Under the pieces are notes generated by a model that saw only the letters and a program-made list of their open reading frames with translations, was not told the origin of the DNA and ran no database searches. Below, one piece after another: positions 1-64,000 of a stretch of DNA of 64,000 nt. The position numbers were made by a program, and so were the translations under genes. Source of the stretch: Trichosphaerium sp. ATCC 40318. Its lineage: Eukaryota; Protista; Tubulinea. Location: positions 310,001 to 374,000 of the forward strand of contig JALMLS010000585.1 of NCBI GenBank assembly GCA_038496445.1, in the 5' to 3' direction. Each line of letters opens with the position of its first letter. Position 1 is the first letter of the stretch.

Positions 1-758
1 GTCGCACTAAACATTCATCTGCTTAAAGGTGTTCATCATCGACCTACTCTGACTAGAGTGACTGATGAATGCTTAAAAGCTTTGGGGGTGTTCACACTAT
101 TATACTGAGGTGCACAAAAATAACAGATGATGGCATTCATGCGCTCAAACGTGTTCACACAATTGGCCTTTCAAATACAAGTGTAACAGGTGACTGTTTC
201 TCTTCTTTGGCTTGTCCACACTATTGCTATTTCGAGTTGCCCTATTGCTACTGGTGTACAGAACTCAAAGGTGTTCATTCAATCTGCTTAGCTGAAAAAA
301 CCATCACAAACAAGGATCTATGCGCTCTTGCTGGTGTACATACCATTCACCTTACTGGCACATCAGTGACAGATGAAGGTATCAAATCGCTGGCTGGTGT
401 TTATAGTATTAACCTTGGCGTTGCCATCAAGTGACAGATGAAGGTATAAAAGCGCTTGCTGGAGTTCATTCTGCTACTCTTATTAATACATCAGTGACAG
501 ATGAAGGCATCAAAGCGCTTAAAGGTGTACATTGGATTAACCTCAGTGGTTGTACACAGATAACAGATTATGGCATCAAAGCATTAAAAGGAGTACAGGC
601 AATTACCCTCAGTAACACCAGTAAAAGATGAAGGCATTAAAGCGTTGAAAGGAGTTCATACAATTATCCTCAATCACACTTCAGTGACAGATGACGGTAT
701 TCAAGCACTAGCTGGAGTACACCAACAAACCATAAAGCTAGCATTGCAACAATTATAA
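1..758 (+). pseudogene. Frameshifted leucine-rich repeat gene remnant (22-aa GVHTIxLxxTxVTDEGIKALx repeats); 5' end outside window
   Basis: The same LRR unit recurs about 10 times but switches frame at roughly 85, 212, 425 and 622 with no intron signals. ORFs 69-434 and 431-631 each hold only part of the array. Confidence 0.7.
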
Positions 759-784
759 TTTTTTCGTATTTTACAAGATTTTTG

Positions 785-2257
785 CTAGTGCCATATTGAA
801 TCTGTGTCAGTAGAACTTTTTACGTATGGTACAGAAGGATTTTCTTCCCTCCAGTTTTCAGTCGTAGACGAGTAGTATGTCGTAATAACCGTAGTTTCTA
901 AGGTGTAAAAGTTACATGCTTGTAGTTAACAATTTAGGTTTTTGCTACATGATATTATTGTATTCGTACTTGGTTTGCAGCAACTGAAAACGTTTGAACC
1001 ATACATAAACAAGAACGTATTAAATATTGGGAATAGGATATGTGGTATTGATTCAAGCACTTCAAGAACAAACGGCTAAAAAAGTGTATGAGTTTCGAGC
1101 GTGTTGACGTTTTCTTTACATACAGTGTTTTCGTAATCAAGAAGCACGTAGACATATAACACTCCTGAGAATACATAGCATAATAGAAACGCAAGAGGGT
1201 ATCCAATAAGCTTTACAATAAGTGGTGCTAATAAATCCTTGGCACTGTTTACATTCATAGCTTTCTGGCAAAGAGGTTAATCGTGTAAACAAACCAATAA
1301 AGATTGAACGTACTCTGAAGTTCACAACGAAAAATAGCTCGTATATTGACAATGCGTTGAGTACAGCAATAAATATGAATGAAATAAAGAACGGGAATAC
1401 AGACACAAGCCCAAATAATCTATCGAGTTAATGACAGCGAGATATTGGTACAAACGTACAACTTATCTAAAAGAGACTGACCCTTCATGAAGCACCTATT
1501 AACAGCTGTTACTAACACCTTTGATATTACGTCACTTACCCACCCCAAGGCTCTCGACCATAAGTTCTTGTAGCAAAAGGTGCCAGAGCCATGACAAGAG
1601 GAAACACAAAAATGAAGAATAGTATAAAAGGCTCCGCAACCACAACTGTTTTCCTGTGCAAAACAGTCAACTTAAAAAACACGTGTTATATTTTAGCATG
1701 TGCGAGCACGTGATTTTAATACAATAAAAAAAATGTACACGTGATTTTACATGTAAAAGGTAAAAAAAATAAAAAAATGGATCACGTGATTTATGTACAC
1801 CGATAGATAAGCGTACTTGTACTTGATGCAGAAGAATATATTTACAGATATTGCTGTGACTACGAAAAATACTGTCAAGTGAGCACAAACAGCGAAATAA
1901 GCTGCCAAGGAGCAAAACGGTTCTAAAGTGTCTTTAGCAAAACTTTCAGGCATTCAAGCAAGTATAAGTCTAAGGTTGCTTGGTTTTGTGCGTACTAATA
2001 GTTTTTAGGGAGGATAGAGCGAATATTATTTCGCTAAGGCATAATACCCAATCTACAATCGATAAATACAATAGTAGACGCGTGGAAAAGTCTGTCATGT
2101 CTCTGTAGAAGAATAGAATCAAGAACATCCATGTTGCCAGTATTAAGGCTATAAGACCAACTACCACCGTAGAAAATAGGAAAAACTGTTCTTCGCTGAT
2201 AGCTACTAAGACTAACACCATATTGATGGCAACCTCAGCCGCAAAATTTATTTTCAT
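785..2257 (-). CDS. Seven-transmembrane GPCR, slime-mould cAMP-receptor-like family (multi-exon)
   Basis: Spliced exons give TM1-2 (RLLLYLSIVDW), TM3 (FCSLAAYF...VVTAISVNIFFCIK), TM6 (KLIGYPLAFLLCY) and TM7 (PIFNTFLFMYG), then a Ser/Thr-rich tail ending in TAG at 785-787. Start is 2257 or 2221. Confidence 0.75.
1680..1790. promoter_or_regulatory. Cluster of four CACGTG (E-box/G-box) motifs in a GPCR intron
   Basis: CACGTG at 1680, 1707, 1738 and 1783; the last three read CACGTGATTT. Function is inferred only. Confidence 0.35.
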
Positions 2258-2317
2258 GAATTTTTTGAGTGGTCAAACTTAGGTTCACAACTTTTGCGGA
2301 TAGCGTGTGAGCACAGT

Positions 2318-4615
2318 ATGGGCAACTTCAAATCTAAAAAAAAGCCTCTAAATCAAAGACATCGTAAAGAGAATCAGAAACGTGTGCTACTCGTAGGTAT
2401 GACAGTGGTAGCTATTTATAGATAGCTACACAATTTTTTGTTGACGTTCGAAATAACATCAAACTTAGGACCTAGCATGAGTGGTACTTGTTCAGAATCG
2501 TTTTAGAGTTAATGTGATTTACCGAAAACGTGTTTAGGGAAATCAAAGCTTCTGTTGCAGTTTAGACTCTTAAAAGAGGAAAAATTAACCCCTAGGGACC
2601 ATCAGCATTACAATAACCTGGGTATATTATTTGTACAGAGGTTCTTACGAGTTTTATCTGCACAACCTGAATTTTCAACTGTGGACAGCGTAAGATACAT
2701 CTAAAGCACTAATTAGTAATATATGACATAAAATAGACGACACAAGATATGGTGAAGTCGTTTTTAGATATGAATGATTACACATGGACACAACAACACA
2801 TTGACGCTTTAAAACAGTATTAATATTTTTATTTTCTAAGTCAATCTCTTTGTGAACTAGGCTAGGTTGAAAGACAACGAAGAATTCATGAACATGATTT
2901 TGTATACTGACTTTAAATGTATCGTTTTATCCTGTAAGAAAAACATGAAAGCGTGAGTGGATTGTTAACATTATGATACCTTTGTTTTAACTTTTTTTTT
3001 TCTAAGCTACATTGATTCAATTTGCTCTCAAACTGCAGATTCTTTCGTTGTGACTTATGAACAAAGGCTTAACTACCATTCACATTCTGTCGGCATTTAT
3101 GAGCTAGAAGGTGAAGTTGATGGTACTGAATATAGATTGGGGGATGTTGGAGGTTTGTTTTTTAAAGTCTTTGTGTTTTCGACTTTTTTCTTTTCTGCAT
3201 ATCAAATCCTTCTAGGAAGTCGTATGGAGAGAAGACGGTGGATACATGTTTTATATGACATGGATTATTTAATCTATTGTATGTCTCTTGATAGGTGAGT
3301 GTCATATTGTGTTATGTAATTGACCCTCTCAAAAAGTTACTTGTACTACCTTTGGGAAGATGATACAATTAATGCGTTTGAAGAGTCATTGGAAATACTC
3401 AAAGGTCTAATACAAAGTTCAAATGTCAATGCTCCTATTGTCCTTGTATTGACAAAACTTGACTTGTTTGAGGAAGAGATACAAAACCATCCGGAAAAGT
3501 TTAGAGAGTTCTTCCCTGATTACAAAGGTACCAACCCGTTTACCCATGTAGCTTATACATATAATAGGAACAACAATGAATACATATGATTGTGCCATGC
3601 ACGTGTTCAATGTCATTTGTTCAAGACTAGATAACTCGGCATGTTTTCTTGGTGCTACTTTTACATCTATGATAGAAAATCCCAACGCGATATCATGTGT
3701 TTTAAGGCTAACCTCAGGGAAAGGAGACGTCAGTAGTGACACAGGAAAAGAATTTTCACCATGTAAGTATAATACTAAACCTTTCATAAATACACTAATC
3801 ATGCCATAGTATCATCCATCCAGCCTTTAATGTTTCCAAGAAAAACATCAACACTGTTCCTTGATGTTGCAAAATTAACCCAAGAAATATATGCCAACAT
3901 GAATGCAGATAATGCCTTTATTTGTTCCATACGCAAATACGGAGCTTGTAAACATAAATTCAAACTTCTAACATCCCTCAAAAAGCTGTACAAATCAGAG
4001 ACTCAAGACTTTGATATTAATACTGGCACAGATTGTATTAAATGTCACAAGGTTAGTCCCTCTTTTTTTTTGCTTCTACTTATGCAATTCAACTAGGCGA
4101 TATTGATGTGCCGAGCTACATTTTTTGAAGGAGCTATTCTTTCTAACAATCTTGGGACAAATGGTGACGACAATACAAGCATTAGCTTAGAAGAAGATGT
4201 GTTCATTATCAAAACTTTTATTCACTTTGCATACCTTGATGAAATACCTCCTAATCTTGATTTGGATACTCTATTGAAGCTCTTAAAATTCTCAGATAAG
4301 TATTGTATAGATTCCCTACAATCTGTTGTGATATTCTATGTTTTTAATCATAGTACACATGATAAGATTACTAACAGCGACGAAGATTATTATTATCTTT
4401 CAAAAATGAGCGAATTTCTTGAATATGGATTATTGGGATGCAACTCGTTAATCATTAGCAATATAACTTCCTGGTTTCTCTGTCAGGAATCTAAAAAGCT
4501 AAATATGTTTCTTAACAAACACAAGGATACTGTTGCAGTAAAGCATCTCTTAGATCGAACTGTTCTGGTGCTACAAAACACTGATGAACCTTCAGCAAAG
4601 AATATATCCAAATAG
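2318..4615 (+). CDS. Divergent heterotrimeric G-protein alpha subunit fused to a C-terminal BTB/POZ domain (multi-exon)
   Basis: MGNFKS myristoylation-type N-terminus; G1 VLLVGPSMSGKS, G3 DVGGSRMERRRWIH, G4 VLTKLD. GT-AG introns join the G-alpha exons in frame to ...EFSP-LSSIQPLMFP... and on to a BTB motif (DFDI...IKCHK-AILMCRATFF...FIHFAYLD...LLKFSDKYCIDSL). Confidence 0.8.
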
Positions 4616-4837
4616 GCATACAGACAATAACACTTCGCACAGTAATTAAAATACTCAGAATCAAGCAGTACACCAAGCTACGGCGTCTGTACTAAAAAGA
4701 GGCAATGGTTTTTTTTTTGAAGAAATTGTAGTTGTACTGTTGTCTACCAAGTTCCTAAATACACTTGTGAGGCTGAACGGGTGCTCTGCTTGGCTCTAGG
4801 AGTCGTTGTTTTCTGCTGTAAGCTTCTACCAATCAAA

Positions 4838-4909
4838 GCCTGTGTAGCTCAATGGCAGAGCAATGGCCTTCGAAGCCAGAGGTTGCGGGTTCGATCCCCG
4901 TCATAGGCT
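4838..4909 (+). tRNA. tRNA-Arg (anticodon TCG)
   Basis: Cloverleaf: acceptor GCCTGTG/CATAGGC, D arm GCTC/GAGC, anticodon arm TGGC-CTTCGAA-GCCA, T arm GCGGG-TTCGATC-CCCGT; T-run shortly downstream. Confidence 0.92.
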
Positions 4910-5009
4910 ATAATTGTTTTATTGCAAACCATAAAAGAAGCGCTCCACCTTCTAAACTAGCAAGCGTTGGGAGCTGTTGGTGATCGCAGCAAGTAGCAAG
5001 TCAACTTTT

Positions 5010-7770
5010 TTATTTTGTTGTTGAAACTACCGCATGAGACCACCGTTTACCGCCTGTACTTGAACCAGCGATCCCGCATATTATCATACTAGATAAGAAC
5101 TTGCTTTTGATACTAGGATGACCCCAGTCCGTTATCTTCCAAGGTAATCCACCCAACTTTCTTACAACCTAGATAATAATTATCAATGGAGATTTTGTTT
5201 AACGAAAAAGCGCCTCAGACGTGCCTGAATACATAACTTTTGTAGAGCTATATGGTTAAAGAGTACACTAAAAAGAACGATATATGAGCAAGAAAACTTT
5301 GATATAACAAAACCATGTGAAAGAAAATAGTACCTTGCATGAACACATTGAGAGACAACATTGTAATGGTCAAGTTTTTCCTTTATGACTCTATAGAGGT
5401 GATCGTTATCACCTTTTCTACCAGAAAAAATAACGAGAACAAATCTGTATTTGGCCCCGCTGTCAAGCTCTTTGTTCAACTTGCCTTCTAATCTAAAAAA
5501 GATATCTGATTAGTATCTTTTTTGTCAAACTTTTTCTCTTACTCATTATTTTTAAACACAACCACTTTAGTTTGGTCGTTAGCTATCATTCCATACTCTT
5601 TCATTTTTTTAAAAAAGCTATTCTCACTATTTTTAGCACGACTAGTGACAAAAACAATCCAAGGATCTCTATAGTCCAATCCCCTCGAAACGGTGTTTTG
5701 ATCCCAATGAGTTGTTTTGGGATCTACTTTTTTTGAATTGCGTGGCGCCATCTCTAGCCTAGATACAAACATTATTGTTGTTGGTATAAATAGGTGAACA
5801 ATTTTAAGTAAAACGCACGTGATTGGGTTAATATAAACACCGTCAAACTGTACAGGAGCATCCTCAATAGCAAAGTTCCATTCATTGAGATCTCCTCCCT
5901 TTGATTCGCGCAACATATTTGCATTGTTTTTTATGACATCATATCTGTGACGTGCATCAATCTTTGTTAAACTATCCATTTCTTTTATATCCTGTGGACT
6001 AACACTCCAATTAGGTACAAAAGCAACACTATTCCCATTGACCATTAGCACGTACCTTAGGTTACCAATGATAGTGCATAATTGAGGTAGGTACCTCGTA
6101 CTCTTGTCATTCTTTCTAGCTGGACTGCAAAAAAAGGTGAGAAAGAAGGAAGTGACCATTGGTGTATTTTACGCACACTATCAATGGTTGAGTAACATCA
6201 ATTTTTATTTTATATGTATTATAGTAGTACTCTTCAAAGGTAAGTGAGTTCTCATCCTCACTGTCAATTCTGAGTTCGTTCAATGGTATACGCTTGTGAA
6301 AGTCCAAGGATCTGTAAATCGAGAAGGTAAGTATGAAAATAAGGCAAAGGTAAGAAAACACCTACTCTGCAAAAAAAGATACTCTACGCTTGCCGTAGTT
6401 TGTCACCATTTGCTTATGACAAATGAAGTCCCTCAATTTTCTGTTGTGAGGAAGGTCATCAACCTTACCTATTGTATACAGTTAGCTTAAACATGTGGAA
6501 GTACAAGTACTAACCATATTCTTTGATTGTGTCCCACACAGTCTCTACAGGTAAGAAGTAAGTAACGTCACCTAGAGACAAGCAAAAAAAAAAACTCACG
6601 TGTTTTAAGACACTTGTAGATATTGTCAATAAATATTAAATCTACATCAGCGCAAACAAAACCACGCCCGCGGTAAGGTGCTGTTGCACCTTCATAAATA
6701 TCCATGTATCTCATTTTTTTCACTGGATTTTCCCTCAATTGGTCACGTCCTAATCTCAATGGAAATTTTTTGCCAAGCAGCTTAAACAAGAACAGTATTA
6801 GAACCTTATCTGCTCGTTAACTATGAATAAACGTACCATTCTCAGTATTGAGTTGATGATGTGGCTCCTAGCTGCAGCATTCGTATTAACATCAACTGTA
6901 GCTACATACTTGAACTCTAGGAAATAGTCTCTTTTTCCTGGGACACCTTTCAGTTGCGCATCTATAAAATGAATGAGTAGAGGACATGTTAATGTAAAAA
7001 AAATGAAAGCAAAGTAAAGTAGTACAGCGTGACCCCTCTTAAAAGCAAATGTGGCTGATATAAACGTACTTGGCAAGGTTGCATCTTCCTTTAGAAGATA
7101 CAAGTTTCTACCACCCATTATCCAACTACAAGATAACTAAATACACAATATCTAACACTTGCTAATACGCACGGGGTATTTGGTATATTGTTATTAATCC
7201 ATACTGAAACCAAGATTGAGAGTAGTCTCATCGAATAGATCATAGGCTAAAAAAACGTGGTAATCAAAAATGGATTAAACGAAAACACGTGCGTACCTGT
7301 ATTTCGATAGAATACATCTGTATTGCACATTTGGGCTTGATATGCACCTTGAATGCATTTGACACTAGCCACACAGTTTTGTTTGGCTCACATTTATACA
7401 AAAACGACTTTTTTACTTCATCTTCATCGACGTCATAATCTGAGTCGTAGTATGTATACTACATACAAGTAAGCAGAGAAAGACATTGTGTTCATTCGTA
7501 CCTCCGGCTCATATCTTATTCGGTCATATTTACCTTTAAAAAAAAAGTACATGACATAAAGGTGATGACTTAAAACTGTGGTTGAAAGAACACAAACGTA
7601 CCATCCAAATCGAGAGGCGGTAGTTGGCTTCTTCCAGGCCTTGGTCCTCGCCAACCGCCTCTACCACCTCTACCACCTCTACCACCTCGGCCGCTTCTGG
7701 CACCTCTATCACCCCCGCCTCTCTCTGGAGCTCTTCCTCGTGGGGGGTAGGGTTCGAACCTACGTGCCAT
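5010..7770 (-). CDS. PIWI-clade Argonaute (RG-rich N-terminus, N, PAZ, L2, MID), C-terminally truncated at the start of the PIWI domain
   Basis: RGG/GRG N-terminus; PAZ (TFEEYYYNTYKIKIDVTQPLIV...YLPQLC); MID (LYRVIKEKL...VVSQCV); QKLCIQVVRKLGGLPWKI, then MIICGIAG and TAA at 5010-5012. An alternative splice would add only ~20 aa. Confidence 0.8.
7655..7690 (-). repeat. 9-bp tandem repeat encoding (RGG)n in the Piwi N-terminus
   Basis: CC(G/A)CCTCTA repeated about 4 times on the + strand. Confidence 0.8.
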
Positions 7771-8250
7771 ACTAATACGTTTTAGTGAGAAAAAACCGTT
7801 GGGAACAAGTTCACAAATTCGTACGTACGACTACCTTTTTGCTGTACACTTATTCCTGAAGCTGTTTACCGTTGACTCTATCGCAAACAGTGAGTAGTAC
7901 CTTTTAGCATTATGTCTCTAACGTACCTTCTTGGAGTGTGTATCACTCTAATATTGAGGTTTGGAGACCGCTAGTAACAAGTTGTGTCACTAAAATAAAC
8001 GGTTTTTGTTTACATAAGTCACTGTTAAGTTAAGGAGTACGAAACTTGTATTGTACACTTCATAACAAGCTTCTGAGAGTCTAAACTAAAAAAACGTGTT
8101 TCTTGAATTTGGAACCTGGAAGATTGTACTTGCTTTTTTTTTTGTTTATCGTTTATTATTATTCTACAAAGTTGTTTTGTACATGAGAATTGGAAAATTT
8201 GCTTATTCAAGCAAGCAACAAGAACAAAATCCTCATGTTTTTTTTTTGGT

Positions 8251-11200
8251 TTAATTGTATTTTTGCATAAACTCATAGAAAGAGAATTCACCTGGAGCTA
8301 ACCCGTAAGCATATACATACCGACTAGCTAAGTGAGCACTAAGTAGTGCAGCAATATAAGCTTCTGGTACACGCTCAACAACCTTATCAAGTCCAATAAG
8401 GTCAAGAAGAAGTTTTGGAATAGCTTCTTCAAGAACCTTTTGTTTTGTCTTAGGATTACTCCAAAGGGAAGACTCTGTTATTGTCTGGTTCAATGCATTA
8501 ATCTTTGCTGATACAGCATCAGATAGTACACACATTGGGCGACCAGATATTTGGTGCTCATTCCAGATACACTCGCTAAAAGAAGAAGTAAGAAAACAAT
8601 CCGATTTTTTTGAAGGAAAAAAAAAAGAAAGAAGAGATATTTTTGCTTTTCGGTTTGTGTTGAAAGTTACTCGTACAATTCATCTCTGGCATTATCCTCA
8701 ATACGTTTTTGTGTTTCTTTGACATAATCACCATAAAATTTAGGAGCGACACCATCCTTAACACACATATGCTAGAGCAAAAGGTTAATACTTTTCCTTT
8801 TGAAAAAGCAAAAAAAAAAAACATACTTCTTGATGCTCTTCATCAACTAGCGCAAGCGCTGCCAATACTTCCATTGAAGAAGATGTAACACCACCCTTAT
8901 TCGCAGATGCATCCTTCAATACTGGAATACCTTGTTCTTCAATCTTAAGTCTAGCTTCTTGAGTCAAGAACAAGTTGGCGCCCTCAACAATATTACTAAA
9001 GAGAGGCTTTCCATTGTTTCCAGTCAACACCTTAACAACATACGTCAGTACACCCTCAAAATGAATGACTTTGTAACGTACCTTGGAGACATTGTTGATG
9101 TTAATGGATTCAGGTCTACCGCCACAAGGAACGAAAAAGTCGCAAGCAGCGTATTTTGTCAAATGGAAGGTATTCCTCAAGGTCATACCGCTATGAACCT
9201 TTGTACCATCTGGTAGGGTAACATCCTTATCAGCAAGGAGTACAAGGAAACCATCTAGATGAATAAAGGTAAGATAAGGCGAAAAATAAAAAAAAGAAGA
9301 GAACGAGGCTCTTTTTGAGTTGCAAATTCTTCTCAAACAAGTTGTTCGTTTACGCTTTGTACGCACCTTTTGTTAGCTTGCTTCTGTCAAAGTGGTCAAC
9401 CATTTGTCTAGCTTTAGCTAATCTAACGATTTCTTCCTTGTTGATACCTTGTGGATCATACAAGACACCAGCACCATCAATGATGACTTTAGTCTTATCT
9501 TCTGATAACAAAATCTCATTTGAACCAAGATCTCCATCAGGTCCGCCTGTTTGTACTTTAAGTTGATCTTGTGCCTTTATACCCTTTTTGCGCATAATAC
9601 CAAGAACATATTGACGGACAGAGCGTGTAGTCATACCTGTACAAGACAATATTAGAATAAATCACTTTTGAGTTTTTTGGACTAAAAAAGTGACAGCGTC
9701 AACATACCGTATCTATCATGTGGAATACCGCCAAGAGATTCTGATTTACCAGTGGTAAAGGCAGTCCAGTATCTGTATCCTCGTGATTTAGCATGAAGAG
9801 CAGCCCAGTCCATGAGATCTAAATCAAAGTTGTCAGTTATAAAATCTTAAGAGACCTTTAGGATTTTTTTGAACGCACCGGCTGTTCCTTCATCAGGTCC
9901 ACAAAATACGTATTCGATTTTATCGTAGTGATTAACAATATCCTCATCACCATCACTCTCAGCGAGCAAGATATCAAGTATACTATCAATATACTTACGG
10001 AAAGCAACAGTAGCCTTGTCTTGGTGTGCCATTGACAACAGAATTGTACCTACAGATCAGTTAAGTCATAGAACAGCTTAAATTGGCCTCAAAAGAAAAA
10101 AAAACAACGAGTGTAGCTTACCCTTTGAACCACCTTCTGGGATATCCTTATTCTTTTTAAACTGAGTTAATGCGAGATTGTAATTCTCATCAAAGACTTT
10201 CTCCACATTTCTCAAGAATTGATGCTCATTTCTAGATTTGATCATACGAATACCACCACGAGCAATATCAGAGAATCTAATATGGAATCCTCTGAATTCT
10301 GCACCAATAAATTGGAATACAGCATAAGGAACCTCTGGGTAGTCATTCTCAAGGAAACTTGGTTCGAATCGAAGCTTTTAAAGAGATTAGAGGGTTGATT
10401 CTTTAGTTTTTGTAGATTGGCGTACCGAGAGTGCGGCTTTGTTTCTCTTATAGAAATTTGTGATTTGCAAGTGAGAGTTGAGGGTTAGGAAAGCCTAAAA
10501 GAAGAAATTAGAGAAAGTAGATACATATGCACTACGCACAGTCAAGATTTCTCTGTCTAGAACATCACCGACTTCACGATTAATTTTAGTGCAGATCTCG
10601 TCATTCCAAACAGGTTTTGGAGGTGTTTCACCGTTTGCGCGTGGCTTAAAGTGGTGCTCGAAATCAGCGTATAGTTCTTTAATCAGACCAACGTTGTTGA
10701 AGATAGCTTGTTTGCAACGACTCTACAAGTTCAGTTAATACCTCGTAGCTTAAAACAACTTATTCTATGTTACCTCAGTTGCTGCTTCACTTCTGATACG
10801 CTTACGAAGGCGAATCAAGCGATCTTTGTATGTAGGTTTATCACTTAACTCATCCCAAAGCAACTTAAACTCATCAGATTGTTTGTTTAAGAAATGGTAC
10901 GAGAATTTCCATCCGGCATAGGCGTATACGACCTTAAATAGTAGTTAGTTTAGTTGCTTTGTCTGTGAGGAATAAGGGCATACCTCTTCAGGTTGTAGTT
11001 GACCACCTTCTAATAGAGGGAAGAGGGATGTCCTCGGTAGAATGAACAAGAAGTTGACTTGAGTCATAAAGTTATCAACAGCAGGAAGAGAGCTCTCATC
11101 TTCACACTCAATGTAAAGCATGTATACGGAGATATCATTAGAGAAGTTCTCAACAAACTTTGACCTTGCTGTAAGCCCGTTAAGCTCCAAAAGAATGGAG

Positions 11201-14200
11201 ACAGAGGAGAATAAACTAAAATAACAGTTAATACACGTAGTGAAAGTTTTAAATAACAGTATACGCTTACCTGTGAGTGAAACCAGCTGGGAATGCAATG
11301 GTGACTGGTACAGTTCCTTTGTGAAGATTTACCTCTTCAATATTGGATCTGGTCACAACAGGACACATCTTTCCAATAGCCTCTTTGATAACATCTTCAT
11401 ATGTCTTTTGAGAGTCTGTTCCTTTATCACGAAGGAAAGCGCCAGTTGCAACACGTTTAAGAGAAGTTTCACCTTCCTCAACTTCTACACAGTAAAAGTA
11501 AGAATAAAATAGACAGCACGGTAGGCGTACTTGGATTCAAATAAGCGTGTTTTTCTACAATGTAAAGTCCAACACGAGGGCTTGTTGGTGCGCCATCAAT
11601 AGTTGCCTCAGAGAGGAAGAAGCGCTAATAACAAAGGATAAGTATCACTTCTTTTGAAGATGTAATCAAAAAAACTACAAGAATACGTACAACTGAAGGT
11701 GCTAGTCCGTTTGTTGGCTTAGCAGACTTGACGTAACCAGTACCAAGATATTTAATCTCAATCTGTCTTTCAATAGTTTTACTGTGTGTAGTAGTAATGT
11801 AAAGAGCATGGTTAGCTTCTTCTCGAGCGTATCTAAACGTGAAAAATGAATAAAACGATGATTAATCGAAGAAAAATGGATTTAACTTCAAGTTCTCTCT
11901 TCCTCGTACCTAATGTTTCCACCAGTCAATTTAGCATATTGCTTAGCAGTAATCAATGCAACAACATGATTAGCAATAGTATGAGGTGAGTTGATAACGA
12001 AATAGTATGCTGGGAAACCAAGTTTGTTGAAAAAATAATTGACTTCCTTCTCAGTGACGACTTCACTGTAGGACCTAATCAAGGACATTAAAGACAACTC
12101 TTTGGTGTCAAAACTATACAACATACCCTAAGCGTAATACGAGATTGTATACAATCTTCATTTGATCGGAGTGACCAGAGCCAACTAAACAACTTGTTAG
12201 CCATCCGAACTTTTCAAAAAAAAAAAACGTAAATGAAGAATTCTTGCTTGTACTTACAACTGACAGTTGAATCACTTGAGCTTAGTAGAGTAGATGTGAT
12301 AGTATGATTAGCAAGAGCTCTAATTTTTCCAACAATCTACGTACAACGTCAACAATGGAAAAACGAAATCATTTTGTACCTCAGTTTGTGCAGTACGAGG
12401 TTTCAAATCTCTGAGCTCTAATACAGCGAGAATACGATCTCCGTAACGGATTGGAACGCATAGTAGGTTCTCGAATTTAACAATGATACCAACAGAAGCA
12501 TCTTTGCATTCCTCCAAAGTGTACTAAACAAAAAATGAGTCACAAAAAAAAAAGATTGTATACATTACAAAAAACAACGTACACGTTCAATATCTTTTTG
12601 TTCAGATATCCAGACAGCTTCAGGTTTATCTACGCTGAAACCAACAGCTCCTTTACCATATGGTAGTGTTGTGGCGAGTTTAGAGTGGTACTAAAAAAGA
12701 TATTAACATCAAACAAGTCCAAACAAACAAAATTAAAGAAGTTTTACGCTAAATAGTTATTTTTCAAACTCTGTCGTTATTTAAGTGTTCAAAATACGAT
12801 TAATCGGTATAACGAACCTCTGCTAAAGCGTTCAAGTCATCAGAAAGTGCATACCATAACCCAGGGCATCTTAAATTTTTGTCTTTCTCGTTTGTGATCC
12901 ACACAGCACCTACAGGGTGTAAAGATATCGAAAAAAATGATGAAAATATTATTGGAGTGTTTTAAAGAAAATTCAAAAGGAAAACAACTCCGAGTTTTAT
13001 TTTTCCTTCTCACGTACCATAAGAAAACTTCATATCATCGCAGATAGTCACAATAAGCTCTTGTAAACTAGCCCAAAACTTTGGTGTACCCTAACCACTA
13101 GTTTAAGAACAACAGACGGAGAAACTTCTAATCCAAAAAAAAAAATTACCTTTATTGTATCGATATTCTTGGTCTGTAGAGATCCACTGCGAGATATGAG
13201 ATCCTTAACAGTGTTATGTTGTCCTCTATTAGCATCTTGTAGAGGCGTATTACCCCACCTAAAAACTTCTTAACTCACAAGTTCGGAAAAAAAAGGCCAA
13301 CTTTTTGTAGTTTTATGTTTTTCGAAAAACAACTTTATTACGCTAAAACCAAAAAAGAATTTTTGTTTTCGAAATATAACTTTAGCACTCGAGTGCTTAA
13401 TTTAGTGTACATACCTATCAACAACGTTTACAAACGCTCCATTTTGAATTAAATGATCTACAACCTCTGTTTGACCAGTTAAGGCTGCGCGATGCATAGC
13501 TAGAGCATTTTAGACAACAAATTAGGAAGGAGCTAAATGTACTAGCTATTTTTCCGTACCTGTGCGACTATCGTAATCGAATGCATTTACGTCTACACCA
13601 CTCTTAATGAGGCGTGATACAGCCTCCAAGTCTCCTTCTCTCGCTGCCTCAAAAAACTCGGGTTGCTGAAAAAGGTAAACACAAGTGTATGTCGCCATTA
13701 ACACTATGAAGCGTTCTAAGGCGTATTTCAAGCCGTACCAGAGATTTTAGAGTGTTTTTGTTGGCTCCTTTACTAACTAGATAACGTGCAACCGCAACGT
13801 GCTTGTGACGAGTAGCATCGCTTAGTGGAGTACCGCCCCACCTGAACTTACATCAGCAAAGTGAGGTGAACCAAAATTTAACGTTACAGTTTTTTGTAGT
13901 TTAAGAAAACGTCAATAACAGTGCTACGTACCTATCTTCGGCGTTTACGTCGGTTTTGACGGTTTCAACTAAAAACTTTACTGTTTCGATGTGACCTTCC
14001 GCAGATGCAAGATGGAGAGGTGTGCGCAAGTCGTAATCGGGTTTACTTAGGTCCCAGCTTTTCGCGTGGTAACCCTAAAAAGGGGTGTTGAAAAACATAA
14101 CTCATACTAACTGTTTTATACCTTTAACTCTTCAAGCGCTCCTTTGGATGCTGCTAAGATTACTTTGAATGCGTCAGCGTCAAGAGAAGCCAAGATCATT

Positions 14201-14235
14201 GGCATAGACGGCTTTTTAGCAAGTTCAGATGTCAT
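8251..14235 (-). CDS. gdh2: NAD-specific (large, Gdh2-type) glutamate dehydrogenase with N-terminal ankyrin repeats and a GAF-like domain
   Basis: GDH motifs: GFHIRFSDIARGGIR, QFKKNKDIPEGGSKG, FCGPDEGTA, GGIPHDRYGMTT, QTGGPDGDLGSNEI, FFVPCGGRP, IVEGANLF, KDASANKGGVTSSS. Upstream in-frame exons encode ANK repeats (DYDLRTPLHLASAEGH; DRWGNTPLQDA) and a GAF-like segment (LPYGKGAVG...LLCVPIRYGDRILAVLEL). Confidence 0.88.
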
Positions 14236-16100
14236 TTTTTATGTATTATGACTGTAATTGCCGTCTCTGTAGAAATTTATGTATCTGGCTGGGGAAGCGC
14301 AAAATTGAATTCTCGTGACTTTGCAAGTTTTGGGGTGAAATTGGGTCGTGATAACACGTGAATGTCGCAATTTTTCGAAAACAGGCGTATTTGCGCGTGC
14401 CCGTTCCTTTACATACGCGTTTTCGCTAGTCCGAGCGGTTTGAACATCATATGATGTTCAATAATGTGCTGTGACCTCCATTTACATTTTATAATGTTCT
14501 GTAAGCAAGCTCAAAACACCGAACAGCAAAAATGATGCTTTTGCTAACGAAATTCTTGCTGCCAAACCGTGAACTGTTCTGTTAAATGAAGTATAGGATT
14601 ACTACACGCGCTAGTAGCACGTTGGTGGGTTGAAACCATAACTTTGGTCCTTCTGTAACCGTATCAAGTACACTGTACACTTCCTGCGTAGTTTGATGAA
14701 GTAGAGAATACTTTAAGAGCTGTGGTTGTTATTTGAGAGCGTTAGAATTTTGATTTTGGGAACAGAAAGTAGTTTTTTCAACTTAACGCACTCACAACCC
14801 TTGCCTTAACGCCCCAGGACGCTGTTCTTGCTTTGTATCCGGCAATTCAGACAGCGGTACAAAAGACCGCGAACTTTGGGAACGTACTACCCTTCTGTGG
14901 TACATGCAGTCAAAAATAAAAAGCATTACTTGCCTGTCATAATCCGCTTGTATCTGACGCCTGTTCAAGTGGCTGGCGTGTACTACAAAGTGTAAACAAA
15001 AAGGTTAGTTCAACTACCTTTTGGGATTCCCAATGTATTGGTCTAGGCATCGTGTACAGTAGCAAAGCACTTCCAACTGAACTAAATATTTTTCAAAATG
15101 CTGGAAAGATGGGTTAGAGTCGAAATGACTTTGATACTACTGTCCTTAAGGTTTGCATTTTATTCTTTTTACAAGGTCGTTATAACATTGTACTGATACT
15201 ACAGAATCATCTCTCCGTCGTGACATAGTTCAATAGTTTAAACCAAAAAAAAGGCTTGATCACGGTTTATTGCGTTTAGCCATACAGTAGTTACGCACGT
15301 GTACGGGATTTTATAAGGGCCCGGTGAACTTGGAACAAACGGACCGTTGCACGTGGCACTCTAAATGCCTTCGGCGTCTTTAGTTATTTCCCAAATCCTG
15401 ACACAACTGGTGTTTGTATCAGCGCGTGGTACTCTTCTCGATAGTTTTAGTTGCGTTTACTATTGTACCAGTGACTTGGTCGGTCATTTCGAGGCCGTTT
15501 GTCGTTGATAAAGAGTAGTATACTTTGCCGTCAGGTAGTAGCTGTTTGGTCCTTAGCACCTTGTCTTGGTGTAATCTAGGTAGAACCAAAGTTTAAGCTT
15601 CGCACCTGTACAAGTGAAGTGGGGAGCAGGATTGTTACCTATCTGTTAGGTAAGTATTATAAATGTGTTATCAAGCACAACAAACTGAAAGAAGTAAGCC
15701 ACTGTGCAGTATGCACAGTCTTCTTTCAGCAAAGCGCATACAATCAAACCCATGTCACTTGTCAGCCACAATTCCGAGCATCTTACTTGTACATTAACGC
15801 CTTCAAAGACTTGCCATAGTGTTTTGTAACTGGGCAAAATAATTTTAGCTTTGGACTGCCAAACGTGTCAAAATGTCGACGCGAGCATTTTGCTACCTTT
15901 TAAGTACAATCTTAAATATTTAGGGGCCAATGTACTCATTGTGACTCTCCAGTAGAATAAATTAAGAGATACAGTTCTTGATGATGAATTTGTTAAGTCG
16001 TTTGTGTGCACGGTTTACGAGAAAAGTTAACTTACTTTCTTCGCAACCATCTGGGAAGATTGGTTAAAAAGCTATATAAAGGGTAATCGCTTAGTACCGA

Positions 16101-18817
16101 ATGGGTAGAAGTAGGCTTGTTTTTACCTTGTTATGCGTACTGCTGTACATTTTTTGTATAAACTGTCAAACAAACACAACTGTTGGTACGTAATTGCGTA
16201 GAGTTGACGCGTACCCAAAAACAAAGGAAAATTAAAATCTGTATGCCGAATTAACGTTTAAACAGCGCCAACTGTTCCACCTAGTACAGCAAGCCCATCT
16301 ACAGCTCCAGTTGTCCCAATAGCTCCAATAACGCCAATCGCGCCCGTTGCTCCTGTAGGGCCAACTACAGCGCCTGTGGTGCCAATAACGCCAACAACAG
16401 CTTCACCAACAGCTACGCCATCAACAATAGCTCCCTCCATCGCACCAACTACACTTCCGCCTACTACCCTTGCTCCAGTGCCTCCTACGCCTGTAGATAC
16501 GTGCGTGTACATAGCTACTAATGGAAATGATGAGGTATGGATTTTTTTTTTGGATTAAACATGCGAACATTAAATGATTTTTGATAGGCTGATGGGTCGA
16601 GGAAAAACCCTTTTAAGACTCTTCAGAAGGCCTTATCTGTTGGCAGTAGGATATGTGCATATTGTGCGTAAATTATTGGTGTTTTTTGTTGTTCTAGCAG
16701 TCGAAGATTATGTTCTTATTATTTTCTTTTTTTTTAGATGGATTTTACAATAGCGAAGCACCGATTGTTGTTGACAAAAATTTCACACTTGAATGCTTCG
16801 CGAACAACACTAAAAGTTATTGTGAAGGAACAGTATTACCAAATTGGAGTACAGTCACTGTATGTTCAGTTTCGGAACAGTACAAAACTTTTTGTTAATA
16901 TTTTTCTTCAGACTTTTACTCTTATGGCGCATAAAAATTACGTGATTGATATTACAAATATTGGATCAGGATTCTCTTTCCATGGTGACGATACAATTTT
17001 AAAAGCTTCTTTCGAGAACGTACACTGGAATGATTTTCGTAAGTGTTCAAAAAGTTGCCTTTGTCTTTGTTTTAACAAAAAAAAAGGAGGTATTGTTTGG
17101 ATTGGGCTAGGCAGCTTGGTTTTCACAGATTCTTGGTTTAAAAACTCTACAATTACGATGCACCCACGTAAGATGAATAATCGTTACTACTAAGAAATAA
17201 CGTCTTTAGATACTGAAGGTGATAATCTCATTGTGTTCATGGACAAGTGTATCTTTGAAACAACTACTGTTACTTCTTGGGGTAATAATTTTTTTCTTTT
17301 CCACGTGATATCTCTCTAAATTTTTTGGTGTTATTTTGTTCCATTGTAATCAGCGATTGGTGATAACTAACTTGACTACAATGGACAACAATTTGCAAAA
17401 TAACTCGAGATAAAAAAACTAGTTTGGAGAAAGCCTTTCTTTGTTTTTTTCTCTTGTGTTCTAACTTTTTTGATTAGCGAGTATATCTACTGTTCGTGAT
17501 TCCTCGTCAGTAGCATCAAGCTTCAGTTTTAAATCCTCTGCGTTATTCTTTATGGGAAATGTGATTAATGCCTTTTCTGGTAGCGCACGTGATTTTTTAT
17601 TGTTTAAATTTTAGTTAGATTGAATTACTTGTTAAACCTTATTGTAGGTTCCAGTTCTAGACGCTGCAATTTCTAGTAGCCTCACTGTAACTAAGAACTT
17701 ATTTCAAAACTGTGAAATTAGAGTTACTGCTCCTGTTAAGTTTACGACAGTCGGTGTAACCGCTTCTAGTGAGCTTCATAATTTAACTTTTACGGAAAAC
17801 ACTTTTAAAAATAATACAATGTACAATGTATACAACCAAGTACGTGCTCTCAACCTGTCACTTGTTGAAAAGTGTGTATTTTCACTTACAGTTTAATTAC
17901 AATAGCAAAGCCAGAAGGACATACCAAGTGTGAGTATACCATTAAAAGCGAAGAAATATGACCTCAAAGATAACTCTCAAGAACCTAAAGGTTAGTTTTT
18001 TTCTTCTCAACAAAATGAGCTCGTGTCTGTTGTGTTACGTACTAACATATTTTTCTTAAATCAAGCTGTTTGTGGTAAAGGAAGTTTTTCAACTGGATAT
18101 ATACTTGTATGCGACGTATGTCCTAGAGGTGAAATCAGTAAAGATCCTGCAAGTGACAAATGCACACCGTGCAACACAAATAAGAGAGAGTATACGCGAA
18201 CTACTGGCGCTTCATCTTGTCTTCCATGTGCTTCGAGGAATGTTTATTCCTCTGTAAATGGCGTATATAGCTGTGTTATTTGTGCTGAAGGTAGCCAAAC
18301 AAAACACTTTTTTCTTTTTTTTTTCTTTTGTAGTTGAACTCATTCTTTTTAGGTGAGTACAAAGATACAAATGTTGGAGTTGATGGAGCATGTAAAAAAT
18401 GTGGATCAATACACAAGATATCGTCTGATGGCCTTACGTGTTCGGGTGCGTAATGACACTATTTAATGAGATTCCAAAAAATATAAGTCAGTGATGAGTT
18501 TTTTTTAAGTTCTTTAGCATTTATAGAGCTTGAGTTATCTTGACTAATTTATATTTTTAGTTGGCGGTGCTACCTTTACAGGCATGATAGTAGGAATAAT
18601 TTTTGGATTGATTGTTATACGTGAGTCACAATTTGAGTTCCTTTTTTTTTTTTTTTTTTTTGTATTGTAAACTTGTTCTGAATGTTCTGCTTAGTGGCTA
18701 TAACTGGCTTCTTTATCCGTCAACAATGTTATATTAAAGCACATAAAAGAGTACATTATAATGATATCTTTATAAAAATAATACTGATAAAAATACTAGG
18801 AATATGAGGCTTTGTAA
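16101..18817 (+). CDS. Type I membrane protein: signal peptide, Pro/Thr mucin-like stretch, DUF1565-like/right-handed beta-helix region, Cys-rich CxxC repeats, TM
   Basis: MGRSRLVFTLLCVLLYIFCINC signal; PT-rich 16260-16500; VYIATNGND-E-ADGSRKNPFKTLQKAL; FxNN beta-helix repeats; CDVCPRGEISK...CTPC repeats; TM near 18560-18720; stop TAA 18815-18817. Confidence 0.7.
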
Positions 18818-19345
18818 TAAAACCAAAAAAAAATAATAAAAACCAATATGTCACAATTTTTCGTTTCTACACTTGCCTATAATCTTTACTGTAGATATAT
18901 ATGTGCCAGTTGTTTGGCAACCTTGTTTCAAGTTCACTGGTGTAAGGTTTTACCATGTTGTTATTTCACCGTTTATGTTAAGACCTTAAGATAATTGGTG
19001 ATTGAGTAATGCAAGTTATGTGCCAGAATAGTGTCTTGCCTCATTCAAGTTTTCACTATTCTAGTGAATTTCAAGCGGTAAGGATAACAGATGCGATAGT
19101 GAATCTACTTTTATTAGTGTTTTAAACCTGCCATTACTTTACGAGGGTTCTTCAAATATTTTTACTACTGACATAGTTACATTGTCTAAGGCACCATCTC
19201 TTTCACTGTATTTTACCCGTGGTTTACTGTTGTCATCAAATCTTCGTCAGCCAATACTGGAAAGAAATATATGAAAAAAGTGACTTAATCTGCTTAAGAT
19301 CGATTCCGTGATACTAAACAAAGCCTTTTTACCAACGACAACACA

Positions 19346-20449
19346 ATGCCAAAAGGTTCAAATAAAACTCTTGAACAACCAAAACAACCAGAGAATTTGG
19401 TGGCGAAAGTAATAGTGGTTGGAGACTCTGGTACGCAACGTGACATTTGCAGTAGTCACGTTACGCACTTATAACTCTTGTTTTTTAATTGACTCAAACC
19501 CTGTTTCACTCTAGGTGTTGGAAAGACCTCTATTTTGCGTAGATACGTGTACAATGATCACGAGAGTTATAACAGTACGATAGGAGCAGCGTTTGTATGT
19601 CAGAAGCAACTTCGCTTTTTTATTTTATTTGAAAACATGTCACGTGACTGACTTTTTTAGCTTACAAAGGAAGTGTCAGGAAAGACTATTCAAACCATTA
19701 AAATTCAGTTGTGGGAGTAAGTCAACAGCCCAGCATCACTAGAATTTAACCTAAGTGCGCTCTCTAGCACAGCTGGGAGGGAACGATTCCAAACAATTCG
19801 TGCTAGTACGACATTTTTCTTCGTTGTTTTTTCTTAGTTGCTAGGCTGGTTTTACCGTGATGCGCATATAGCACTACTGGTGTTCGATATCGCATGTAGG
19901 AGGTCGTTTGAGTATCTCGACGGCTTTAGAGAGGAACTTTTGAAGTACCAAAAAGACCCAACTGACGTAAGGAATTATGATAAATATTTTGAGTGCATTT
20001 TCTAAAACCACTTTTGTTTAGATTAAATGTATTGTCATAGGAAATAAATGTGATCTAGATGGAGATAGAGTTGTATCGAAAAAACAAATACAAGAGCTCG
20101 TTACATATTGGGAGTGTCCATATTATGAAGTTAGTGCTAAAACGGTAAGCGCAACCTTTCCTTTTTTGATGCTAAAGTTGTATCTGCAAAGTACGAATTG
20201 CTTCCAATAAAATCCTTGAAGCATAAGCTAATTTTAGGGCTCTTTTTCATAGGATATGAAGATTTGCTAACTCTTGTTTTTACAAAGGGACATAACATTC
20301 ATGAAATGTTTGCAGACATAGCACGTGTGACTGAGACTTCATTGTTGGCCAAATTACGCCCTAAGCCTACCGTAATGGCGGAGGAACCTAAGCAAGATCA
20401 AAATACAAGTTTGTTTAGCTACCTTGCATCATGGTTCGGCTATAAATAA
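19346..20449 (+). CDS. Atypical Rab-family small GTPase (Q->R in G3, no C-terminal Cys)
   Basis: KVIVVGDSGVGKTS, STIGAAF, WDTAGRERF, GNKCD, EVSAKTG across 7 exons; ends ...LFSYLASWFGYK*. Confidence 0.88.
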
Positions 20450-20996
20450 ATAATCAAGGTTGTAAATGAAATAAATACAAACTGTTTGTTGCAAGACATC
20501 CAATAGGTGCTATTTTCCAATTATCTACTGACGCACCATTTATCAAACTGTTCAAGAATCCCCAGCTAAAAACCAGTTAGTTTTTTGCCTACAAAACCGT
20601 GACAAGTTTGACAGGGTTCAAAAAATTCCGTAATATACAGAACGTGTGCAAGGTTTGTCAACAACTTGGCTTAGAATTTCAACGTGAATTTTCTGTTGTA
20701 GGATAAGAGCTTCAGATTTCTTTGACCGAAAATGTGACAAGAAAGGAAGCAACAAAGAGTTATTCAATGAAGCTGTTTCAAGCTCTTTGTCCCACCACTC
20801 GTTAGCAAGGTAAGGTGGACATACTGAAACGTGCAGTTGTGCTACATGACAGTCTTGTTATTTAAGTTGGTCACATTTTCCAAACATGACATACGCAAAA
20901 GTCACATACTTTTACTTGCGTGTACACTATTGAATGAGTCATTACACTTGAATCTTAATTCTGTATTAGTGCTCAATGAGATGAAGCTTTTATTAT

Positions 20997-22653
20997 TCAA
21001 TCTTCTAGCGTTGGATCAGTAGTCATCTTTCTTAAGTTCCATGGCAAAACTGCTCTTCTTACTCCAGGAACAAGGAATGCAACCAAAATAAAAAGTATAA
21101 CAGCCTTTAACATCAGTTAGAGAACAGACAGCTAAACGCGGTTTTTTTTCACGTGCCAATACTATTGCACCAACTGTTGCCCCAACTATGATTCCCATGT
21201 TACCCGAGCAATCCCTTGTATGTATCAATATTGCAAGCCTGTTGTATTGAGTTAAAGGGGATATGCAGGTTTGATAAGAAATACCCTCTGCTATGTTGTT
21301 CTGGTTTGACGTCAGCACATTCATTGGCTTGATTTATAATTTCAGCGCTTCCATTGAAACATGGAGAAATAATAACATCAATTCTCTTGTCAGATGACTT
21401 GTCTACATTGGATACATCAATCGAAAGTGAACTGTTTGGTAATATTGACACACAACCTAATAGAGTTGAGTAAATTGGAAGTATTCAGAGTGTACGTATT
21501 CGATAAATTAGCAGTACCTGATACATTCAATAGATTCTCTGTTTGACCAAGCACCAATATCACATTACCACTATTTGTTAAGTCTCCGTTTATGATTGTT
21601 GGTTTTGATACTATCAAAGGCGAATCTTGATCAGAAGATATCAAGTAATCTCCATCGAATGAGCAACCTTGACCAGTATCATTGCATTGAAGGCAAGTGA
21701 TTTCTTCACACAATACTAGAAAACAGAATATACAAATTACTATTAAAATACAGGCTGGTTTAATATTAAAAAGAAACGTGCTTGTTGCTACTGATGGCGC
21801 CTCTGTGGGTGCTTCAGATGGAATCGCAGTTGGTTGATGAGTAGGTACGCTGGTAGGAGGCTCAGTTGGTTGAGGTACACAAGAACACGACTCAAACGAC
21901 ACAAGAAGTCCTCAAATCACGCCATAGTCATACACATTAAAGCTCAGAGTGTGGTTTCCAGAACTCGCCGTCAAATTAAAGTCATCACTATTTTCATACG
22001 CATCGTGAAAGATATTGAAAGTATGTGGAATATCCTCATTATTCAACGACACTCTTCCAATAATATTATCTACCCAGATCCTCAGTGTTAAACTGCATTC
22101 TACGAAGATAATAAACAAACAACTTTCGCTTAAAAATTAAAATGTTCACCATAATCCTGTTCAACTTGAAATGTTGTTGAAAAGTTTGCGAATCCTGTAT
22201 GGTTACCAAAACCTTGCCATGTTATCCAAGAGCTCTATTGTTATTTCAGAAAAAATAATATTCAATCACGTGACGGTCACATACAGGTTTGAAGCTCGTA
22301 AAGTTCACAGGATGAACGTAACTTCCGGTCAAATATGGTAGACTATACGATGAACAGCAGCCTTGAAGATCAGGTGCGCCATCTCCAAAACAATTCGAAA
22401 ATTCAGGTATTGTGCTGTTACAAATACGCCAGTGCGTGTCGCGAACTTGAGGTGATTGTACAGGCAGATGAACAAAAGAATCATCTACACCTGACTCATT
22501 TTTGTTAAAACGCTTCGTGAAGGTAATTCAATGCGCACCTGTTGGGTACAGACCAATATCACTCAAACATTGCCTTGTTTCTGCTTCATAGGGCGTGTAT
22601 GACAGAATTATAGTAAAAGAAGCTAATAACAGTAAAATAACTAAGTATGGCAT
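20997..22653 (-). CDS. Unknown type I membrane protein with Pro/Thr stalk, paralogue 1 of 3
   Basis: Signal peptide MPYLVILLLLASF; Cys-containing beta-rich domain; PTEP repeats; TM GIIVGATVGAIVL-AVILFILVAFLVPGVRR. Nearly identical to the copies at 30475 and 33313. Confidence 0.8.
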
Positions 22654-24713
22654 CTAACGTTGCGAATGTCTTAGTGAATATGTTTTTTGCGAAGTGTAAG
22701 TAAATTTGAACTTGGTCACGTGCCATTTTTTGCACAATTAAATGTGTTTTTGTACAAGACACTTTTTTTGTCTATGAGTTGTAAACTCTTTGGCCAGTGT
22801 ATGTCTGTTCGTTATAACAATACGTAACGAAACAAAGGATTTGACCATTGGTTATGCCTTCCTAAACTATCTTCGTGATTGGTTCTAAGAAAAGTACATG
22901 AGCAATGTGATTGTTCTGACACACTTACTTGACAAATTCACTGGCCAGGGAAAAGCTTGTTACTCTATACGGTAAAGAACCTTATCAGCGCTTCACTGTA
23001 CCTGGCTATGTGTACTACTGTAGCGAAGCTATTTTTAAAGATAGGAGTATTTAGTGTAAAATCTGCTCCTGCTGTGCGTACGTGATAATATCCACCTGAT
23101 CCAACCGTATGCAAGTTAGCTAGGAGACACCTTCCTGACGCTAATATCTATCTTCTGAAGCAAAGGAAACCGTACTTAGTAATTTCGCATGAGGCTGGCA
23201 AATAATGATTCACTTAAGTACTCCAATCTTGGTATCACCTTTTAAAATTGACATAGTAACTTTTCACTTGCTTTCGCCATTTGCGGTGCAACTTTGTAAA
23301 TGATTTTTCTGAGCGAAAAAAAAAAACACATGATTATTTTGCCAACTAAACGAAATTCGGAACAACACTAAGTATTCTTGTGAATAGCAACGGTACAGTA
23401 TAACAACAGATTGTACGTATATAAGACGACTGCTGTGCGTAAATACAGCGATTTAAACAAAGCTTAGTCACCCAACAAGCCAATACACCTCCATAATTCA
23501 TTAGATGATGTTTCTTTATGTATGGGGCATTTTTCTTTTTTCGTTAGTGTTGTGTTTTAACGTAGAACGTAGCTTCATCTATGCCCGCGACCTGGGTGTA
23601 TACGTTATATTATGTATAAACGCTAGCGCCATTAGAAGTTGTGTGTACTTTTTATTTGGGTAGAATGTACGTACAAAAACAGCTTCTCCTTTCTCTCATT
23701 CAACACTACACTTTAGCTTAATACCTTATTGTAGGAAACCATTGGTAGCGTGTTTCGTCTTACAGGCCGACTGCGATAAGAGTCAACGACTGTTATTATT
23801 ATGTTCCGCATGCACGTACGGTCGCGTATTTGGCTAAAACATTCTTTACAAATATTTTGTCCGAAGGCTTCATCAGGTTACCACTCTCAGCCGACTTGGA
23901 GATCCAGCACTGCTAATGAGCTCTACTGGTAACAAAGAACAATGCCATAATGGATCACTTTGTGTTTCAAATACCTTATATTTGTCACGTGATCCTAAAA
24001 AACCCTTTTGGCACCTCTTTACAGGATGGTACTACTTATTACCGCATTTTTTTCCTTATCGAACTACCAATTTTTTTAAAAGCCCAAGCTTTCTAATTTC
24101 ATGTAGGATATTATAACAACAAATTTTAGTCATGTATTTAAACACTTTCGCAACCAATTTCGCGTTTTTCCAACATACATATTCGACTGCTAGAGTGGGC
24201 TAAACCATACATTGGCGCACGTGATTTCAGAAAAATAGAACATGCGCCTATAAGGCCAAGAGATTCCATAAATGATTTTGGCAGTTTTTATTAGCGTAAG
24301 GAAAACGTTACTTCGGACTAACTCAATTCGCTTACAGACTACAGAAAGCATATTCTTGTGAGTGGAAAAGGAATATCAAACAATGTTGTATCAACAGTAT
24401 ACTTATGATTATATGGACACAAGATACAAATGTTGTAAATACAGCGATATAAAGAAAGCTACTTCAGACAACTTATTTCTTGGTCTTATATCGCTGTCAC
24501 ATAGTGTTTTAATCAAAAAATACCCAACGACCTATCTTTGGCAGTATATTCACAACCCAAACCATAACATGCCAATTTCTTATATGCTGGTGATGGTAAT
24601 AAGAAAATGACATAACGGCGCTCAGTAATATGAACACACTTTGGTAGCGACGCTAGTTTCTGGACTTGTGAACAATTATTCCAACGCAAAACAACACAAG
24701 TATCTCTTCAGCA

Positions 24714-27700
24714 ATGTTGAAACTCCTGGCTTTGTGCCTTTTTGCAGTATTGGTTTCCTGTTACGAGCAGGCGTACTGGGATAGAGTAAATGATTATGAT
24801 GTTGCCATTGAAAGTACGTTTCGAGTTTTGGCTACAAGCTCTTGTTTTCGAGTGAAAAAGATAAACGAAGGGTTTTTATTAAGCATAATTTCTTGTAGTG
24901 GATCTTTCTCCAGCACGCTTCTCGAAGCGTAGTGGTGGCATTGAAAAACGTTTCGTAATCCATAAAGCGAACAACGAAAAGAAAGTATTCCGAGTAAGAT
25001 CGTATTCTGTGTTTGGTCCTGATGCCGAGGTAAGTGGTAGCATCTTGCTCGTAAATCTTTTTCCTGCTTAAAACAACGTATTTTAGATTGAAGTACAAGT
25101 CAATGGAACAATTACGAGTTACCCTCCACCCAGAAACGCATACAAGGGTATTGGAAGCAATCACCAAGATCTTCGTTTTATCGCTCATGAGGATGGTACC
25201 TTCTCAGGTGCTTTTGTCATTAATGGCGATAGAGTCGTATTTGACCTTGCTTCAAAGTACGCATAATTTTGCGTTGGCATGATTTACAAAAAAAAAAATT
25301 TCAACACGTGTTTGTTGAATACATTTTTCAAAAAAAATTAAGGAAGATTTGTTTCTGGTTTGTTTACACTTCTACGCATTCAAATCCTACGTTTTCTGCT
25401 CAAAAATAATGTTTTATAAGCGTAATAAAACGCAAGGTGTTTTTGTGGGGTGGGTAGAAAATAGAAGAACGATTTGAGCAAATGCTTGGAAAAACTTGGT
25501 TATTTTGCATGGCTTACCTCGTTTTTTAAGTCACAAATCATTTATGAGCAAGAGACATGTAGAAAAACTTGCTGAAGGGAAATACGTACTCATCAGGTGC
25601 TGGCTATTGTTGATGCAGAACCAACTCTAACTTATTTGTTAGAGAAAGCATGATGGATCCAGATACTCGGAAACATTCATGCGGCAGTGGAGGTCATACA
25701 CATAGCGCTATACCTAAGAGGTAACCAACATCAAGCATATTCTTGGTATTTATTCGTTTTTCGTTAGGATGGTAGAAGACCAATCAATAGTTCCACGTTT
25801 GACATCTGTTGCACCATCTCCTTGTCCTCAAACAAATAAGCAATTGTTGCAAGTAAGTAACCCCTTTGTTATATTTAGGATTATTTTTAAACCGTTTTAG
25901 GGTGTTATTACAGATGCTGGGTTCGTTGCAAAGTTGGGTGGGAGACAACCATCGATTGACTTCATTGAGCAAGGTACCTTGTTATCATTCGTGCTTGTTC
26001 TCCTTTCCGTGCTAAGAAATTGATTTTAAATTAGTATGGATGGACATGAACGTGTACTATGAAAGAGAATTTGTACGCTTTTACTTTTACCCCTTTGTTT
26101 GTTTTTGTACCTGCTAATGTAACTTAGAATGTTCATCTCACAATTGAGTCCCTTCAAATCAATGAATCACCTGGCGGTCCAATTTGGAATACACTTGATA
26201 CCAGTTGTCCTCCTATAGAAACAAAACTGAATCAAATCTCAGTTTGGAAAGAAGATAACAAACCTGGCGCAGGTCTTCTTCATCTCATGACAAACTGTTA
26301 TGAGTTAAAGAATGGCCAACGTGGCACAGTAGGATATGCTGGCGTGGGTGTACTCTGTAGAGAGGTACATATCAGATAGAAAATATTGTTTATTCTATTG
26401 TCTTGTTGTATTAACGTCAATTTGTTAGACTGGCGCAGGTGTTTCAAATCATTTGAATAGTCAACACGCAGCTCATCGTATTGTTGGTCACGAAACTGGT
26501 CACAACTTTGGTTGTAATCATGACAACGCTACTGGAGGTAAGATTATTGAAAACAAACCAAAACAAACAATTACTTTCTAGGTATGATGTTTCCAAGTGT
26601 AAACAACAGAGCGTATGTTATGTTCTCTTTTTGAAGCTCACTTCTTCATTTCTTGGCTTACCTTTGTTAACAATGCTTTATTTAGTTCAACGGACTATGA
26701 TCGGTTTTCCCAATTTAGCATTGCTCAAGCTTGTGATCATATCAGTTCAATTAATTGCCTTGCCGATTTTGACTCAGGATGCACTGTTTCTTGTGGAACA
26801 AAAGAATGTGGTCCAAGTAACTGTGTTGGAAGGCTATGCGGAGTCTGTGAAGGTCTTAACGAATGTAAGAATGGACAATGTGTTCCATGTGATCAACAAT
26901 GCGGTACCAAAGAATGTGGTCCAGATGCTTGCGGTAACAGTGACGGTTGTGGCACTTGTGCTTCAGGACGTCAATGCAGAAATGATAAGTGTGAGGTTAT
27001 ACCTCCTTTTCCTCAAGATGTTCTTCAAGTTGTAAATGATGAAAGGTACTCCAAGAGATTTAAGTCCTCAAAATCTTATTTATTAACACTTTTTGCAGAG
27101 CTTTGTACGATCTTAATGCGGTTGAATGGGACGCAGATTTACTTTCTCAAGTTAATGAATACTTGGCTACTTGCAACGAAGGCCTAAAACGTTATTCAAT
27201 TGGTGGCGATATAAATGAAGGTGGTAATAGTGAGTTTAACATTGCCAGTGAACTTGCCAAGATGATAAAGCAAAAAACTTTTTGGACTTGTGATACTGAT
27301 GTAATTGATACGTCTGATGGCTACGCAGATTACTATATATGGCGATACAAGTACTTACAAAGCCTCAAACAACCATTTACTTTTATTTTGAATCTAACAT
27401 TTTTATTTGCAAGGATCATTGTTTCTGACAGGCAGACCAAACTGGCATGTAGTCAACGTCAATGTGGTGACAAACACCTAATGTATTGTGCATTCTCTCG
27501 ATTCCAAAATTACAACACAAGACCATTTCCTGTAGATCAGTGTAGTAAGTAAACAAAACCAAATCAACAATTTTATAGCATTTCATTCTGATAATGAACA
27601 GACACTGAATGCACAAATACCCGTAATCCAGACGTTTGTACAGAAAGAGGACAGAATTGTGGTTCTGCTTTCAATGGATGTGAATATATTTCTTGTGGAT

Positions 27701-29901
27701 CTTGTAGTGGTCCAAACACGTGTTCTTCTGAAGGTAGACAACAGTCTTTTATAGTTTTGATTGCTTACTTTTGTACAGGTCGTTGTGAGTGTACTCCATC
27801 CAATACTTGTTCTGGAGCTTGTGGCATGCTTAACGACGGATGTGGAACTACTCTCAATTGCGGAGGTTGCCAGGCAGGCCAAGAATGTGAAAATAATCTT
27901 TGTGTTACACCGTACGACCAACCAAACACTATTCATAGCTTCGGTGCTAAAACTATATTTAGACCACCTGATCCACTTACACCCGCAGAATGTGATGAAC
28001 TTTGTACAACAAGAAACATCGAGTGTGGTGGTGTTACTGAATGTCCCGGACATGTTTGTGGTGATTGTGTAAGTGGCGAAATGTGTTCAAACTTCCAATG
28101 TGTCACATGTCAAGGATGTCATGCTCAAGCAACATGTGATCTATCTGGCTCAACTCCACAATGTAAATGTGTGACTGGATACGAAGGAGATGGAAGAGAC
28201 TGCAACCCAAAACCTATCAATGAGAAACCATCTTTTAAAACGTTTAAAATAGGATCGGATGCCAATTGGAGGTAACTAAAGATTGTTTCTTGTTAAAATC
28301 ACATGTTCTTACTTTTTTCAAGAATATTTCAAGAAGGCGCCATCAAGAATTCTATTGATTTAGTAAACGCACCAAGTCCACATTGCATCCGATGGGAAGG
28401 GTACGTTTTAGCTTTCAGCTGTTTCAACTGTTGTTCAACGGTTCTAACTTGGCTTGTTAACTTTATTTGTAGTACTGAAGAAATCCTTCCTGGTGGTACC
28501 ATGACTATTGGTGTATCAGTTCTAAGAAGCGATGAAACCACTTTTGCTGCTATTGGATATGGGTAAGTGTTGAGTAACAGAGTCACAAGCTATTTTCAAA
28601 TAACACTGCCTGTAGTATGGGTAATACACAATTCCCAGACGCTATACTGATGTTGTACATTGAACCTGAGAGCAGCACCCAAATGAGAGTTGGTCAAACA
28701 TACTACTGGGGACAACGTGTACGAAAAAAAGTAGAAAGGCGAGTTTTGAGATGTGTAACTGTTTCATAGGGCTCATTGAATTACGAAACTGTAGATTGGG
28801 CGGTAGGTGATTGGAAAGATATTAAAATGTCAGTGGAAGCTGATGGCGGAACACGAACCCGAACTACTATCGCTGGAACTAACTTCGTATGCTATAAAAC
28901 AACCCAACTTGATCTAATGTTTCTTGCGAAGGTCTATGATTTCACATTTACTGTCAACCCAGATGGTGGTGCTGTTGGTTTTGTGGTGAAGGCTCTGCTT
29001 TCTTTAAGGACGTTTTACTCCTTACAGAGTCAAAACTTGAGTTTGTTATTTCTGGTTGTCCAACTGAAGAATTTGTGCGACAACGTCTCAACACAATGCT
29101 TGGTATTACAGATGCTCAACTTTCAGATATGACCTTGGTTGGCTCTGGTTGTACTTCATCAAAAAGACAAGCCGCTGCAGGTGCAACAACAGCTGTTTCA
29201 GTGAATGTTGTTGGTACTAAGAGTGTATCTTCAATATCAATTGTTTCGAATTTACAAAACATCATCACATCCGGTTCAAACATTGCTTCTGCAAGTGGTA
29301 TTGTTCCTTCATCAAGTATGTCAACCATTTTATTTCATAGTAAATCTACGGATAATTAATTATTTGACTAGTTGTGGTGTCGTCCGTACCTGTTGCTGCA
29401 GCAACACCAGCTGTAGCTATTACTGCAGTTGGTGGAGCTGGTGCAGCCACTACTTCTGGTGGTCTTGGTGCTGGCGCTATTGCCGGTATCGCTATAGGAT
29501 CTGTTGTCGGTATTGCTGTTATAGCTGCTGCAATTGGTGGTGTAGTTTATGCCTCAAAGAAACAAGATGTCCATGTACGTAGAAGTATACACTACAGTTT
29601 GGCTATGATTTGTTCTTACATATTCTTGTTTAGACTTCTGAGACACCTCAATCGAATACTTCTCCAGGTGTAACAATGTCAAATGATACCAAGCGAGAAG
29701 ATGCTTCTGCTAGAGATGGTGTTAACGTGATGGGAGGTCCAAAACGACCAGATGGACCTTCCATTACTGCTAGAAATCAAAATGTTGTTGTAAGTCCTAA
29801 TTGAGCACACGAACTGTAACTTGTAGAACAGACAGGCCAGGTGGCTCTATATCACAATAAATCAGTCATATGAAAAACTTTTCAGTTTTTGTAGCATGTA
29901 G
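24714..29901 (+). CDS. Membrane-anchored M12B (reprolysin/ADAM-like) metalloprotease with Cys-rich repeats, CAP/SCP-like domain, EGF domain and TM
   Basis: Signal peptide; HETGHNFGCNHD at 26489-26524 followed by spliced Met-turn GGMMFP; CGxxxCGxxCGxC repeats; CAP-like VLQVVNDER...VEWDADL...TKLACSQRQC...MYCAF; EGF CHAQATC...CKCVTGYEGDGRDC; TM GAIAGIAIGSVVGIAVIAAAIGGVVY. The 3' end is approximate. Confidence 0.82.
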
Positions 29902-30474
29902 TTTGCGCTATAAACGCGCAGCAGATAGATAAACCATACGTTTATTTCAGCATTAGCACATACAAAGATTTCCATTCCAAGGAAACATTGATTATTTTAC
30001 ACTCACAAACCTGGTTTGCTGCTATTCAGACAGAATGTTACATTGTATCAAAGTGTACTTTGTTTTTTTCTGTCTGTGCCTATTGTCTTTTAAGTAAGTT
30101 TTCGCTTATTTATCATCACCTCCTATAATGAGCAATTGTCCCTCGAAGTGTCATGTGTCTTTAACAATAACATTGCTTTTACATTTATTAGAACCAAGTA
30201 CGTTGTTGCTGTCAGCCATATTAATTGAGTTGATTCACCTTCGGTTGAGTTCCTGTTTCAAACGCTCGAAATGTTTTCACGAAGGCAACATTTATCAGGA
30301 AGTCTAGCACCAGCTACGTGTTTGTTAAAACGACGAATAGTAACAAATAAGCTTGTATTTTTTTAAAGTCTTGATTCCAAAACGACTTTTAGTGGAAAAA
30401 ATATGGCACGTGACCAAGTTCAAATTTATGTACACTTCGTAAAAAAAGATTCACTAAGACTTTCGCAACGTTAG

Positions 30475-32224
30475 ATGCCATACATAGTTAGCTTACTGTT
30501 ATTAGCTTCTTTTAGTTTAGTTTTGTCATACACGCCGTATGAACCAGAAACAAAACAATGTTTGAGTGATATTGGTCTGTACCCAACAGGCACGTATTGA
30601 ATTACCTTCACGAAGCCTCTGTTAACGAAAATGAGTCAGGAGTCGATGATGATTTCGTTCATCTCCCTGTACAATCACCTCAAGTTCGTGACACGCACTG
30701 GCGTATTTGTAACAGCACAGTACCAGAATTTTCGAATTGTTTTGGAGATGGTGTACCTGATCTTCAAGGCTGTTGTTCATCGTACAGTCTACCTGAATTA
30801 ACGGGAAGCTATATTCATCCTGTAAACTTTACAAGCTTCAAACCTGTACGCTATGATTTTGTCACGCATTTTGTAATCAAACAACAATAGAGTTCTTGGA
30901 TAACATTGCAAGGCTGGGGATCCTATACAGGATATTCTGAATTTTCAACAGCGTTTCAAGTTGAAGCGGAGCATGGTGAACATTTTAATTGTTAAGCGAA
31001 AGTTGTTTGTTTATTATCTTCGTAGAATGCAGTTTAACACTGAGGATCTGGGGAGATAATCTTATTGAAAGGGTCACATTGGATAATGAGGATATTCCAT
31101 TCACTTTCAATCCCAGTCACTACCCTTTTGAAATGAGCAATAGCTTTAATTTGATTACAGGGTCTGGAAGCCACACTGTAAGCGTTACTTTGTACGATGA
31201 CGGCATAATTGGAGGACTTCTTATATCAATTTCATCGTGTTCTTGTGCACTGCCTCAACAACCAACTAAACCTCCTACTCGTGTACCCACACAACAGCCA
31301 AGTGAACCTCCTACCCGTATACCTACTCAGCAACCAACCGAGCCACCTTCCCTTATGCCTACTCAGCAACCAACTGAACCTCCAACCAGCGTACCTACTC
31401 AGCAACCAACTGAGATGCCATCTGAAGCACCCACAGAGGCACCATCAATAGCAACAAGCACGTTTCTTTTTGATATTAAACGAGTTTGTATTTTAGTGTT
31501 TTTAATGTTATCTAGTATTATGTGAAGAAATCACTTGCCTTCAATGCAATGATACTGATCAAGGTTGCTCACTCGATGGAGATTACTTGATATCTTCTGA
31601 TCAAGATTCGCCTTTGATAGTATCAAAACCAACAATCATAAACGGAGACTTAACAAATAGCGGTAATGTGATATTGGTGCTTGGTCAAACAGAGAATCTA
31701 TTGAATGTATCAGGTACTGCTAATTTATCGAATACGTACACTCTGAATACTTCCAATTTACTCAACTCTATTAGGTTGTGTGTCAATATTACCAAACAGT
31801 TCACTTTCGATTGATGTATCAAGTCATCTGACAAGAGAATCGATGTTATTATTTCTCCATGTTTCAATGGAAGCGCTGAAATAATAAATCAAGCCAATGA
31901 ATGTGCTGACGTCAAACCAGAACAACATAGCAGAGGGTATTTCTTATCAAACCTGCATATCCCCTTTAACTCAATACAACAGGCTTGCAATATTGATAGA
32001 TACAAGGGATTGCTCAAATAATGTGGGAATCATAGTTGGGGCGACAGTTGGTGCAGTAGTATTGGCACGTGAAAAAAAACCACTTAAACTGTCTTTTTTC
32101 TAACTGCTGTTTAAAGGCTATTTTGCTTTTTATTTTGGTTGCATTCCTTGTTCCTGGAGTAAGAAGAGCAGTTTTGCCATGGAACTTAATAGAGATGACT
32201 ACTGATCCAACGCTAGAAAATTGA
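30475..32224 (+). pseudogene. Paralogue 2 of the Pro/Thr-stalk membrane protein, with a 10-bp frameshifting deletion (pseudogene or secreted variant)
   Basis: Lacks CAATGTAGAC at ~31820 relative to copies 1 and 3, giving a premature TAA at 31882-31884 before the TM exon. Confidence 0.7.
31250..31450 (+). repeat. Expanded (PTQQPTEPPTxx)n coding tandem repeat
   Basis: About 5 units of a 36-bp repeat, versus about 2-3 in the paralogues. Confidence 0.8.
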
Positions 32225-33312
32225 ATAATAAAAAGAAACAGTCTTGATTACCTTTTAGCTCATATTTGAGTTACTTGAACCATATCATTCCTCAAGTTCC
32301 TGCAGTGGCATTGTAGTGCGTTATATGCAGATCCAAACTTGGCTGTAAAAGCACATGTAGCTCATCTCAAAAAAAAAGTATTGTTGATGCCAAAGATTTT
32401 CCGTACTAGTTGTACGAAACGGTTTTTTGAGATGAGTTGCACGTGCGTTACGGCTATGTTTAGATCTGCACATGCAATGCACTACAATAGCGCTTTGGAA
32501 ACAGTGTTACATTTGTACTGTAAAAAAAACAAAATCTGTGGGAACCACCCAAGACGACTCGTCTAGTAGCTTTAACTAGGTTTTGACGCGAATAAAACAA
32601 TTCTGTTATGGTACAAAATAGTTAACAGCAAAAATACGCAATTTTTCTAGCTTTACAATAAAAGGCGTCCCTCAAATAATAGATATGTTATCTACTACAT
32701 TAGTGCTAAGCGATAAAAGGCAGTTTTAAAAAAATTGAGATTGTTACTTTGAGCAGCTCCCATTGTAAAACTCCTCGTACAAATGAGGTTTTAAACCGTC
32801 CTTAAATGTGATACACCACGTTCCACAAGGTATTTTAGAGTTTTCTACGTTGTTCATAAATTAGACCTGCCGTAAAAGGAATAGCAAACAACGATGCTAC
32901 TAACACTACCAATATACTCACAATTGCAGTTTAAAAATCGTATCACTTCGAATAATCACGTGACCGGCGAAAAAAAAAAAGCAATCTTCAAAAAAGGCAA
33001 AATCAGACGGCTTTACTCAAAAGGTATACGCACTTATAATATACTACTAAATAACTGCCAATTATATGTTAATGTTATGACGTTTGAATTCACACCGGGA
33101 TTCACACCGGGGGAAAAGATCATGACGTGTTCAAACGTTATACCCTAATTTACGTATTATCTTGTTTGGTGTCCACGTATAAACATGTTGTCTTGGTAGT
33201 ATTGAAAAATAAAAAGACCACACAGTGTGCGAACTAAAACAAACAAGTTTTCGTATTTATTATTACATTTCGAGATTTTCTTAGACATTTACTGAGACAT
33301 TCGCAACGTTAG

Positions 33313-35062
33313 ATGCCATACATTGTTAGCTTACTTTCTCTACTTTCTTTTAGTTTAGTCTTATCATACTCGCCGTATGAACCAGAAACAAAACAATGTT
33401 TGAGTGATATTGGTCTGTACCCAACAGGCACGTATTGAATTACCTTCACGAAGCCTCTGTTAACGAAAATGAGTCAGGTGTTGATGATGATTTCGTTCAT
33501 CTGCCTGTACAATCACCTCAAGTTCGCGACACGCACTGGCATATTTGTAACAGCACAATACCTGAATTTTCTAATTGTTTTGGAGATGGCGCACCTGATC
33601 TTCAAGGCTGCTGTTCATCGTATAGTCTACCGCATTTAGACACGTTCTTTATTCATCCTGTGAACTTTACAAGCTTCAAACCTGTACGTTTCAACTCTGT
33701 CTACGTGGAACGTATTACGAAATGACGAGATCTATTCATCACGTGGTCATACACGAACGATATTTTTAATCTACAGCAGATTATTGAATTTTTATTCTAA
33801 AATTACTATAGAGCTCTTGGATAACATGGCAAGGTTTTGGTAACCATACAGGATTCGCAAACTTTTCAACAACATTTCAAGTTGAACAGGATTATGGTGA
33901 ACATTTTAATTTTTAAGCGAAAGTTGTTTGTTTATTATCTTCGTAGAATGCAGTTTAACACTGAGGATCTGGGTAGATAATATTATTGGAAGAGTGTCGT
34001 TGAATAATGAGGATATTCCACACACTTTCAATATCTTTCACGATCCGTATGAAAATAGTGATGACTTTAATTTGACTGCGAGTTCTGGAAACCACACTCT
34101 AAGCTTTAATGTGTTTGACTATGGCTCAATTGGAGGACTTCTTGTAACGTTTGAGTCGTGTTCTTGTGTAGTTCCTCAGCCACCAACCAGCATACCTACG
34201 CAACAACCAACTGAACCTCCAACCCGTACACCTACTCAACAGCCAACTGAGATGCCATCTGAAGCACCCACAGAGGCACCATCAATAGCAACAAGCACGT
34301 TTCTTTTGATATTAAACGAGTTTGTACTTTAGTGCGTTAATAATGTTATCTAGTATTATGTGAAGAAATCACTTGCCTTCAATGCAATGATACTGATCAA
34401 GGTTGCTCATTCGATGGAGACTACTTGATACCTTCTGATCAAGATTCGCCTTTGATAGTATCAAAACCAACAATCATAAACGGAGACTTAACAAATAGTG
34501 GTAATGTGATATTGGTGCTTGGTCAAACAGAGAATTTATTGAATGTATCAGGTAACACTGTTTGATTGTACACTCTGAATACTTCCAATTTACTCAACTC
34601 TATTAGGTTGTGTGTCAATATTACCAAATAGTTCACTTTCAATTGACGTCTCCAATGTAGACAAGTCATCTGACAAGAGAATCGATGTTATTATTTCTCC
34701 ATGTTTCAATGGAAGCGCTGAAATAATAAATCAAGCCAATGAATGTGCTGACGTCAAACCAGAACAACATAGCAGAGGGTATTTCTTATCAAACCTGCAT
34801 ATCCCCTTTAACTCAATACAACAGGCTTGCAATATTGATAGATACAAGGGATTGCTCAAATAATGTGGGAATCATAGTTGGGGCGACAGTTGGTGCAGTA
34901 GTATTGGCAAGTGAAAAAAACCGCATTCTCTCTTTTTTCTAACAGGTTTTAAAGGCTGTTTTACTTTTTATTTTGGTTGCATTCCTTGTTCCTGGAGTAA
35001 GAAGAGCAGTTTTGCCATGGAACTTAATAGAGATGACTACTGACCCATCGTTGGAAGGTTAA
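33313..35062 (+). CDS. Unknown type I membrane protein with Pro/Thr stalk, paralogue 3 of 3
   Basis: Same exon structure as copies 1 and 2; intact frame to TAA at 35060-35062. Confidence 0.8.
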
Positions 35063-35419
35063 CTATAAGTACAAAACAACTAAACAATGTTTGTGATGTT
35101 GCAGTGTTGATTATAGTGTTATAAATATCATTGCTTCTACCGCTTGTACTTGGAAAATACTCAAAGATTTTATCATCAAAACATGAAAATTGTTTTTCCA
35201 ACGTGAAGGTGCTCTATGTATTTCGAGTTTTTTAGGAGCGTGTAGTACGCCAAAAAATTATCTCGGTTAGCAAACTGAAGGTATTCAACAACTAGTTCTT
35301 TAGTTTTCAGAACACTTAAAAGCATAAACCTCTTTATAGTTTCTTTTGTTCAAGCGTCTTTCAAATTGAGTCTTGGTAAGTGGATAAGCGATTTTATAAT
35401 CCACACGTGAGATGAAATA

Positions 35420-37350
35420 ATGAGTCAAAAATCGGAAAAAACAAGGAAAAGTTAAAAAAACTGAGCGTTTAGTCTTTGAAAGATGTCATTGCAGAGCTGT
35501 TTGCCGAGTTACCAACAGACAAAAACTTGCTTATATTATCAACTTACCTTTGAAAACACTTTGAAGCAGTCAGAAATGTGGCGAATACTAGATGGTGATA
35601 ACTGCTGATACAGTATTGCAAATGTTTAACCACTTACAGGTGCACTCCAAGCTGAAATCACTGGAAAATTCCAAGTAAGTTTGATCGTACAATCTAAATA
35701 CATGATATCAGTACAACTTGTGAGCATTGCAAGACATAGACAAAATCTTTCCAAACAAAATTGAACCTTTGACCATCAACCAATCAAGAGACGTCATCCT
35801 AAAGTCACCTTATTGAACACCATATCATTTACCTACCAGAAAAGAAATAACCAATAATCATAGTTATATGCACGAGGTGCAGTGATTGTGGGAATTATCA
35901 CTGGTGTTTCGATGAAAAGATCTTTCCCAAGCTTGCCAAGTTTGCGTATTTTTCACTATGGAATTCAATACTATCACAATACATAACAGTACTTGTTCCC
36001 TTTCACATGCTATATTTCAGCATCCACCTCTAACATCAACGAAGTATTTTTTGCTACTATCTACTAGGAGGAGCTTCAATAGTTTTGTTGCGTGTCTACC
36101 CATTCTACTAAGGTCACTTGTTAAAGATTCTGGTCCACCTGTTTCAAACACAAAGGACTCTCTTTAAATAGCTTAAAACCACGTTTCTTCGGAAGCCTGA
36201 CTACAAAATACATACACTTGCTTGTTGTAATGGCTATAGCCATTGGTGTTACTAAATACGTAGTATGCACGGGAAATGATAACAGGTTCTTGAAATCTAG
36301 CGATACATATCTAATTACACTTAGATTCCTTTACGACTTGCTATCAAGGGAACCATTATGGATTTTAGAGTCAGTGGAGGAAAATAACAGCCAATACTGG
36401 AAAGCGAGAACAAAACGTGGACGAGTTGGATTAATACCAAAGAGTCATGTATTGGTGTATTGGAGAGACAGTGATTCGTACTTCTTTTCTTTGTACAATA
36501 CTACATGCTTTTACGTGGAAACGTGGCATTGGTACATTTTATAAGTGGGCAACCAATAGTTGGTTATTCGAATGTTGAACCACGCTACCAATGGCGTACA
36601 AAGAAGTCCATACAGCTGTAAGCCCAAATGTGGTCAAGAACACTTCCTTACGTACAGTTAATTAAGAGCTCATTCCGTCAATAAATCACGTTTTACAAAA
36701 AACAAAAGTCGATCACTGATAAATCTCGAAACCCAGAATAGCTACCAAGCCAAACCTAAGGGCACTCAGACCAAGTATCATATTGCACTAAGGCGGCAAA
36801 ATGAAAACGAATGGAATCTAAGTCCACGATTATATTTTGCATACAATTGGGACAGATCTAACGGCACGTGCATTCAATGTAATATTTTGCTTTTATTTTT
36901 CAATGCAAAAAAAGGTATTGTTACAAAGGCGACCTACAGAACACTGAATCTCCTTGATGAAAACGACAAAGTGGCTGTCAGAGACTTGAAAGGCACCCAT
37001 CTCCAAAACTTAATTCTGATCCTCTTTGTATTTCTTGTGGACACTTTTTTTCCAAGTATGTTTTTAAAACAATGTGGGCAATTCTCTAATAGGTACATGT
37101 TTAGATTCTGATACCGGGCAAAGAAAATGGGAGATAAACGTACTGATATCTGTGTTTTAGTATTTCGTTGACCTCACCAAGTTTTCTGTCAACATTTCAT
37201 ACACAAGAGTCGATTCAACAACATTGTATCTGTCGAAGCGCAGTTTTGACACGTCTTTTTTGAGAATCTCAAACTCTCTGATAGCCACTTTGTCATTTTA
37301 TCAAGGAGATTCAATGTTGCCGTTTTGATACCTCGCGCTTAAGAAACCTA
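35420..37350 (+). pseudogene. Degenerate gene containing an SH3 domain, with possible LRR remnant upstream and kinase N-lobe remnant downstream
   Basis: SH3-like REPLWILESVEENNSQYWKARTKRGRVGLIPKSHV (~36340-36455); flanking frames are broken by stops and shifts; GIVTKATY...KVAVRDLK resembles kinase subdomains I-II. Confidence 0.45.
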
Positions 37351-38014
37351 TGTTACAACATGAGTACTACCATCTGGATAAGCCTAACGGCGGTATTAAG
37401 ATTGAACACAGTGATTTGTGGATTAAAAGCGCTCTGACTGCCCAAAGAACTTAAAAAAAAAAACCAGCTCACTTTTTCCTTTAACAGATATACACCTTGG
37501 CGGTTACCACGTGTATCGCCCATCCAATACGTTAACAGCATTTTGAAAATTAGATAGATAAAAAGTAACTGTTTCGGAGTATAAATCGCACAATCACGTG
37601 GATAAAAACGTTTATGTCAAAAAATAAAAAAGTAAAAGTCAAAATAGTTCTTCAAACTGCCTTTTTTGTACATACCGCATTATGAGAACTCCGAGCCATA
37701 GTATGCCTTTGAGACTTAATTTTGCTTTGATGTGGCTGTTTCGTATTAAAGAGAACACTCGTATATTTGCGTCATTACGGCATAGAGTACGCCCATACAC
37801 CAAATTAATAGTAAACCATTACTGATAACTCCGTAGCTTCCAGCTTGCTTCCTTGGTACCTTACAATCCTAAAAAACTTTCTCAACAGTCACGTGTGAAT
37901 TATTGTCGCCGAACACTACTCACCCACACGACCTGTTTGGGCAACTCCGACGAATATTGTGCATCAACATCATACCCAAAAGTTAATCAACAATATACAA
38001 ACAACAACAACAGC

Positions 38015-38478
38015 ATGACAGCCTCTCAACGATCAATGATGGCTATTGACACTCTTGTATCACCTTGTCCTATTTCTCCAATCAATAATCGACAATATCC
38101 AATCAAACCAAAAACAATACGATTATCTACGCAGACGCAATACCAACGTAAGTTTTAGTTAAAAAAAATCAAAAAAAGAGAAAATTTTTCTTACTTCGTC
38201 ATCACCCACGTGATTTATCAACATGTCCTAAATAATTCTTAGATAACACTATGATTAATCCCAACACTGTCTCACAGTATTCCAAACAAAACCTACCTAA
38301 TTTCGCTTGTACAAGAGGGAACACAGCTGAGAGCGTCGAAACTAGCTGTAGATATCAAATGGAGCAGGGTGTCGTCGTGCCTAACTACAATAAGCATTAT
38401 AACAAAGAAGACGCTGATTTTTACATTTGGGAGTTTGCGCCTACAAGGTTACAACAACATGGCGCATTTTATGCTTAA
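38015..38478 (+). CDS. Small unknown protein A (2 exons, ~120 aa), homologue of 41634-42091
   Basis: MTASQRSMMAIDTLVSP...; GT-AG intron 38148-38242 joins in frame to ...YQMEQGVVVPNYNKHYNKEDADFYIWEFAP... Confidence 0.65.
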
Positions 38479-39009
38479 TTTAAGGCCTGTGTAAAAAATA
38501 TAAATAAAATCACAATGTAAATAAAAACAGTTTTCTGTTCTTTGAGTTTCAGGATTTTGTAGAACACTGTACCTATGTTTTAATCAATTATTGAACTCGT
38601 TGTGCGCATAAAGCGCACTAAGTCATCGCCACGCGCGTGTTCACAACTAGCGCTTGAAACAGACCCGGGAAAATCAAATCCGGTTTAGGCAATGTCTATA
38701 TGCTAGTGAACGTGCTGACACTTACAACTGGTAGAAAGCGTATGTAATGTCTAGGAAAGTAGCATATAACTCCAAGGAGCGCTGATCTATTACTATAGTT
38801 ACATGACGCTATGTGTAAGGTCCACTGTAGAAAAGGAAAGTTTACAATAAAAAAAACCCTCGTACCTCTCAGCAATAGTAGTGACTACGAATGTGATCAG
38901 GTGCACTGCTAAGAATGCAAAATATCGCTCTTTAATATGAACAGACGCATCGCCGTGCAAAAATTTACACAAGGCATGCCTATCACGTGGTGTAGACAAT
39001 CTTAGCTTT

Positions 39010-39263
39010 AAAAAAGCCAGCGGCTACTTGGACAATTGGCAGGTCAATTGTTCCGCCAATTGCTCACTCACAGTACTAGTGATAAACGATCGCATAGACG
39101 CAGGTCCTTGTAGTTTTGCTGTGTTCGTATCCAATCAAGCCGGATAAGGGTTTACCAACGCTACATGAAGAGCGTGCAGCTACATGCAGTAACAATCTCC
39201 AGCAACAGATAACCTGTGCCTTGGAGTTATGTTGTTGCGACAAAACATAACGTCAGCAAGTAG
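39010..39263 (-). ncRNA. Candidate ~250-nt structured RNA Pol III-type transcript (telomerase-RNA-like candidate)
   Basis: TATAAA (minus) 26 nt upstream; 7-bp closing helix 39257-39263/39024-39030; at least 6 internal hairpins; T6 run (minus) at 39010-39015; no supported ORF. Confidence 0.5.
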
Positions 39264-40091
39264 AAAGAGGTTCGAAGAGCTTCTTTATATTTGGTAGTAT
39301 ACAACCTCCACGTAGAGACATCAAATAGTACTTTTGCAAACTCACAGCGACTTTTTTTCATGAAAAAAAAACACAACAAATACAAACATAGCAAGGCATT
39401 TATTTTCTGTACTGTCAATCGTGTGCACCACCTATAAAGTCATGACCATACGGAGTGCGGGCATAAAATACAAATATTGTAGGGTATCCTTTCCGTCTTG
39501 TGTATGCAGATGCCATAACCCTCTCTCGTTTGACTTTATGATACATATTTACATGGTATATTGGATCATAAGTCCTAGTTACGGGAGGAAACTCCTTGTG
39601 TTCTAGATGCCAATGAAACTTCCCTAGTGAGAACCATTATTTAGATAACTATCTTAGGATGTATGTAGTTTCTTTTCGATTAGGTGATGTTTAGAAACAA
39701 ACAGAACAAAAAAGTCAAACCTAAACTTATATTTGTTTATAGTCGGTCACGTGCCATCAACGAGTTTGTTTGTACAACTCTTGAGGGATAAAGTGTTTGT
39801 AGTCGTTTTGGGTATCTCTTCTTTAATAGCTACTGCAGATGTTCGAGCGCGCCTAGACATGTATGATACGTTGTTGCTCTTGTTGGCAGTTTTATACAAA
39901 AAGTATTGAAGTTTTTTTTGCGGTTTTGGCCTATGCAGTTTCTTACAATGTGACTACAAGGTTATAAGCAGGTTACTTATATGTACAACAGCAGTTTTTG
40001 ACCGAAAACTGAACAAAAAAATCGTGCACGTGGCATAAGCGGGATCTGTATTTCCCCGACAAGTTTAAAATACATTGAGTTGTTTATTTAC

Positions 40092-41453
40092 TTAGTATAC
40101 TGTATCAAGTATGTTTGTACTTTTTTTTGCTTTAAATAATCTCTCTGTGTACCGTCGAAGCCACCTAAAAAAGAGTAGGTGATTATACATTACAGAAACA
40201 TAATTAGTGCTTCCCAAAAGAAAAAACAAGGTTCTAAACGAGCTCGTCATCAATCGAAAAAAAAAAAATCGGATATCTTTCTTTCTCGTACGCCTGACGT
40301 TTTAGCATCCTCTCTTTCTTGAAGTTTTCAGGTTCTGAGGGTAAACTTGGATGAAGTACATGCAATGCTTGTGGAAGCAACCCTATTAAACCATGTGCAC
40401 CAAAGTTACGAAGAATATGAGAGCGAGGAAGATGATACCTATTAAAACAAAGTCAATAAAGACAGAACTAAAGTTCGTACCACATTTCTGGTTCTGTAAT
40501 ACTCAATTTCTTTTCTACTGCCCTTAGGAACGTCACTTGATTCCATGGAAGCTTCCAGAACCCAGACGGAACGCTTCTACGCACGTGGTTAATAAGTAGA
40601 AAGAAAATATCAACAGAAATAAGTTGTTTACCTAAACCGCCAGATTTGCCAATTAAACTCTGGGAATACGATTACTAGTGCTTTTGCAAGCGAGTCACCA
40701 TACCTAGCAATAAATCTCAATAATCTAACGTGAAGTATTTGATGTATTATTACGTAAGCATTAGTGCACGTCCTTTTGGTTGCTGTGATACATAACTCGA
40801 AGAAACACTGTACCAATCTTCAAATGTCTTAATATTTATTTGTTCTGCTACACAATTGAACTGCTTTCTATGTGGTTGTGTCATCTCTGTCAACCAAGTA
40901 TCCCACTTACGTAATTGATCTATATAGGTTAACACAATTAGAGAGTTGGTAGGTAAGAGAGAAATGGGAAAAAGCCAATTCAATAGTTTTTGATTTGTCA
41001 CCTTCTGATTGGGTTGAAAGTACGTTTGAAGTCCAGTTATGAGATGGATATAGCGTCTTTAGACCTTGGACGAAGGATCCGTATCTTCAGCAGCCTGTTA
41101 GCGATGAAAGTTTTTTTTGGGATTATGCATGGGTTTTTTACCTTCTAGTTATACTATTACCTGTAACAAATGCGATGGTGTTACAAACAGCATGTTGCCA
41201 TTCGTCTAAGTTCTCCAGGCGCAATTTCGTTCCTAACCGATCTACAAATTGCTTTTGATACTCAATAACGTGCTTCGATGGTTTTTTAACACATTTGGTA
41301 CGCTTTTTGTCTCTTTTTTGTACACCTGCGTAATTACCACTCAGTACGCAAAAAACGTTCGACAGTACCGCTATTCTCGGAGGGTTTGTAACGGATGTTA
41401 AAAACAGGCAATCTACGAGCTTGACAATCTCTGGTTAGTGTAGCAGCACGCAT
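40092..41453 (-). CDS. Protist helical-repeat protein (DWYxV...YGxSLxxALxxxFPExxW..WxF..PxGFW repeats), possibly mitochondrial
   Basis: Three spliced repeats (LDEWQH..YGSFVQGLKTLYPSHNW; FEDWYSV..YGDSLAKALVIVFPEFNWQIWRF..VPSGFW; PEMWYHL..LPQALHVLHP). Arg-rich N-terminus MRAATLTRDCQARRLP. Confidence 0.7.
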
Positions 41454-41633
41454 ACACAATTGAAGGGTTATTGAAGTACTCAAACGGCATTTATCATGGG
41501 TACAGTTCACCTTGGGAGCTCACTTGCACTTAACAAAGTAAAGGCGGCTTAAAATAAGAGCGTTTTATAGGCTTTGTACAGATATACATTTTTTTAGTGC
41601 TACAATAAGCAAGCGGCACTTATTGATGGGTTT

Positions 41634-42091
41634 TTAAAGAGCTGATCGATGTGTTGGTGTATTTTTGGGCGCAAATTCTAACACCAAAAAGCCGGAGTCT
41701 TTGTTCGTGTTTTTGTTGTGAGAGTTCTGTACAGCTACTCCTATGTCCATTTGATACGTATGCTGCGTTGTACCATCTCCAGTATTGCTTCTACTGTTTA
41801 ATTGTAGATTTTGCGAATACATACCTAGCGCTAGCTGTCAGTGGAAAAACTTGAAATGTTTTTTTTTGTTTTGGTTTTTTCACAAAAGACACGTGATTTC
41901 CATCGTGTTGGTAAACTTTTCGGTAATTTACCTTGTTGGTTAGGATATGTATGCATAACGAGACGTCTTGTATTCGTTTTTGAAGGCCACCGTCTCACGT
42001 GACGTTTCTGTTTTTTGCTTGTTTGTTGGTTTGTAGCAGGTGAAGGTGAAAGGAGTTGGTCTACTGCAATGCGTGAGCAAGAGGTTGTCAT
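41634..42091 (-). CDS. Small unknown protein B (2 exons), homologue of 38015-38478
   Basis: MTTSCSRIAVDQLLSPSP...; phase-1 intron; ...YQMDIGVAVQNSHNKNTNKDSGFLVLEFAP... Confidence 0.65.
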
Positions 42092-42920
42092 GTTGGTGTT
42101 AACGTGTAGGTTATGTTGTCTTTTGGTTGCTAACAACATTATCGTGCACAGTGAGTACTCCGAAGTACCAAAAGGAGCAAGTACTGACAGAGAGCAAATA
42201 GCTGTACTATTCTCTCAACAGCACCCGGCACACTAGCGGAGTTGTTTTTTGAGCAGTTTTAGGAGCCCGCTAGCTGATATGACATTATATGTGGTACATA
42301 AGCATATATGTTGAGATATGAGGAGCGCATTAGTATAGGCTCTCAATTTTTGATTGAAAAAAGTACAAAACATCCCGTGATATACATTTGTGTCTTTTTT
42401 CTACACTCCACGGAGATCATGAGATACTACACGGTGTGGTACATCTAAACTACAATAGTCGAGACATTATTTGATAAATAAGGTATACTTTTTCAGCCAC
42501 TATAGCGTTATAGTACACAGTGTTCGGATAATGTACTGGAGATTGTTTTTGGTTTTTGACGGATTCGATTACATTTGTTTTAGATCTAAGTATCACTCCT
42601 GGTCAGGACATACAGTAAACAAAAGCATCATATCTAGTCATTCAAAACGGTGGTATGACATCAATTCTTATAAGCTACTAGTAACCTATGATACAATATT
42701 AAGTCATCATCTAATCAACAAATAGCCGAGCAATGAAAAACCATCATTGTGGTTTGATGCGATGCTAGGTATCACTATTGCTATATTGCTATTCACTCCT
42801 ATCTTTAGATTTAGTATAACAGCCAAAACCTTCATAGTACACCACAAAGGTCAATGAAAGTAAGAAAGGAAATTCACTTTTTTCGCGGGTTTTTTACTTT
42901 ACACTTTGCGCGCTTTATCA

Positions 42921-45900
42921 ATGACTGCAAAAGAAACACTGAATGCTCTATGGCTACTATCAGAAGAATATGCGAGCGCTGGTAACATCAGAAATGCTAT
43001 TTTATGTTTGGAGGCTGTAGTACAACAAAATTTGGCTAAAAGCCCAGAAGAAGAAGCGACTACGCGTTTAAGGCTAGCCAGCATATTAATCTCGTATACT
43101 GAAAATTTGGACGTTGCGCTGACGCATTTAAATAAAGCAGTACGTTTTTAGCCCTTAATCATTACTAAAGCATTTTAGACGATATTGTTAAGCAGTGTAA
43201 GTTGACAGAACGTTTAAAAACTCCACAAGTACCCAAAAAAACCACCAGTGCTCATAAAACCCTAGGCGACTACGTCCCATGAAATGAAACTGAAGCTCCA
43301 TTACTTTTACACAATGATCTACGAAACTACAGAACAAACGCCAAAACTCATTGTATCCGTTACAAAAGGGCTAGAAATAGCGAAATCTAGGTAAGAGCAG
43401 TTTGACATTTCAAATTTGAAGCGAAAGCGCATTTCCCGCGTATCCAACAAAAAATGGCGTAAGCTAATTGCTTGCGTAGTGATATGTTCATCAACTGGTA
43501 TTATCATTTCCAAATGAAGCACTCAATGCTAAACGCTTCAAAATCACCAGAAGAAGCATTAAATGGTCTAGAAGACGCTATACAATTGGCTTCTTCACGA
43601 AACAATACTGATATGGAGGTAAGAGGCATTTTTTATCGAATCAAATCTAAAATCATTTTGACGTCTTGTTTTGGTTCACTGAACTCATTTTGACACATTG
43701 AATGTGTAAAAATTTTTTTCAATGTGTCACCCTTGTGTCACCAGTTGAGTTTGAAGGAGTTTTTTATTTTATTCTTTCTTGTTGCATTGCGCTTAAACAT
43801 ATGCATGATCTTTTTTGAAGGCGTAAGCTTATGTTCAATAGATTTTATTCAGTTTGTCGAAAGTCCAACTTTATCTTCGTATTAACAACATGGAACAAGC
43901 GCATATTCATCTTTTACCGCTTGAACAGAAGCTCAAAGACTTTGAACAATCTACATTAAACTCGCAAGGAGATGATATTCAAATGATACACCTTACATCA
44001 CCTGTTAAATCACCTAACTTTCATAAAAGACAAAAACACGATAAAGTACTTTGGCTATTTTTTCCTTTGTGAATTTTAGATTTCAAGCTAATACTATTTT
44101 AGATCATATCTGACTTGTATATACAACTCTATACCATTACAGCTTGTTATTTATTACAGTTAGCAGAGTATAAACGCGCAATGGTAACGATAGACAAGCT
44201 ACAACATCAGCTATACGCCATACAAGATAGTCACGATAAACGTAATATTTTTGATTGGATTCCTGGCACAGCAACTCGTGCATGTACTTATCTTCTATTT
44301 GTCCTATGTAATAGTACATTTGGTAATCTAGAGGCAGTAACCGAGCTTTGTGCGAAAGGTCTTAAAGTTACATCACGTACGTTTTGCAAAAAAACCCTTA
44401 CAAAAAAGACACTAAAACACGTGGTTTTGTCGCTTTCCGTTACTTCTTACTCACTGATGATTTCAAATCAGGTTGGTTAAACAGTACTTATATGTGGACA
44501 TCCGATGGATCACCAAAACCGGCCTATAAAGCTCAAATAAACCTAATGTTACAGATGCAATTTTACCTTTTGGAAAATAGAACATATGTTTCTATAACAG
44601 TAGGCCAATTCGTTGGAGCTGTATCAGTACGTTGAATAGCCACCTTGTATATTATATTGCCTCTTTTTTCTTTCTTATTGTTATCTCTATTAGCTCGCTG
44701 GTCAAATGAAACAAATGTATCAACGTTATAGTTCACAAGGAGCTTTTAGTTTTTCACACAGAGCATCATTGAATGTTATCATGGCCACACTCTGTCAAGT
44801 ACTTACAACTAATGTGACGACTGTTTCTCTATTTAATGTTGCTTATAGGCTACTGGTTATCGTGATCAAGCAATACAACATTATAAAGCTGCTCTGGGTT
44901 TACTTCAAAATAACCAAGATGATAAATTTTATCAAGTAGTTGTTTTTCTTTGTTTGGCTTATATCAACGGGAATAATCCTGAAGGAACAGTACGCTTGAT
45001 TTCAAATATACTATTTATCATCGCACATGCCTTTATTTTCTTTAAATTATTGTCCACGCAATAGCTTGTCGTCAACGATGAGTGCTAAGCAATACTTTAA
45101 AGTTCTAACTTTTTTTTGAAGAACGATGCTCATGTTCTTTTGAATAATTTCGTTGATGCTATGAATAAATCAGATAACAAGCTTGTGAGAGCACTCATAC
45201 TCTTTGTTCAAAGCGCACTATGCCAAAGACAAGGTGATATGAACACAGCTAGGTACAATAAAAAATGAAAACCAAAACTCCCAAGCTTCTTTTTTTACTG
45301 CTGTGCTCTTTAACTTACTCTTTCAAAAGGGAACACCTTCAATCATGTTTGGGTATATCAAACGGATCACTAGCACATACACACATAACGGCAATGGCTC
45401 TTAATATACTAGGAAGTACCTTTTTAAAACAAAACTTCAATTTAGAACAAAGTCAGCAAGTTCTTAAATCAGCTTTGGGTCTCGCTCATAGATCCGGAGA
45501 TCTCAATACAAAGCTTTTATCATTGCAATTACTATCAGGTAACGTTTTTATTAATAGTACTATTATAATAGTATAACCCTCCATCCAATTGCAGTCAAGT
45601 TAAGCAACTAAACTTACTTCCGAAAAGTCTTTTTATTAGAGGATTTCATCTTTTATCTTGTATAGCAGTGCTTTACTGTACCTCAATTCGCCTTCAAGTA
45701 CTCTTGATAGCATATAAATGACTGGTACAGTAATTATCGTTGTTTAACTTGAGTGCACTGGACATTATACGACTGTGACTAATCAAGTTTTTTAGCTTTA
45801 TACACAAGGAATAATGATTCTCTTAACCAGACTTATAACATGAGCTATCTTAATCAAACAGTTGATGTTATGGGTTCTTCTTTAAAGAACTTTAAAGATG

Positions 45901-45950
45901 CTAATGTTATACGTTTTCTTGAAGATGTACAACTAAATAAAGTCAACTGA
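42921..45950 (+). CDS. MAU2: Cohesin loader subunit MAU2/Scc4 (TPR-like)
   Basis: N-terminus ALWLLSEEY...IRNAILCLEAV...EEATTRLRLASILISYTENLDVALTHLNKA matches the MAU2 signature as I recall it; C-terminal helical exons (ITAMALNILGSTFL...LKSALGLAHRSGD); stop TGA at 45950. Confidence 0.85.
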
Positions 45951-46747
45951 AAAGGTTGATTAGAATACCAATATTTTCGTTTTTGTACACTAATAAATTT
46001 CAAAAAAAAGTGTCATTGTACCTGCTTGAGAGTACAGACAAAGCAGGGGATTAAATCTAAGTACTATTCTTGGGTTCCTCTTTGACGTTTTTGAATAGAT
46101 ATAACAATACTTCAACTGCGGCATCCATAACAAAAGGACAGTCTCTGATTTTATAAAGAAAAACTTAATATTTACAAAAAAGAACATGTTCATCGTTTTC
46201 TAAGCCATACCAAATATGATTCCACAATGCACTTTGTAACAATCCACTAGTGAATTAACAATAAATGACATTGCACGTTCATTAACAGCCGTCAATTTTG
46301 GCGTAGATATTTTTTATCTGCAATTAATTGTTCCTTTAACAGTAGCTTCCACACGCCCTGAACAAAAGTGAAATACAAAGTAATGCTTCTCTCTGAATGA
46401 CACCAGATGCCTTCGAGATTACGTTATGCGTATTTTATAAACCATTCCCAGTACATCGTTTTTGATTCCAAAAAAGCTCTTACAAGCTCTATTTGAAGAA
46501 TGTTTGTAGCTGAGCGCTTTGCAGTTTACTAGCGCGTTCAGTGTTTTATCGTTAAATGAGTATTTCTGTCAGTTTTTCCGTCGTTGAGTAATATTATAGT
46601 ACTAAAGGCGAAAAGCAAAAAAAAGTCAAAACACCTTCATAACACCACAAAAGGCAGCAAGTCGTAGCTTTAGCTGTGCGTTTACTCTTCCAAAGTATAT
46701 AAGCGCTCAACTAGCTTGGAAACACAACAAGCCTTCAACTCACAAAA

Positions 46748-49700
46748 ATGCACTCCACAGTAGCACAACTCGCTACATTATGTTTTCTATGCTCAGTAGC
46801 GCTTGGTTTTAATCCGCTTGATTTTACCAACACCGTTTTGATGACAAACGATCCTAGACAGAGCGTACGTATTTTAAACACTAGTTTAATACGGTGATTA
46901 CCAAACTAGTCGCAAACTTCCTCTTCGTACCATTCCATAATTTTTGTTAAAAACAAGCGCTAGGGACGTTATGTGGTTCACTTGGGCTATCGTTGGGCAA
47001 CACAGGAGCTGTCAATCCATTACACGGCGCCTACGGCTGGTATAAACGGCCAACGCAACAACTTTGCCTACGCTAAAGTACGCGTTGCTACTACCAGTGA
47101 TATCTATTCAAATTCGTTAAAAACGCCTAAAACGGATTAACACCTTATTTATGCCATGTGTTGCGCTCAATCTTACCGCCTTCTAGCGCCTGAGGTTCAA
47201 ACAAAAACAAACTGGAGAATGCGAAACATTAGATCTAACAGATCCAATGCCTCACCTTCACATTGATCATACTTGGACTCAAGGTTCGTGTTTACTTGAA
47301 AAGCGACTTTTAAAGTATTGAAGCCATTTACAGAAAAATTATAATTTCCATGCCATTTTGTCTAATTTTGGTAAAACAGGAGCTTGGGAGCACTTTAGTA
47401 CCATAATATGGGGTACACAAGTAAACTATCATTGTCATAAGTTCACCAGACACGCCACTGGCCGCCAAACAGTTGCAATATGGAGAGACGGTCATTTTAA
47501 GCCTTGCAAGTACGTTGACAACATTTAAAAGAAAGGCCTTGTGTAAGCTGACGTGTATTTTTTTTAATATAGGGCTGTTTTTGCTGATGGTACTACAATG
47601 CATTTCCATCCTCATGCCGGTCAATGGAGTCATACAAACTATGCTGGTCTTCAACATATACAAAATGCTTTTAATATACCACCTAATTGTGCATGTGTAA
47701 AACCTGTCGACTTTGTCTTTGGTACGTGTTTATCTTTGTTTTTTCTTATTATTTTTTTGCGCACCCTTTTGGTTCAAAGTGTACCTCTAGCACAACAGCG
47801 AATTACATTATTTTTTTTAAATGAAATTCTGCTTTTTGCTGGAAGTTAAAAAGGTATCACGTGGCCTGAGAACGAAAACGATTTTTCTTTTTTTTTTTTG
47901 AAGCAGGCGGTTACTTACTTGTGTATAAGTTCTTGATAGATCTGGTTCTATGGGCCATAATTTAAAAGGAGATTTGAAAAAGCATACCTGTGAACTTTCA
48001 ACAACTGACCAGAGAACAAATACAAACTGTTTCAAGCATGTGACTCTTTGGGCGCAAAAAATCATAAACGCCTTGGACCTTGCTGGATCAAATTCACGTG
48101 TTGGTACGAAATATGTTATTGCGTATGCTCTTTGTTTAGGGTTTTACTATCTAAGCCATCAGGCTTCCTTGTTTTATTAGGTTTCCATTGTGACAACAAT
48201 TAGTTTTCATCTTTGTACTCTTTTGATTATTTATATGTTTATTAAGGTCTTGTTACGTATGCAAAATCAGCAAGGCATGATTTGGGACTAACTGGTGATA
48301 AGAATGCTCTGAACGCGAAGCTTAATGAAATGCTTCGTGATAGTGACTCCATCCCTGATGGTATTTATTTTTTGTCTGAAAACAATCGAACAGTCGTTTT
48401 ATGTCATGCAAACCCACGTGATTTTTTACTTATTGTCTATTTTTATAGGTGATACATGTATTGGATGTGGTATACACTTCGGGCGTAGTATGTTTCACGC
48501 AAGTAACCGTGGTGCTGCTGTCAATAAAATTATGGTTGTTCTAACAGATGGTTGGTCTACTACAGATAAGCCACCTACTAGAACGGAAGCTCGTACGTTT
48601 GGTTTTCTTAGGCATAAAACACGTGACAATTTGAACTTACTATTAATGTTCTTCTTACTTACTGTTCTTATTATAGCTATTGCTAGAGGTGAAGGTATCG
48701 AGCTTTATGCTGTTGGTATTGGAGGTTATAAAAACCAAGATAAAGAGTTAAATCTCATCACTGGGCAGGAGCATGTCGTTGCAAGAAAATCAGTTGTAAA
48801 CGATGCTGTCCGTTTAAATGACTTAGCTGCTAGACTTACTAAAACTTTTACATGTCCAAGTACGTCATAAACGCTGATTGTTGTTTATCGATTAGAATTC
48901 TGTCAGTTTATATTGATTTTTATTTTTTTAGAGACGCCGCCTTGTACTTGTAAGGGATTTTGTCTTTTTGGTGGCACATGTAAATGTCCTACTGATTGTA
49001 CAGATGAAAATATGTGCACTCAAGATATTTGTACTAACGATAATGTTGGTTGTGTTAATCCAGCAATTCCGATGGGAGCAGGTAAAGTGTTTGTACTTTT
49101 CTAAAGAAGCACTTTTTTTGACTAAGTTTTGTTTCCTTGCAGGAATATCATTTTGCAATGATAACAGCGTATGTACATTCGACCAATGTATAGATCCACC
49201 TGGTGCAAAAAATACACCAGATGGTACCCAGTGCCGTCATCCTTCAGCAATAGGTACCCAGTTGTTTTTATTTCGTCAATTTTCTTTTTTGGATTTTTTT
49301 ATTCCACTTTTGTTCTTCGTTTATTCTTTTCTCTAACTTCGTTCTTAGCTGCTCATAATTGTGATGATCGTAATGATTGCACTGATGATAGTTGTCATCC
49401 AGTACACGGATGTCAGCATACGCCACATAACCATCTATGCGTTGATAAAAACGCTTGCACACAGACATCATGCGCAAACAGCGGACACCCTCATGGCACA
49501 GCTTCAATGCCTTATCCTGGGTGTTACGTGACTAGTACAAGTGGCGATTGTCATAAATGTGAGGCTGACATTTTGGGCAATGGTGTCAAAGTTCCTTTAA
49601 GCTGTGATTTGAACAATGGAAACAACATTGTACGTTAACTACACGTCTTGTTTGTTTTTCGTCTTCTTCCTTAAAAAAGAAAAAAAACTCAGAAATCTGC

Positions 49701-51730
49701 TTTTCTGGCACGTGTTACGTTAGTAACTCAGGAGAACCTATCAACTATTTTTTCCGTCCTCTTCGAACTTTGTTAACCCAATTACTAGTGCGCTGGTAGA
49801 GCTCTCCCATTCGGTACTGCTACACCAGCTTCACCTCATGCTTGCGCGGATAAATGTCAGGTTTACACTTGCAACCCAGCAACAGGCACTTGTACTGGTA
49901 AACCTATAGTATGTAGTGGTACACATGAGTGCGGTGGACAAAAATGTGTTAACGGAAAGTGTTCATTTATAACTGATCACAATGCTTGTAATGATGACGA
50001 TATTTGCACAAACGATGTTTGTAATAATGGTAAGTGCAATAACATACCTTTGACTATAAAGGCAATATGTGATGATGGCGATAAGTGTACAATTGATACT
50101 TGTGATAAAGATGCAACTACAATAGGAGCAAGATGTATACATACAAGCAAGGAAGATACTGTTTGTAAACCAAACAACAAAGATCCATGTATGGTAGCAT
50201 ACTGTGATTCTTCTTCAGGTAACTGTGCTGCTAAGCCGAAAGAATGTCCTGCTGCTGACACGTGCGGTGAATACGAATGCGAAGGCGGTCAGTGTAAGTA
50301 CAAGCCTTTTGATAAACCATGTGACGATGATGATATCTGTACTGATGATGTTTGTGATCGTTCACTTGGTTGTATACACACACAAAACTGCAACGACAAT
50401 GATCCGTGTACTATTGACACGTGTAACAGCAAAGCAGAGAATATTGAAGACCGTTGTTCGTATGAGAACAAGAACGAGACTATTTGCTTAACAGACAACC
50501 TATGTGAGTTACCTTCATGTAACCCAAAAACAGGTGAATGTGAAGCAATACCAAAGGCATGTGATGATGAGAATATATGTGGCGGTCATCAATGTAATCC
50601 TGTGGATGGTCTTTGCGAGTTTAGACCAAAAGAACTTCCTTGTGAAGATAATAATATCTGCACTGATGACTTCTGTTATAAGGAAAATGGTACATGTACA
50701 CATGTATTAGATCTTTGTGATGATGGTGATCCGTGTACTATTGATAGCTGTAACAAGAATGCAACATCTGTTGAAGATCGTTGTGTTCATTTGAGCAAAG
50801 TTGAAGAAGTTTGCAATTGGGCTGTTGATGGTAAACCTATTGGACTATGTGAAACACCTAGCTGTAACCCACAGACTGGTGAATGCGAGAATTCGCCTGT
50901 AGAGTGCGGAGGAGATAACTTTTGTTCATCTGGAACGTGTAATGAGAACGATGGTTCTTGTGTTTCTACACTTCTTGATGAAAAACAACTTTGCGATGAT
51001 GGTAATCCTTGTACAGATGATATCTGCGATACACAGTCAAAGGATCCGAAGGACTTTTGTATACACGTTGACAGGGCAGAGACCGAGTGTAGCAAGATAG
51101 AGAATAACTCTAGTTGCCTCATACCGATCTGTAATGTTACAAACGGTGAATGCGGTTTTACAAAACGTGTTTGTCCTGGAAGTTCGGAGCAATGTGAGAT
51201 TCCTTACTGTGATGAAGAGGTTGGCTGTTTAATAGATAATTCTACATGTAGTGGTGTAGTAGGAATAACAGATCCAACAGGGAAGAATAGCAAGACAGCA
51301 ATTTACATAGCAGTACGTCCTCACTTCAACATTTTTTCTTGTTTTTTTCTTGTTTTTTTCGAAATGTTTTCGTTAATTGCACGGCCACAAACAATTGTTT
51401 TTCGAAAATTGTTATGGCCTTGTGTCTCTTTAGTATTATTGTGATACAAAGAGAGGAAAAAACTAGTTTTTGGTGTGATCGTAGGGTCCGACAAACCATT
51501 TTATTTTACTGTCTTGCTTGTCTTTGTTGGTTTTTTTTAAAGTTATTTTTTAGGTACCTATTGCTGTTGTAGTAGCTATTGCTGCTATTGCAGCTGTTGC
51601 TTACTTTGCAGCTGTTAAACCAATGATGGCTGCTCAAGCTGCTACAAACGGTATGACATCAGCTGCTAATAGTCCTTTGTATACGCCGAATGAGATTGGT
51701 GGTACAAGCGGCATATACCAGTCGATGTAG
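46748..51730 (+). CDS. Surface adhesin: signal peptide, vWA (MIDAS) domain, many CDDxxxCTxDxC repeats, TM, NPxY-like tail (integrin-beta/Sib-like)
   Basis: MHSTVAQLATLCFLCSVALG; DFVF-VLDRSGS; GDTCIGCGI; IMVVLTDG; ORF 50050-51444 is made of Dictyostelium ecm-type Cys repeats; TM VPIAVVVAIAAIAAVAYFAAV; tail NSPLY...TSGIY. Confidence 0.82.
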
Positions 51731-51921
51731 CATTTCGGTTCTTGCAAAAGATGAAGGCTTTTTTCTATCAAAAAATTATTGTTACTCTTTCAACAAAATA
51801 AACATGTATTTCAAACCAAGTTTTTTTTCTTTCATATGTACTCAGATGCGAACAATTCTAATCACAAGATTTATTACAAACGTATTTACAAATGTCAAAT
51901 GTCGTAGAAACAATACAAAGT

Positions 51922-54900
51922 TTACTGGCTCAAGCGTCTTACAACAACACGAAGAGCAGATTTTTGTTTATTCTCCACTGTAAGCATCATACGTGCTGTA
52001 ACAACAGGAGAACTACAGCTATAACTAGCAGAGGATCCATAACGCTGCATATCCTCTGTAATACGAACTTTTCTTGCAGAAACTTTAGCAGGAGATGTCA
52101 CCTTCTGAGACACCCTACTAGAAGTAATAACCCTAGTACCTCTAGGAGTAAGATTTCTTAATCTCATTTCATCCAGTTTAAGTAAGGGCCTTGTCTTAAC
52201 ACGACCATTAGGTGAAGCAAATTCAATAAACTTGATAAGATTTTTGCTTCCTAGCTCTTTATCAAAGCTAAGAGTATTAGACCACTTAGGGTCTCTTGCA
52301 TACTTAACACTATATCCACGTTGTTTTCTAGTAGCAATTTCATTAAGTTCTATAGGCAGATACATTGCTAATGCATCAACAACGTCATATTCAGATTTAC
52401 CAAAGTCAGAGCTATACCAACTCAAAACTTGAGGTAAAATAATCTATGCAACAACAAACATTAATAAAAACTTTTGTCAAACTTGTCTCGTAAATTCAAC
52501 TTTATGACATACCTCCCAAGCGCCTTTAGTATGCTCAAAGAAACGCACACCACTAAGAGTGCCTTTGCACGTATCACTTACTTTCTGTACAAGATCCTGC
52601 TCTCGATACAAAGATATCCTAGCAAACACAATCAGACAAAAAAAACGACTAAGTTTTAACATACTTTGGATAAGCGGAATATCCATTACTTAGTAACAAT
52701 GATAATCGAGGCTCAGGGTAGCTCAATCTGAAAGCTTTTCTTGGGTCTTTAGGCGCAAATGAAGTCTTAATTCTACCACAGATAATGCCAAGGCCGTCGA
52801 CATCTTCAGGATCCTCAAGCGGAGCCCGAAGCACACAATGTTCAATATTATTCAAGTTATATTGATAACCACCAATCTCATAGTTTGCTTGCACCTTAAA
52901 AATTATGGCAGAGACAAAAGTATATGGTATGCCGAACTGCATAAACACGTATTAATATAAATAAGCAAAATATGACAAATGCGTACAGTAACTAACGCGT
53001 GAAGAGTTAGAGTATGGTAAACGTTAAGCCAAAAGGCCAGTTTTTGAGCATCATTTTTAAGAAGTGTTAAGTCAACCTGTTCAAAAAAAAGTTAAGAACG
53101 TTGTAAGGTTTAATGTTGCTTACCTTTCTAAGCTCACTAGTAGCTACAGTGAACTTTTCAAATAGATGATGCTTTTCAATTCGTTTAAGGTTACGCCAAG
53201 AGATAGTACCATCACTGTTACAATCATTATACATTGCTGCTATGACTAAAAAAAGCAAGTTAACAAGCATCATTATTCTCTACTATCACGTGCTTTTTAG
53301 GATATTTTGGGATACTCTCAAAGGTTCGCGAGGTTCAGTTGACCATTTATCGTAGTTTAACTGAGCCACAGGATAAATATTCTACACGTTCAGCAATGAA
53401 AGTTAGTAGAGAAAAAAACAATAAACTATATTCCAAAATACTACCGTACCGGTACGCGATAGAGACATTTATCTCTGAAAACTGTCTTGTTCTTAACGCT
53501 TACTATGAAGTTCATGTCAAAGAGATAGGTGCAAAAGGCGACAGCATCTCGTTTGGACATATTCAAAAATAAGTTGTTTTGAACCCATGATAAACATTTA
53601 CTGCCTAAAACAAAAGTAAGCCAAACAATCAAAGCTCTAAACTTTTACCTGTGAAGTAGTCTTTATCTCTTTTTTTAACTAAACCATTTGCAGGATCTGC
53701 CATAATCTTAAGCAAACATGCTATCTCTTCATCTGAAAGTTCAGACGCCGGAATATCATTTGTGTATCCCAAAGGCGAATTTCTAACATTTCAGGTTTAG
53801 TTGCAATGAAATACCAAGGAACAAGAAGAGTGCAGTACGTACGTGAGAGGCTCAAGGAAGTTCATAGCTAAACTGGATGGCACAGTGTCACTAACACAAT
53901 CATTAGTATGTAATAGAGGCATTTATTTGCTTCGCACCGTTTTCGCAAGTAATGAATGATTTCTTCATTATATCGTAGCAAATGTGTAAAAATACGCTCT
54001 TGGTGATACCTAAAAAGCTACCATGAGAAAGACTTGGTATATAACTGCTACGAACCTATATACTACAGAAGGGAACGGAAAGCTTGTTACGGATACTTTG
54101 GGGCTTAGCACAGGAAGATCAAGAAGTTGTCCAGCAAAAATTGCTGCCTTTGTTGTACTCCACTGACAAAAACTTGTAATGGCGTCTTTGTTCGCTTTAC
54201 CAACGTTGCGTTCTAATGCCTTTCCTGTTGATGACATTTCTATTACATCCGCAAGGAAATCGAGACTTTTCTGCAGTTTTAGTGAAGGAGAAACTGAAAT
54301 AAATTAGCTTGTGAAAAATCTAACTGTTTTGTTGGCAGCTTACTTGCAACAAGTCCAAAAGTAGCCGGATCTCGTACACATGGAGCTATTAATTGCTCCA
54401 ATATAAAAGAAGCATGTGAGTGCTGTTTTTTAGTCAGCTGTGTCACGAGTGGTAAGACAACGTCAAGTTGTCCGCCTCGTCTAACAAACAAGCATTAGCC
54501 AAGGAAGGAAAAAAAAGAACTGTCTTCGTACGCATGTGCAGCAAATATAGCTTTAAACACCTTTTCGATAATATGTTTAGCCACTTCAATCATTTTAGGC
54601 ACTTGTCCATGTACGTGTGGATCGTCTATACGTTTAAGAGAGTTAGTACTTATCTCGCAAAACTCAAAGAAACTCACGCAGGTAATTTTGAAATTGTTGA
54701 GAACGCAAAAAGCGAGGGAATGCATCAAGCTCTATCATACTCATCGCACAGTCAAGGCCGTTTTGGAAGCTCTTTCTAAGTTCTTTACGTGCACCATCAA
54801 TCTTTTCTACTACTTGTAAGGTTGACCATTAACACACCAACGTACTGCCATTAGCCAAAGCAGATCTTAGCAAAGAAACATTCATCTCCAAATCATTTAT

Positions 54901-56679
54901 AATACTCTCGTGAATGTTGACTGGTTGTCCTTCAGAAGTGCTTTCTATGTACGTGCTACAACAAGGTTATTAATTATATTCGTGTGAGGATCGTAGCTGT
55001 ACGCACTCATAGAATTGGAACATAACTTCGTCTTGGTCTTCAGTCAAAGGTTTTTCAAAGAAAGCATTTAAGGCAAGTACAAACGAAAGGGTTTCGGCAC
55101 TCATATTCTCCAGCATAAACGCATCAAAATATTTACATAATACCACATCCTCCAATACATTATTTATAGTAATTTTAGACATCCATGATACCTAACAACC
55201 AATCAGCAAACACGAAGAAAAAATTAAAGAAAAGACTCTTTTTGGTTTTGTACATCAAAGTCTGGACATCTAATGAACAAATCTGTGAGAATGGGCGAAA
55301 GTACATGCGACAATGGGCTGTATAGAATTTTAATAGCATGGCACGATATACATCGCAACGGTAACCGAAAACGCTCTTTGTCAATGGGTGAGATTGTTCA
55401 AACATCCAAATACACAAACCTTTGTTAATGGTGATAACACGCTTCAAAAAGTCCGTCTTATCGGATGGAACCAAGAGAGAGAGTGACGTGATAAGACTGT
55501 CACGTTCCTCAAATAGATTAGCCACTATACTCCTGAACATGGTGCCTCTAAGTCCACCAAATTTCGCTAGAAGCTATAATAGATGGTTAGAACCAACAAT
55601 TGCACTATCACAGGTACATTGGAAAGTTTGTCGAATCTGTTGAGTTCCTACGTAGGCTATTAGACTCTTTTATACTTCTAAGACGCACAGATTGAGTATA
55701 AAATCTTATGCGAGCGACGAGAAATAATCCAACAGAGGTGTTGTTCTTTTTTAATTCCAAACGTTGCATTTGACCTTCGCTTTGGTCTTTTATTTTCACT
55801 TCAACTTCACCAAGTGTATCTCCGTTGAACATACGTCGCAATCCACAACGAAGTATTAAATGATCACTAGGATCCTTTACAGTCCTTGACAGAAAGGTTA
55901 GAGAGCACCAAAATGTAGTAGGACTTACAATTCTACATGTTGATTCCAAACGTTATTATTCGCATTTTTACATGCAACAGTTTTCTTCGGTTGATTCCCA
56001 AGAATAGCATGGCATACAACTCTCTTATTAAACGATTTTTTGGCTTGAAAACCCTCCAAATGACTTACTAATGAATACAATAAGTTATACATGATGCAGA
56101 ATAGCTTGTACGTACTCGTGATGTGGAGAGCTCCTTTTTTTCTGATTTTTGTCTAAAAAAGCAAAAAAAACGCGTTAGTATCGGAGTGTTTTGTGTGCGG
56201 AATTAATCAGAGCGTGTAATAAAAATAGGTTATATTACTGTAGATAAGTAAAGAAAATGTAAAAATGATCGGGTTTTCTGAATACCCGGTAGAGGTTCCG
56301 AAGACTGCTAAAAAAGACAACATTTTCAGTTGAAAAAAATCGGATTTCGAATAAAAAATTCTAGAACTCTACAAAAACTACATTTACTTCTTGTTACGTA
56401 CTAAAGCGATAAAGATAGACAAAGGTGAATCTACAAATTCCCCAGTAGATCCTTTATCTTGTGGTATTATCCATTTCTTTGTTATCATGGCTGTTGCTAA
56501 TAAAGTGGCTTTTGTTCTGCTGATATTATACTGCGAAGATAGCCAATCTATAGCTGCAGAACCTACATACGAAGTCAGACAAGAAGACTAACGCCTCTGT
56601 GGTGAACAAAAAAGACGGTAAAAACTGCGCTTCTTTTCTTTGGCGAAACGCAGTTTTTATCTCTGAGAGGTATTTTCAT
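51922..56679 (-). CDS. Multidomain signalling protein DEP–C2–RGS–DEP–DUF547 (5' end uncertain)
   Basis: DEP1 SYVGSAAIDWL...SRTKATLLA...EFVD (56400-56590); C2 GALHITISHLEG...VWNQHVEF...TLGEVEVKI; RGS NNVLEDVVLCKYFDAFMLENMSAETLSF...VNI; DEP2 FTGSKCLSWV...SKRDAVAFC...FRDKCLYR; DUF547 KLAFWLNVYH...YNLNNIEHCVLR...EPRL...WYSSDFG. Confidence 0.78.
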
Positions 56680-56803
56680 TATTCTGTAACGCATAGAAAA
56701 GGTGTATCAGAAAGAAAATCGTTTTAGGAAACGTGCTCAAACGTCGTTTTCTAAATTTGTTTCAAAAAAACATCGTTCAAACGCATTTATATGATGTATA
56801 TGA

Positions 56804-57868
56804 TCATCTAGATGGTATAAAAGTTTGTTTTAAAATTAACAAAACTAAATTTACAAAAAAAGATTTATGAGCACCTTTGAACGTTATTTCAGATGAATCT
56901 TCAACATCCAAGCGTTTAACGCCCGTTTCAATGTGAATGAATTGGGCGCGATGTGTTGGTTTCAAATACTTCTTGAACCGATTGTCACGCTTCGCCATTA
57001 CGTTGTACTAGTAAAGACAATACCAAGATTGTTTTGTAGAGTCGCAAAGTCAACAAAAGGTGCGTAGGGTGCTTTTTTTCGAAAAAACGAATAGCCCTTT
57101 AACCCAAATGGCAATCAATCGACATGTACCTCAACGGAAAAAACGGACTAAGCGCGGTAACTTTTGGTAGTTGACATTTTGTAAAAAGGCACTATTGAAC
57201 ACCTCCTTACGCGTCAAAATGCACATAACTATTGAAACTACTGTGATGTACGTCGAGTGTCAGCATTTAGCTAGAAGTTGTCCAGACGCATCAACGTTCT
57301 CCACAAAGCACAAAAAACCCTATTCACAGCGAACGCACGCAATTTAAGTAGACTTCGCGGTAAAACGACCTCAGACCGTCTATACTCGTATTCATGAACC
57401 AGACTATGGTAAAGCAGTTGTCTATGAGAACAGGTAGTCGAGTTAGTGTCGAATATTTCTTTTTCCATTTGTGCTACAGTCTTCGACAAGTCAATGCTCA
57501 ACCTCGCCTGTCCCACTCAACTACCAATGAACTCTACATGTCACGTACAGCAGTGACCTAAGGCCTTGTGAACCTGTAGACTTCGCGTGATATCCTGAGA
57601 TACAGCAAATCCGTGTTTGGGCAAAGCCTGGCTCAGCCGAGACAAATTGTGTCAATAATTACACTTTTGACAGTATCCTGGGTCAAAGGCTGTAACAATT
57701 ACTACCTGCCATGCGTTGGTGGTTGTGCCGATTGTTTGCGCAATGATTTAAAGCGAGTTGAGCGCTGAAATGAACAAACATGTGATCGTATTCGTCGTAC
57801 TCAGAAATAAAAAATGCTACAGATTCCACTCCGAACCAAACAATAGTGCGCAAAATGGAATTATTCAA
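56804..57868 (-). CDS. Possible hypothetical exons (separate gene or 5' extension of the DEP/RGS gene)
   Basis: Short minus-strand ORFs (56804-56998, 57271-57516) with splice-like flanks; no recognisable domain. Confidence 0.25.
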
Positions 57869-58005
57869 GTGTCTTTATTTGCGTTTCTCGGTTGATAAGG
57901 TACACGTTTACAAGTTAAGAGGTATTTAATTAGCCATGTACTAGATTATCAAATGGATGAACCGCAGGTAGGGGCCTCAGTTATTTTTTTAGTCAAACCT
58001 TACAA

Positions 58006-61000
58006 CTAAAGTGTTTTCGCAGTTTTTTTACACAATCCAACGCCATGTTTACTACGTAGCCAGTGATTGGCCTTATCAACAATCAAAGAATAAGAATCTT
58101 CAAGTTTTTTAAACTTATTTTTCAGAAGTTCAACCACAACAACAGTCACCCAAGTATCGCCTTGTGTTAAGATGTCAGTGATATAAACAGTAATAATAAA
58201 ACAAAAATTGACTATGGCACAAAATCGTACGCCTCGTGTTTTCAGGCTTGGCTGACATTAAGTCACTTTCAGAAAAGTTAAGAAGTTCGCATAATCTGTC
58301 AGACAGCTTCCAAAATCCAGATGCAGTTTGAAGGCTAACCAGCTCTTTAAAACGTATTTTTTTACTAGTATGAGGATATATGGTAATATGCTCTTCTTTT
58401 GAATACTCTCTCATTTCAAGGTTATGACTTGAGTACTCAAGATGCCAACAAAAATCCTTTGGACAAACAGAATCTAACAAATGTTTTGAATTGCCTACGT
58501 AAAACAAAATGAATACATAAATAGTTTTTTTCTGTACCTCTATTACCTTCGTTACAGCATCCCTAAAAGGTAATTGTTAGGATGAAGTAACTAGTAATAT
58601 TTCTTCTTACCGATGCTTGATGAGAAGGACCTCTTGGTGGTAGTAGGTTGATTCGAGGAGGAGTAGAAGCATATTGTCGTGTTTTTTTAATGCTTGATTT
58701 GATTTCGCTAGGGACATCAACATGTCCTCTACTGATAGAACCTACTGGTGATATTATCATTGCGCCTTCAGCGCGCTCTTTTAGTTCTTCTACAACGATA
58801 AACGATGCTTGGCTAGACATGATTCCGTAAGTTTTAGAAAGCGCAAGAACTTCACTTTCATCAATGCGCTGTAATTCTTCGCCCTCCCTTTGTTATATTA
58901 GTCTCAGAAGTGTAAACGTCCATACCTTATAAGATGCCTAGCAAGCATTTTATGTATGATATCATCACCTTTAACAATACTAGCTGTACTACAGTCTATA
59001 CACCACTTTAGAGTTTGACTTTTTGTCCTTACTTGAAGATCAAGTTTTTGGTTCAGCAAACTCTTCGTTGTGTCTTTGTTTATAACAATCAAACGTATTC
59101 TATCACCAATTTGAGCCCAAGATGGTTCAGAAGGTGCATAAGAAATATCAAAACCTTTGACTGTCGCTTCAACCTTGACTGTTGTAAGTACAAGGAAAAA
59201 CAAATTGCAAGAAGCAACCGAAGAAAAAAGGTAAAAAGGACAGTACCGACTCCCATGTTTCACTCAGTGCTTGTTTCAGTAATCGTATTGTTTTAACTCC
59301 TACATCATCTGCATTTGTAATACACTCAGAAGCACCCTAGAAATATTTAAACACGTGATTGAACAGATCTTTTGTTAAGTTTACGTTTCCAACTCTTCCG
59401 ATAGCACTAACATTTCCACGTGACACAGCATTACCAAAACCAAGAGCGTGTACTGTTGTATTTTTTGAACGGCAGGCTTTCTTGATAGCACTAAGGACTA
59501 AGGTAGGAATGAGTCACTAAACTAACAATGTATTGACTAACCTGATCTAGAATTGTTGACTTTACCATCAGTCAAAACAAATACTAAGCGCCTTCTTCCT
59601 TTGACAGGCTTTTTTTTTAATTCTCCTGATATTGAATCTGTCATATCTGTACCGCCAAGTTCTGATCTTAGCGAGAAGTTAGATTAGGATGTAAATGGCA
59701 TTCGCTTGTACCTTAAATTTTTAATGAAAGTGCTTGCTTTTTTTAAGTTTTTGTCATTGTATCTGACACTGTTTGGAAACAACCACACTCTCCTACATCC
59801 AAATCCGACAATATTAAAAAATGATCCAGGAGGGAGGCTATGAAGAAAGAGGAACAGTGATTCTTTTGTTAGTTTCGTATTAAAAGTCATGCTATTCGAT
59901 CTAGAGTACAAGTAAAAAACACGACAGCAGAAAATAAGTCAAAACGCACAAGTCAACAATAAACAAGAATTCTTCGCTCACTGTGCTATTCATTAATTCT
60001 TTACTGACATCAAATGAAACTAATAGAGCCTCTGTATTATTTTCTGAGTGCTTTGAAAGCCATAGTGTCCTTCCTGAGTCGTTAACCTTATTCATCTCGA
60101 ATTTAAAAACTATGTCTTCCGCGAGGATGATATCACTTGCCGCCAGGCTCACAGTACCTGAAATAATTAGCACAAAAATAGCATTACGTGTTTAAAAACA
60201 AAAATACTGTACCACGTGTTCTATCAACGTCCTTTTCGATGTTGGTTTTAACTGTGTAACCTTTGGTTGAAACTGATCTGAGAGACTTTGGCATATCGAA
60301 AGAAACAGATACAGTGAACCTATCTGTAGACTCGTTTCCATCGAGTAGTCCATCTACGTCGAAAATCACAAGTCAGCATCAAAAGTGATATAACAGAGCT
60401 TCTGTACCTTCAATGTTTCTTCTTCTATCACGTGGCGGCACTACTGATGCGGGAATAATAAACTCGGAGTTTGACATCTCAGTAAGGTATGTTAGTGAAA
60501 GAACAACAGTTTTCTTTGGCGGTAGATTGCCAACATGTGCAGTGAACATGTCGACCTAAATAAATTACTAAGCTGGCTAATATTACAGTGCAGCAACGCA
60601 CTGATTTTTGTTCTATCAAGTAAGCACTATCTCCCTGAGCTATGGCATCATCATATTGCTCACGAGCTTCTTCTTTTTCCTTTACAAAAAAAGTTGATAC
60701 TAGTTTCCTACTATGCTTATAGATACCTCAATCGTCCCTTTGAGTATTCTATCATCTGCGTACACTTTGAAATCACATACTGAAGATCGTTCATCCATAG
60801 GAAAAGCAAACATTGCTTCCAGAGGCCTTTTTTCTAAATGTTTGTGAGAAGCGAAAGCTAAACCAAATGTAATAGTACCAATGTTCACATATGTTTGTGT
60901 AATCGTCACTTTAGCAATAAAATCTATCACGTGTGCCTTTATGTCTATATTTAAAAGCGGTATAGCATAACCAAAAGGACCGACAAGCATGACAGACTAC

Positions 61001-61893
61001 ATAAAGATCAACATAAAAATTAAGAAAACAAAGTATGCAACCTTTTTTGGAATCTTGAACAAGGTTTGCATTGTGGTACTCTCACTGGTATCTACTGGTA
61101 CATTGATTCCAGCTAATCTCTCAGCCAATCCCGTAAATATCTGAGATACTTTAGGGTAACTCTTTGAGCTAGTCTCAGAGTAGTGCACAGTCGGGTAGTT
61201 TCTTGAACACCTGAAAATAACAATTGATAATAAATAATAACTTGTGTGTACCACTCAACAGCGTCTTTTGCTTCAACTTGTCTTTCAGATTCCGCATCTG
61301 TTTTATTACCTACAACAACAATAGGAATATCCGTTCCTGCTATATGTTGTATACTATCAATGCTACAAGATAGTACGTCAGTAAATTTAAAAATTTCAAA
61401 AGACTTTTGTGTACTGTGTTTTGACTGTTTTCCACGTGTTTTCGTTTGTAACATCAAAAACTACAATAGCAGCATCGCTGCCTCGATAGTATATTGGCGC
61501 CAAGCCTTAAGAGGTTATTAGAACGAAGATACAAGACTTTATGTCTTATTAGCGTACTTCTAAACCGTTCTTGCCCTGCTGTGTCCCTAAAATGGCAATT
61601 AACGAGCGTGTAACATAATTACGAGGGTTTTAGGTCAAAACGCGCATTACCATATTTGCAGTTCAACATCAATATCATCACCTAGTGTAAGACGCTTGGT
61701 GAAGTATGTTGCGGCTATTGTAGCTTCCGGCTTGTCGTAAAACTTTGCAGTTATGTACTGAACTACAATACTTGTTTTGCCTACTCTATTACAACGTCAG
61801 CGCTCCATTGCGTTCAAATCAGGCGCTATAACAAAGGAAATACCCAGCGTCTCCCACAACTATTATTTTGCTTTTTAACCTTGTTCGCTGCAT
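58006..61893 (-). CDS. Rab5/Rab21-like GTPase fused to a VIT + vWA (VWA5A/BCSC-1-like) module
   Basis: KIIVVGDAGVGKTS, TIAATYFTK, WDTAGQERF, LAPIYYRGS, GNKTD. A GT-AG intron at ~60997-61042 joins ...KIPKK|SVMLVGP... in frame to VIT (AKVTITQTYVN...LEAMFAFPMDE...EAREQYDDAIAQG...VGNLPP), vWA (FLFIVDLSNSM, FNIVGFG, LGGTDM, FVLTDG) and a VWA5A-like tail (LVSLQTASGFW). Confidence 0.85.
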
Positions 61894-62357
61894 ACCAGAG
61901 TACTCAATAGCGTGTTTTAATGTCACAATAAGCAAAAACTAACAGAAGCAACTTCTGACTTTTGACAAGAGTTTCGAAGCGAAAACTTTTCCGCAAGATC
62001 TTGGGGTTATTAGCCCCTTTGCTGGTTTGTAACTTCTCTAATTATTGGTGCTTGTAAAATTTTTCACAGTGCTAAAGTAGGTCACGTGATAATGAAACCA
62101 CAACGGATGCTTACGTACTCAACAAAAGTCAATTAAAATCTCACGTACATGCTTACTGAAATACGGACAACGAAAGGTGGGGGAAGCCTAGCAGCGTCAA
62201 TGTCCGCAATGAGCGTAGATTAACACGTCTTCTGAGCTTTCAGATCGCGAGGTATCACTAGAAGTGCATTTGTAAACAGATTTCTGAATTGTAAAAAAAC
62301 GAGATGACTGTAGCATTTAAAGCACTTTGTCTGCTGATATGTTTATTCGTGATTGAG

Positions 62358-63253
62358 TTACAAAGAGTCTAACATTGCCTTCATTCTATCACTTTGGATT
62401 ATCAATACTTGATGCATGACAATTGGAAGTTGACTGAGCTCCAAGACTTTCTTCATTTCGTCCATAACAAACTCTTTGTCATGAATCTTTCTTGCTTTTT
62501 TCAACATTCCACCAATTATCTTCTGAGCAGATTGAAGATCGTCCTTATCAAGCAATGCTTGTAATTCCGTAGAAGATGAAGCAATCTCGGCGACATATGA
62601 GTCATGCTTAGCTGTTAAACGCTACAGAAAAGTAAGAAAAAAAACAGATTTCAAAACGTACTTTTAAGGCCTCAGCTTTCTTCTTCTGCTGCTTTTCAGA
62701 AAGTTTAATTTCGTCAACCACAGATTCCATAGCTTTACAAAAAGCGTTCAAAGCTCCAACAGAACTCTTATTATCCTGGACATACTTCGCAATAGCAATG
62801 AAAATGATTACCTAGTGCGAAGTGTGAAAACCAACAAGTTTACAAAGTTTGAAGCCACACGTACACGTTGTTTGGTGTTGAACACATTTTGGACCTCTTC
62901 CATTGCTTGTTTCCTTCTAGATTCTATTTGCTATATTTTCATTAGCAAACAAGACCACATGTGAGAGTATTTAAACGTACATCACGAGCTTTGTCCAACG
63001 ACAATTTTCTTTTGCCCATCTTAACTTGCCAGCCGACTTTCTTAGCATCCACAATAGCTTTCATCTCTACATCACAAAGTTAGTACTAAGGTACAAGCGA
63101 AGAGATTTAACCTTCGACAAGCTTGAAAACTGCTGGTAGACGGTCAGTTACATCAGTTAAAACACTGCTCATGATAGATTTAATTTGTAGTTTTTGATCT
63201 TCCGTTACTTCGGCAGATGCCGCTACATCTTTTAATACTGTGATGATATCCAT
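62358..63253 (-). CDS. Hypothetical alpha-helical/coiled-coil protein (multi-exon)
   Basis: ATG at 63253 (MDIITVLKDVAASAEVTEDQK...); five exons with GT-AG introns splice through to ORF 62358-62555; no recognisable domain. Confidence 0.6.
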
Positions 63254-64000
63254 TGAAGTAATTGGTTGTTAAAGGAGCTGTTGCGATCTGTATTTGAGTA
63301 TTGAGATTATATTTGAACAAGGAACTTGTTTTCTTAAATTATTCTTCCGCTGGCTAAAATAATCTACCGGCTGAAGTTTTTATGGAAAATACCATCAATC
63401 GCAGTATATATACAGGCACGGGTTAAATATCCTTGATGGCAGGCAAAAAGAGTTACCATTACTCAAAACTACAAAACTGCAATATTTTTCTTCGGTTACG
63501 TGAAAATCCTTTGTTTGTTTTGTAAAGCGCTACAACCTAAAAAGCAAAACAAACAGGTGATTTAGGTTCGTGTGCATTAAATCAAAAGCGTGTTAGAGCC
63601 AGCGTACATCTAGTGTTTTCAAAGTCAGATAGAACCAACCACGTGGGTATTTATTCCAACAAACCTAGACGGATTCAAGCATTGGTAAAACAAAATTGTT
63701 GTGGGCAGTATTAAACTTGGTTGTCGTATAACCTGACTATGTTTTCTGCTATCGATTTGCTGTTAGACAAAAGGTTGCTTCAATTGTTTGCAAAACAATC
63801 AACGTCCATATGTTGTCGTGTTGTTCCTTAAAATTCCATGCTTTTAGTAAAACAGTGCCGCAGTGGTTCCTAGTTCTTCAGTTAACCGGCTTAATTCTCT
63901 ATGGCGCGTGTAATACACGCTCCTAGAAGCTAGAATTGTTTACAAAAAAACACGATCAACTCTAACCACGGACTATGTTGTTTTCAATCCGTTTAATACT

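Follow-up and report, generated by a model that had tools for sequence, protein, structure and literature searches.

Results

Structure of the locus

The gene described here, which would encode a Gα domain followed by a BTB domain, occupies positions 2318 to 4615 on the forward strand of the window, the whole 64-kb stretch of DNA that was analysed. Assembly of 2318–4615 yielded 11 exons and a spliced frame of 594 codons plus stop, with the ATG start codon at 2318 and the stop codon at 4613–4615. All ten introns are of the GT..AG type and are 40 to 72 nt long. The original prediction that canonical introns link a Gα domain in frame to a BTB domain is consistent with these GT..AG introns and with a frame that runs through 594 codons without a stop. 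The locus is an intact gene, the 3′ part of which is transcribed (see below). A tblastn search of the 64-kb window detected no second copy of the gene model. A membrane-protein gene adjoins it. Scans for bacterial promoters and terminators, together with Rfam, added only a tRNA.

Exon 1 (2318–2396; MGNFKSKKKPLNQRHRKENQKRVLLV) contains a Gly2 myristoylation motif that includes Ser6, as well as a polybasic stretch and the β1 strand. Exon 2 (2469–2483) is a predicted 15-nt microexon that supplies the PSMS of the P-loop, GPSMSGKS; its skipping is predicted from the sequence to keep the frame and to remove the P-loop. Exons 3 to 5 (2538–2689, 2737–2816 and 2866–2952) complete the P-loop (GKS) and continue into a region as long as a Gα helical domain. 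Switch I (LNYHSHSVGI) and the segment from β2-β3 to DVGG are in exon 6 (3007–3152), switch II is in exon 7 (3216–3294; SRMERRRWIHVLYDMDYLIYCMSLD) and the α3-β5-G4-αG segment is in exon 8 (3337–3527). Exon 9 (3568–3762) has a presumed β6, the G5 box (FTSM, 3660–3671), a shortened α5 and the Gly/Ser-rich stretch SGKGDVSSDTGKEFSP (3714–3761). Beyond intron 9 (3763–3809), which would form the fusion joint, exon 10 (3810–4051) encodes a 66-residue pre-BTB region and, from 4007, the first putative BTB strands, DFDINTGTDCIKCHK. Intron 10 (4052–4096) is 45 nt long. The first part of exon 11 (4097–4345) carries the remainder of the BTB core (AILMCRATFFEG, ISLEEDVFIIKTFIHFAYLDE and LLKLLKFSDKYCIDSLQSVV, in this order), and the last part (4346–4615) encodes a tail of ≈ 90 residues, for which four helices are predicted with low confidence, and the stop codon.

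The Gα domain

Residues 1–325 correspond to a divergent Gα domain. Homology was detectable in exons 6 to 8 only, where the matches to PF00503 are collinear and extend from profile position 145 to 280. Exon 8 is the best conserved part of the gene (positions 222–280; 47.3 bits, E = 2.1e-12), followed by exon 7 (positions 194–216; 21.4 bits, E = 1.6e-4) and exon 6 (positions 145–191; 11.2 bits, E = 0.19); a read-through of exons 6 and 7 gave E = 4.6e-8. The curated whole-protein cut-off of PF00503 (48.8 bits) is passed only if the piecewise exon scores are summed. A search of the PDB returned Gpa1, Go, Gi and Gt. The match of exon 8 to yeast Gpa1 (9sh6_E; E = 8.4e-7) aligned LTKLDLFEE to LNKIDLFEE. 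The insert of helical-domain size has the right length but no similarity was found when it was searched piecewise (against Pfam and, for exon 3, against the PDB). Exons 3 and 9, each searched alone, had no relevant Pfam or PDB match.

The five G boxes occur in order (residues 27–34, 162–168, 184–188, 252–255 and 308–311), and their spacings are within 1 to 4 residues of those of Gi. The P-loop had been read as GPSMSGKS, which is correct given the 15-nt microexon, and the G4 box as TKLD. The latter, at 3452–3463, aligns to NKID of yeast Gpa1 and retains the guanine-specificity Asp. The GxxxxGKS pattern of the P-loop and DVGG are unbroken, and Ser165 (exon 6) occupies the position of the Mg-binding Thr.

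The two residues that drive hydrolysis are both replaced. In the PDB alignment, Ser188 (3218–3220) lies opposite the catalytic Gln of GGQRSERKKW in Go (GGQRSERKKWIH), in agreement with the predicted change of the switch-II Gln to Ser (DVGGS). The switch-I Arg had been described as absent (HSHSVGI), and spacing assigns His162 (3077–3079) to its place. In Gi, 26 residues separate Arg178 from Gln204 by textbook numbering, the same distance as between His162 and Ser188. The spacing from His162 to DVGG also equals that of canonical Gα subunits, and the P-loop Ser and His162 enclose 127 residues, versus 131 in Gi (textbook numbering). Judged by its sequence, the Gα domain is complete, though divergent. 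It keeps the nucleotide-binding framework (GxxxxGKS, Ser165, DVGG and TKLD), its switch II is well conserved, and it has lost the catalytic Arg and Gln. The replacement of both residues supports the proposal that the protein would be GTPase-deficient.

Putative membrane anchor and α5

The N-terminus, MGNFKSKKK, fits the N-myristoyltransferase consensus and reads as a myristoyl-plus-polybasic anchor. This good motif argues for the predicted membrane anchoring of the protein. The other end of the Gα module departs from the canonical design. Following FTSM there are ≈ 14 helix-like residues and then the Gly/Ser-rich stretch, which, in a reading of G5 and α5 by position, replaces the receptor-inserting C-terminal half of α5. 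Exon 9 ends at residue 341, approximately where a canonical Gα ends. With intron 9 spliced, 253 further residues follow exon 9 and there is no free α5 end. Receptor coupling, which had been part of the original prediction, seems less likely in its classical GPCR form, since the end of α5 is replaced and the αN region is short and basic.

The BTB region

Language-model features of exon 11 pointed to a BTB domain: the ten best named clusters were all PF00651 BTB, the top one (0.94) being RhoBTB1-like (recognition 3332). Across exons 10 and 11 the protein has the classical BTB motif pattern, D-x-D-I ... CHKAIL...(A/S)xxF ... I-x-L-x-(E/D)-V ... DKY. One BTB-like region was found (residues 408–505). 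The BTB domain had been called by motif, and the language-model features recovered it independently, although HMM methods were blind to it on separate exons. PF00651 gave no match at E ≤ 10 on exon 10, exon 11 or five sub-pieces; intron 10, which ends in a stop, interrupts the domain. A phmmer search of exon 11 against the PDB found no BTB domain and only chance matches to the YopM LRR and SAM37, and the BTB part of exon 11, used as the query of a word-index protein search, returned nothing at E ≤ 10. Taken together, the language-model features and the motif pattern suggest a highly divergent BTB domain in the C-terminal part.

Two further results were set aside. An exhaustive comparison of exon 11 with 1.84 billion representatives by phmmer had a lone match, P0001, a bacterial CHU_C type-IX-secretion protein that has nine repeated stretches; it was judged spurious. 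An AlphaFold model of exon 11 built from the single sequence reached a pLDDT of 50, and its Foldseek matches, meaningless helical proteins, were discarded. The helices of this low-confidence model would be consistent with A1, A3, A4 and A5 of a BTB domain. The tail gave weak leads to BACK and BACK_BPM_SPOP, all below 0.9.

The reading that we favour, at about even confidence, is that of a lipid-anchored protein, RhoBTB-like in its working, in which a hydrolysis-dead Gα and a BTB domain on one chain would, by analogy, have a cullin-3-type role. The nearest neighbours of exon 11 in feature space, the RhoBTB, SPOP/BPM and BACK-type BTB clusters, are Cul3-adaptor classes, and they speak against the possible but rather doubtful alternative that the fusion is real and its BTB domain serves for oligomerisation only, like T1, KCTD12-type or transcription-factor BTB domains. 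The protein would then cluster frozen membrane Gα units and sequester Gβγ, RGS proteins or effectors without any cullin role or ubiquitination. This alternative gains from a divergence so high that no profile method finds the BTB domain of exon 11, and from the weakness of the BACK leads in the tail. It also gains from the Cul3 contact: inspection by eye of the loop before strand B3 revealed no clear hydrophobic-x-Glu motif of the type that belongs to the SPOP and KLHL-Cul3 structures. Cul3 binding is not universal among BTB domains. In addition, KCTD members are known to bind Gβγ and to affect cAMP signalling (PMC9976452).

The predicted fusion joint

The fusion intron had been placed at about 3765–3809, close to the 3763–3809 found here. 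It is 47 nt long, typical of the gene, with a GC content of 0.28. Its donor, GTAAGT, is better than any other in the gene, and it has a CTAAT branch-like site and a TAG acceptor. Mini-introns with full consensus are rare in the window (≈ 0.11 per kb per strand). In-frame joinability by itself is weak evidence for the fusion; there are nine GT..AG pairs through which the Gα and BTB frames could be linked.

Retention of intron 9 would end the frame at the TAG at 3807–3809 and give a Gα-only product of 356 residues, and use of an alternative CAG acceptor at 3823 would give one of 354 residues; both are of normal Gα size. On this ground it could be argued that no fusion protein is made: by either route a stand-alone, crippled Gα of 354–356 residues would result, and the BTB domain would be produced from Met349 (3830–3832), the sole possible internal start, by way of an internal transcript, or would stay untranslated. 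That both products have exactly the canonical Gα length is in favour of this scheme, as is the BTB frame, which stays open from 3779 onward and contains an ATG of its own in exon 10. The transcript evidence also fits, in that RNA coverage starts at 3911, 3′ of the ATG at 3830. We nevertheless consider the scheme unlikely. Only 20 nt separate the would-be stop from the ATG, too short a distance to hold both a 3′ end and a promoter, and intron 9 has the best consensus among the introns of the gene. Moreover, none of the ten acceptors of the gene is CAG, and the Gα tail that the retained intron would encode has the low GC content of an intron.

RNA-like contigs, all from one small run, span 3911–4633, a part of the gene that leaves the fusion joint outside. 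In two of them intron 10 is spliced out at 4049/4095 (cut +2) with GT..AG ends; one other contig (3911–4071) extends 20 nt into intron 10. The run also contains a second copy or allele, 4–7% diverged, and 9 of the 12 listed differences are amino-acid changes. The gene most likely yields, as its main product, one Gα-BTB protein of 594 residues. That the gene is instead a decaying or neutrally drifting paralog, open and transcribed but with no G-protein job and with catalytic losses that reflect erosion rather than design, might explain the confinement of Gα similarity to exons 6–8 and the preponderance of amino-acid changes in the second copy, but is improbable in view of a 594-codon frame that spans 11 exons and in which all ten pairs of splice sites are intact, of the good conservation of switch II and the G4 region, and of the correct splicing of intron 10 in a transcribed 3′ part.

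Discussion

The Gα-BTB protein, in the reading that we favour, might work as follows. The myristoyl-glycine and the polybasic N-terminus would hold the Gα module at the membrane, and splicing of the 47-nt intron 9 would connect this module to the pre-BTB region and, after it, to a single divergent BTB domain with a helical tail. The BTB domain would self-associate and recruit a cullin-3-type ligase, as in RhoBTB. The Gα module may be locked in one nucleotide state or may act independently of nucleotide, like the plant XLGs, and could serve as a partner-recognition or autoinhibitory module for the usual binders of Gα. Gβγ, RGS proteins, effectors and 7TM receptors are candidate partners. Either these partners or the Gα-BTB protein itself would be the target of ubiquitination. 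That the protein is a CUL3 adaptor coupling receptors to ubiquitination, as originally proposed, we infer by analogy with RhoBTB.

A more far-reaching version of this model, which we offer tentatively and hold to be possible rather than likely, is that Gα-BTB represents an undescribed class of cullin-3 substrate receptors. Here the hydrolysis-dead, membrane-bound Gα would recognise the targets, and alternative processing of the junction intron would toggle the product between a free pseudo-Gα and a ligase-coupled form.

Heterotrimeric Gα subunits are among the least domain-shuffled of signalling proteins. We found no description or characterisation of a Gα-BTB architecture in the searchable literature; neither a survey of GPCR-pathway architectures across eukaryotes nor a census of BTB architectures mentions it. 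A protein search returned no relatives, and no related loci turned up in viral contigs or, with exons 11 and 8 as queries, in metagenome contigs. If true, a frozen Gα naturally fused with a BTB domain would constitute the Gα counterpart of RhoBTB and would place on one chain the link between G proteins and cullin-3 for which animals use separate KCTD proteins. The fusion would also provide an existing test case for the use of a pseudo-GTPase as a substrate receptor. The fast amino-acid change between expressed copies bears on how a lineage expands such adaptors.

Comparison with known systems

RhoBTB proteins assemble Cul3 ligases and are autoinhibited through a contact between GTPase and BTB domains (PMC4931677; PMC1257465). 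Like animal RhoBTB1–3 and Dictyostelium RacA, the protein described here would combine an atypical N-terminal GTPase with a BTB domain and a helical tail at the C-terminus, and in feature space exon 11 lies closest to a RhoBTB1-like BTB cluster. However, its GTPase belongs to the heterotrimeric Gα class, not to the Rho class, and leaves space for a helical domain; it has one BTB domain, as against two in tandem in RhoBTB; its putative lipid anchor is an N-terminal myristoylation motif; and HMM methods detect no sequence homology to RhoBTB. Thus, Gα-BTB is at most RhoBTB-like in its working, and is no member of the RhoBTB family.

With canonical Gα subunits (yeast Gpa1 and Gi/Go/Gt) the protein shares the PF00503 and PDB matches from switch I to αG, G boxes in the same order and at similar distances, and the N-terminal lipidation motif at Gly2. 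It differs from them by the exchange of the catalytic Arg for His and the catalytic Gln for Ser, of the P-loop Glu for Met, of NKxD for TKLD and of TCAT for TSM. In addition, its αN is basic and ≈ 13 residues shorter, the C-terminal half of α5 is replaced and ≈ 250 extra residues would follow.

Plant XLGs bind Gβγ and RGS proteins independently of nucleotide and are linked to the E3 ligases PUB2/4 and PUB25/26 (PMC8584482). They resemble Gα-BTB in that a Gα-derived domain without nucleotide cycling is fused to an extra region. This extension is N-terminal and Cys-rich in the XLGs, whereas here it would be a C-terminal BTB domain, and the link to ligases in plants is made by separate proteins. 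There is no evidence that the two fusions share a common descent.

Finally, KCTD5 with Cul3 ubiquitinates Gβγ (PMC10348674). In KCTD5, KCTD2 and KCTD17, as proposed for Gα-BTB, a BTB adaptor ties cullin-3 to heterotrimeric G-protein subunits (PMC10348674, PMC11047111). The KCTDs have a pentameric, T1-type BTB domain and receive Gβγ through a C-terminal domain of their own, whereas in Gα-BTB the putative receptor module would be the Gα domain on the same chain.

Gene structure and transcription

The G-alpha–BTB gene, which occupies 2318–4615 on the plus strand, was assembled by hand and by script into 11 exons that join to 594 codons without a stop. The G-alpha part comprises exons 1 to 9 (2318–2396, 2469–2483, 2538–2689, 2737–2816, 2866–2952, 3007–3152, 3216–3294, 3337–3527 and 3568–3762) and the BTB part exons 10 (3810–4051) and 11 (4097–4615). 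Exon 2 is a 15-nt microexon coding for PSMS, the core of the P-loop. All 10 introns are of the GT..AG type and 40–72 nt long; the model thus agrees with the original prediction that canonical introns join G-alpha in frame to BTB. Acceptors of these introns (within 2397–4096) are TAG in eight cases and AAG in two, and CAG is not used. GC content is 0.30 in introns vs 0.35 in exons, and 37% in the window. Most introns carry a YTRAY-like motif 13–25 nt 5' of the acceptor. Searching the model protein against the DNA of the 64-kb window revealed no second gene copy. Skipping of exon 2 would keep the frame and yield a 589-residue isoform without P-loop; with intron 6 (3153–3215, 63 nt, no in-frame stops) retained, switch II would gain 21 residues, placed between Gly187 and Ser188, and the frame would stay intact.

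Transcripts were sought in run X1, a small run of 13 million letters that we guessed to be RNA and in which 17% of sampled words were present. Its RNA-like contigs span 3911–4633 of the gene, coverage starting at 3911. Two contigs skip intron 10 (4052–4096) at GT..AG; therefore, the 3' part is transcribed and intron 10 is spliced. One contig extends 20 nt into this intron. Two contigs (4024–4515) diverge by 4–7% from the window, and this version is also spliced at intron 10. This points to expression of a further, divergent version from a paralogous copy, another allele or another strain. Amino acids are changed in 9 of the 12 listed contig differences.

The G-alpha domain

Homology searches were run exon by exon rather than with the spliced protein. 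Pfam PF00503 (G-alpha) matched exon 8 (E = 2.1e-12, profile positions 222–280), exon 7 (E = 1.6e-4, 194–216) and exon 6 (E = 0.19, 145–191), and the three matches are collinear with the profile. Because intron 6 lacks an in-frame stop, exons 6 and 7 could be searched as one read-through piece, which matched PF00503 at E = 4.6e-8 and, in PDB, Go, Gi and Gt chains at E of about 2e-3. In these alignments SRMERRRWIH lies opposite QRSERKKWIH, which places Ser188 of the switch-II motif DVGGS (residues 184–188) at the position of the catalytic Gln. The best PDB alignment of exon 8 was to yeast Gpa1 (9sh6_E, E = 8.4e-7); here LTKLDLFEE lies opposite LNKIDLFEE, so that G4 is TKLD (residues 252–255), a motif that is the G4 of dynamins too. 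Exons 3 to 5 and exon 9, each searched alone, gave no detectable similarity.

In textbook numbering of Gi, the catalytic pair is Arg178 and Gln204. The spacing of His162 and Ser188, 26 residues, equals that of this pair, indicating that His162 of the switch-I motif HSHSVGI (residues 162–168) replaces the catalytic Arg and that Ser165 corresponds to the Mg-binding Thr. The P-loop GPSMSGKS (residues 27–34) has likewise lost its Glu, the partner of the switch-I Arg in Gi, and has Met30. The non-canonical residues of the original prediction are therefore all found in the model. The nucleotide-binding framework (GxxxxGKS, DVGG and the Asp of G4) is kept. From the loss of Arg and Gln, very slow GTP hydrolysis is predicted on the basis of established mutant data; a Gln-to-Leu change at the switch-II catalytic Gln has been described as constitutively activating (PMC8584482).

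P-loop and switch I are 127 residues apart vs 131 in Gi, so that a helical domain would fit. Since exon 9 alone has no detectable similarity, the readings of G5 (candidate FTSM, residues 308–311, with TSM for TCA) and of alpha5 are positional only. FTSM is followed by about 14 helix-like residues and then by SGKGDVSSDTGKEFSP, and the last residue of exon 9, 341, nearly coincides with the end point of a canonical G-alpha (about 354 residues); the receptor-inserting end of alpha5 therefore appears to be gone, which speaks against classical receptor coupling. The N-terminal region is about 13 residues shorter than alphaN of Gi. Its start, MGNFKSKKKPLNQRHRKENQKR, agrees with the consensus for N-myristoyltransferase in having Gly2 and Ser6, and is followed by a basic cluster.

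The BTB domain

Because intron 10 interrupts the BTB core and has a TAG in frame at its end, the complete domain could not be searched as one piece. Exon 11 alone (172 residues) and its sub-pieces gave no BTB match in Pfam up to E ≤ 10, and exon 11 gave none in PDB or in a word-index protein search. An exhaustive search of 1.84 billion representatives returned a single match to exon 11, a bacterial CHU_C protein, which is spurious. A single-sequence structure model of exon 11 (pLDDT 50) was too poor to use and was set aside; its helices fit A1, A3, A4 and A5 of BTB, followed by four more.

In a search of protein-language-model features, all 10 of the best named clusters for exon 11 were PF00651 (recognition value 3332). 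The best was RhoBTB1-like (0.94), and others were of the SPOP/BPM and BACK types. Across the exon 10–11 boundary the motif pattern is DFDINTGTDCIKCHK|AILMCRATFFEG ... ISLEEDVFIIKTFIHFAYLDE ... LLKLLKFSDKYCIDSLQSVV. The region is very likely a BTB domain, since the independent language-model features, whose clusters carry many Pfam families, singled out the family that the original prediction had named from the motif. The last 83 residues of the protein gave weak BACK-type leads, all below 0.9. The lost Arg and Gln, the N-terminal motif and the BTB features give good sequence support for reading the product as a G-alpha that is GTPase-deficient, anchored to the membrane and joined to BTB.

The fusion joint

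The two parts meet at intron 9 (3763–3809, 47 nt, GC 0.28). Its donor, GTAAGT, is the best in the gene, and a branch-like site, CTAAT, lies 16 nt before its TAG acceptor. That the frames can be joined is weak evidence in itself, since there are nine GT..AG pairs that would link them with no stop. A mini-intron pattern with strict requirements (GTRAGT, YTRAY and WAG, 38–75 nt in total), defined post hoc with the data already seen, has only 14 matches in the 128 kb of the two strands together, a frequency of about 0.11 per kb per strand and not above shuffles. The chance of this post hoc pattern in the required stretch of about 45 nt, in the right phase, is a few per thousand.

A G-alpha-only isoform may also be made: with intron 9 retained the frame ends at TAG 3807–3809 after 356 residues, and splicing to a CAG at 3823, 14 nt downstream, gives 354, both ordinary G-alpha sizes. 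Either event could serve as a switch that decides whether the protein is free or coupled to BTB. G-alpha and BTB may even be separate products, the BTB frame being open from 3779 with its own ATG at 3830; as two genes, however, they would be separated by a gap of only 20 nt between stop and ATG. We consider it probable that G-alpha–BTB is made as one fused product.

Neighbouring genes

A multi-exon gene on the minus strand (ATG 2257, exons to about 930) lies head-to-head with the G-alpha–BTB gene, the two ATGs being 60 nt apart. Seven serial hydrophobic segments and a YGREPWGGC loop occur in its ORF pieces. No Pfam match was obtained for it, and its feature leads, the 7TM receptor families 7tm_2, Dicty_CAR and Frizzled, were all below 0.9. 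The gene may be receptor-like and share a bidirectional promoter with the G-alpha–BTB gene; such a putative 7TM neighbour would be suggestive for a G-protein-related gene. ORFs of LRR_6-type leucine-rich repeats (GVH..I.L..T.VTD.GI..L) lie at 69–758 (+). About 220 nt 3' of the G-alpha–BTB stop is a tRNA-Arg(TCG) (4837–4910, +; ARAGORN, Rfam 67 bits), covered by a high-depth RNA-like contig that begins at 4700.

Relatives and known systems

Viral and metagenome contigs yielded no relatives, and the exhaustive protein search with the BTB exon gave none that is credible. This fits an unsampled lineage and is silent on the architecture elsewhere. The literature searched contained neither a term for nor a description of the combination, which is unmentioned in a census of BTB architectures (PMC1257465) and in a eukaryote-wide survey of GPCR-pathway architectures (PMC3971589). 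G-alpha–BTB appears to combine known modules in a new domain architecture.

By analogy, the protein could be a CUL3 adaptor linking receptor signalling to ubiquitination, as originally proposed. The closest known systems are RhoBTB, an autoinhibited Cul3 adaptor that combines an atypical GTPase with BTB (PMC4931677); KCTD5/Cul3, which ubiquitinates G-beta-gamma (PMC10348674); and the plant XLGs, G-alpha-like, nucleotide-independent proteins linked to E3 ligases (PMC8584482).

Follow-up and report, generated by a model that had tools for sequence, protein, structure and literature searches.

Human AGO1 and AGO4 are catalytically inactive eukaryotic Argonautes, and the short prokaryotic Argonautes keep MID–PIWI but lack N–PAZ, representing conserved designs that operate with partner effectors. 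In solved Argonautes, one half of the channel for the guide is contributed by the PIWI lobe, and the 5′-phosphate pocket of the MID domain is completed by the C-terminal carboxylate. Truncated Argonaute gene models located beside intact paralogues are already on record. Specifically, MtAGO12c of Medicago truncatula has an incomplete MID domain and no PIWI domain (PMC3098777), and a truncated copy of AGO4 in the sex-linked region of willow (Salix) is counted among the candidates for sex determination (PMC9917877).

The gene described here lies in the window, a 64-kb stretch of DNA (C26:310001-374000) from an assembly of 70 Mb in 642 contigs. As with MtAGO12c and the willow AGO4, the gene model ends ahead of the PIWI domain or within it, beside intact family members. 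It differs from these two in that it belongs to a very divergent protist subfamily rather than to the plant AGOs, and in that a cause for the truncation can be read, namely an apparent 3.4-kb deletion with both breakpoints defined against an undeleted haplotype. The short prokaryotic Argonautes are likewise naturally truncated and function without slicing, but the window allele keeps the opposite half (N–PAZ–MID) and its deletion is private. Human AGO1 and AGO4, for their part, keep a complete PIWI fold, whereas the window allele does not. Overall, we assign a probability of roughly 0.78 to the reading that the window copy is a haplotype-specific deletion allele, most likely null or decaying, with the full-length form found on a second contig of the same locus (C513) and in a paralogue (C41). 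What appears to be a PIWI-less Argonaute would then be corrected to an ordinary broken allele, the complete form of which is carried by a small haplotig in the same assembly. For genome annotation, this means that the information on C26 and C513 should be combined, and that the window model should not be taken as a new domain architecture.

Truncated gene model in the window

On the minus strand, our exon model runs from an ATG at 7770 to a TAA at 5010-5012 and provides an uninterrupted frame of 630 codons. The introns (14 GT-AG and one GC-AG) are 43-108 nt in length. Seven of them match joints in spliced RNA contigs placed on the allelic contig C513, and the remainder were inferred from splice consensus, reading frame and the indels of three copies, which fall between the proposed exons. 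The features of the locus are as follows.

5010..7770, minus strand: divergent, predicted slicer-dead PIWI-like Argonaute, truncated allele, 16 exons (exon model and translation)
7602..7770, minus strand: exon 1, start codon and RG/RGG-rich N-terminal tail (translation; the tail is kept in C513 and C41, with varying repeat number)
6056..6468, minus strand: exons 9-11, PAZ domain and the ..YLPQLC.. boundary to linker 2 (Pfam, genome PAZ scan, exon-10 profile)
5225..5758, minus strand: exons 13-15, MID domain with Y..K..Q..K pocket, LYRVIKEK..SQCV..LQKLC (position and motif only)
5010..5168, minus strand: exon 16, start of the PIWI domain, KLGGLPW..MIICGIAG..GGKRW (translation; Ala at the first catalytic Asp position)
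5017..5038, no strand: putative deletion junction, ~22 nt between homology blocks (BLAST and pairwise alignments)
4837..4910, plus strand: tRNA-Arg(TCG), convergent with the truncated gene (ARAGORN; Rfam RF00005, 67 bits)

The window allele retains the N-terminal RG tail, the N domain, PAZ, linker 2, MID and the first ~43 residues of the PIWI domain; beyond these residues, the PIWI (RNase H-like) domain is absent. The tail of exon 16 consists of nine codons (SHAVVSTTK) and the TAA, all coded by junction and tRNA-flank sequence. A preliminary description of this DNA had listed the RG tail, PAZ, the MID pocket and KLGGLPW followed by GIA, all of which are present in the 16-exon model. It had also placed the stop about 20 codons past GIA and about 100 nt from tRNA-Arg, with some 400 nt left before the next gene. 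The measured values agree closely: the frame ends 18 codons past GIA, at a distance of 99 nt from tRNA-Arg(TCG) and of ~395 nt from 4615, where the next gene has its stop.

Domain evidence and family assignment

Similarity searches were run exon by exon, with the joined translation used for frame checks and substitution counts only. At this level, Pfam scans returned weak matches for PAZ and for one Piwi exon only. The PAZ exon (exon 10) matches PF02170 with an E-value of 1.5e-4 and 22.2 bits, which for this single exon falls under the 28.8-bit cut-off, and a whole-genome PAZ scan gave a match at C26:316155-316280. When a three-copy profile of exon 10 was compared with the PDB, the best matches were HrAgo1 (E 0.0015) and the PAZ domain of PIWIL2 (E 0.027), followed by other PIWI and Dicer PAZ domains; a single-exon search of the PDB found nothing. 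Pfam yielded no family for MID exons 13-15, and the MID motif sits at its expected place in the gene. With respect to the PIWI domain, a whole-genome Pfam Piwi scan had no match in C26. The PIWI exons of C513 and C41 match Pfam Piwi with E-values of 0.0056-0.48 per exon, and a three-copy profile of a PIWI exon has its best PDB matches in PIWIL1 and Siwi at the corresponding C-terminal positions (E ~0.4-0.6).

The best exon-level matches in the PDB are from the PIWI clade, at scores below or near significance, and no AGO-clade match was listed. We treat assignment of this gene family to the PIWI clade as a lean and not as a result. The RG/RGG-rich N-terminus and the N–PAZ–MID–PIWI order are common to the subfamily and to the animal proteins PIWIL1/2, Siwi and Piwi-A. 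Relative to these proteins, the subfamily is unusual in having A/E/Q at the three catalytic positions that could be placed and an acidic insert of ~55 aa in the PIWI domain, and the window allele differs further in being without the PIWI domain. The subfamily also has almost no detectable relatives. A phmmer search with the 209-aa linker-2/MID stretch against 1.8 billion representatives found no true relative; its one match (P0001, E 8e-5) has no Argonaute domain in Pfam and was taken as spurious. A word-index protein search with the last exon (52 aa) gave no candidates. The junction-specific peptide was looked up exactly in ten variants of its N-terminus, none of which was present in the collection, a result that is uninformative on expression.

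An undeleted haplotype of the same locus

The contig C513 (18,599 bp) is collinear over its whole length with positions 14-15259 of the window, at identities of 95.3% to the left and 98.4% to the right of a single break. This break constitutes the one large difference between the two: C513 has 3,446 extra bp at window 5016/5039 (C513:4939-8384, equal to L006 1940-5385). In whole-genome Pfam scans, the PAZ match on C513 scores almost as high as that of the window and is accompanied by a Piwi match 2.2 kb downstream. On the minus strand of the C513-only segment, eight exons extend the frame from GGKRW by 284 codons to a stop, and these exons contain the PIWI landmarks YREGG, RPTRYE.LFD, LTYGLC.LYFN and SPVRMAQ in their usual order, with a weak Pfam Piwi match in one of them (E 0.0056). 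The plus strand of the segment carries a convergent MORN-repeat gene (Pfam MORN E 2.7e-14).

In terms of breakpoints, the left one is located 106 nt beyond the tRNA and the right one ~7 nt upstream of the exon 16 donor site, so that the window frame runs into junction sequence. Between them, ~22 nt in the window match neither side cleanly and resemble adjacent C513 sequence with several 1-nt gaps; this stretch may be filler, or else what is left, in degraded form, of the beginning of the next intron. On the undeleted haplotype, tRNA-Arg(TCG) occupies the corresponding position (L006 1755-1828).

The direction of the change is indicated by the C41 paralogue. Homology of C41, as well as of C513, to the window gene stops at 5039, and homology between C41 and C513 runs through all eight PIWI exons, which argues that the full-length form is ancestral and that the window carries a deletion. 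C513 is thus collinear over its full length, differs by one large indel and holds the ancestral content, as expected of a haplotig pair. We propose that a single deletion of ~3.4 kb would have cost a 24-exon Argonaute gene its last eight exons, amounting to 284 of ~905 codons and nearly the whole PIWI domain. The same event would have taken the neighboring convergent MORN-repeat gene and brought tRNA-Arg next to the broken end, with the frame continuing nine codons into junction sequence before its stop. A recent tRNA-associated rearrangement had been put forward in the preliminary description; the evidence points to a rearrangement in the form of the 3.4-kb deletion, but nothing links it to the tRNA, which keeps its position on both haplotypes.

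Several other origins for the missing exons were considered. Their location further along the minus strand, past the tRNA and a G-alpha-BTB gene, was ruled out by a BLAST search of the window with the 3.4-kb segment, which was empty; this search found no PIWI-like coding sequence elsewhere in the 64 kb. Programmed DNA elimination of the ciliate type was set aside given the ordinary stop codons, the 43-108-nt GT-AG introns and the 22-nt junction filler, in which no excision signature is obvious. A mobile element targeting tRNA genes was likewise set aside as the cause, on the grounds that the missing segment consists of two host genes and some short dispersed repeats and is not a transposon.

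An assembly artefact, likewise an option in the preliminary description, must also be weighed, whereby the organism would possess the full-length arrangement only and the 3.4 kb would be missing from C26 because of a chimeric or mis-corrected read path. The assembly contains no record of this locus other than C26 and C513, the ~22 junction nt can be aligned to neighboring C513 sequence only by opening several 1-nt gaps, as might be expected of a poor consensus, and no RNA-contig joint at the breakpoint is among the joints listed. Nonetheless, we regard an artefact as unlikely. The 3.4-kb segment occurs a single time in the 70-Mb assembly, as does the junction sequence, and the breakpoints contain no repeat that could collapse. 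The flanks of C26 and C513 are 2-7% apart, as in diverged haplotypes, for which a private structural difference is plausible. C26 is moreover the long primary contig, within which the 18.6-kb C513 is fully contained as a bubble. The differences between the two are mostly substitutions, and the indels of C513 mostly avoid long open frames, which favors real polymorphism over consensus error. A second haplotig-like pair at another Argonaute locus (C549 and C37, 98.7% identical) indicates that this assembly keeps haplotigs. Finally, an RNA contig from a 2015 run has window-specific letters beside the tRNA and apparently continues into exon 16, as described below.

Paralogues and catalytic positions

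The C41 paralogue shares 88% identity with the window gene; none of its 24 exons is broken, and it is the only copy that looks fully intact. In the window, in C513 and C41 and in the more distant C409, Ala (GIAG) stands in place of the first catalytic Asp; this invariance identifies the substitution as a subfamily trait that is not tied to truncation. The GIA reading of the preliminary description is therefore correct, but it is not special to the truncated copy, as full-length copies share it. In both C513 and C41, the second catalytic Asp is changed to Glu (YREGG) and the His to Gln (VRMAQ), with the glutamate finger of the DEDH tetrad not placed, and both carry the acidic insert in the PIWI domain. 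From these residues, we infer that the subfamily was probably non-slicing already before the truncation occurred. A separate full-length PIWI gene in this genome (C37) keeps GIDV, RDGV and AHK, and exon-by-exon tblastn revealed no similarity between the window subfamily and this canonical gene.

The situation in C513 and C41 (and in C409 at the first position) is reminiscent of human AGO1 and AGO4, in that these copies are without slicer residues yet conserved and transcribed. The full-length copies show dN/dS values of about 0.17-0.19. Such conservation and transcription of slicer-dead full-length copies suggests a binding-only function. The preliminary description had proposed that the truncated gene itself might be a non-slicing small-RNA-binding or decoy Argonaute. 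This proposal is weakened by C513 and C41, in both of which that exon is followed directly by the remainder of the PIWI domain.

It had also raised the idea of a split gene. In such a gene, the PIWI half would be encoded elsewhere and joined as a second polypeptide or by trans-splicing. Nothing beyond the truncation itself speaks for such an arrangement, and we consider it extremely improbable. Across the genome, the missing exons turned up on C513, C41 and C409 alone, each time directly downstream of their own PAZ/MID exons, so that every copy of the missing exons is attached to its own N-terminal half. The separate PIWI gene represented by C37/C549 is full-length as well. Whole-genome scans (Pfam Piwi and PAZ models and the missing 3.4 kb) returned no orphan PIWI half; of the two outcomes anticipated for a genome search, it was the full-length paralogue (C41) that was recovered.

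Transcripts, probably from both alleles

Evidence at the RNA level was taken from Logan contigs of sequencing runs placed on C513. These contigs skip introns, which establishes that the runs are RNA. One of them (X3 record 12) has 0 mismatches to a C513-only PIWI exon, and two others (X1 records 1-2) are spliced and have 0 mismatches to the MORN gene in the C513-only segment. These exact matches show that the undeleted haplotype is real and transcribed.

The window allele also appears to be represented. X4 record 20 is two letters off C513, which equals the count of allele differences in that interval (window 5729 and 5740), and the contig is therefore probably derived from the window allele. 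In addition, the tRNA region is covered by a contig of 465 nt that comes from a separate run of 2015 and whose unaligned start agrees with window 4705-4736, a stretch in which C513 differs. This contig includes 174 nt beyond its aligned part, yet has no unplaced far end. The simplest reading, inferred from these loose ends with the joint itself not among the joints listed, is that the contig crosses the junction into exon 16. An antisense 3′ UTR over the tRNA, as suggested in the preliminary description, would receive indirect support only from this contig. RNA contigs attributed to C41 have higher depth figures, although contig depth cannot rank genes.

Substitution rates and the fate of the truncated allele

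Comparison of the retained part of the window gene with C41 gives a dN/dS of 0.17 at a dS of 0.33, and dS between the two alleles (window and C513) is 0.028. When differences between the alleles were polarised with C41, the window lineage showed 7 synonymous and 1 non-synonymous changes, and the C513 lineage 0 synonymous and 4 non-synonymous changes plus a frameshift; these counts are small, and gene conversion could distort them. The pattern suggests that C513 may have been unconstrained for longer, and that the deletion in the window may be recent or tolerated.

The retained part of the window allele looks constrained, which speaks against a deletion allele that is null: the 630-codon frame is intact, and its substitutions are predominantly synonymous. 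Such constraint would fit a very recent deletion and would fit just as well a shortened protein that remains in use. The latter case corresponds to a working PIWI-less Argonaute, with the 630-aa N–PAZ–MID protein binding small-RNA ends, serving as a decoy or partnering the full-length paralogue in a dominant-negative manner. Along with the intact frame and the ratio of 7:1 against 0:4 and a frameshift in C513, the splice sites are good, the MID pocket residues are present, and X4 record 20 fits the window allele. By an established rule, an mRNA with its stop codon in the last exon escapes nonsense-mediated decay. The stop of the window allele occupies this position, so its mRNA should escape decay and a stable N–PAZ–MID protein could be produced. 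We nonetheless judge a working protein to be quite improbable. The truncation is private to one haplotype, with C513, C41 and C409 all retaining the PIWI domain, and the product would end 43 residues into the PIWI fold followed by nine junction-coded residues, making misfolding likely. The substitution counts are tiny, and a recent deletion or gene conversion from C41 also explains them. Because it stops 43 residues into this fold, without the PIWI lobe and the C-terminal carboxylate, the remnant protein is probably non-working.

A related and very doubtful scenario is that the deletion allele has been kept, its 630-aa product serving as a binder of small-RNA 3′ or 5′ ends or as a decoy in competition with the full-length, slicer-dead paralogue. 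Under such circumstances, two haplotypes with complementary lesions would be maintained in long-term heterozygosity, perhaps in an asexual lineage.

Our preferred reading, that of a haplotype-specific deletion, places the locus among redundant duplicates under loss. The truncated allele would most likely be a null or decaying copy of such a duplicate, as would be in keeping with the frameshift on the other haplotype and the intact C41 paralogue. Different disabling lesions on two haplotypes, beside an intact and transcribed paralogue, would then offer a snapshot of duplicate loss. On C513, exon 6 has lost 7 nt (opposite window 6896-6902), which shifts the frame and leads to a stop 22 codons later; this deletion is not shared by the window, C41 or the distant C409.

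Allelic lesions at the Argonaute locus

The undeleted version of the Argonaute locus, carried by the haplotig C513 (coordinates L006), is full-length in all respects but one, namely a 7-nt deletion in exon 6 at L006 7244 (C513:10243), opposite window 6896-6902. This deletion shifts the reading frame and leads to a stop 22 codons on. The exon-6 frame is kept in the window allele, as well as in the 88%-identical paralogue on C41 and in the copies on C409, and the disabling lesions therefore differ between the two haplotypes. With respect to gene structure, the Argonaute gene contains two GC-AG introns (window 5169-5224 and L006 5121-5167), and spliced RNA contigs support each of them. The haplotypes have not diverged evenly on the two sides of the window deletion (window 390-5016 versus 5039-15259): they differ by about 5-7% to its left, where the G-alpha-BTB gene and the tRNA flank lie, and by about 1.6% to its right.

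Related and separate Argonaute genes

L008 2279-5943 and 6328-10000 (26-kb contig C409): two head-to-head inverted Argonaute copies
L004 5631-9421 (C37), also on L005 (C549): separate canonical-looking PIWI gene

The C409 copies, a more distant member of the window gene's slicer-dead Argonaute subfamily, share 99.6% identity across 3.67 kb, and the pair is either a genuine palindrome or a hairpin introduced during assembly. The C37 gene possesses an RGG-rich N-terminus and intact catalytic motifs (GIDV, RDGV and AHK); compared exon by exon, it has no detectable similarity to the Argonaute gene of the window; C549 is a haplotig of this locus (98.7% identity).

Content of the C513-only segment

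L006 2135-3630, plus strand (C513 only): MORN-repeat gene, at least three exons

This gene, arranged tail-to-tail with the Argonaute gene, is transcribed and spliced, as judged from RNA contigs with 0 mismatches. The window haplotype lacks it, and the genome contains no near-identical second copy. The intergenic portion of the segment (L006 3060-3940) contains short dispersed repeats of about 60-150 nt, which are 70-86% identical and have copies across many contigs; a further 523 bp (L006 3553-4075) has an 88% copy on C249.
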